The notes beneath the pieces were generated by a model. That model searched no databases. It was not told where the DNA came from and was given only the letters and a program-made list of their open reading frames with translations. A stretch of DNA of 64,000 nucleotides, taken from NCBI RefSeq assembly GCF_009914755.1, contig NC_060934.1; one strand, written 5' to 3'. Position 1 is the first letter of the stretch. The number at the start of each line of letters is the position of its first letter. The stretch comes from the human T2T-CHM13v2.0 reference genome, Homo sapiens. The translations under genes were made by a program, and so were the position numbers. This document shows, piece by piece, positions 1-64,000 of this stretch.

Positions 1-59
1 CTTTTGGAACATTTGACTTTTACTGATAGCCATATTGGCTTATCACTGGTTTGACCTAC

Positions 60-3000
60 ACTAACATTTCACTGTGTACCAGCTCATATCCCCTTTCTCT
101 TACTTCAGGGCATCACCCTAGAAATTCTTTTCTCTTTTATGTGAATATTTTCCTCGCTCCAATCTTTAAAAACCAACCTACCAACCAAACAAACAAAAAC
201 ACTTTATCTCCATATCCCTGCTTTGACTGCTAATCCAGTTCTTTGTTCCCATTTAAGAAAATTTCTTGAAATACATATAAACATAGCATTTCCAATTCCT
301 CACCTCCCATCCTCTCCCGGAGCTTTTATCCATACTGCTCTACCAAGGTCACTAGTGACCTCCGACTTCTGAAATTCAAGTTTTGATTATCACGTCTTAC
401 TTGAACATCTGTAATTATTGACACAGTTGACCACTCTTCCTCCTTGAGACATTTTCTTCACTTGGGTACTAGAACCCCATATTCTCCTAGTTTTCTTTCT
501 TTCCCATTAGCTGTTCCATCTCTGCTACTTTGGTTGGTTGGTCCTGAGCACTTCCAATAGTTCTATGTCGGCATGCTTCACAACTCAATCCTTGATCTCC
601 TCTCTTCTCTATCTATCCTTTCATCCTTGGTGATCTTCAGGTAGTCTCACAGCTTTCGATACGCTCTACATGCTGACAAATTCCAGATTTACGTTTCCAG
701 CCTGGATTTATCTTTTCAACTTCAGACATCTAGCAACCTATTTGAAAAATCCACTTGGACAAATCATACACATCACCCTAAAATATCAAAACTGAACTAC
801 TTTTTCTCTAAGCCTGTTCCTCTTACAATTTTCCCTATTTTACTAAAAAGAACTCCATCCTTCCCATTCATGAGGCTCAAAATTTCAGAATCATCCTTTT
901 CTTTTTTCTTTCACTCACATCGTATCTTGGTCCAACAGCAAATCACATTAATTCTACCTTAAAAATGTATCCAAAACCAACCTCTTGGCATTAACACTGC
1001 AGTCTAGGCCACATCTTTTGCCTGGATTATTGCAATGACTTCTGACTTATCTTCATATTTCTGCCTTTGCCTTCCTATTGCCTGTTTTCAACCTTGCAGG
1101 TATTTTATAATATAAATTAGAGGACAAAACCAACTGCTCAGAGCTCTCCAGAGGCTCCTTTTTCAGAATAAAAGGCAAATCTTTACAATGGTCTACAAGG
1201 CCCCAGACAACTTGCACCCCTTTCTCCACCTTGCGTCCCATCTCATTGCTTCCTCCTCTCCTCTGCCTTCAGAGGAGACTGTTCCAGCCACTATAACTGT
1301 CTTGCTAATTGTAACACATATCAGACAGACTTCTGCTCCAGAGCAACTGCAGTTTCTGTTTTCTCTACCCAGAATACTCCATCCTCAGATCCCACAGGGC
1401 TCACTCGTCCATCTCCTTCTCAATTGGACCTTCTCTAATCTCTTAAACTAAAATTGCAGCCCTCTGGTTTTTGTTCCCACACTCCCTAGTACCCTTTATT
1501 TGTTTAATTTTATATATATTTTTAATTTTTCCATAGGTTACTGAGGTTCAGGTGGTATTTGGTTACATGAGTAAGTTTTTTAGTGGTGATTTGTGAGATT
1601 TTGGTGTACCCATCACGCAAGCAGTATGTACTGCACCATATTTGTAGTCTTCTATCCCTCACCCCCCTCCGACTCTTCCCCCCAAGTCCCCAAAGTCCAT
1701 TGTATCATTCTTATGCCTTTGTGTCCTCATAGCTTAGCTCCCACATATCAGTGAGAACATATGATGTTTGATTTTCCATTCCTGAGTTACTTCACTTACA
1801 ATAATAGCCTCCAATCTCATCCAGGTTACTACAAATGCTGTTAAGTCACTCCTTTTTATGGCTGCATAGTATTCCATCATATATATATATATATATATAT
1901 ACATACATACATACATATCTCACAGTTTCTTTATCCACTCATTGATTGATGGGCATTTGGGTTGGTTCCATTATTTTGCAATTATGAATTGTGCTGCTAT
2001 AAACATGTGTGTGTAAGTATCTTTTTCAAGTAATGACTTCTTTTCCTCTGGTTAGATATCCAGTAGTTGGATTGCTGGAACAAATTGTAGTTCTACTTTT
2101 AGTTCTTTAAGGAATCTCCACCCTGTTTTCCATAGTGGCCGTACTAGTCTACATTCCCACCAACAGTGTAAGTGTCCCCTGTTCAGCACATCCATGCCAA
2201 CATCTACTGTTTTTTGATTTTTTTGATTATGGCTATTCTTGCAGGAGTAAGGTGGTATTGCATTGTGGTTTTGATTTGCATTTCCCTGATCATTAGTGAT
2301 GTTGAGTATGTTTTCATATGTTTGTTGCCCATTTGTATATCTTCTTTTGAGAATTGTGTATTCATATTCTTAGCCCACTTTTTGATAGGCTTGTTCGTTT
2401 TATTTCTTACTGATGTGTTTGAGTTTGTTGTAGATTCTGGATATTAGTCCTTTGTCAGATGTATAGATTTTGAAGATTTTCTCCCACTCTGTAGGTTATC
2501 TGTTTACTCTGCTGACTGTTCCTTTTGCCATGCAAAAATGATCTTTAGTTTAATTAGGTCTCAGCTATTTATCTTTGTTTTTATTGCATTTGCTTTTGGG
2601 TCCTTGGCCATGAAATCCTTGCCTAAGCCAATGTCTAGAAGGGTTTTTCCAATGTTTCTTCTAGAATTTCAGTAGTTTCAGGTCTTAGGTTTAAGCCCTT
2701 AATCCATCTTGAGTTGATTTTTGTTTAAGGTGAGAGATGAGGATCTAGTTTCATTCTCCTACATGTGGCTAGCCAATCATCCCAGCACCATTTGTTGAAA
2801 AGGATGTCCTTTCCCCACTTTATCTTTTTGTTTGCTTTCTTGAAGATCAGTTGAATGTAAGAATTTGGGTTTATTTCTGGGCTCTCCATTCTGTTCCATT
2901 GGTCTATGTGCCTTTTTTTGTGCCAGTACCACACTGTTTTTGTCACTATGGCCTTATAATGTAGTTTGAAATCAGGCCTAGTACCACTTTCTTGCCTAAT

Positions 3001-3165
3001 TTTTCTCCACAGCACTTACCACATTTAATATACTATATTTAATTTGTTTCTTTGTCTCCTCCACTAGCATGTAAGTCATGAGGGTTGATTTTTTTTTTTT
3101 TTTTTGGTCTGTTTTGTCCACTGTTCCATCCTCAGCCAGCATCTATAACAGTGCCTGGCATATGC
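60..3165 (+). mobile_element. LINE-2 (L2a-like) 3' part, interrupted by an L1PB1 at 1511-2976
   Basis: Resembles recalled L2 consensus (e.g. ttttcttcacttggg...ctcctagttttc) and ends near acagtgcctggcata at ~3150. Boundaries approximate. Confidence 0.7.
1511..2976 (-). mobile_element. 5'-truncated L1PB1-like LINE-1 (ORF2 3' end and 3'UTR)
   Basis: L1PB-type 3'UTR, and minus-strand ORFs 1734..1916 and 2725..3015 are degenerate ORF2. Degenerate TSD beginning CCTAGTACC at 1485 and 2977. Confidence 0.85.
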
Positions 3166-4376
3166 TTATTTTTATTGGCAATTTGCTAAAAGTACTTCAT
3201 GATATCATAAAACTGCCTGATTCTGCTGAAAACATAGACAATTTGAATACTGTTTTGATTACAAAACTCAGATTACTTAAAATGTTCAAAATAATTTCAA
3301 GGGTTTTTATTTTACCTTGTCTTAGTTGGTTCAAGTTATTTACCACAGTCTATGAAATGCCTGTTAGCATAACTGACTTGCATGATTTACCAGTCTCAAG
3401 AGAGTTAGTTAGATTGATAAACACTAAAAAGATTACAGAAGTTCCCTGGAATCATAGTTTGTCCCTCACAGCAGGATTATTCTGTTATTAAGCTGAGAAT
3501 AATTGCTGTCACCTTTAGCCACTTGGTTTTTATTATAAAACATGCAGAGCAAAGGTGATGTTTTACCAACTTTGAAAATGTACTTTGTTGTTTTAGTCAA
3601 TTAAAATCGTATTTCCATGCTGAAAAATAATGGCTGAAAAATGTGTGTCATAACCAGACATACAATAGGCCAAACCTGCCCCAAGCATCCTCAGGGGTGT
3701 GAGTCATTTGCAGAGATGGCTGAGCTCCTGATCACAAGATGCACAGTGAATGCCATTTTCATTTCCCAGAGACTCCAGAGTAGGAAAAATCTTTATATTC
3801 CTTCAGTACTATTAGGTATCTTGTATATATCACAAAGGAACAGGTCAAAATCCATGGAAAAAAAAATATGGAAAACTTTTGTGAATAGGGTCAACATGTC
3901 AGTCATAATCACCAAAGGAACCTAAGATTTATTCCTGAATTCCTTTGAAAATGTGCAGATGCTATTAAATATCCATAGATTCCATCCAATATTACAGTGA
4001 AATAGGCAAATAGAAAATCCTAAATTGCAAGAGATCTTATATTCTGTCAATGACACATGTTATCAGTGGAATAAAAATGTAATTGGAGAATTTTAACATC
4101 TGGTCCTTGAAGCAGTTCAACAGGAATGAGGTGTTGTTTGATGTATTTTAATTAATGAATTATCATAATCAAAGCAAGACAGTATATGAAAGCAGCATAA
4201 AGATAGAAGAAGCTATTTCCAAATTCCCATCACATTATTTTTAAGGTTTTTAGTTCTATCTCTGGAAAAATAAGGAAATGTTGCTTACCTGACTAACAGT
4301 GGCACCATCTAAGATTATTTTTTTCTTGAGGTGATGCATTTCATAATGTGCTATTTTATTACAAAGAATAAAAATA

Positions 4377-4716
4377 TAGTCGATCCCCTGTATCCTTGGG
4401 TTCCACATCATTGGATTCAACCAACCACAAATAAAAAATATTAGAAAAAGTTGCATTTGTGCTGAACATGTACATACTTTTCTTTCTATTATTCCCTAAA
4501 CAACGCAATGTAACAACTATTTACGTTGTAAATAAAGCATTTACATTGTATCTGTTATTATAAGTAATCTAGAGATAATTTAAAGTGTATGGGAGGATGT
4601 GCTCAGGCTATATGCAAATACTACACCATTTTATATCAGGGACTTGAGGATCTGTGGATTTTGGTATCCACAGGAGATCCTGGAACTAGTCCCCCATGAT
4701 TACCAAGGGATGACTG
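4377..4716 (-). mobile_element. MER2 (Tigger/TcMar non-autonomous DNA transposon)
   Basis: ~340 bp matching the reverse complement of recalled MER2 consensus; ends ...gggatgactg followed by TA. Confidence 0.85.
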
Positions 4717-7449
4717 TATGTTCTATTCAGAAATGAGAACCCACTGCATTTAGTAAAATATAAAGACATGAATAATAGAAACATCTTCTATAAGCAGCAC
4801 AAAAACCATAGCATAGCATTGCAATGATAGATTAACAACAAAACATAGAACTTTACATTTTCTACTTCTGGGTGAAGTTGCACTGCACATGTGCCCAGTT
4901 ATATTATTATTGTCGTTCTCTGGGTAATGCGTGAGAAATCATTTTGTAAGCAATGAAAACGTGGTAATTTCCTTGTTACTTCTTAATTTGTGTTTCTAAT
5001 TTCAGATCTCTTTCCCTTTCCAGAGGAAGTTAGCGATGCCATAGCTTTAATGTCTGTTTTAGCTGTAAAACTCTAATGTTCACTTTCTCTTAGAAAATCT
5101 AAAGCAGGTGATACATAATTTCTCATGATTTGGAATTTTTAAAAGGCAAGTAAATTTGAAGGTCGAGTGTGGGTAGGTTAAGGGGAAGTCAGAACACTGG
5201 TGATGTTTTCTTGAATAAAAAGAAAACCTTTCATCGTAATGCAATTGTCAACTGCATCACCACCATAATCATTATAGTCTCACTTTCATTCACTTTGTTT
5301 AAAATCCAAAAATATTCTGATTTGGATTTTCAACAGGAAGTAAAAAGAAAAAAAAAAAAAGAAATGAAGAGGTCGCAGCTAATCCAGGGATTTAAGCCAC
5401 TGCGTTGCTGGTCTCAGAAGGAATCTGGTCTGGAAGGAGGAGACCTGAACTAAAGGAGAGGGGGTTCTTGCTCTTAAACTCTTAGAGAAAATCTTTTCAC
5501 TTGGAAACCTACTTTTTTCCATTCATCCCCACTGGGTAAACTGATGAAATTTAGCCTGGGAATGAGAGGCCTATATTACAAGTTTTTCGCAGTGGTTCTT
5601 AATGCTCTTCTATGCGTTTCCTGTTTCATTTTACCTGAGCAAACATCTGCTCCCCTTTACCAAATGAAATTATATGAAAGGATATGGCACAGTGCCAGGC
5701 ACGTAAGTAGCTGCTCAGTTTTAGTGGAGCACATGGACCTGTAATAATAATAACAATAGTATCATACACACAGTGCAAAGCTTTTTCTGACAAGTCTTAG
5801 CTTGCTCTTGTGTGCCCATATCTAGAGTACTGAAGACACAAGTCAGAATCTGTGCAAAACAGACCAGGATCCTCAGGTCTGCATCACTGGGCAGAAGTGG
5901 GTGGTTGATAATATTTGCTGGAATAAATAGCAATGAAACACCTGCACTAAGTGAATTCCAATGGCTTATCATGTCAGTTCGTCTCAGAAACATTAGCCTT
6001 TTTATGAGTTTTTATTCCACTGACATAGCATATCCTCAAGTGATATTAATTGCATATTAACAGCATAGCTAATAAACTCACATGACATGATGAAATGTTG
6101 CAAATATGCTTTGATGGAGCCTAAAGATTAGATCTTTTATGTACTATTTTTTTTTCTGTTGTCATTTGTCAGTAAAAGTGATAAAGAAGGGATTTACTCT
6201 CTTTTCTATTTATTTTATTTTCAAAATTTACCTCTGAGAATGTCCCCCCAATAAACATTACTCAAAGGGGTAAAGACATTATAAAAGACCTTTTTATCAA
6301 AAGAGTATTCAAAATGATTTGCCAAAGGCAAGAAAGTAGAAAATCTGAGATTTAGCTTTCCCCTTCTGAAAGGTACACTTACAAATTTCTGGTCAGCATG
6401 AGATACCCATAGCTTTCACCTGCATATTACTGAAGAAACCAATGATATCCTCTGTACCTCTGGAACATGGCCAGGTCTTTTCCCATTTCCCAATGAACCA
6501 CCCTCATGATGGCTTTGAGGAGGTGAGTCATACTGAGTAAGCCCCAGGAAAATGGAAGAGGGGTCTATCTACAGGATGGAGTCCCTGAGTGGCTTCTTGG
6601 CAACTCTGATTTTGGCAACAGTTGGTCCTCAGAGAGGACATCTCAGACTTTGTGAATGCCTCTCAGGAATCATTTTCAGCCATTTCCAGCCTTTGGATTA
6701 TGATGCCTGTTGCCTGATTCTGTATCTATTGCCTGACTGTGGCTTAGAGCATATTGATGTATCATCTGTCTCCTACAAGCTCAGGGAATAGTTGAAGGTA
6801 AGCGTCTTGTGCTGAAGCAGCATGAGGACTTTATGCTTTACTTTAGTCTATGTGATGACTCGTAAATTCCATATTTACTGAGAGGACAGTAGAATTGTGA
6901 AAAGTATATTAAATTTAAATTTCAAAAAGGGAGCCTTCACCTACCCTTCTTTTAATAAAGAGTCTAGAATAGATTGTAGAAATCCCATGCTTCCTTCATT
7001 ATATATTCCATCATTTTTAGTTTGGTCCTTTTATTCGCTGGTACCTGATTGTATACAATATGGTTCAGAAATTAAACCGTGAAAAAAAGCATAAATTGCA
7101 ATATACAGCAAAGTACAAAGAGTTAACAAAGTTTACCAGGACCAACATAAAAACACCAATTAGAACATTTCAAATGAAGAAACTGAGTATTAGGGAAAGG
7201 GTCAAACCCCAACATTATGGCATGTTTGGATATTCATATGTGCCTACATTAACTTTATATAGTAACACCTTACTTATCTCTAGTTTGCTTGCCAAGCAAC
7301 TCTCATACCTAGATCCCAGCCAAGGGGTGAGGGAAGTGGAAACTTAGATCAGCCAAAAATTCATGGACAGAAAATCAGGCAATTAGTATTAACAAAACAG
7401 TACATGGCACTAGCAAAAACTCCATGAAAAATAATGATCATCTTTTATT

Positions 7450-7680
7450 ATTATTACTAATGATTGCTTATAGCTTTGTTTCACATGCATTCTCTCATTT
7501 ATTAATATTTATGATAACCCACTGAAGTTGGTTTGTTGATCATACCCATTAAACAGTTGAAGAAAACTGAGGCAGATGAATTAAGTAGCTTGTTTAGGTG
7601 GCCAGTGAGTAATGGAATTGGGATTTGTCTGAAGAAGACTGGCTCCAGAGGTTATGCTTCAGTTGTTGTATATTACTGCC
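7450..7680 (-). mobile_element. MIR SINE
   Basis: MIR core-like segment cccattaaacagttgaagaaaactgaggcaga. Boundaries approximate. Confidence 0.6.
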
Positions 7681-8177
7681 TCCTTTATGCATCTTCATGC
7701 CAGGCACTCATCGCTCACATGGATATAGTATAGGGACAATTCTCATAAAATTGGCTATCTGGCTTTATAGCTTATAGAAAACAAGTATATTTTGGTCAGA
7801 GATGGGGAGTTAAGACAGGTTCCTTGACCCTATCAAAAGATAATGCTTAAAGTCTGATCAACTAATAATGCAAACCATAGAAGTTTTATTGGAGTCATCT
7901 TAAATAGAGGTAACATCACAGTGATTGTTTATTCAAATGTTGACCAGGCATCATCCTCTGAATGTTCTGCTACATAGATTATGCCTTAATTGGTTGGAAG
8001 AAAACAACTATCCTAGAAATACTGATTATCTAATTTTTTAATGGGGCAAGAGAAATCTATGTGGTCATTAGAAGGGATAAACTTCAATAATTTGAATTAT
8101 GTGCTTCTTCATGGAGCACCCCATTTTTGATGGTGTTAGGTAATTAGGTGTTACTATTAAAGGCGTATTTATATTTT

Positions 8178-8481
8178 GGCTGGGTGTGGTGGCTCACACT
8201 TGTAATCTCAGCACTTTGAGAGGCTGAGGCAGGAAGATCACTTGAGCCCAGGAATTTGAAATCAGCCTGGGCAACATGGTGAAACCTGGTCTCTACAAAA
8301 AATTCAAAAAATTTTGGCCAGACATGGTGGAGGGTGCCTGTGGTCCCAGCTACTCAGGAGGCTGAGGCAGGAGAACTGCTTGAGCCCAGGAGATCAAGGC
8401 TGCAGTGAATCATTATCTCACCACTGCACTCCAGCTTGGGCAATAGAGCTGGATCTTGTCTAGGAAGAAAGAAAGAGAGAA

Positions 8482-8514
<33 letters not shown>
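8178..8514 (+). mobile_element. AluJ-type SINE with (GA)n tail
   Basis: Dimeric Alu with J-type cttgagcccaggag in both arms; tail is a GA microsatellite. Confidence 0.9.
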
Positions 8515-9078
8515 ATATTTATCAATATGTTTAAAAGATTCCAGATCTAGAAAGTATCCCATTCAGCTTACTTTCCGTAATACTTAGGGCTTAGATTAAT
8601 GACTGAAGAGTCTTTTGCTTATTAAGCAAACTTTTGATTCACCATTACGCTAGGTAACAAATTTCATTCCTTATATTACCTAAGAAAGGTCTTATCTCTG
8701 AACAAATACTCTAGACTGTTGGATTTAAGAATAGATAGATAGTAATAGAACTCCACTTCCTGTATACAAATGTATTTCCTAAACGCACATGAGAATATAT
8801 GTTAGCAGCCTGAAACCTAAGATTGCAGTGATTCTTATTGCTGCTCATTTCTGTTTAAATCTTTGTTTCCTAATCAGCAAGTAACACTCTAGAAATTAAC
8901 AATAACATTTATGAAACTATTTCAAGTCCTTTCTCTTATTGGAAACAGATTTGAACCTTTTCTAGCTTCATGCATAGGATGGAACAAAATTTAGGGGGAA
9001 AAAAGTTAACAGTGCAAGCCAAATAACTCAGTCATATCAGGGTCATTTTGTTTTCTTTGCTGGTGCTTTGATTCTTCA

Positions 9079-9459
<381 letters not shown>

Positions 9460-10394
9460 TCAATGTATCTTTTTTATATAAAACAAAACTCCACTGATAA
9501 TTATCTATTTTGTATTATGTATCTTAAGTGGTATCTTTGTGCAAATAGTATATGCTATTGAATAATTTCTTTACTACCAGAATATCCTTTATAGTTCAGT
9601 AAAAACAGAACAATTACTGCTAAAAATAGATTCTCTCAATTTGCAATTGTTTGCCCCATATTTCATATATTTACATTAAGGTTGGTTCATATTTTGTTTT
9701 TCTTGTGAGTGGCCAAATATCACAAGTACTACAGAAATGAAGATACCGTGTGACTACTTCTGCTTCTGTTCAGGAGGGACAACCCCTCCCTATGGCTTCA
9801 CACACTAAATCCCTCAACTTCCTCCTAGCATACTTCACTGGACACTGCTCCAAGTGCCAACACTCAGGACAAGTTTCTAAGGCTTCCACCTCCAGTTCAG
9901 CAATTTCCTGTTATGATGAGGTCAAAGAAAGGTTTTCTGTCCCTGTGAATCTGCAAGTTCTACTATGTCTGTTTATAACTGCAAAGTTAAAGGATGGTAA
10001 ATAAGACCGAGAATCCAATCAGATACTGTCTGTTCTTTGAAAACATTAAGTGGACATTGAACATCCCCATTGTTAAGACTGGGAAAGAGAGGCAACAAGT
10101 CAAGGTAGTGCTCCTATCACTTTATATAGTTTCTTCTATTATCAAAAAGCCTTGCAAAACCCAATTAATTCACATAGGCCACGTGAATTTGGTAGTTATT
10201 AACTCTTGAGACAAAACTTAATAACTTAGGTGAGGAAAAGGGAGCCAAAAAAAAAAAAGAGAGAGAGAGAGAGTAGTGAGAATAGCATGTGGCCAAATAT
10301 TCAACTCTGTATCTGAAAACTATGTGGGAAAAAGGAAGTCAAATATGAAAAAAAATCTCCAGCTGTTAAATGGCATAAAGAATTGTCATAATAG

Positions 10395-11267
10395 CTCCGG
10401 TCTACAGCTCCCAGCGTGAGCGACGCAGAAGACGGGTGATTTCTGCATTTCCATCTGAGGTACCGGGTTCATCTCACTAGGGAGTGCCAGACAGTGGGCG
10501 CAGGCCAGTGGGTGCGCGCACCGTGCGCGAGCCGAAGCAGGGCGAGGCATTGCCTCACCTGGGAAGCGCAAGGGGTCAGGGAGTTCCCTTTCCGAGTCAA
10601 AGAAAGGGGTGACGGACGCACCTGGAAAATCGGGTCACTCCCACCCGAATATTGCGCTTTTCAGACCGGCTTAAAAAACGGCGCACCACGAGACAATATC
10701 CCACACCTGGCTCGGAGGGTCCTACGCCCACGGAATCTCGCTGATTGCTAGCACAGCAGTCTGAGATCAAACTGCAAGGCGGCAGCGAGGCTGGGGGAGG
10801 GGCGCCCGCCATTGCCCAGGCTTGCTTAGGTAAACAAAGCAGCCGGGAAGCTCGAACTGGGTGGAGCCCACCACAGCTCCAGGAGGCCTGCCTGCCACTG
10901 TAGGCTCCACCTCTGGGGGCAGGGCACAGACAAACAAAAAGACAGCAGTAACCTCTGCAGACTTAAATGTCCCTGCCTGACAGCTTTGAAGAGAGCAGTG
11001 GTTCTCCCAGCACGCAGCTGGAGATCTGAGAACCGGCAGACTGCCTCCTCAAGTGGGTCCCTGACCCCTGACCCCCGAGCAGTCTAACTGGGAGGCACCC
11101 CCCAGCAGGGGCACACTGACACCTCACACAGCAGGGTATTCCAACAGACCTGCAGCTGAGGGTCCTGTCTGTTAGAAGGAAAACTAACAGACAGAAAGGA
11201 CATCCACACCAAAAACCCATCTGTACATCACCATCATCAAAGACCAAAAGTAGATAAAACCACAAAG
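10395..11267. promoter_or_regulatory. L1 5'UTR CpG-rich bidirectional promoter (sense and antisense); YY1 site absent
   Basis: CpG-dense L1 5'UTR beginning at (ag)ctccggtctacag. The consensus start GGGGGAGGAGCCAAGATGGCCGAATAGGAAC is missing. Confidence 0.85.
10597..10812 (-). CDS. ORF0: LINE-1 ORF0 (71 aa, antisense in the 5'UTR), intact
   Basis: ORF track MAGAPPPASLPPCSLISDCCASNQRDSVGVGPSEPG...RCVRHPFL; length and sequence match primate L1 ORF0. Confidence 0.85.
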   Translation of the reverse strand: MAGAPPPASLPPCSLISDCCASNQRDSVGVGPSEPGVGYCLVVRRFLSRSEKRNIRVGVTRFSRCVRHPFL

Positions 11268-12285
11268 ATGGGGAAAAAAACAGAACAGAAAAACTGGAAA
11301 CTCTAAAACGCAGAGTGTCTCTCCTCCTCCAAAGGAACGCAGTTCCTCACCAGCAACGGAACAAAGCTGGATGGAGAATGACTTTGATGAGCTGAGAGAA
11401 GAAGGCTTCAGACGATCAAATTACTCTGAGCTACGGGAGGACATTCAAACCAAAGGCAAAGCAGTTGAAAACTTTGAAAAAAATTTAGAAGCATGTATAA
11501 CTAGAATAACCAATACAGAGAAGTGCTTAAAGGAGCTGATGGAGCTGAAAACCAAGGCTCGAGAACTACGTGAAGAATGCAGAAGCCTGAGGAGCCGATG
11601 CGATCAACTGGAAGAAAGGGTATCAGCAATGGAAGATGAAATGAATGAAATGAAGCGAGAAGGGAAGTTTAGAGAAAAAAGAATAAAAATAAATGAGCAA
11701 AGCCTCCAAGAAATATGGGACTATGTGAAAAGACCAAATCTACGTCTGATTGGTGTACCTGAAAGTGACGGGGAGAATGGAACCAAGTTGGAAAACACTC
11801 TGCAGGATATTATCCAGGAGAACTTCCCCAATCTAGCAAGGCAGGCCAACATTCAGATTCAGGAAATACAGAGAACGCCACAAAGATACTCCTCGAGAAG
11901 AGCAACTCCAAGACACATAATTGTCAGATTCACCAAAGTTGAAATGAAGGAAAAAATGTTAAGGGCAGCCAGAGAGAAAGGTCGGGTTACCCTCAAAGGG
12001 AAGCCCATCAGACTAACAGCGTATCTTTCGGCAGAAACCCTACAAGCCAGAAGAGAGTGGGGGCCAATATTCAACATTCTTAAAGAAAAGAATTTTCAAC
12101 CCAGAATTTCATATCCAGCCAAACTAAGCTTCATAAGTGAAGGAGAAATAAAATCCTTTACAGACAAGCAAATGCTGGGAGATTTTGTCACCACCAGGCC
12201 TGCCCTAAAAGAGCTCCTGAAGGAAGCGCTAAACATGGAAAGGAACAACCGGTACCAGCCGCTGCAAAATCATGCCAAAATGTAA
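11268..12285 (+). pseudogene. ORF1: L1 ORF1 with a +1 frameshift (A7 instead of A6) at codons 3-4; open from Met35 (11371) to the stop, 304 aa
   Basis: ATG GGG AAAAAAA CAG gives MGKKTEQKNWKL* (stop ends 11306). The downstream frame retains REKG, ARR and YPAKLS motifs. Confidence 0.9.
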
Positions 12286-12321
12286 AGACCGTCGAGACTA
12301 GGAAGAAACTGCATCAACTAA

Positions 12322-16176
<3,855 letters not shown>

Positions 16177-16419
16177 ACAATGAGATCACATGGACACAGG
16201 AAGGGGAATATCACACTCTGGGGACTGTGGTGGGGTGGGGGGAGGGGGGAGGGATAGCATTGGGAGATATACCTAATGCTAGATGACAAGTTAGTGGGTG
16301 CAGCGCACCGGCATGGCACATGTATACATATGTAACTAACCTGCACAATGTGCACATGTACCCTAAAACTTAAAGTATAATAAAAAAAAATAAATAAATA
16401 AAATTAAAAAAAAAAAAAA

Positions 16420-16584
16420 GAGATTCCTTTTTTTTGAGAATAAATTTTAATTGGTTATGGTTTTTACTGAAATGAGTTGATTAGATGTGTAGAGAAACTG
16501 CTATAATTTTTCATGTTTAAGGGAAAGCCAATAAAATATATATGAGGAAAAAAATAAAAATAAAAATAAAAATTTCTACAGTGT
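16420..16584 (+). other. 3' transduced non-L1 sequence inside the L1 TSDs
   Basis: Lies between the first polyA (to 16419) and the final A25 (16585-16609), before the 3' TSD copy. Confidence 0.9.
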
Positions 16585-17269
16585 AAAAAAAAAAAAAAAA
16601 AAAAAAAAAGAATTGTCATAATAGGCCTGAATGCCCCCTCCCAGTTTCTTTCATTTTACTCTATTATTTACCAACAATTAAAAAATGGGGAAAATTATTT
16701 AGGGCTGTTCAACTAGATATATACAAGTGTAGAGTGAGGAGCTTTAAGACATGAATGTCAGCTGAAGTGTTACAGCAGCATTCATTTGAACTGGCATATG
16801 GCTAAAGTGAAATCTGATTGTGGTTTTTTTCCCAAACTTCTGTAACGAGTGATGGATATGCTCAGAGAAGCAATTATTATAATAATTTTGTATACATATA
16901 GAAAAGACAAGACATTGAGTTGTTCCCCCTTCACCATTGTCTCTTCACTCCTGTGATTTGTGGGAAAATGTATGGAAAGGCACCAGTTTCTAATATTATA
17001 GTCATCTCAATATACAAATCCTGCTCAATGAATTTTACTGTGACCCTTTTGAATGACTGTGCAGAAACCTTAGCAATGTGGAAATTTGTAATCCCTTTAT
17101 AAAGTTATCTGATTTTGAGAGGGACACCTTTCCAAGGTAAAAGTTATGAAGAAGATCACAATTCAATTAAGCTTATTTTGTTTCTGTCATCTCCTGTAAG
17201 TATGCACTGCATTAAAAACTACAGAATGACTACATTGGCAGGATCAAGGTTCACATATTGTTAGTGATC

Positions 17270-17560
17270 AGTCGTATCAATAATATGGCACTTGAAACGC
17301 TGTGATGAAAATGGCACTTATCTCTGTAGTCTTCTTCTTCCTCAGAATGTCCTAATTCTAGTCTAATCATGAGAAAAACATCAGACTATCCCAAATTGAG
17401 GGACATTCTACAAAACACTTGTCAAGTATTTCTCAAAAACAAGGAAGGGAGATAAGACAAATAAATACAAGATGATATTCTGGATGGGATCCCGGACCAG
17501 AAAACGGACCATAAGTATAAGCTAAGGAAATCTGAATAAAAGTATGGAGTTTAGTTTCAA
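17270..17560 (+). mobile_element. Old L1MC-type 3'UTR fragment
   Basis: Resembles L1MC 3'UTR (ctagtctaatcatgagaaaaacatcagac...cccaaattgagggacattctacaaaa). Confidence 0.65.
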
Positions 17561-19678
17561 AAGGAAACAAAACCCTATAGATTGCTTCATCATTCAAGTT
17601 TAAAACAAGTTTTATTGATACACCATTCAGTTTTTTGGCAGCATCATAGAACAATGCCAAATTTTGCATCCAATGGCAGTGACTTGATAACAAATGTGAG
17701 ATGTTTCCTGGGACTTAATTCATTTGATTAACGCACCGATCACTATTACCAAACAACTTAACATGGTAAAAATTTTGCTCCATTTTATTCTTTTCTGCTT
17801 AGTAATTTCTATACTAAGAATGATATACGGGCTTTCTCCATTTCAAGAATGGATGGTGTTCTCAAAGACCATTTGAGAACAGTTGTTTGGACCCTGGATA
17901 CATTTTCCTGTGATACTTGTATACTAAGTAGTAAGTGTCTTGTCACGTACATATCAAATAAATACTAATGGTTCTTTAAAATATACATGTGATTATTACC
18001 ATTGGTAGTTAACTGCTGTATAGACTTACTTATGAATTTCATTTTAAAATACTGATGCCTAGTCCCAAATCTCGAAGTTTTATCGAGTCTGTTTTTCACA
18101 CAACCCATATTCTAATATGAATCTTGGGAAGGGAAGGAACCTCTGGTCTGTTATAGTTCTATTTCAAACATCCAAGACGTATTTTCCCCAACTACTGTTT
18201 GGGCATTAAATCAGGGTCTCCTGCCTGCCTGTTTTGCGTACCAGGAGTTGAAAGCAGGACTCCATGAAATGAAAACCTCTGGTATTATTTTCCCGAAGCA
18301 AGAGCTTTAGGAGCCTAGGATTGGAGGACAGGATTGGGAAGAGGACGATTGAGTAGCAAAAAGAGAAACTACAGGTACCAGGACTCTCTGCAAAGTTTGT
18401 ATCTCTCAAGACACTTGGAATAATAGAACTGTCAAGCTGTAAGTGAGCTTCGTAGACATGTCCAATGCAAACCCTTCGTTTTGCAGAAAAGGGGATATCT
18501 TGCACAAGTTGGCCTGGGGCTAGCTTCCTGATAATTTCTTTTGTTATACTCCTAGAGGCCATGGAGGGTAACTTGTAATCTTATTTTCTTCTTTCCACAC
18601 ATTGCATTATACTGTCTTTTTATTGTTTGACCCACTACAACCATGACTATATCCCTAAGCCTTCTGTACATGAAGTTATGCAAAATTCATCAGAGATTTC
18701 CTATTCAGAAGATCGCTGCTAGTAACCATAGAGAAAAGGTGCAGCCTGGATTCTTATAAACATGAGAGAACACAGCAAAAATTTGGAAGCCAGAAATAAA
18801 AGCTGACTTCTAGTGTTTAAGTCCTGCCTTAACTTTCTGTTCCCAGTTCAATATTTCGACTGATCCCTTTGATTAATATTATAATTAAGACTAGTTTTAA
18901 GGTTTAAGATTAAATGTTTCCATCTTTCTTTGAATACCCTCCATTTAACAAATGACCTGCAAAACAAAGCAAAGACTCTTCTTAGTCTTCGGGTAGAAAA
19001 GGGATTTTTAAATTTGAAGGCAAAACGTGATTTGTCTTTAGCTATCCCTTCTTTAGAAATGAAGGCTATGGCAAAGATGTCCTCATGGAAATTGCAATGA
19101 GAGCTCTGTAGTAATGCATGATTTTTCCAGGGTGGCGTGAAGCAATAACATGAAGATGAGGGACGTTTACCTGCAGGCCTGAGTTGCTGCAGCAGTGAAA
19201 GCAGGAGGAGGAGTCATTTTCATCTATCTTCTTTCTCATTAAACCTCACCTCTCTGGCCCTGGGTAGCCATGCCATAATAGTCACCAACTCTGGACCACC
19301 CTGGTCTACAATAAAAAGCAAACAACTCAGGACTGAGGTTCAGAGAGACGCAGAAGAAAATGAAGAAATTAACTTGCACTGAGATGAGAGAGAATTTCCT
19401 CAGATCCCAGCTTCTAATGGCTGTGCATTTATATAAAGGAAATATCTATTCTGGCATGAATAAAGTTGAGAACTTCATGCATTTTTGTTTGAATACATAT
19501 ATGAGATTATTGATATTCTGTAAAGCAAAAAAGAATCATCACTAAATAACTTAATAAATGAACTTTTCATTATGGCCAATGATTCCGTTAAAGTAACATA
19601 TACCAAAAGGGAGAAAACCTTGAATTCTTTTCTGGCCAGTTCTTTATTCATGGACCTTTTTTAGAAAAAGAAAAATTT

Positions 19679-20007
19679 GGCCAGGCACGGTGGCTCACAC
19701 CTGTAATCCCAACACTTTAGGAGGCCAAGGTGGGTGGATCACTTGAGTTCAGGAGTTGGAGACCATCCTGGCCAACATGGTGAAACCCTGTCTCTACAAC
19801 AACACAAAAATTAGCTGGGTATGGTGGCATGTGCCTGTAGTCCCAGCTACTCAGGAGGCTGAGGCAGGAGACTCACTTGAACCCAGGAGGTAGAGGTTAC
19901 AGTGAGTCCAGATCACACCACTGCACTCCAGCCTGAGTGACAGACGGAGACTCAGTCTCAAAAAAAAAGAAGGAGAAGGAGAAGAAGAAGAAAGAAGAAG
20001 AAAAAAG
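19679..20007 (+). mobile_element. AluS (Sz/Sx-like) with GAA-rich tail
   Basis: Full dimer; TSD AAAAGAAAAATTT on both sides. Confidence 0.9.
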
Positions 20008-21715
20008 AAAAGAAAAATTTATTTCAAACTGTAAAAAAATTTCAAGATTAATTATTTAAAATGAATATTTGCCAATACATTTAAAGCTGACAATGGGTGG
20101 TATATTCTCATTCATCTTTTACAAATGCTGCTCTGATATTTGAATTTTTAAAACATCTCTTTTGAGTACCTGTGGACTTTCATTTTTGGCCTTTAATTTT
20201 ATTGGAACACACACAGGCAGGAACCACGTTGTAGGCAAGAACACGTAAGTGCTTAGCTGTAGGGAGGCCAAAATTGTTCTAGACTGAAATGTGTAGTAAA
20301 AGAACGTATTACTCAAATATATTTTATAACTTTTACATTTGCCTTTGTTTTTCAAATATAAGGACATTACAAAAACTGCAGATAGAATCAGATAGTAAAA
20401 ATTATTATAGCCCAGAAGTCAGAATGGCAGTCTTCTATGCCTAGGTCTTTATGACCTTAGCTAAAGTCATTTAACATCTCCAGATTAGTTCCTTTATTTA
20501 AAAAAAAGCAATGTGGAGGTTAAACTAGATGAGGTCCACTGTTTTGAAGTGTGTTGGCATTTTAAGATTTTGAGATAAAAACATCTTTAAAATGGTGACT
20601 CTCTGCTGTCATGTTTAAAAGGAAAATTATTTATGTGGAATAAGCATAAATATGCTATGATGTGAAACATGCCCAAGGTCCTAATTTTTCCGGTGTTTAA
20701 TTATTGAAACCAATCACTTATCAGCAGCTGGTTTACCCAGGTGCAAAATAGAAGTAAAAGTATTTGTTATCTTATCTTCACAAAGAATCAGCCAGGATAA
20801 ATTAAATAAGAGAGATTTTAAAGTCGTAGAAGAAAGGTGCTTTCTAAATACAGAATATTTGCATTACTATCATTCTTATTATGCAGCAGATATACGAAAT
20901 GCAATTTTCCTGTATATTCCCGTTGGCTATAGCTCCTCAAGAAAATGTATTTGAAAAATAAGTGGAACTATTTCATGACTAGAGTGCTCAAAGAAAAGTC
21001 TATTTCTGAAAACCACAATTTTGGAAATAGCAGGAGCAAACTAACGTTATCTCAAATTCCCTGAAGAAGAGATTATATTTTCCAGAGTAAATTGATATAA
21101 TGAAATACTTCAGATTCATTAAATTACTTTTACACTTTCTATTTCTTTAAGTTATTCCTTCCACTGCTAAAAGGATGGTGATTACACCTAGATGCTGTAC
21201 AACAAGAATACATTAGAAATTGGCCCTTTTTGCTTAGAATTTTAGAAGTCTTCTTGTTTAAAGAGATTTTTTAAAACTTTATAGTAATAGGTACTTTAGA
21301 AAATTTTTTAATTTGAAAACATGATTTAGCAGAAAATAACTCCCCATACAAAGAAACGCTAAGATGGTTCTTTTTGATTTCCAATGAAGTCAAAAGATTC
21401 TGCCTTCAAAGCTTAGTTGTCAATAAGACTCTTTGTATAGCAATTAAATTAATAAGAGATGATTGATGACTTGATTATAGAATCTACCCATTTTTATTTT
21501 AGTGTCTAAGCTTATTTAATTTCAAGCATTTGAAAATCGAGGGAATAAGGACATGTATCTCCTAACATTTTCCACGTACACAAAAAGTTGCACAATGAGG
21601 CAACAGTCCCTGTAGTTTAAGCCCAAATCACATCTTCCTTTTAAAACGTGAAAATATCTTTTATTGGTTCAGTTTTCAATGCTACTTTCTCTCTATATAG
21701 GTATTCTTCTGACAG

Positions 21716-22116
21716 AAGTAAATAAAATATTTATTATTATATATTAAATAATATATTAATAATTAATAAATAATACTTTAAAAATATATACTTTAATATA
21801 TATTTAAATATATATTAAGATATATTTAAATATATACTTTAATATATATTTAAATATATATTTAGATATATTTAAATATATATTTAGATATATTTAAATA
21901 TATTTAAATATACTTTAATATATATTTAAATATTTTTTATATATTTAAATATTATAAAATATTTAAATAATACTTTTTTAAAAAACTTTTTAAAATATAT
22001 ATATTTAAATATACTTTAAATATATATTTAAAATATATTTAAAAATATTAAAAATATTAAAAATATAAAAAAATAAAATATATAAAAAAATTTAAAAGAA
22101 TACTTTTTATTTACTT
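21716..22116. repeat. AT-rich quasi-palindromic minisatellite (ATATATTTAA-type units)
   Basis: ~400 bp almost entirely A/T, with repeated palindrome ATATATTTAAATATAT and a 12-bp inverted repeat at the borders. Confidence 0.85.
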
Positions 22117-22830
22117 TTCCAGACTTGCAGATTAGTCAATACACTAAGCTTTATTAAATCAGGAACAGTTATCACATAAAATCCTGTGTACCAAATGTTC
22201 ATTCAGTACATGGCCAGCATTATATTTTGGATATATCATAGACCAGATCTATATATTTTGGGCTTAAGGCTCACTTTCTCAATGTTCTTACTCCTTTTTC
22301 AAACTGTTTCTGTAGATAATTATTTACAGATTGCAGTGCTCTTTGGTTACATAAAAAATGAAAGAGGATTTCTGGGCATTTATCTGAACATTTAAGTAAG
22401 CTGGGATTCTGAATTGATTTTTCCACTAAATTTATACTTATTACTTAAGTGTATATTTATCAGTATTCCCAGAAAGGCTAAGACATTGAAGAAATCGGAG
22501 TTGGAAGGACAAAGTCACTAGCAGAACCAGGAACACAAGTGATGAGCTTTTGATAAGCCAGGATGCTCTCTTGTAGCATTTTAAAATCCAGGGTAGACCT
22601 TGATGTTCTTACTGAATCTCATCTTACCTACTACAGTTATGGAATAAGAAATAAACTCAGTCATACATGACAGTTCATGTGTGTTTACTAAAACATTTTA
22701 TTTTCGTAGTTTTCCCCAAGAATTGATCGATCTAAACTCAAGAGGAAATGAAAGTATACTGAAGAGCAGATGAGTCCAGGCAAAGCCAGGCTAACTGATT
22801 TGCATGTGGATTGGTAGATGTTAACACCAT

Positions 22831-22831
22831 T

Positions 22832-22878
<47 letters not shown>

Positions 22879-22881
22879 TTT
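22831..22881. repeat. (TTTA)12 tetranucleotide STR
   Basis: Read directly from the sequence. Confidence 0.95.
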
Positions 22882-23634
22882 GTTGGAGGCACTTAGAGTA
22901 GACTTCTGTAGCTCATTTGGATTATGGATGACCTGGGCTAAAACTAATAGGGCTATATTTGCCTTTTGTTCTGTTGGCTCTGAATTACCCATCTGGAACT
23001 ATAGTTATGTTCCTTTTGCATGTGGACTTTACTTTTAAATGGTACATAATATTGTCTGCTTTGTAAAATAATGCTGAGTTACTTCTGTTATTGGAATGGC
23101 AAGGTGAAAGTAAAATTCTGAGTTTCACAAATTTTGTCCTGGGTTGAAACATTATATTTGGTTTCCAATACATAGGGAGAGATGTTTAGTTCTTAATAAT
23201 AATGGTCAGTCATAAGGTGTAGCATCTGACTCTGTTAATTTAAAATGACAGAATTGATTCAAGGGTATTACATCAAGAATGGAAAACAATTGTGAATAAT
23301 AAGGGACACTTGATTCTTATTCCTTGGTTTTGTAGAGACTGGTAATATTGGAAGAAATGGAAATATAATAACTAATGACTATTATCTATTTTCCAAAGAA
23401 ATGTGAATATGATACTGTGCAGATACGTGATTTTAGAAAGAGAGATGGGGAAGGGGAGGAAGAGACTGAGATTATTCTATTATTGTTTTCTTGTTTCTAA
23501 ACCATGCATATGTATCTTGGTCTCATTTTTATACTTGTAACTTTACATTTTTATTGTTTTTAGAGCCTCCTTTGGTGAATAAACAGAAATGAAAAGGTGA
23601 AAATCAAATCAACTTTGTTACTCCTTAGTTCTTA

Positions 23635-23976
<342 letters not shown>

Positions 23977-24861
23977 GAGTCGCCTATAAGGATTAGCTAT
24001 TGTCTGTGGTTTCTAATCACCATAGCCCCAGATGAATCTTATAATCGGACATATTTGAGAAATGATGTATTACTTCTGCCTTCTTCACACAACATACTTA
24101 TCTTGTTGTATATTTGTATTGTGTGTTGTTAACCTACTTTATGGCTTTATAAGCTCCCTATAGGTATAAGCACAGAAGGCATGTCAGTGTTTGCACTTTT
24201 CTGGGAAGAGAATTCACAGCTTTTGCCCTATACTAAAATAATAATAACAATAATAATTTTTTTAAAAAATCATTGTCTCAAACTAAATTAAAAATGATTA
24301 GAAAATGTGTTATATACTATTTTATATTTTAAGCAACTAAATACCAGAAACTGCATTTCTTACTAAAAGTATTTCTGCTAGCATTTGACAACTGTCCTCC
24401 CCTAAACACTGTTGCACAAATGGATTTTAAAATTGCATGAAACTGGGCCTAATTCCTCAGACCCAGTATCCCACAGTAATAAGTTGGATAGGAACTTGGG
24501 TTGCACATTTATCTCCTCAGGCAAAAGAAGGTTGTTTAATAAAATAACAGGTATTTACTTAACCATTTATTTAGCCATCTTCCTCACTTAAACTTTTATC
24601 AATTCTAAAGAAAACAGAACATAATTAATTAATTCAAATTATCTTCAAATAATTCTCAAGTAAAGAAAAAGAATGAAAATGTCCCTCCCAGTTATGGCAA
24701 GAAACAGTTAAATATCCGAAAAATCTAAAACATCCACAGTTTAGCCCCTTTATATAGGTTCATTATGCAGTGATTTTCATGTTAAAACAACTATTAATTC
24801 AAAAAGTGAAAGTGTGTGCAGAGTCTCTGTGAAAATGTGACTCTTGTCTCTAAAAATAATC

Positions 24862-25374
24862 TGCCGAGACCAGCTCGGTCGGGGAGACCCTAACCCAGCG
24901 GTGCTAGAGGAATTAAAGACGCACACACAGAAATATAGAGGTGTGAAGTGGGAAATCATGGGTCTCACAGCTTTCAGAGCTGAGAGCCCCGAACAGAGAT
25001 TTACCCACATATTTATTAACAGCAAACCAGTCATTAGCATTGTTTATATAGATATTAAATTAACTAAAAGTATCCCTTATGGGAAACGAAGGGATGGGCC
25101 AAATTAAAGAAATACGTTGGGCTAGTTAAATGCAGCAGGAACATGCCTTTAAGGCATAAATCGCTCATGCTATTGTTTGTGGCTTAAGAATGCCTTTGAG
25201 TGGTTTTCCGCCCTGGGCGGGCCAGGTGTTCCTGGCCCTCATTCCTGTAAACCCACAACCTTCCAGTGCGGGCATTAGGGCCATTATGAACATGTTACAG
25301 TGCTGCAGAGATTTTGTTTATGGCCAGTCTTCGGGCCAGTTTATGGCCAGATTTTGGGGGGCTTGCTCCCAACA
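24862..25374 (-). mobile_element. MER9a solo LTR of HERV-K9 (HML-3)
   Basis: 513 bp with TG...CA termini; the minus strand starts TGTTGGGAGCAAGCCCCCCAAAATCTGGCCATAAACTGG. 5-bp TSD TAATC at 24857-24861 and 25375-25379. Confidence 0.88.
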
Positions 25375-25945
25375 TAATCCAACAAGAAAAATAAATGCAT
25401 ATAAAATATTAAGCAAACTAAGATTTCTTGAGTGGAAAAGATAAACAGTTATGGTTACTTTTCTATATTATTTGACTTTCCCAAAAATCAGGACCTGAAA
25501 CAAGTACAAACAGAATGGAGGATCAAGAGGACGACTATTCAAAGACCGCTTCAAAATGTATCTTACCAATAAGATAAAATCACACAACTAGGTAGTGTTT
25601 TAAAAATTCACCTAGTAATGTTAGCAAAGTAATTAGCAAAGACTAGCAAAGCGTGATTACAACATTACCAATATCTTTGCATCAAAACGTGAAATATTTT
25701 AACTATAATTGGTACTTCCCGTATATAGGGAAGTATATATTTAAGTGGATTTTGATGGTTAAAGAGAAAATTTCTACCATTTAAGATGAAACTTAATATA
25801 CTCATCCTATTAATTAAATACTATCAGTAATTAGTCAGGTAATAGCTATAAACAAAGTCGAGAGGTCTTTGCTGTAGATATGCAAACATAAAGTAACTGC
25901 CTTATAACTTTTGCGCCCTGTATCTGCCTTTTGTTAGCAATGTTG

Positions 25946-26216
25946 CCTTTCTCTTCTTTTCCTTCCTTTCCTTTCTCTTCTTTTCTTTCCTTTCTTTTCT
26001 TTTCCTTCTTTTCCTTTCCTTTCCTTTTTTTCTCCCTTTCCTTCCCCCTTCCCCCTTCCCCACGCTTCCCCCTTCTCCCCCCGCCTCCTTCCCTCCCCTT
26101 CCCTCCCCTTCCCTCCCCTTCCCTCCCCTTCCCTCCCCTTCCCTCCCCTTCCCTCCCCTTCCCTCTCCTTCCCTTCCCTTCCTTCCTCTCTTTCTTTCTC
26201 TTTCTCTGTCTTTTCT
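25946..26216. repeat. Polypyrimidine/polypurine tract including (CCCTCCCCTT)7 at 26091-26160
   Basis: Read directly from the sequence. Confidence 0.93.
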
Positions 26217-26434
26217 AAGCTGTGTTGGCTATTTCAGAACTATTGTTTATTCCTATTGCTCTAGGACCAGAAGAGCAGGGCCCAAGACCAATGTAAAAAA
26301 GCCCCCAACCTTCTTGCCAAAATGTCTCATCCTCAGACTCACTGGATAGCTACTTATCTCCTGGGCCATTTTAATCCACCCCAAAAATCTTGTGTGACTT
26401 ATGGAACTTCCTGAGGCTTTCAGAAGATATAGAA

Positions 26435-26612
26435 CTATAGATTTTAACTCTTACTGTGCATCAAAATCACCTGGGAGCTTTTTAAAAGTAGGGATGTCTA
26501 GGTAGCACCTCCAGAAATTTCTCATTCACTTGGTCTGTGGCAAGGCTTAAATTAATTGTTTTTAAAAGATGCTCAGGTAGCTGTAATGTGCAACAAAAGG
26601 CTAGAATCCCTC
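26435..26612. mobile_element. MER5A/B (hAT-Charlie MITE)
   Basis: Matches tgcatcaaaatcacctgggagctttttaaa...ttggtctgtgg...caggtagctgtaatgtgca pattern. Confidence 0.65.
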
Positions 26613-26758
26613 CACTAATCTATGTGTACTTCCAGCCTAACTTCACAAGGCCCCAAAATGAGAATTTTGGGGGTGCTTTCAAGGATTACAAATAATAACA
26701 CCATACTTTGAATATATGAAATGGTATCAAAATAGTCTGAAAGAGTTCACCCTGTTTG

Positions 26759-26953
26759 TTAGCTGGGCGTAGTGACGCACACGTGTAATCCCAGCTACTT
26801 GGGAGGCTGAGGCACGAGAATAGCTTGAAACCTGGGAAGTGGAGGTTGCAGTGAGCCAAGATTGCACCGCTGCACTCTAGCCTCAGCCTGGGTGACACAG
26901 CAAGACTCTGTCTAAAAAAAACAAAAAGCAAAAAACAAAAAACCAAAAAAACA
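26759..26953 (+). mobile_element. 5'-truncated Alu (right arm only)
   Basis: Begins at ttagctgggcgtagtg; TSD TTCACCCTGTTTG on both sides. Confidence 0.88.
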
Positions 26954-26999
26954 AGTTTCACCCTGTTTGCACCTGAGATTTCTAAATCCAACAAACACG

Positions 27000-28811
<1,812 letters not shown>

Positions 28812-31800
28812 TAGATTAAGATTTCTTTCTTTTCTCTTGTTTTGTCTTTCATCATTAATTACCATGATTCCTAAATCAGTTCCAAATACTTTGCGGCAGA
28901 CATGTCATAATTAGACACAAAGTGGGCTAAATTATGCAGTCAACGACTAAAAATAAAATAACACCTTGCTTTTTAGAAAACCTCTTCATGTTAAGTGTAA
29001 GGTAAACACATTTACTTAAAGAAGAGTCATTAAGAACTTCTTACCCAACTAATTTTCTATAATCTTTATTTCCTTAGTTCTGAGTGGTGCTTACTAACAA
29101 TTATGCACCCTAACAACAATTACAATAATTTAAATGTAAATATAAATACATATAAAGGGAAATCGAAGAGATATATATGAAGTAAATGGTGTTGTAGTAG
29201 CAATTCTGTGATTCTGTAGTTGCAAGTACCTATTTCTAGTCCTAACAGTTTGAATATTTTATATAGTTTATTTCACACACACTGTCTGTATACATATGTA
29301 TACACATATACATACATCTATATATTCATGAAGATGATGATGACACTTTGTACAAGTTCATACATTAAATACATTGCATGAATGTGGTGTAAACAATATG
29401 AAAACGTACTCTACTTTGCATTTATTTGAAATATAAATTTTAAAACTGACATAGTGTCACAAGAATTAGAAAAAAATGTACTCTTATGACTAACTGCATT
29501 TCAAGACGGTGTGGCTATAAACCCTAATTGAGAATGCAGATTGATTTCCACCTCTCTGCTGAACATAGAGGAGTTCCTGATATCAGACACCAGTACAGTA
29601 TGTGAGGAACTCCCTGAGACTGTGTACAGTGCAGTAAACAGTTACCGTTGCCATCAGGGGTCAGGAGAAATCCCCTTCCTTAAAAGTACATTGACCCAGT
29701 ACTATTTTTATATTTGTCTATTTGTATTGCAGTTGGAATTTCTGACTTGAACAGGTAGAAAGATGTTATTTACTTAAATATTAGATGAGAAGGTTTTAGA
29801 GCCATATGCCTCACTGAATTGGTATTATGCTTCCCTTAACACTGGTTGGAGATACTGTAGTAATATCACCTGTGACTTGAAAGTCCATAGTGTGCCTTTG
29901 ACAATATGAGTATTTTCAGTTCTGGGAGAAAAAAAAAAAAAAGTAAGGTTCTAGACAAACCTCTTGCTTTTCTGAACCCTACCAATTAATGTAGCCATGG
30001 ATTTATTTTTTAAGAACTTTGGTTTTGTGGCAAATCATAATTGTCTGTATAGCTAATAAAGATTCATTAACAGCATTATACATGAACTGCTTTGATTTGG
30101 AGGTGTTCGGACATACAGGCAGGAAAGAGGACAGAGCTCCCTGCCATACAGGATTTATTTTCTGGTGTGTTTATATAGTTGCGTATTTCTAAAACAGTCT
30201 CCAAATGAAGCAGTATAAGGGACAGAATTTCTCAGAGAGTGATTGTAGGACTGTTATAGGTCCTTAAATATTATTTTTTAAAGACGAAGGACAATAAAGC
30301 TACTATTTTTGTTGACAAAAAAAAAATCAGTGTTACAACTTTGTGAACTCTTAGAAGTTTGATAACTTAAATGGTGATCTTTGAAGTTACCAGTGAGATA
30401 TTACATGAAATATAGGAATTTACTTAAGATTTTTGAAATACTGAAAATAACTTACAGGCACTGAAATCATTTCAAGCTAGAGAACTGAATACCAAGCTGA
30501 TAGTGCAAATCTTCTAGAAGATCCTCTGAAAAGCAAATGAGGAGGTACAAACAAAATTTTGATTAGCCTCAAAATTGGGAAGAATTTAATGTGGGCATAT
30601 AAAAGTTAGCTTAGTTTAAAAACAAAAATTTGCATGTGTGCTCTCGTGTGTGTGCACACATGTGTATGCTCATTTCTGTGTATTCATGTGCATGTTTGAG
30701 TATATATATCATATATATACATATATATGTATATATAATCTCCATCCCCAGAGAAATACCAGATAGCCTAATTTTCCTCTCATGGATATTATATTTTACT
30801 CTTTTAGACAGATGTTTATATATAATGAACACCATAGTCCTAAGAATTAATTGAGATTGGAACTATAGCCCACTTTGCAAAAACTGTAGATATTACTGCT
30901 GAGTGATAAATTCAAAATGGATCATTGGGTACAACTTCTACATCGGGACGGAGTGCACGTCCTTAACCTTTTACGGCCACATCAGCTTTTGTTGTCTTGT
31001 ACATCCACAACACACTGTAGGACAATCAGAATGCCTATATTGTCTTCAGTATTCAATGTGGACCAGCCACTTAAGTGATCACTAATACCTTATTTTCCCA
31101 ATTCTTGCCACTTACTAATTGCCTGATAATATTACTTTTGGGGTATTAAAATATTATCTGTGATTGTTCATCTTTTACATACATTCAATGATGCTGGAAT
31201 TGGGAGTTTGGCCTCATCACTTTGCCCATAATTGTACATAACATTGTCACGGAATATAATCAATCACCATAAGGGTAACAGTGTACCATCAGAGTTAGGA
31301 GTAAGATGTAGGCAGAGACCAGTTCTTTTGTGATTACAGAAGTTTTACTCTCCTCTGAGAATGACGCATGCAAGATAATCTTGTCAATATTATAACGTGC
31401 TATTGAAGCAATATCTAAGCAATAAATCTTCATATAAGCTAATTTCATATTTATGTACACAGTGCTCAACATGTTAATACAAAGTATATAATACTTAGTG
31501 TCTTAGTTTAGCAGTAATGTTGAGCAGGTAAATGACATTTCAAGATAATACCATAAGTTACACTTTAATTTTAAAATAGTATTTTAAAAAATTTCCCAGA
31601 AATAAGATTATAAAATTATAAACCCTCCAGTGGAGTATAAAGAATTTAGAAATTTGAATTTTTGAACTTCATTTCCTGTTAGAGTGAAGTTAAGAATGTA
31701 GTTTTCTCATCACTGTTTGACATACAGATTGTGTTTGTGTGTGAAGGTAGTTACACCCTTCACAGACTTTTTAGCATTTCTTAATTTTTATCATTCATGT

Positions 31801-34800
31801 CAATTTAGATAAATGTAGATGCAGAAGTATTTTTCTACAGGAGAATTTATAAATAGTTTATTATCAATTTTTGGACGTGAGTACATAATTTTGCCACATA
31901 ATAAGAAACTTAAATGTGTTCAGTAAAGAGTCCAGAAGCTTAAAGTGAAGATCTTTTAGGCATAGGAATTGTAGTCTTAAGCTATTCAGTCTCTTCCTAA
32001 ATACTCTCAGCATAACTGACATTCACTTGTTTAATATCAGACAGTATCCTGTTCACAACCATTTCCTCTGGGCAGTCATTTGGACTGCTTTCCTTTCTGT
32101 TTTCTGGCATGTGCCATATTTTCTGCCTATGTTCTTTATTTTTAAGAATGGTCTTTCTAATGTGTTCAGTTACTGTCTGTTTACAGTATGTCTTCCAGGA
32201 GAACACATTCCATTTATAGTATCACTTTCAGCAAAAGAACTCAGCTCTCTTTTTATATATGACTTATTAATTAAAGCTCTAAGCACTGCTGTAAGTCATC
32301 TAGGTAATCGTCTTCATTTACAAAGTATAACTGTAAAATAAGGAGGTTGTTTTACAAATTACAAGTGAAAATTAGTCCCATTGCCTTATAGTCATATTCC
32401 CAATTTACTCTACTTTTGTCCCTGCGAGAAAGGCACCTGCTTTTCAGAATAGATTTGTATGACTCAAAGACAAACTGATTTTTTAATATGCCAATAATAT
32501 GTAGTCGGTGCTTTAAATATTAGATATTTAATCTGTTTATTTAGCAATCCACATATCTCCTATACCAGAGCGGCAAACTTGGATAAAGCACAGGAACAAA
32601 TATAAGATAAACATAACCTCTGTCTTTTTGGATTATATTCTTTCTGCATCAGTTATTATGTATATATGTAGTGAGCTCTATGATTGAAGATAAAAAATTT
32701 AATAAATAGAATAGTTCTTAGCTCTAGAGACTCACAGTCTACTGGGAGGGGCAATCATGTAAACTAATAAACTCATAAGCAAAGCATGATCAGCAGGGGT
32801 TCAGTGTGTGGAGGAACAAGACGTCTTGCAGGAGATAGCATTTCTGAGGCAGAGGGAGAGTTAAGGCATCAACATAAGTAACCTGATGCATTATGGAACA
32901 TACTTAGTAAAATGAAACTATTGAAGAAACAAATGTTTATTAATAAATATTATTTCTTTAATAAAATAACCTTTCATTTGAACCCTACTTTATAATCTTC
33001 AAATTACTTTCATGTTCATTGTATAATTTTGCCCTTATAGCTACTCTGTGAGGAGAACATGAGACATGATCCACATTTTACAGGAAAGAAGACAAGAATA
33101 ATGTATTTATGTGGTTTAAGGCCACTTAGTCATTGAAAGAGCTGTTGTTATTGCCCAGAATTACTGATTTTTTAACTAGAAGCTTAATAATGGGTACATC
33201 ATATTAGGCAAAAATCATCTGTTTTAAAACATCCAAAATATTTGTGGGATATAAAAATATCTGACATGATTCCTGCCCTCAAGGAATTTCTGCCCCCTCC
33301 TAAGAAAGAAGATAAGATTAACATATTGGAAAAGTAGCAAACAAAATATTATGCTATTGTGTTAAATTAAAAATTATGCAGAAATGTTCTTAGTATTTCA
33401 TCAGGAGAGAGGTCATTTGAAATTGATGGAATAGAAGAAGGCCTGGGAAGATATACAGAACTGAAGCCAGGCAGTGGAGAATAGGTTGGGATTTAAATGA
33501 ACAGATGGGGAAAGGCCATTCTGAGAAAAGGCCATTCCAGGCAAGGGTTACAACATAAAAGGCCACATGTTGTCACAGGACACCAAAGCAAGTGACCAGA
33601 CTAGAGTGAATTACTGTGGGAGGAGCAGAGAGAAATATTAGATAGCTGATCAGTAGAGTATGATTGTTTATATTCTTTAAAAAGATTAGACTTGCCAAAA
33701 AAAAAAAAAGAGTTGTTTGGACATTAAGTAATGAAAGCACATAAACACAGACTCTGCTCTGAACTTCTATCTATGACATGAAAGAATGCACTATAAGGTG
33801 ACTAGACAAGCTATTTTTAGGTGGCGCTGCTCCCAGAAATAGACATCATAATTTCTCTTCTGACAAAAGTAGGTTATTTTGTACCACAGTGCAGTCTGCA
33901 TTCCTGAAAATTTCATGTAAACACTTTCAAAGAGGGATTCCTTCCATGAGAGGGAAAAATAGTCCCTTTGTATGTCTTAATTATGTAGAAAATAGTCATG
34001 TCTTTTTAAATAAAATGAAATAATTTATCTTGCTTTCTGGAAAAAATATGAAACAGGTAATTCTGTATGTTTCAATATATCTCATCAATTGCATATATTT
34101 AATTTATTGCTAATTAGTACTTGGTCCCTCAGTATTCCCCATTGTCATTGACATATACAACATATTAGCTTGAACATTGAGCTATGAGGTCAGGAGCTTT
34201 TGTGGGCCAGGTAGTTTGTTCTTAGTCTCTAGCTCCAGCCCACTGCCTTTCACGTTCACACTGAGAGTGGGGAGATCATCACTACCCAAAAGAAGTTCAA
34301 ATAAATAAGTTAAACAAAGGAGAGCCACTGTCTCGTCATCACTATGACCTTGGATGCCACATCTGCACAAACAAAGCAATTTAAATTTTTAATGTGACTG
34401 TTTTCCCTGAAGTAAACTGGCATAGGCAAAATCCAGTAAATTCTTATTGAACTTACTTAGCTACAGTTGATGTCCTCTTATATTTGTGAAAATCTGAAAC
34501 ACAAGATAAATGTGAAATACAAGAATCGTATGGGGGAAGAAGTTATCTTTTTCTTTTTCTTTTTTCCTTAATTTACTTTTATCTGAAAATGTCTTTATTT
34601 TGCCTTATCATTGAAAGAGGCATTGAATCTTTCAATGGTTGGCAGGTTCTCCTCTACATCCTTCCAACCCCATCCTCCCCACCCTCATTCCCATTCCCCC
34701 AGCCCTGTCTCCCAGCACTTTTTCAGTATTTTAAAAAATATTTTAAATTGTAATAGCTTTAGGGGGTACAAATGGTTTTCGGCTACATGGATGAATTGTA

Positions 34801-35491
34801 TCGTTAGCCTTTTTGTAACATCAGAAGGACAAAGTTTGAGGATAGCATGTAATAAGACATTAAGATCTGATTATAAGCCATTTTATTAAAGTTTTCCAGT
34901 ATGTAACAGTTTAAAAAATTATAAAGTCATTCATCCCTATATTTCAAAAGTATAACTGCAATGCAAAACCTTTCATGAGTTAATTGGGCCACATGTCAGA
35001 AAGAGAGTTGAATTTCACAGTATGTGATCCTCTGTTTCATTTCAACTCATTTTAGATTTTCAGAGTCAATAAATGAAAGGAATTGAAATATAAATATTCA
35101 ACTTCACCTACGTGGTTATATGTGTGCTTTAAGTATTAGAATAAATTGAATCTATGTGAGCTATTCATGTGCTCAATTTAAAATATGTAAACAAGTTTTC
35201 AAAACTGATACACATAGTATTTCCTTATACAAGGGAGATTATGCATAGAAATTAAAGTATTGGGTAGAGGATGAAAAATATTTGATTAGTTGGTGAAAAA
35301 AATAACTTAAAGTGTATTATAGGTAATAAAATTCTGTAAATACCATTTTTAATAATCACTGCAAAATGAAGTAAAGTTTATTTAGCATAAAAGCAGTAGG
35401 AAATAAATGTTATGTTTAAGGAATGAGAAGACACTCAAAGTAGGTAGCCTTTTGAATGAAAATGAATGAATAAACTAATTCCTTAATAAGG

Positions 35492-35655
35492 GAAATTATA
35501 AATGTTCTTTGATTTGCAAGTAACTTCTAGAAAATTGTCCAACCCTTTGTTCACAGTATAATTAAAAATAAGAAATTATAAATATTCTTTGATTTGCAAG
35601 TAACTTCTAGAAAATTGTCCAACCCTTTGTTCACAGTATAATTAAAAATAAGAAA
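35492..35655. repeat. 80-bp tandem duplication (2 copies, 1 mismatch)
   Basis: 35492-35571 versus 35572-35651; G/A difference at 35504/35584. Confidence 0.95.
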
Positions 35656-36840
35656 GTATTAGGTTCTTTTTCTGACTTTCCTCCAAACTGAAAGTTAAAT
35701 GTCTCTAAAAAATAGAAAAAAAAAACCTTATCTCCTCTTCAAAAATACCTTTGTCTTTTGATAAATTTAAACTTAATAAGATAGATATTTCCTGATATTT
35801 CTGGCCACCAGCTGTAGAACTGATTTTAAGTCTGAAGGTAAGTTACAAAGCAAATAAGATTACTGATATTTTGATGAAGGGTTAAGGTAAACAAAGAAAG
35901 AAAAACAAGGATGAGAAGAAGAGAGACCCTCTCTTGATTATCTTTCCATTGTGCAAATGGCAGATGGATTCAAATGAAAAGGCATATATATATAATAAGC
36001 TACTTTTCTATCCTCCTTTCTTTTCAAAATGTTATACCTGACTCTGTGTGTGTGTGAGTGTGTGTGTGTGTAGGTGTTGGGGGGGCCTGTCTATGAATAG
36101 GAACTTTGATGCATAAAGCCTTTACCATGAAGTTGAGTCACCACTACAGCAGTGCTGTGCCTCTGTGCCTCATTCAAACATGTGTCACTCAGGCTGTGAC
36201 GAGTTCCTTTTATTCTTCTCTCTTGTGTATCCTATGAAACAAGGCAAATGCTATGGTTCATTCTTAAATTTCAGACATTGGCCAAGGAGAAAAATAAATC
36301 ATATGATGTTATTGTGCAGAGAAAAGTGAAGGAAGTAGAGAAGTTATTGTGATCTCTGGTTAAGTTAATAATAGAATTAGTATTTTTTGTTATTGTTGTT
36401 GTTAAGAAATGTATATAATCCAACATTGATGTGAATCCAACACTGATTTGTAGGATAGAAGCTTTCTGTTCACTTAAAGCATTTCATTTCCTTTTAAGAA
36501 TGTAGTAAGCTGGCTTCTCCTGAACAAGTGGGCACTTTAGTTGGCCATGTCCAAAAAGTTATTTGAGTTGGAGTAATAAAATTGCTTTTTCTTTCGCCAT
36601 GAAAGTAAAACTTCCTTAAATTTAAACAGGTAGATTTGTCCTAGTCCTGTATTCATTCAGTTGATTGGGACTACTAACTTAAAAACAGATTTAATTATCA
36701 GTTGTAATAGTAAAATATCATATCTTGGAAATCATAGTAGTAATGATCATTCTTATGTAACACTTCTTAATTTATAAATAATTTTCACATACACTATCTG
36801 ATTTGAACTTACAATATCTGTTTCTATAATATGAAGCTGG

Positions 36841-37150
36841 TTTTTTTTGTTTGTTTGTTCTTTGTTTTTGAGATAGAGTCTTGCTCTGTTGCCCAGGCTG
36901 GAGTACAGTGGTACAATCTTGGCTCACTGCAACCTCTGCCTCCTGAGTTCAAGCAATTCTCCTGCCTCAGCCTCCTGAGTAGCTGGATTACAGGTGCCCA
37001 CTGCCATGCCTGGCTAATTTTTATATTTTTGGTAGAGATGAAGTTTCACCATGTTGGCCAGGCTGGTCTTGAACTCCTGACCTCAAATGATCTGCCCATC
37101 TCGGCCTCCCAAAGTGCTGGGATTACAGGCATGAGCCACCGCACTTGGTC
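36841..37150 (-). mobile_element. AluS (Sx/Sz-like), antisense to PRKG1
   Basis: PolyT followed by a reverse Alu dimer; accounts for ORF 36831..37352. Confidence 0.92.
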
Positions 37151-37249
37151 TGGTTTTATTCTCATAAGTAAGGAAAATAAGGCTTTAGGATGTCATATGG
37201 ACTTGCATACAACCACAGTTGGTTTATTATTACAATATTTTAACCTTCC

Positions 37250-37604
37250 AATCCCCAGCATCCATGGGGGATTGGTTCTAGGACCTGTCCTCACCAATAC
37301 CTCTTCCTGCTGTGGATATCAAAATTTACAGATGCTTAAGTCCCTAATATAATATGGCATAGTATTTGCATATACACACATTCTCTCCTATATTTTAAAT
37401 CATCTCTAGTTTATTTACAGTACCTAATACAATGCAAATGTTATGTAAGTAGCTGTTATACTGTATTGTTTAGGGAATAATGACAAGAAAAATGTCTATA
37501 TATGTTCACCTCAAACACAACCATCCATTTTTGTTTTCCGAGTATTTTCAATCCTTGGTTGTTTGAATGTGGATGCAGAACCTACAGATGCAGAAAGCTG
37601 ACTG
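37250..37604 (+). mobile_element. MER2 DNA transposon
   Basis: atccatgggggattggttctaggacc...gctgactg followed by TA; matches recalled MER2 consensus. Confidence 0.85.
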
Positions 37605-37966
37605 TACCTATTATTTTGACAAGATAAGTTTTAAAGAACTTTGTGTTAATTATGTACATTTTGTTTAAATTTATTCATGATCCTAATTTTTTAAAAAATA
37701 AGACTTTTAAATTTAGGTTTTTCAATAAACAAGTAGTAAAGTCATTAAAAATGACTTTTTAAAAATGTGTCAATATTTAACAGAAATTAGAGTTTAAAAA
37801 TCTAGTTTGTGGCTAACTGGGGAACTTTTATTGTAAGTGAGATAGTAAGCACAGAGAAATACATTTTTGACATTAAATTCTTTAAAATGTAAATGAAACA
37901 TGTAGCTACCTGACAAATCAATACAGAACTAGAAGTTGTAGATTCAAGGAATTACAAGTTCTCTCT

Positions 37967-38490
37967 CTTTTTAAAAATTCTTTAACAACTTCATTGAGGT
38001 ATAATTTACATACCATAAAACTTTCCCATTTTAAGGGTATAATTCAGTGATTTTTAGAATTGTATGACCATCATATAACCCAGCTTTAGAACATTCCTAC
38101 CACTGCAATAAGAACCCTTGTGCCCATTTAGAAATACTCTCCATTCCAATCTCCAGGATTTTTTTTTTTTTTTTGAGACAGGGTCTTGCTCTGTCACCCA
38201 GGCCGGAGTGCAGTGGCATGATCTTGGCTCACTGCAGCTTGAGCTTAGAGGCTCAAGCAATCTCCCACCTCATCCTCCCAAGTAGCTGGGACTAGAGGCA
38301 TCCACCACCATGCCCGACTAATTTTTGTATTTTTTGTAGAGACATGGCCATGTTGCCCATGGCTGGTCTCCAACTTGTGAGCTCAAGTGATGGTCTCACC
38401 TCAGCCTCCCAAAGTGCTGGCATTACAGGTGTAAACCACCATACCTGGCCTGTCATCTACTTTCTATCTCTCAAGATTTACCTTTTCTGG
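37967..38490 (-). mobile_element. L1MB-type 3' end interrupted by an AluJ
   Basis: ttcattgaggtataatttacataccataaaa... is the typical L1MB/MA reverse 3' end. Confidence 0.7.
38159..38450 (-). mobile_element. AluJ-type SINE
   Basis: Reverse Alu with J-type features (gagacagggtcttgctctgtc, ggctcaagcaatc). Confidence 0.88.
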
Positions 38491-40624
38491 TACAGATATT
38501 CAAATGCTAAAATTTTGTGTTACACTAAATATTTTTATTTTCTACATGTATGATCTAGTTCAATAATCTAAATACCCAGTTATTTAATGTATAGTAACTT
38601 CATGTCTTTTTTCCTGTTGAATTTTAGGGCAGTTTTATGGCTTCTGTATACCCTGCTTCAGCTTTGTTATTATACTCCACTGCTGCAGAACAGGATGTCT
38701 ACATTGCTTTCTGAACGTAGAATCTAAGGCCAGTGTCCTACAGGGCTGTGAAGAGCTTTCTGGCAACAGGGGAATATTGGGAAATGATGGAGGTGGAACA
38801 TAGTGCTTATGCATTTATAGGGAGTCTAGTGGTTTGTTTACTGATGTTCTTATTGTTGATGTTTTATTATAGGCCTTTGGCTGATTTTGGTGAACCTGCC
38901 CTTTGGCCCGGTTAATCTAATAGGATAAGATACTCACAGTCTCTCAATGTAGGGCTTTCTCTCTCCTTCCCCCTCCCCTCCAGCTTTTTTTTTCTTCTTT
39001 TCTTCCTTTGCAGAACATTTCACTACAGCACTTGTCTTAAATTCCTTAAGTTATCACAATTTATATTAAACGTGGGTTACTTAAACGTAAAATCATATAC
39101 CTTGCCAAATTATTTCTGGATTACTTACAAAGACTTTTTCTCCCAGGTTAAAGAGAGCCAAAACTAAAAAATGGCTTTATGCTTCACCAAATAATATAGA
39201 TTTCCTGAGTAAAATTTTGTGCTATTTTATTTAGAGAAAATATTTGCCATTCCTATTTTGCAGCTATTACAATTACGGTGACTCTGCCTGGATTCCCTTA
39301 TGCCTTGAAGCCTGTTTTAATGCTCTTCCTGAGAAAGCTACTGCTACTTTTTTCCAGTGTGTGTTCTTTGAAAGTTAGCAACACAGAGAATATAACAGAA
39401 ACCAATCCCTTCATATGTTGGGGTTGAGAGGGCAGAAAATAAAACCCCCACCCCCGAAGAGAATATGAACATAAATGTAAAGTCAAGGTCATACTTTCAG
39501 AGAGGACCATCATGTTTCCTTAAGCGACCTTTGTGTTACTTGGAGTATTTCCCCTTTTCCTTCTTCCCAAGATATTGCCACATGTTTTTTGGGCCGTTTC
39601 TATAAGGTTAAATATAATTAACATGCTTTAAAAATGCATATTACGTCAAATTGCAGATGTATAGAATTCTCTAGCTGGAATGAGTTTTTAAAGATAATAT
39701 AGTTTTGCCCTTTATTTTCTGAAAAGTGGTCTGAGGCCCAGTGAGATTATATGACTTATTAGTGAAAGATCCAGAATTAGGTCCCAGGTTTATGTTTTCC
39801 TTAACTCCCTTCATCACCGTTGTTCTGTAGCATCAGTTTACCTAAGGTAGAGCATGAAGGGAGTACCCTTCTCCTGCTGTGCATGGAAATGTAATTTGAA
39901 CCACTTCATATGGGACTTTTGCATAATAATGAGTCATGTGACATTGACAGTTTAAGCCTTGAATTTAAGAAATCATTTCAATTACAGTGTAGTTCAGGAA
40001 GTAATTTTCTTCCAAAATAATTAAGATATTGACAGTGCAAAATAAGCTACGAGCTCTTAATAACAAGGTTAAATGAATGAATAGATACAAATTCTAAGGA
40101 TCAACTCACAGCCAGTGGTACTGAGCCAGTTTTAACCTTGCCTTGATCATAATCTTCCTTCCCAATAAAGGCAAAAAATTGGGTCCAGTAGGAAACAAGC
40201 CTTTTTAAGGCAACCAGATACCCTAGGTAGAAAGGAAGCATGTACTGTATTTAAATACAACCAGCAAATGCATCTTCAGAGCTCTTTAAAATGCTGATGA
40301 CATCACCTCTCATTTTCAGGCCAGTATTATGCAGACATCAGCTATAGCCAGATAGTTAAGAACTTGTCAAAATCCTTGTCAAAAATTCCCACCTTAAGAT
40401 CTACTTGGCCCAAGTATACATTCATTCAAATGTCAATATAATACTTCATTTTGAAGTAACAATGTACTGTAAATGAAACATTTACCGATTCTAATTTCTA
40501 ATATAGCACATAGCATTTCTTATATAAAATAAAATGAAGATCTTGAGTATTGAAATTTTCTTGTTCATTTTCCCTTTTTAGGAATTTTGAGAGTAAAACC
40601 AGTGTGGTATAAGCATCCATAATC

Positions 40625-40770
40625 TTTGTTTTTTGAGAACAGTTATATAATTACAGAAAAATGTGAAGATAGTACAGAAAATTCCTATATACGCTGAACC
40701 CAATTACCCCTATTATTGACAACTTACGTTAGTATGGTACATTTAGTTAATGAACCAATATTAATGCTTT
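40625..40770 (-). mobile_element. L1MC-type 3' terminal fragment
   Basis: ttttttgagaacagtt...gaagatagtacaga...tgaaccaatatt resembles the L1MC reverse 3' end. Confidence 0.6.
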
Positions 40771-41149
40771 ATTATTATTATTATTATTATTATTATTGTA
40801 AACTTTTTTTTAAGTTCTGGAGTACATGTGCAGGATGTGCATGTTTGTTACATAGGTAAACATGTACCATGATGGTTTGCTGCACCTATCAACCCATCGC
40901 CTGGTATTAAGTCAGCATGCATTAGTTATTTCTCCTGATGCTCTCTGCCAACACCCCCAGCTCTCCCCCGACAGACCCCAGTGTGTGTTGTTCCTCCCCC
41001 TGTGTCCATGTGCTCACATTATTCAGCTCCCACTTATAAGTGAGAACATGCGCTGTTTGGTTTTCTGTTCCTGCGTTAGTTTGCTGAGGATAATGGCCTC
41101 CAGCTCCATCCATGTCCCTGCAAAAGCACATGATCTCATTCCTTTTTAT
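40771..41149 (-). mobile_element. 5'-truncated older L1PA (PA8-PA11-like) 3' end with (AAT)n tail
   Basis: aagttctggagtacatgtgcaggatgtgc... reverse L1PA 3'UTR and end of ORF2. Confidence 0.82.
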
Positions 41150-41623
41150 AGCATCCACAATATTATAGAAGTAGCTTCTCAAATCCTTACTCATCTACTT
41201 GTTAGCACTGAGGTGGGTTGCAGTCGGAACAAAGAAAACACTTTGTTTGATACATAACACTTTTATTTAGTTTTCACAGGTAATCTGTCAGGATATCCCC
41301 ATATGATAGATGAGGAAATGAAAGCAGAGAGAGTTTGAGTAATTTGTCCAAGAGAACAAGCAAAAAAACAAAAAAAAAGGTTGAGATTGAAAAAAAATTA
41401 GTCAAATGTCACACTAGTCACACTCTCAACCAGTGCATTAGCCTGTACACCTAGGAGATTAGGACAGTCTTCAAAGGAAGACAAATCTGAGGAACATGCA
41501 TAACTATCTAGGCTAGTCCTTGGCAAGAGGCAGAAGAAAAATATGCACTCCTGTTCTCCTTTTTTGCTGGCTGATCTCTTTCTCTACTCGAAAGTAATTT
41601 CATAGCTCTAACCAACTTGCTAA

Positions 41624-41626
<3 letters not shown>

Positions 41627-41656
<30 letters not shown>
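41627..41656. repeat. (ATC)10 trinucleotide STR
   Basis: Read directly from the sequence. Confidence 0.95.
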
Positions 41657-42029
41657 TTAAATGGACACAAGTGGACTTTGTATAATTAATTTAGACAACA
41701 GGAAAAATAAAAAGCAAACTAAATGTCACCTTACAATTCATCATGGATTAGGTTTGTTAAAATATTTTTATAATAAAACCTAGTATCTTAGGCTCAACAA
41801 ATACAAATTGCTATAACTGACTCAGAGTTTACTTAAAAAAAATTTTTGTGGCCAGCCCTGTAAGAAGGTAATAGTGTGGTTCAGCCCCAGACCTCAATAG
41901 GTTGTTATGCTCTGTACAATTTCTCAATATCTTTGCATTCATGGAATTCTAGTTGAATCAGAATCAATTAGAAAGATTCAGACAATAATAATAAATAGCT
42001 ATTACAATTTAAAAGAGACTTGCAAGTTT

Positions 42030-42510
42030 TTTCATGATGAGAGTTTTACTTTTACTCATTGTAAAAGCAAGGTATGAGGATTGTTCAAAAGTTAAGCAAT
42101 TCAAAAAGTAAAAAGAAGTAAAAATCAACTAAAAATCTCCCTAAGGAAAAATCATTGTTAACGTATTGATGAACACATTTCTGATTGTCTCTTCATACAT
42201 TTATTTCACATATAGATGTGTGTGTATATATATACATATGAATGTATATATACACACTAACATACGAACACACTGTGAGATCATAAAATGCATGCTGACT
42301 TGTAATCAGTATCTTTTATTCATATATATGTCTTGGTTATTTTTCCGTAATGTTAAATATAATTCTAAGTCATCATTTTTACAGTTGCATTGCATGGATA
42401 TACCATAATTTATTTTTCAAGCTCCTCCTCTTGCTAGAAATTTAGATTGTTTCTAAATTTTTCCATTAGAAACAATGTTGAATTGAACATTCTTGAATGA
42501 TCTTTGGGAA
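42030..42510 (-). mobile_element. L1ME-type 3'UTR fragment
   Basis: Degenerate match (gcatggatataccataatttatt...tttagattgtttcta). Boundaries approximate. Confidence 0.55.
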
Positions 42511-44796
42511 GTTGTTGGTTTATCAGAAGATTTCTGATGAATATGTTACTTGGGCTTTATGGAAATAATTAACTTCAACATTCTCCACTGTCTCTGTTGA
42601 GTTAGCTCACACCAGTGGTCCTCAGGTACCCTGACTTTCTGGTTAAGATCCTGAGTTCTGTGAGTCTTGTAGCATTCTGGTTTAAATTGGAAGTGGAGAT
42701 TCTAAGGGCCCTGCTCTAAGGAGCTCATGAGATCTTGTACAGAGTCCAAAGAAGGAAGATGATTCTAGACCCAAGGACTGGTTCCATGCAAAGTAAAGGC
42801 AAAGCAGAAAGCCTCAGTAGGTTAGCAGTATAGTTCTATAAACTTTTTGTAATTAATGCTTTTTAAATTGGCAACTAGTAAGCCTGACTCCCAAGAATTT
42901 CTGTTGCTTTCTGTAGCTTTTACCTATCTCTTATGACATCTGCCACCCACCAGTTCTCATTATCCTCTTTCTACCCCACTTGGCTTCTCCTTGCAGTATT
43001 CAAGCAATCGGGTATCTCAAACCCCTAACACATGGAGGTCCCTGGGAAGTGCCTAGGAAAATGTCAGTGAGGCTTTGGCTGTTCTCCCAAATCACATGCC
43101 TAGCATAAGTTAAGCTTAAAGGTAATAGAAATATTGTTCAGTTTATCTCACAGTCCATGAGTTAGTCGATTCCGTTAAACTCTGATTTGCAAAGTATCAA
43201 TCACTATGCATTTAATTGGTTTTGTATTCAGCTGAAGGGAAGCAGCATATACTGGAAATAGCTTGGGCCAAAAAAAAACCTGAACATGAATCCATTTCTG
43301 CCACTTGATAGCTCTGTGACCTTGGGAAAGATAGGAATCATTTTTGGAAATCAGTTTGTTCCTCTGAAAAAGCAACATTTGATTTGCCCTATTCAGTAGA
43401 GATTGCTGGGTACAAGCAGAGTCCATCAATGAATGCCCATTTGGTGGTGCGTTTTCATTTAGGATCATAATAACTGTGGTATCTGGTATTATCCTCAGCT
43501 AGAACTAGGGCTCAGAGCAGTTAAGCAACTAGCCCGAGAGAGACTAGTTGCTTAGACTGAGAGGGACTAAGTGGAGTCAGAATTCAAGTCCAGACCTGTG
43601 ACTATAAAGGCTGAATTCTTTCCTCCTACCCTGTGTACAAGTATAAAAAAAAAAAAATCTGTGTATCTGTGTTATCATCACTAAAGAGAATCATTTTTAT
43701 AGTAGGCATTTTTGAACAACTGCACAACAGTCCTCACTAGTTTAACTGGGAATGACTCTGAAGAGGGAATATGACTTTACTTCTTCTTCTCTGAATTGTA
43801 GTACTCTAACATAGCTCATTTTTCATGCCATCTTCCCTAGCTTTCCAGATTTCTTTTAGAAGTGAGTTTTCACATTTGGTGTTTTATTTTGAGTTACTAC
43901 TGAATTTATTTGTAGCACACTAATCTGTCATCTTTGAGTTTCACAGCCAGAGTACAGGGTCTTTGGCTGTTAAAAGCATTTTCAAATACCCATTTTTCCC
44001 TCTACCTGTCATACTGATTCACAATTGCTGGCAGCTAACCGAGGCCCATTTATTTGCAGTATCTTCATGCTCCCTCCTAAGGAACTTGCCACATGAATAT
44101 CTTCGAAGATTGAACTCAATCTGTACATGTGTGCAGGAACAAGACACTTAAGACCTTCGCTATCCCTGCTGATGAAGCAGTAAATAATTAACGACTAAAG
44201 AGGGGACAGCCATACTTCAGCTGAAAAGCAGAAACAGCATGCCATGTTATTTCCCCAAGGTTACATTACTCCCAAATAATATGGGCTGTTTGGTATCATC
44301 TTGAGGATTCTGCTGCTTGAGAGCACTAGATGATAATGTCCTTACATTGCTTTTAAGTAATTAGCTCTATTACCTCTCTTGTTTTTGTTACAAGTCACCT
44401 TCTTGAAATTTCTTGTAAAACCATAAACAGCACCCTGTCTGAGTAAGGCATGTGGAAGATCCATGCCTCCTCTGGAGCCACTGGGAGCCATGAGGGCTGC
44501 AAGAGAGGCATGGCACATTGAAAGATATTAAGCCTCCAAGTCTTCCCAGTTATTAGAGAGTAAAGTTTGAGGTCAAAGGAACTAAAGCCATCATGCTTGT
44601 TTGAGAAGAAAAACAAACGGTTTTCAAAATCTCCTGAAAAAATCTTGTTACAATTTTTTTTCTCTTTAAACTGTAGGGAGGGAAAATTCTGCAAGGTTAA
44701 AAAGAAGAAATGAATACAGTCAGTACTGAAGAAATAACAGTCTGCAGTCTCAGCAGAGACTAGGGTCCACCACTCAAGCTAAAAATTAGAAATGTT

Positions 44797-45479
44797 AACA
44801 ACAGGTGCTGGAGAGGATGTGGAGAAATAGGAACACTTTTACACTGTTGGTGGGACTGTAAACTAGTTCAACCATTGTGGAAGACAGTGTGGCGATTCCT
44901 CACAGATCTAGAACTAGAAATACCATTTGACCCAGCCATCCCATTACTGGGTATATACCTAAAGGATTATAAATCATGCTGCTATAAAGACACATGCACA
45001 CGTATGTTTATTGCGGCACTATTCACAATAGCAAAGACTTGGAACCAACCCAAGTGTCCAACAATGATAGACTGGATTAAGAAAATGTGGCACATATACA
45101 CCATGGAATACTATGCAGCCATAAAAAATGATGAGTTCATGTCCTTTGCAGGGACATGGATGAAGCTGGAAACCATCATTCTCAGCAAACTATCGCAAGG
45201 ACCAAAAACCAAACACCGCATGTTCTCACTCATAGGTGGGAATTGAACAATGAGAACACATGGACACAGGAAGGGGAACATCACACACTGGGGACTGTTG
45301 TGGGGTGGGGGGAGGGGGAAGGGAAAGCATTAGGAGATATACCTAATACTAAATGACAAGTTAATGGGTGCAGCACACCAACATGGCACATGTATACATA
45401 TGTAACAAACCTGCGCGTTGTACACACGTACCCTAGAACTTAAAGTATAATAATAATAAAATTTTAAAAAAAAGATAAA
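44797..45479 (+). mobile_element. 5'-truncated L1PA3/PA4-like LINE-1 (~680 bp)
   Basis: ORF2 C-terminus (ORF 44875..45246) plus 3'UTR. Perfect 16-bp TSD AAAAATTAGAAATGTT at 44781-44796 and 45480-45495. Confidence 0.93.
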
Positions 45480-45876
45480 AAAAATTAGAAATGTTTGTGG
45501 ATTAGAACTAAGGAGGAAGAATATAAAGGCCCATATAACCCTATTTTTGGCCATCTTTACTGAAATAAAATTGGAAAAGAAGTTTTTTTTCTACTCTTTT
45601 GACAGAAGAACTATAAAATGTATTCAAACACACTCTATGACATGAAATAATAAAACTAGAACTAAGTACATTTTCCCTCTTCTAATCCACACGTGAACAC
45701 AATTAATTTGGAATCAAGTTAGTTAAAATTCAGCCAATTCAGAGCATGAGATTGGATGATAGCTGTGAGCCCTGGATGTTAAACGCAGCTCTACCAAGGA
45801 TTTACTGTGTTTTGACTTGGGAGGTGGCTGAGGTTCATTTAAGTGCGCCATGTACCTGTTAATTTGGGGATAATAA

Positions 45877-46071
<195 letters not shown>

Positions 46072-46925
46072 TAAAGGCTCCATGCCAGGGACAGACGTAC
46101 CCAACTCCAAGTGACAAATCCACCACAAAACCCTCTGCCACTTGTGCTCACTGTTAACACATTTCGTATGCACAAAGAAACTTCTTTTTAATCTAATCTT
46201 AAGAAAGTTTTGTTTGATTTCTAAAAATAAAGTTCTGACTCTATTCTTTCTTTTAAAGAGAATCAGTGTCTGAAAACAATGTGTTTTCCCAAAGGAGGTA
46301 CCAGAGTTTCTAACATTCCATTTTTATCTTTTTTTAAATCCCCAAACTCTACATAGACCTTTGATGCTTAAAAGACAAAATATCCAAAATCAAACTATTT
46401 AACCTTTAATTATCTGAATATTTTTTGAAGATCTAAAAAAATGAAATGACAGCTGACCATTCCACCTCAGTACTAATAAATGGATAATGGGGAGATTTTT
46501 ATATGTGGAAGCAGCTTTTTGTAGTGAATTTTCCAGTGGCATTTACTGAAAACAAGATGTAACATGAATTTGAGCGAATAGCATATGAAATTTATACATG
46601 TCTGAATCTGTAAAGTTTAATCCACTTTATTCCCATTTTCACTGCATGTTGATGACCACTAAATGTTGCCCCAAGGGTCTATGCTCAAAACATTACCCAA
46701 ATTGGAATGGAAAGAATCCCAAGAAACCCTCTTTGTCCATAATCATTATGATTAATCCATTTCAAGGGAGAGATTAGCGCCTTAGTTTCTTCTATTAAAA
46801 TCCTATTCATGAGCCATTGGCTTCTTTTCCCCATGTGTGGGCTTAGATCTCTCTCATTCTGACAAAATTTTGAGCTTGGCAAATCAAAACTATAATCTGG
46901 GCCCCCCAAAATTGCACACTTGTAA

Positions 46926-47063
<138 letters not shown>

Positions 47064-48702
47064 TAGGAGATTTAAGAAATTTCTATGATATCTCTAAAAA
47101 CAGTTGCCCATGTTGGTCTATAAGAAGAGTTAATATGATAAAGTATAATAATCATATTTATAATTTACACATGCTTATATTTCAATATTTAAAGTAAGCA
47201 CAGGGCATAACCCACTATACACATATGATTTACTGTACATATAACAAAACTCACTTTGTAACTAACAATACAGGCTTAGTCGATCATAAAAATGGTACAT
47301 AGCAAAATATATACATGGCCTTAGTTTTGCATGAATGTTAGAATTAGCTCTGTAGCTGGAATTCAATTCATTGCTTTAGCAGAAAGAGAATTATAGTTAT
47401 TTTATAATTATAATTTGAATTAACTATCAGTTTAATTGCTCTACTCTTTTTCCAGATAGGCAGTTTGCCTTTTGTGACATTGTGAATTTTTTCCAAAGTA
47501 ATTTTTCCCTCTACCTTTACATGGCTCTTTGGTTTCAAAATTAACAAAAGTTTCCAGCCATCTCTTTATCCCTTGGCTAGTCTTAGGAAAAAGAAAAGAA
47601 TCCACTTATAAGCAATATTTCATGTAAATTATCTGATTTAGATTTACCTTCTTACCCTTCCAGGGCAAGGAAAGTTTGTCTACATGGTGCTTGTTTGTTC
47701 TAATCATGCAAATTCATTGTCTTAATTTTCCATCTCATATTTAGATAACTAGCAAATTATCTAATTATCTTCTAATATAATTTATCCTATAAAATGTCTC
47801 AGGAGATCATTATCTACCCTGTGTTTTTTTAAAAACACACTTTTATTTTCCTATGAATAATCTTTTGATTATTTTCCATGAATGATTTATTGATCATACA
47901 AAAGTCATCTTTGTTCTTTTGAACACTCACATTTAGACATCTGTATTTTTCTTATTTGTTTGAGTCCTGCCTCCCAGACTCTCCTTCACAGGGTAGCATC
48001 CTTCTGAAACTTAGCTATAGGTAGCCCTGATGTATATAACCATGTAATGTTTTTATATTTGTTACTTTGCAGATACCCCAGAATAAAACAAGTGGTTCCT
48101 TATGAACTGTTGATTTAAATTCTCATTCCTAATGGTGTTCTTATGGTACCTTCATATCTTTGTACAACAGGCCCTTTCGTGTTATTCCCATGGCCTTTCT
48201 TATATATGCCAAATGGATTTCTTGTTACCACATTGTATCCTATTGCATCGGTATTTTATTTCAATTCTTAAATTTAAGGTTAAAAAAGCATAAAAGGGAA
48301 TGTAATCATGTTGGCATTAGGCGATAAGGTTAACATCTATACTAAGCTATTATATCATAGTGTATATATTATGTATTATTGCTAGTTAATATGTACATAG
48401 AGATTATATACCAGGCATTGTGATAGAGGCTGGGGATCCAGTAATAAACAAAACAGATGTGGTCTCTCTCCTCAGAATGTATAGTTTGTGGCACAAAGTT
48501 AATATTTTAATCTGTGAGTTAACATTTGGCATATCTAATGTGTTTCTACTGTATTATATTTGACTTGATATTTCAATTCACTGATTTATTTGAAGTCTTC
48601 TACTTTTTTTTCTAATTAGAATAGAAGAAGATTTACAGGTGGAATTAAACATGAAAGCAATAATAAGCCACAAAGGGAGAGCCCAGCTATCCCTCTTATA
48701 GC

Positions 48703-50897
48703 TTATTATTTTTTTATTTTTTCATAAGTTATTGGGGTACAGGTCATATTTGGTTACGAGTAAGTTCTTTAGTGGTGATTTGTGAGATTTTGGTGTACCC
48801 ATCACGCAAGCAGTATGTACTGCACCATATTTGTAGTCTTCTATCCCTCACCCCCCTCCGACTCTTCCCCCCAAATCCCCAAAGCCCATTGCATCATTCG
48901 TATGCCTTTGTATCCTCATAGCTTAGCTCCCACATATCAGTGAGAACATGTGATGTTTGGTTTTCCATTCTTGAATTACTTCATTTAGAATAATAGTCTC
49001 CAATTTCATCCAGTTCCCTGCAAATGCTGTTAATTCATTCCTTTTTATGGCTGTGTAGTATTCCATCATATATATACATATATATATATACATGCCATCA
49101 TATATATATATATATACACACACACACATGCCATCATATATATATATGCCCTCATATATATATCACAGTTTCTTTATCCATTCATTGATTGATGGGCATT
49201 TGATTTGGTTCCATGATTTTGCAATTGTGAATTGTGCTTCTATAAACATGAGTATGCAAGTATCTTTTTTGAATAATGACTTCTTTTCATCTGGGTCAAA
49301 TGGTAATTCTACTTTTAGTTCTTTAAGGAATCTCCACACTGTTTTCCATAGCAGCTGTACTAGTTTACATTCCCTCCAGTAGTGTAGAAGTGTTCCCTGT
49401 TCACTCCATCCACACCAGGATCTATTGGTTTTTTGATTTTTTGATTATGGCCATTCTTGCAGGAGGGAGGTGGTATCACCTTTTGGTTTTGATTTGCATT
49501 CCCCTGACCATTAGTGAAGTTGAGCATTTTTTCATACGTTTATTGGCCATTTGTATATCTTCTTTTGAGAATTGTCTATTCATGTTTTAGCCCACTTTTC
49601 ATTGGATTATTTGTTTTTTTCTTACTGATTTGTTCGAGTTTGCTGGAGATTCTGGATATTAGTCCTTTGTCAGATGTATAGACTGTGAAGACTTTCTCCC
49701 ACTCTGTGGGTTGTCTGTTTACTCTGTTGACTGTTCCTTTCGCCATGCAAAAGCTCATCAGTTAAACTAGGTCCCAGCTATTTATCTTTGTTTTCATTGC
49801 ATTTGCTTTTGGGTTCTTGGTCATGAAATCTTTGCCTAAGCCAATGTCTAGAAGGGTTTTTCCAATGCTATCTTCTAGAATTTTAGTAGTTTCAGATCTT
49901 AGGTTTAAGTCCTTAATCCATCTTGTGTTGATTTTTGTACAAGGTGAGAGATGAGGATCCAGTTTCATTTTCCTACCTGTGGCTAGCCAATTATTCCAGC
50001 AGCATTTGTTGAAAGAGTGTCCTTTCCCCATTTTATGTTTTTGTTTGCTTTGTCAAAGATCAGTTGGCTGTAAGTATTTGGGTTCATTTCTGGGTTCTCT
50101 ATTCTGTTCCATTGGTCTATGTTCCTATTTTTGTACCAGTGCTATGCTGTTTTGGTGACTATGGTCTTATAGTATGGTTTGAAATCAGTTAGTGTGATGT
50201 CTCCAGATTTGTTCTTTTTGCTTAATCTTGCTTTGGCTATGTGGGCTCTTTTATGATTCCATATGAATTTTAGAATTTTTTTTCTAATTCTGTGAAGAAT
50301 GATGGTGGTATTTTGATAGGGATTGCATTGAATTTGGATTGCTTTGACAGTATAGTCATTTTCACAATATTGATTCTACCCACACATGAGCATGGGATGT
50401 TTGTGTCATTTGTGTCATCTATGACTTCTTTCAGCAGTGTTTTGTAGTTTTTCTGGTAGAGGTCTTTCAACTTCTTGGTTAGGTATTTTCCGAAGTTTTT
50501 GGTTTTTTGTTTGTTTGTTTGCAGCTATTGTAAAAGGGGTTGAGTTCTTGATTTGATTCTCCACTTGGTCACCATTGGTGTATAGAAGAGCTACTGATTC
50601 TTGTACATTAATCTTGTATCCAGAAACTTTGCTGAATTCTGTTATCAGTTCTAGGAGCTTCCTGGAAGAGTCCTTAGGGTTTGCCAGGAAAACGGTTATA
50701 TCGTCAGCAAACAGTGACAGTTTGACTTCCCCTTTACCGATTTGGATGCCCTTTATTTCTTTCTCTTCTCTGATTGCTCTGGCTAGGACTTCCAGTACTG
50801 CGTTGAAGAGGAGTGGTGAGAGTGGGCATCCTTATTTTGTTCCAGTTCTCAGAGGGAATGCTTTCAACTTTTCTCCATTCAGTATTATGTTGGCTGT
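48703..50897 (-). mobile_element. 5'-truncated L1PB1-like LINE-1 (~2.2 kb)
   Basis: Same 3'UTR type as 1511-2976; minus-strand ORFs between 48923 and 50470 are fragmented ORF2. Confidence 0.88.
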
Positions 50898-52039
50898 GCC
50901 TCCCTCAATTTACAATTGGCAATAAATCTGCACAGATTGCAACATACTTCAGGTTCATACACTCACTGATTGTTGTTACTCGTCAATGAAAAAGGTGAAA
51001 TATTTTGATGAGAGATGCTTAGCTCCTGTTACATTCTGATATCCAAGAACTCAGTTTATGACAAGTTGACTAAACATTGTGATTAAATTTTAATTTGAGT
51101 CTATCAATATTCATAAATAACCTTCTATTTCTCTCAAATTGTCATCTAACTGCCATCTAGCTTAAAACAACCACCCATCCCCAAAGAGGGCATAAGGGCC
51201 TTATCTCTCACTGGTTTTAATTGAAATGACACAGCTGTCAAGGCATAATTCATTATTTCAAAGAGCTATATAAGGCAAGTGATTTATTTCTTTAAGTAAC
51301 TATCTAAACTATTGATGAAACAGGGTTTCTTTTGTTTTAAATCAAATTTACATTGTCATTTCCAATTCTAATAGTAATTTTTCATTGTGAGTCACCTCAG
51401 TGTTATGCTTTGTGACTGCTTTCAAGATGTCTATTTTAAAATCCACAAGTTATCTACATCACATGTTTAGTGATGGGACAGTGTGGTGCTGGTAAACATT
51501 TGTGTGCATGCATTGTATAGATTTATCAAAGTTTGAGACAAGGTTTTCATTTAATTTTCAAAATCGGTTACAAATATATTTATATGTGAAAGATACTCAA
51601 TATAGATGTGTTGAAGGAATGGAAACTAGATTTCTAAAACCCTCCACATTCCAAAATGACTCAAAACCAGAGAAAACTGGAAACAAATAGAGTTGTCAAG
51701 AACTGAGGACCCTAAGATGTACAATTTGTGGTCTGTTTGCTTCGTGGTGAAAAAGGGAGAGCTTTGATTGGCAGGCAATAAAAGGGTAATTTTGGCCCAT
51801 GTGAGAAGCATGGGGAAAGTGAAAAGAACAGAGATTAGCAAAGGATTCTTCAGAGTTGATTTGTGGCAGTTAGCCTTGGCAGTCAGAAGCACTTAAATAA
51901 CAGAGAGGATTGGTGTTCCAAACCCCCAACCTCCACCCTGAAAATACTTCATCCCTATTCTATACTATGTTAGTTAATTTTACTATATTAAGACATAGTA
52001 GCTAAAAAGTAGTTTTCTGGTGCTCAATCGTAGTGGCTA

Positions 52040-52280
52040 CTATTACATTTAGTGAGCACAAGTTGTGTACCAGGCACTTATTTTCAGTACATGCATTATT
52101 AATTCTTTGGATCTTCACAACAACCCAGTGAGATAGTTACTGTTATTAGCCCCATTTTGCACATGAGAACACAGAAACACAGAGACATATAGTTAATTGC
52201 TCAAGAACAAACAGTAAATGGAGTCTGGAGTTGAGCCCAGGATTCTTGCTTCAGGGTCCATATTCTAACATATAGCCTCC
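52040..52280 (-). mobile_element. MIR SINE
   Basis: gtgtaccaggcac...atcttcacaacaacccagtgagatag...cccattttgcacatgagaacacag matches MIR. Confidence 0.7.
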
Positions 52281-52593
52281 TCCCATGAATTTGAGTTTGT
52301 ATTAGCATTTTTCCATCTTTCTGCTAATGACCAGCTTATTCAGAATATAAGTATAATATTCTGCAGACATTTCATGAGAAATTGATCTCTCACCTAAGCA
52401 TTTACTCTCATTACAACATTAACAATGCATTTGTCCATTTGATTCCATTACCAATTGACTATTAAGGAAGCAGAGGTATGTTGCCCAGAGTCACAACTGT
52501 AGAAATAATCTCCTCTTCTACTAACAGTAATCAAGCATTTGTAAGCTTTCAAAAAGGCCCACTCAAATCACAATTAGACAGTCCTGATGTAAA

Positions 52594-53226
52594 TGAGTAA
52601 ACAGGCAACCTACAGAATGGGAGAAAATTTTTGCAATCTATCCATCTGACAAAGGGCTAATATCCAGAATCTACAAGGAACTTAAGCAAATTTACAAGAA
52701 AAAAAACAGACAACCCTATCAAAAAGTGGGCAAAGGATATGAACAGACACTTCTCAAAAGAAGACATTTATGCAGCCAACAGACACATGAAAAAATGCTC
52801 ATCATCACTGGTCATTAGAGAAATGCAAATCAAAACCATAATTAGATACCATCTCATGCCAGTTAGAATGACGATCATTAAAAGTCAGGAAACAACAGAT
52901 GCTGGAGAGGATGTGGAGAAATAGGAATGCTTTTACACTGTTGGTGGAAGTGTACATTAATTCAACCATTGTGGACAGTATGACAATTCCTCAAGGATCT
53001 AGAACCAGAATTATCATTTGACCCAGCAATCCCATTACTGGGTATATACCCAAAGATTATAAATCATTCTACTTAAAGACACATGCACATGTATGTTTAT
53101 TGCAGCACTATTCACAATAGCAAAGACTTGGACCCAACCCAAATGCCCACAATGACAGACAGGATAAAGAAAATGTGGCACATATACACCATGGAATACT
53201 ATGCAGCCATAAAAAAGAATGAGTTT
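52594..53226 (+). mobile_element. L1PA (PA6-PA8-like) ORF2 C-terminal fragment lacking its 3'UTR
   Basis: ORFs 52739..52924 and 53083..53292 are ORF2-like. Ends at aaaaagaatgagttt, directly against an Alu. Confidence 0.85.
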
Positions 53227-53548
<322 letters not shown>

Positions 53549-55298
53549 TCATTTTGTTTTGTTTTGCTTTGCAATGCTCTCCATTGAGAAGGGATTTAAT
53601 TCATAGATAGCAGTGTAGCTAAAGCTATATATTAATTATATATACACAGATGCTTACTCTTTAAGGTAAATAATCTCTTCAAATGAAAGAAACATGCTAC
53701 TCTTGACAGGTAAACATACTTAATTAAGGGCGAAGAAGAAAGGACCTTCAAGGCAATACTGTAATCCCTTTGGAACTACATACAATTATAAAATTTTAAC
53801 TCTGCCAAAGATATCTCCAAGTCAGAGGAAAATTGTAGCATGAAGTATATCATTTGTTTCCTCATATGGATGCAGTTCTCAAACTTTCTCTTGTGCTCAT
53901 AAATTCACAATTGTTCCATTCAGATATTATTCAAGGGAGATTCAGGAGTCATGGTAATTATAGTTAAGATTCTAGAATCTAGAGGAATAGATATCATTAT
54001 GCCTATAATTAATTATGTTTCAGAAGAATGATATTTTTCTTAGGAAAAGCTGGTTATTTCAGTGAAAACTCAAGTGATATTAGTAGCTGAAATGAAGACA
54101 TTCTCTTTCTGGAAGACACTACCTATTTCTGAAAGCCTGAAAAGTGGCTGCTTTAGCCTTGATTCACTTATGAATTTTGTAAAAATGTAACCATATTCCA
54201 CTGCCCAGTTTGTTAAACTTTACTCCACAATTTTGAAAAAAAAATAAGTGTCACCAAAATGCAAACAGGCATCAGAGACTCATGAAAGCAAGCTCTGAAG
54301 CTATCATTTGTTGTACACTGTCTATTAATAAAATCACTTGTGTGCTTGTCACTCATGTTATATCTCAACCACCTCAGGCACTGATGTTCACACTAATATT
54401 TTTGAATTATGAAATGAAATTATTAAATTGTGCTTACTACTCGGGAAAGAAAAAAAAAGTACATGGTTTATCTCTTTAAGAAGTACCATGAAAAAAAAAA
54501 AGAAAAATAGTTAAAGTTAAGACGTTCTGCCCTAGAACAAAGGGTTTAACCTTAGATGCCAAGGTTTTTTCTAAATTATTTCATTCAATCAATCAATCAA
54601 CATATATATGCCCATATATCATATATATGAGACAGAGAGAGCCTTCTTGCTAAACATAATAATCAAGATTACTAATAAACATTCCCTTCTAGTTACTTTT
54701 TTCTTTGTAATTGTCTTTTAGTCCATCTTTTCCCCTTAATAAGAATTCAGTAGTATAGGAAATAGATATTGTTTGTTTTGGATGCAGAAGTTTCAAAAAC
54801 AGAAGAGTACTTAGCTTGCATTATGATTGCATCAGTAGCATTATAACTTATTTCCGGAGTGGTTCTTTGAAAACAGTTGCTTTTATTCAGACTCTCATGA
54901 ACCATATCTGCATTATTTAGAAAGATTAAAAAACAAGCCCTCTAAGAATAAATATGAATAAACCCATAAACTTCTCCTTTAAAAAACAAATGCTTGGTAG
55001 GCAAGCTCTAAAATAGGATTATTTTTCTCTCCTGCCTACTTCTGTAAGTCTGTGCCTTTTTCGATTGTAGTGGGCTGTTGAGAGGAAGACACTAAGTACA
55101 TGAAATGTGTTGTGTTGAACTATTCTTTCAGCCCTTTCAGTAAGTGAGATTTAACTATTCCATTCATAAAGACAGAGAATTCCTTAACTTGATCCTTGAA
55201 TGCTTCAGAAAACCCAATGTAATGGCAATCATGTAACATTTAGCTAGCAGGACAGTGATCTCTGGGTTAAATTTTGGCAAAGGAATATAGTGAAATGA

Positions 55299-55583
<285 letters not shown>

Positions 55584-56684
55584 TAATATGAAATCTGAGT
55601 TTTCCTTTTCAATGTTGTAACTTTCTTAAAAGCAGATTTTAGCATTACACTTTTCAACTGAATGTTCTTTCAAATGATGCATCAGTTATGAAAAATTAAG
55701 TTGGCTAAGTTTGAATTAACAATACTCTGGCAAAAGATGCTTTTATAAGCATGAGAAAACACACTTGCTGGCATGTGTTTACATGCCCAGAAGTCCTTTT
55801 CTCCAGTCAGCTTTTTGCCATTCATAAGCAATGGGTTTTTATATTATGGAAAACCATAAATCATTTTAATATTTTAGATTTAAGAATAATGCTAATGGAA
55901 AAAAATGTGCTTTACAGGCAATGCTAGCCAGGTTATGTAATAGTAATAATAATAATGGTCAAAAGCTGTAAAGATTTACCATAGAAGAGAAGTTCTTTTA
56001 TTTACAAATGCACAACTTTTGTTGGATCTGTTACAGCTTGATTCCATTTTTAAAGTTTTCAGAATTGTTATTCAGCATGTGGTTTTTAGAGAAATCAAAT
56101 CAGTGGCAGTTTTTTATTTGTAGTTTCAACCAAATCGTTTTAGAAAAAATATATTTTCTGCAGTCGACACTCTTCCTTCAAAAGAGTTCCAGAAAAATGA
56201 AGAATACATTATAATTTTATTTCTGTTTATGCTTACTAAGGGCAGAGTCATTGGTCCCAAAACTATCTTACTCACTTCCTGCAAACATAAAATAGCTTTT
56301 CAAATAATTAATACTAAATGAATTGTCGCCTTCATTAAATCCAGCAGAAATCATGTATATTCTGGGAAAGATGTTAAGTAGGCCCAACTGGTCGTTAACA
56401 ATTTTTAGGTACAGAAGAGATTCTGTGTTTACACTCCAACCTCCATTAGCATAAAAGAAGAAAAAATGAAAACTATATTCGGAAAGGAAGATTTACCTTT
56501 ATTTTTAATGATGTGAATTTTATGCTATACTCAGGTGTCAACTTTTGCCATTAAAACTGAGGTGCATCAGGGAGACTGTCTTTGCAATATAGACTATTCT
56601 TTTTGGAAGACAGAACTATAAAAACATACATGTTTTTAAATTATTATCATCATCAGTGTGCTTCAAAATAACTTATTACTTTAA

Positions 56685-56906
<222 letters not shown>

Positions 56907-57309
56907 TGATAGGGAACTGCTGATAAAAATAGACCAGCATGCAGCTACACACTCCTGCTTTTGTCACTTGGATTAGACCATCTTAAAGTACTTTTCACCA
57001 TATCTTGGTACCACAGTTTAATTAGTTATACAGATGACCAGGAATTCATAATGTAAGGTATAAAATAGTCCAGGCTAGGGCAACCACCTGAACACTAACT
57101 TTTGGTCTCATTATTGCTACTTCTTTTTTACATATGTGAATGTGGAAGGATATAATGTCCTTCTGTGAGCTATCTTAGCCCAGTCATTTAGCCAGCAATG
57201 AAACAGGGGAGATGATAATCATATAAAAATATCTAGGGTCAATTTTCTATAGAAGTAAGAGGACCTGTTAGCAACTGTTATATCTAAATGAAAGGTGACT
57301 GCTTTGTAC

Positions 57310-58080
57310 ATCTTTCCTGTAATGTTATTATCATCAACTCAAATAGGCACTAGGGACACCACAAGGTATAAAACAAACTTTAAGATCCTCAAGGACCCAT
57401 ATTAAAAGAACAACAAATACACTACCATGACATGTGCTAAAACAGTGAGTGACAGGGGTGTTATGACCTACAGATTTCAGGACAGGGATGGGTTCGTAAA
57501 GAGGCTTTTGAAGAATGAATATAAGGCAGCTGTGTCTTGAATGAAGAGTAGGACTTAGATATAGAGAGCAAGAAAAGGGTATTCCAGGCAAATAGGCATG
57601 GCTTAAAGAGAAAGGCAATAATCGTCACAGACATGGAGAAGGTTCATGTAAAAAAAACAGGAACAGTCATCTTTTGACGATCATGATTGCTGCACTTGAG
57701 TGTTTGGACTCCATCTACAGAGGGAATCATTGAGATTTTCTGACAAAGGTTGAGTGATGTGTGTTGTGGTATTTAAGGAAAAACAAGTTGGCAGTAATAA
57801 GCAAATTGGAAGAGGAATAGGAAGCTAGTTTGAAGATTGTTGCAGTAATTTAGTTCTAGGACACTGAGAGCCTAGAGTAGGGCAAGGGCAATGGAAAAAA
57901 AGAGTAATTGTGAGGCAGGATGTGAAGAATTACTTAAGAGGACTTAGTCACTACAGTGAACATGAGAGGAAGACTGAGGACTTTGAGCACAGGGTACTCT
58001 GTGAGGATTCAGTGCATACATGAAACACTTAGAAGAGTGTTTCGCACATAGTAAGCATTCCATGAATGTTAGCAGCTGCT
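57310..58080. mobile_element. L2 fragment (minus) followed by a MIR fragment
   Basis: Degenerate L2 (gcactagggacacc...gagcctagagtagggc) then MIR (tgtgaggattcagtg...cacatagtaagcattc). Boundaries approximate. Confidence 0.55.
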
Positions 58081-59649
58081 ACTACTACAACAACGACAGT
58101 CATTGCCAGAAATAGTTGTGTTTTGATTTTATTTTTATTTATGGGTATTTTACATTATTACCCATAAAGTTTCTCTATTGACTTCAAATAAATTATGTGT
58201 GACATAATCCAATTTTGTTCAGTGTGGATTGTTCAATTTTGATCTTGTGGATGGAGGTAAATTATTTTAAAAGTATGACCAATTAAGTAGACCTGTAAAG
58301 ATATGAAAAATTTGGACAAAGTAGAAGGTTAAATTTAACATATGTGTGTGGATGGATAGATAGGTAAATAGGCAGAGAGATAGATAAAAATGTAATCTTT
58401 CTAGTGTGCTTAGAATTGCTATAAGAACCAATTATATAATAAATAGAAGAAAACTAAATATTAACTATTTTTGAGGAAGTAAAATATTCACCTATAATAA
58501 CTAGACTAAAATATTAAACATGACAACTTATATTTCTCCTTAAATGTTTAGACATTTCTCTACAATCATTGTTTATTCATTAAGTAATAAGGTGAAAATG
58601 ATTAAAACCTTAATCTTAAAAACTGGCATATACTAAACTGTAAGAAATAATTAATAACAGAAAAACCTTTAATCCTTTAAAGTAGAAATTGCACAGGTTA
58701 CAATATCTGACTGGAATATAATAAAACTTGGAATTAATAACAAAGATTTAAAATAAAAAGTCTAAATACTTGAAAATTTAAAAAGCATTTTTCTAAATAA
58801 CCTCAAGGACATAGAAATTACAGAATAGCAGAGCAGCAATAAAAATAAAGCACTATAAGTCACAATTTATGTTGTATTTTCAAAACCAAACTTAATTTTT
58901 TTACCATAAATATATATATCGAAACATTATGATTAAACATACCTAAACTTAATATTCATTTCAAGAAATAACAAGACAGAAAGAATTTTGGTCAAAGACA
59001 ACAGCATTAAAAAAATCTTTACTTTTCCTTTTCTACCCAAAGAGATGATGGTGGTGGTAAGAGACGGTGGCCAGGGGTGGGGGTGGGAGAAGGCAAGAAT
59101 AAAACAAGTAGGATGATCTTTAGTTACAAATAAAGTTCCACAAAACACACCTGCCAAACACTATGAAGTATGGCATGTGACTAGGAATGATGCTTGGACC
59201 ACAAGCATGACTCCAAAGTATTTTGGTCCTGAATGTCATATCTAATGATCTTCGATAGTAATAATGACATTTAGAGGACTGGCTGGACCTTGAAAAAGCA
59301 AAGACTGTTCATGCAGAGACCTAATTAAGCACTACAGAATGAAAGAGGAACTGAGGTGAAGGAAGATTCATACAAATGTACCAATTCTGCCTTTTAAGGC
59401 TTATAATGTTGGTCAGTGAAGCAGGGAGTGAAAAGGGGGAGAGAGGCAGTGATTAATGATTTCAGAGAATGTGGTGGGGCTTTGTATGAGCCACATGACC
59501 TCCCTGAATGTTTTAAATTGAGGGCAAAGGAAATAAATGATCTGGTTATAAGGCAACAAACAGTAGTGAAGGCTGGTGAATTTCTCATTGCTTCCTTCCC
59601 TCCAACTTTCCCTGTTCTATTCTTCATGGTAGGCGGCCCAATCTAAGGA

Positions 59650-60185
59650 TAAGTAATGGTCAGAAAGGGTCCCAGGGAAGCCAGTCCCTGCCCCTCTTAC
59701 AACCCCAGCCCCCTTCCATGCATACACACCAACTCCTTTCTTACTGATTTTGCTCAAGGATCCATCTCCCCCACCAACTTAGGAAAAGATGAATTTATCT
59801 CCAGTTTTAGGTTTTGATTCAGCTCGTCTATTCCAGTCACATGGCATTCCTCTAGTGATTGGCATTTATTGGACTGGGTACATAAATTAGAGGAATAATT
59901 TTAAAATACATTATTGGAGGAGAATTCTTTTTTCCTACAGTAGCTACTCAGTAAATAATTACTGAATGAATATAAGTCCTTATTTCCACTGGTAGACTTC
60001 CTATAACTATGAGGGGAAACAGCCATGATGAAACTAATAGTGACTATGGCAGAATGAAAAGCTGGAACCACTGATCCTACCAGTCTAGAATTTGCCCTAC
60101 CTCTGGAAAGTGCTTTTGTGAGTTCAATGTTTTTCTTATTTTAATCAGTTTGAGCTGATGTTTTCCATTTATGTCAGCTGAAAGA
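59650..60185 (+). mobile_element. MLT1-like (ERVL-MaLR) LTR remnant
   Basis: 3' end ccctacctctgga...ttcttattttaatcagtttgagctg...ttttccatttatgtcagctgaaaga resembles MLT1J/K/L. Confidence 0.5.
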
Positions 60186-62429
60186 TGCAAAAGTAAAAGA
60201 AAGCTAAAGAACACACAAGAAAAATGAATCAAGGAAATATAGGAGGAAGTGTTTAGATAAACTCTTATCTATAATTTCTTTGAGGCTATCAAAAGCATGA
60301 TCTCCCTAAAAAGTAACCTCTAAGATATTTGCAAGTGTTCATAAATGAGAAGACAAGTAACTAGCAGAGCTCAGGACCATTACAGAACTGAAAGTCATGC
60401 TGTAAGTAAGAGAAAATAAAATAGTAACAATTAAAAATGCAGCAAGGGAGATAGTAGACAGGCTTGGAAAATATAATGAAAAAAGAAAAAATACATAGAT
60501 ATGATTTCAGAAAGAGAATCTATTAGTCAAAGGAAATAGAAAACACATCAATTATGTGTATGAATATAATATTACAAACAGGAGAAAAAAACATCTTTAA
60601 TTACATAATAAAAATCCATGGCATAAAGAATTGACTCAGTATATCCTTTTGATCTGCAGTGACCATGGAGAAACTGATTCAGAATAATATCACCACAGTA
60701 TTTCCATGTGGTGAATTAATGAATTAAATTCATTAATAAGGAATAGTCTTATTGGCATCAAAGCCATAAAAACACGGCATGTGTGGTATTGGGAGTGAAG
60801 ACAGTTAAAGTTCCAGCTGGCCTCAACCTTCTCTACAGCATCTTTAATGCCAAAAGATAGTATATCAAGAACTACGTAGTTCTGAGGGTCAGAGAAGGTA
60901 TAACCCAAGTAATTTATACTGAGTTAAGTTCTTCTTCAAATTCAAACACGACATATAAAGTGTGGACCCCAGGCCTTTCTCAAAAACACTACTATTCAAT
61001 CAAGCCCACAAAAAGATGAATCAAAATAAAGCATTCAGGAATAGAAAAACTAGTAAAAAGATTGATGAGCTTTGGGTCTAATTAATTAGAACTTAGATCA
61101 AATAATTTAAATTTGGGTAATTGAACAGAATGTAAATATTGTAGTCTTTGGCAATCTTAAAATAACACTAAAACCAACAAAAATTAAGGTGGGAGGTAAA
61201 GCAGGTATAACTATAGGTATACTTATTTCTCATCATTTATAATTAGTAATCTTACATATATTTTATAGTTAAAACATGTCATTACAGAAGAGAAATCTCT
61301 AAATTCAGTTTGATTTTTTTTTTAATTTTAGAGAAATATTTTAGGAATTAATATTGGTTAAGAAGCACACATATCTGAAATTTAGCATTTCTCTCCATTT
61401 TACTCCTCAGTTTAGCTAAAGTAAAATTAAATCGAATACTTCTAAATTTAAAAATATGCATAATATAATCCTGTGTGTCTACAATCTACATATAGAAGTC
61501 TATGAAATTATGTTCATCAAATGTAGAGCATTCTGAATATTTTGAGGTTTTGGATGACTTTCTTCTAAATAATTTTGTTTTATATATTGAATGAATATTA
61601 GACTAACATGCATCACATAAAAACCACAAATACTATATTTAATAATTGATTTTAGTTTTCTAAGATAAGCAACTAAATATAAAAGCAAAATAAATATAAA
61701 AGCAAAACTATAAATTAGAAATCATTGCCAAGATGTGGCTCCTCCTCATTTTTTAAAGTAAAAAATGAAAACTGGCATGTTAAGAGATTAAAAAGAATAT
61801 TCAATCATAGAATCAACTAAAGATAAAATTTTAAATTCTAAGAGAATACTAAATAGATTTGCATGTTTATACATTTTTCAAGTGATTTAAAATTGATAGG
61901 CAATTACTAGCTAATGACATATTAAAGTAAATAGAAAGCATTTTTCACAGAAAATCAAAGCAGAATCCATCACAGCCCTTAACAGGCAAATCTACTACTC
62001 CTTACTTTAAATTACTCATTAGCCTGCTTGATAAAAAAGAAATAGTTTGAACTGCTCTTAATAAACATGAAAGGCAAAAAAAATAATAATTCAGATTTCT
62101 TCCCCAAAGACACACAAAACCTGTATTAAAGAGAGTAATTAATTTCCAAAGAAATCATTCGTCAAGGTGTATCATCATCTCCCCTCTGAATTGTGAGAAA
62201 TTTGAAGGAAAGACCTGACTTTAGTCATCTTTGTACTCACTGAAGCTGCCACAAACCACACTTCAAGGATGGATCAGTTAAAAATAAAAAAAAAAAAAAA
62301 ATCAACAGATCTGGCTCATGAGGGCTGGGGTATTACATCCTTGCTAGCAAAGAGGATGCCTAGTGTTAAATTATCTAATGAGGTCCTCTGAGCAGAGAGA
62401 AAAGGATAGGAGGAGTACTATTCTATAGA

Positions 62430-63060
62430 AACATTAGAGCAATAAATATTTATTGCCTCCTTAGTATGTACATGCTGCAAACTCTACTCAACTCTGGGAA
62501 TACCAGCAGAAAACAAACTCTTCTGGAAGGGAAGACAGACATAAAACAATCACACAAATGAAAAGATAATTACAAAGTACAATAAGTGGCATAAGGGTGC
62601 TATAAAAGTGTAACAGGGACTCTAATTTAGATTAAACTTTAAACTAGAGCATGAAATTAGATTGCTAGGTTACGTGGGTTGATATAGGTTATGTAATTGG
62701 TTGTAATAGGTTGACCAGAGTAGGCCTTTTGGAGGAAACAGCATAACACTTATACTGAAACTTGATAAAGTGAGGCATTGGCCAGATAAGTATGGGAAGA
62801 ACCTTCCAGACCAAATAAGTAACACCATGAGGTAGGAAAGTGCTCGGCATTTCAGTGGAACAGAGAGAAGGCTATTGTTTCTGGATCCCAGTGAGTGAGG
62901 GTGGTAATGGCATGAGGTGGGGTAGTATCGTTGGTGTTCCTGCGGCCCCTCCTAATGATTTTGGACTTCATCTCAAGTATAATCAATGAGTCAGTAAGTG
63001 TGGAAAAGGTCAGAGAGTAGAAGAAGCATCTTGAATGACCAAGGACAGCATGAAGGCTTA
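62430..63060 (-). mobile_element. L2 fragment
   Basis: caataaatatttattgcctcc...ggaagggaagacagacataaaacaat... resembles the reverse L2 3' end. Confidence 0.55.
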
Positions 63061-63240
63061 GACTCCAGCACTTAAAAGAAAGCAAGAGAAGAGCAGATAA
63101 ACTTGACCCATTTCTGGTTTCACTAAGTGATTTACTTGGAAGGGCTTCCACACTGTTTTGCTATTAATCTATTTTCATTCCATTGTCACTATTAATCTAA
63201 GCCCCCAAATATGAATTGATGTCATCTGTGGAGTTTATAG

Positions 63241-63429
<189 letters not shown>

Positions 63430-63510
63430 TAAGTATTTCAACCACATTATTTTTGAAAACATCATAATGTGAAAAAATTAGATTTAATAAAACCATTATT
63501 TTATTTTTAG

Positions 63511-63573
63511 GGACAATCCATCAGAAAGATTAGGGAATTTGAAAAATGGAGTAAAAGACATTCAAAAGCACAA
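63511..63573 (+). CDS. PRKG1: PRKG1 coding exon (probably exon 16), 63 nt: (R)DNPSERLGNLKNGVKDIQKH(K)
   Basis: tttttag acceptor, CAA|gtaagt donor. Separated from the previous exon by an 82-nt intron. Subdomain XI (PSERLG). Confidence 0.97.
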
Positions 63574-64000
63574 GTAAGTGTTCTTTCTGCAGAGTTCTGA
63601 ACACGTGACATCATTTCCCCAGGGTGTTGCTTTTTAAGTTATTGGTGTAAAACTAGTATAATTAGCCTATAGGAACATCCAAAGACAGCGTATAAACTAG
63701 TAAGGCTTTTAAATGCCTTTCTAGTTGTGATTATGAAACCTTATTTATATTTATCTGACAACCCTGTAACATAAGAAGCTGAACTCAGTTTCTTACAACT
63801 CATACCAACTAGCATTTTTTTCCCCTCTGGCACAAAGGGGAAATGTGTATTTTAAATTTGGGGATTCTATTCTCTACCACAGAATTACAAATAAAAGTCC
63901 CCTACTGTATCTTACCTGATTTCCTAAAGACAAAATATATTTTTCCAAGCATTTCCTAATTAGATGTTATAACAGGAGAAAAACATAAGTACAGAATACA

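What the first reader, a model, noticed from the sequence alone, without database searches (positions are those of the whole stretch)
1579..1685. 107-bp identical tract shared by two old L1PB1 copies 47 kb apart: likely ectopic gene conversion
Seen: 1579-1685 is identical base for base to 48768-48874. The adjoining ~195 nt of the same two elements differ at about 21-22 sites (~11%), and the left flanks also differ. The tract includes bases that depart from the L1PB1 consensus as I recall it (ggtgTaccc, cacGcaag, agtatGTact, tcttCtatcc, ctccGactc). At 11% divergence, 107 straight matches has probability near 1e-5 to 1e-6 per start. Inference: non-allelic gene conversion between same-orientation copies in one gene, at the G-rich 3'UTR segment. 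A crossover here would remove the 97, 140 and 90 nt exons (327 nt, 109 codons, in frame), deleting the kinase N-lobe.
Basis: partly seen in the sequence, partly recalled or inferred. Interest (0 to 1): 0.7.

Follow-up and report, generated by a model that had tools for sequence, protein, structure and literature searches.

The report
Gene-conversion patch between two old LINE-1s
Two old, broken LINE-1 repeats 47 kb apart in introns of the human PRKG1 gene share a 107-base identical patch carrying mutations seen in no other copy examined, most likely because DNA repair copied one onto the other; this is a clean case of a known process and probably has no effect on the gene.

Summary
Window 1579-1685 equals 48768-48874 exactly, while the two LINE-1 copies differ at 148 of 1,421 aligned columns overall. 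Length alone is only moderate evidence (51 of 200,000 permutations). The shared mutations are decisive. All 6 uncommon departures in the tract are shared, against 3 of 129 outside it. Two of them occur in 0 of 63 other copies, and a 23-mer carrying four of them matches only these two sites genome-wide. Other copies are more variable in these columns, not less, and the two elements are not sister copies elsewhere. Best reading: one non-allelic gene conversion (templated patch of 65-107 bp) in the L1 3'UTR. New here: a linked sub-lineage marker pair (1652C with 1703C) suggests the 48.8-kb copy was the donor (about 85%). The event is probably younger than the ape-monkey split (inferred; no orthologues or other human genomes were testable). 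The three exons between the copies total 327 nt in frame and encode the kinase N-lobe and hinge, but no such deletion was shown. Such conversion is documented for Alu, LTR and duplicated genes. A tidy new instance at long range and about 10% divergence, probably neutral.

The parts
1519..2975 (-). Copy A: 5'-truncated old LINE-1 (L1PB-like), antisense to PRKG1; likely acceptor
   Evidence: BLAST to the window's full-length L1 at 72.7%; tblastn of that L1's ORF2 hits 3015-1737 in two pieces
1579..1685 (.). Identical tract in copy A, inside the L1 3'UTR (ORF2 match ends at 1737); minimal converted core 1607-1671
1485..1500 (.). Left copy of A's target-site duplication
   Evidence: 17-column alignment with 1 gap and 1 mismatch, score 12, reached by 0 of 3,000 random window pieces
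2977..2993 (.). Right copy of A's target-site duplication
1642..1704 (-). G-rich polypurine segment of the 3'UTR, the only G4Hunter >=1.2 region in copy A; the tract's right edge lies in it
   Evidence: 25-nt windows starting 1642-1680; peak 2.16
48710..50898 (-). Copy B: 5'-truncated old LINE-1 of the same family; likely donor (carries the linked 1652C/1703C-equivalent pair)
   Evidence: its TSD is not resolved (score reached by 730 of 3,000 random pieces)
48768..48874 (.). Identical tract in copy B
28655..28751 (+). PRKG1 exon (97 nt) between the copies: start of the kinase domain, Gly-rich loop
   Evidence: hub annotation
45931..46070 (+). PRKG1 exon (140 nt) between the copies: catalytic Lys strand and helix C
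   Evidence: hub annotation
46973..47062 (+). PRKG1 exon (90 nt) between the copies: end of N-lobe and hinge
   Evidence: hub annotation

Best explanation
The 107-bp tract is identical in both LINE-1 copies and carries mutations private to them, most likely because one non-allelic gene conversion copied 65-107 bp from one copy into the other, probably from the 48.8-kb copy (B) into the 1.6-kb copy (A). Shown: identity; private shared variants; independent descent of the two copies outside the tract; A's intact target-site duplication; a single copy of the 47 kb between them. Inferred: a break or stalled fork in A's 3'UTR used the ~90%-identical copy 47 kb away as template (synthesis-dependent strand annealing or a short template switch) and returned without crossover. 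Inferred: the event is much younger than the insertions, probably within apes, because the tract has no later differences. Inferred: it is selectively neutral intronic sequence.
For: Uncommon departures (<=20% in the family): 6 of 6 shared in the tract against 3 of 129 outside (Fisher p 1.1e-8). Expected by chance: 0.51 inside against 6 seen, and 2.6 outside against 3 seen. 1617G and 1671G occur in 0 of 63 other copies; no copy carries more than 2 of the 6; the product of allele frequencies is 10^-8.7, or 10^-7.8 counting 1628/1629 as one event. A 23-mer with four of the variants, allowing 1 mismatch, has 2 matches genome-wide, both these sites. The best other copy matches at 93% (40 of 1,610 candidates scored). 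In 39 flank-picked copies the tract columns depart from the majority at 9.5% against 4.1-6.8% elsewhere, so the tract is not conserved; 1,953 other pairs never have fewer than 3 differences there. Outside the tract, B ranks 36 of 43 among A's neighbours and A ranks 28 of 43 among B's. Direction: of 63 copies, 7 are 1652C/1703C, 44 T/T, 3 T/C, 1 C/T, and 8 carry other states (Fisher p 4.5e-6, the strongest non-gap pair of 9,162 tested). B is C/C; A is the rare C/T. Negative control: the window's 94-nt run between two younger L1s is reproduced by 6 of 7 usable unrelated copies, so it is subfamily consensus.
Against: No orthologue, population or read data were available, so the pre-conversion state was not observed. 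The direction rests on essentially one marker pair: without 1703, copies with 1652C are not significantly more B-like (p 0.18); A also shares a minor allele at 2920 with B's group, and a C-to-T back-mutation at A 1703 would erase the signal. The 63 comparison copies were picked by similarity to A or B and are a small part of the family. Published Alu conversion is elevated mainly within about 10 kb (PMC8230782, PMC6598467), and 89.6% identity is at the low end of the quoted 89-100% optimum (PMC8230782).
Confidence: 0.92

Rival explanations
1. Assembly or polishing artefact in T2T-CHM13: reads from one copy overwrote the other.
For: The tract is perfectly identical and about the size of a short read; no second assembly could be checked here.
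Against: The assembly graph was built from 20-kb HiFi reads; manual curation corrected 993 small errors genome-wide; consensus accuracy is about 1 error per 10 Mb (PMC9186530 passages). The flanks differ by about 10% and each copy sits in unique sequence.
Confidence: 0.03
2. Chance plus family structure: a conserved or sub-lineage segment with recurrent mutations.
For: Run length alone has p 2.6e-4 per pair and there are many neighbouring L1 pairs. Three of the six variants recur in 13-17% of copies. One of 1,953 pairs shared 6 majority departures of any frequency in these columns.
Against: Two variants are in 0 of 63 copies; the 23-mer is unique to the pair genome-wide; the columns are hypervariable; no other pair has fewer than 3 differences; A and B are not sisters outside the tract.
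Confidence: 0.01
3. Two successive unequal crossovers (47-kb duplication, then deletion) left a hybrid patch, or an RNA/cDNA copy of the PRKG1 pre-mRNA templated the patch.
For: Either route gives the same end product. Both copies lie in one transcription unit, and cDNA-mediated conversion is described for yeast Ty and Tf2 (PMC6598467).
Against: After a duplication, the second crossover would far more likely fall in the 47 kb of perfect identity than within 107 bp of the first (inference). There is no positive sign of an RNA step.
Confidence: 0.04

Closest known systems
Alu-Alu non-allelic gene conversion (PMC8230782 passages; PMC6598467 parts 1-2, citing Aleshin and Zhi 2010)
   Same: Dispersed retrotransposon copies exchange tracts; detected by shared non-diagnostic mutations or mosaic diagnostic sites; old inactive copies can be donors.
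   Different: Here the elements are old LINE-1 copies and the distance is 47 kb, beyond the ~10-kb range of elevated Alu conversion.
NAGC between human gene duplicates (bioRxiv 10.1101/135152 passages)
   Same: Short tract: 65-107 bp here against an estimated mean of 250 bp.
   Different: Those are high-identity paralogues, and NAGC slows as duplicates diverge; here the copies differ by 10.4%.
LTR conversion on the human Y (Trombetta 2016, as summarised in PMC6598467)
   Same: Clusters of derived alleles traceable to a donor copy elsewhere.
   Different: Those were seen as polymorphisms; population status here is untested.
LINE-1-mediated rearrangements by homologous repair (PMC9675761 passages)
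   Same: Homologous L1 positions engage in repair; the paper notes that NAHR needs more than 100 bp of perfect identity, which this tract just exceeds.
   Different: Those are crossover outcomes (median L1 TEMR 4.5 kb, median similarity 93.5%); here the outcome is non-crossover, at 47 kb and 89.6%. PRKG1 has 0 mentions in that paper's main text; supplements were not examined.

Membership tests
Non-allelic gene conversion tract | Local identity well above the flanking paralogue identity | tested here: met
   107 of 107 against 10.4% mismatch overall; 51 of 200,000 permutations
Non-allelic gene conversion tract | Shared derived mutations confined to the tract and absent from other copies | tested here: met
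   6 of 6 against 3 of 129; two variants in 0 of 63; 23-mer unique to the pair
Non-allelic gene conversion tract | Non-crossover: flanks not exchanged, intervening DNA single-copy | tested here: met
   A keeps both TSD copies; the window self-BLAST shows no duplication; B's TSD is unresolved
Non-allelic gene conversion tract | Unidirectional transfer from donor to acceptor | tested here: inconclusive
   One linked marker pair favours B to A
Non-allelic gene conversion tract | Outgroup orthologue shows the acceptor's pre-conversion state | not testable with these tools
   The genome tool holds no relatives for this genome
LINE-1 | ORF2 homology, 3'UTR with A-rich tail, target-site duplication | tested here: met
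   tblastn ORF2 C-terminus 44-70% identity; T-rich end on the + strand; TSD for A
L1PB1 subfamily | Best match to the Dfam/Repbase L1PB1 3'-end consensus | not testable with these tools
   No repeat library on hand. The label is recalled; 73-74% identity to the window's young L1 and ~11% copy-to-copy divergence fit an old primate family, and sub-lineages exist among the copies
Recurrent NAHR genomic-disorder substrate | Observed deletions or duplications with breakpoints in the shared tract | not testable with these tools
   No SV catalogue available; paper searches listed none; the PRKG1 deletion in PMC6175145 is exon 3, elsewhere in the gene

The most novel reading that the evidence does not exclude
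The G-quadruplex-prone 3'UTR of long-dead, 10%-diverged LINE-1 copies is a break site that is still being patched from copies tens of kilobases away. This patch is human-specific or still polymorphic, and it has created a >100-bp perfect homology that primes PRKG1 for a recurrent 47-kb in-frame deletion of the kinase N-lobe.
Probability: 0.08. Interest if true: 0.65.

Novelty: new member of a known kind. Interest (0 to 1): 0.3.

Why it matters
It is a clean, partly orientable example showing that LINE-1 copies about 10% diverged and 47 kb apart can still exchange sequence. Cases like it would help set distance and divergence limits for conversion between old L1s, which my searches found discussed far less than Alu or segmental duplications. 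If polymorphic, it would appear as a cluster of about ten linked SNVs and could cause short-read mis-mapping. Any effect on PRKG1 is hypothetical.

Tried and rejected
Conserved segment: rejected, because the columns are more variable than the flanks. Shared source element: rejected, because A and B are not close outside the tract and sharing there is at chance level. Third donor elsewhere: none found. Local conversion hotspot: the other long runs (94 and 87 nt, 15727-16413 against 44797-45484; 816 of 20,000 permutations) are subfamily consensus. The two private bases of the 15.7-kb copy are not shared, and 6 of 7 usable unrelated copies give the same 94-nt run; 1 of 8 fetched copies was dropped because it did not align ungapped. 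Five other repeat pairs in the window had unremarkable runs (best 413 of 20,000). PRDM9 13-mer motif (recalled): no match in either copy. G4 as the cause: the right edge falls in the G-rich segment, but a random 107-bp tract would have an end there roughly 5-9% of the time (my estimate, post hoc), so this is weak. Direction from mutation load: uninformative (58 A-only against 67 B-only). Literature searches for this locus and for L1PB conversion listed nothing describing it; only listings were seen for most hits, and subscription papers are not searched. Two papers recalled on L1 ages and on L1-templated break repair were not held, so nothing is cited from them. Earlier scan findings were not available.

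Full report
Observation. Window 1579-1685 and 48768-48874 are identical and cannot be extended; it is the longest exact repeat in the window. Both stretches lie in 5'-truncated LINE-1 copies on the minus strand: A (1519-2975) and B (48710-50898), 47,189 bp apart in the same orientation. The ORF2 match ends at 1737 in A and 48926 in B, so the tract is in the 3'UTR. The copies differ at 148 of 1,421 aligned columns; the next-longest identical run is 37; 51 of 200,000 permutations reached 107. The subfamily name L1PB1 is recalled and was not tested.

Is it more than chance? Length alone is not enough at genome scale: among 1,953 pairs of other copies the longest run in 361 columns reached 98. The informative test is whether the tract shares mutations that other copies lack. 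I collected 86 non-self loci from three genome searches (each scored only its 40 best candidates), giving 63 unique copies, 24 picked by the tract and 39 by the flank. The six departures occur as follows among the 63: 1607T 11, 1617G 0, 1628G 2, 1629T 8, 1652C 10, 1671G 0. No copy carries more than two of them. Uncommon departures are shared at 6 of 6 sites inside the tract and 3 of 129 outside (p 1.1e-8). The outside figure equals chance (2.6 expected); the inside figure does not (0.51 expected). A genome-wide pattern scan with the 23-mer holding four variants and 1 mismatch allowed returned only the two sites. The tract columns are more variable than the rest in flank-picked copies (9.5% against 4.1-6.8%; the 1686-1879 figure is biased low by how those copies were picked), and no other pair has fewer than 3 differences there. 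Outside the tract, A and B are ordinary unrelated family members (ranks 36 and 28 of 43, among the 42 copies long enough to compare).

Structure of the event. A has matching target-site duplication copies on both sides (0 of 3,000 random pieces scored as well); B's is not resolved (730 of 3,000). The window shows no duplication of the intervening DNA. The patch therefore has two switch points and no net crossover. The left switch lies between 1578 and 1607 and the right between 1671 and 1686, giving a tract of 65-107 bp if the flanking mismatches predate the event (inference). The right switch lies in the G-rich segment, the only part of either copy with G4Hunter at or above 1.2; this is suggestive only.

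Direction. Among family copies, 1652 (inside the tract) and 1703 (17 bp outside) are linked: C/C 7, T/T 44, T/C 3, C/T 1, other states 8 of 63 (p 4.5e-6, the top non-gap pair of 9,162 tested). B is C/C, the natural combination; A is C/T, the rare one. This favours B as donor by roughly 10-25 to 1 (my estimate). Against: no other marker carries it independently (p 0.18 without 1703), and a back-mutation at A 1703 is possible. I put B to A at about 85%.

Age. For a given later divergence d between the two tracts, the chance of no difference in the 65-bp core is 0.46 at 1.2%, 0.13 at 3.1% and 0.013 at 6.5%. Taking those values as roughly human-chimpanzee, human-orangutan and human-macaque divergence (recalled), the event is probably younger than the ape-monkey split. 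It could be human-specific or polymorphic; this was not testable.

Mechanism. Inferred: a break or stalled fork in A's 3'UTR, strand invasion or a short template switch into B, 65-107 bp copied, and return without crossover. As context, PRKG1 is a common-fragile-site gene and CNV hotspot in HF1 fibroblasts (PMC11541566, three passages), although that study captured the middle of the gene. Rivals: assembly artefact (0.03; the assembly is HiFi-based with about 1 error per 10 Mb, PMC9186530 passages), chance or sub-lineage (0.01), and double crossover or RNA-templated patching (0.04).

Negative control. The window's next-longest runs (94 and 87 nt) join a young L1 and an older one at 93% identity. 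The young copy's two private bases in 374 nt are not shared, and 6 of 7 usable unrelated copies reproduce the 94-nt run (1 of 8 dropped as not aligned ungapped). The same test therefore separates a real patch from subfamily consensus, and there is no sign of a local hotspot.

Consequence for PRKG1. The three exons between the copies total 327 nt, and the reading frame is preserved. They encode the Gly-rich loop, the catalytic lysine strand, helix C and the hinge (motif names from my own knowledge). A crossover would thus give an in-frame, presumably kinase-dead protein. No such allele was shown. L1-mediated homologous rearrangements in three human genomes had a median similarity of 93.5%, L1 TEMRs overall had a median size of 4.5 kb, and the paper quotes more than 100 bp of perfect identity as needed for NAHR (PMC9675761 passages). 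This pair is marginal on all counts. The PRKG1 deletion reported in aortic disease is exon 3 (PMC6175145 passages).

Comparison with what is known. Non-allelic conversion between transposon copies is established for Alu and LTR elements and is elevated within about 10 kb (PMC6598467 parts 1-2 of 4; PMC8230782 passages). For gene duplicates the mean tract is about 250 bp, and the rate falls with divergence (10.1101/135152 passages). This case works like those and meets the testable defining features. It is somewhat unusual in element type, distance and divergence. Searches listed no description of this locus; I saw only listings for most hits, no supplements were read, and subscription literature is not covered.

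Verdict. A real, well-supported gene-conversion patch; a new member of a known kind; probably neutral. Interest 0.3.

Noticed in passing
window 10391-16454 (+): Full-length young L1 in sense orientation in a PRKG1 intron: 99% identical to at least 39 other copies over 374 nt, ORF2 open for 1,275 aa (12349-16176). The ORF1 frame is open for 343 codons stop to stop (11254-12285), but its first ATG is at 11371. The RefSeq enhancer 10631-11228 lies upstream of ORF1, in the 5'UTR.
   Followed up: partly
window 2671-2672 and the matching site in copy B: A and B also share a two-base departure outside the tract that none of 42 covering copies has in full. Total sharing outside the tract is at chance level, so it may be coincidence or a tiny older patch.
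   Followed up: partly
window 1624-1635: The shared 1628-1629 doublet turns the site into a 5-bp inverted repeat with a 2-nt loop, so it may be a single template-switch mutation rather than two point changes (read from the sequence).
   Followed up: no
window 15727-16413 against 44797-45484: 94-nt and 87-nt identical runs between two younger L1 copies; the 94-nt run was shown to be subfamily consensus, not conversion.
   Followed up: yes
loci L006, L010, L024, L069, L073, L074, L086: These copies share the linked 1652C/1703C pair, and several also share 2249G and 2920G, pointing to a sub-lineage within this L1 family.
   Followed up: partly
window 49065-49165: The (TA)n microsatellite at the matching position of both copies has expanded in B into a compound repeat about 54 nt longer than in A.
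   Followed up: no
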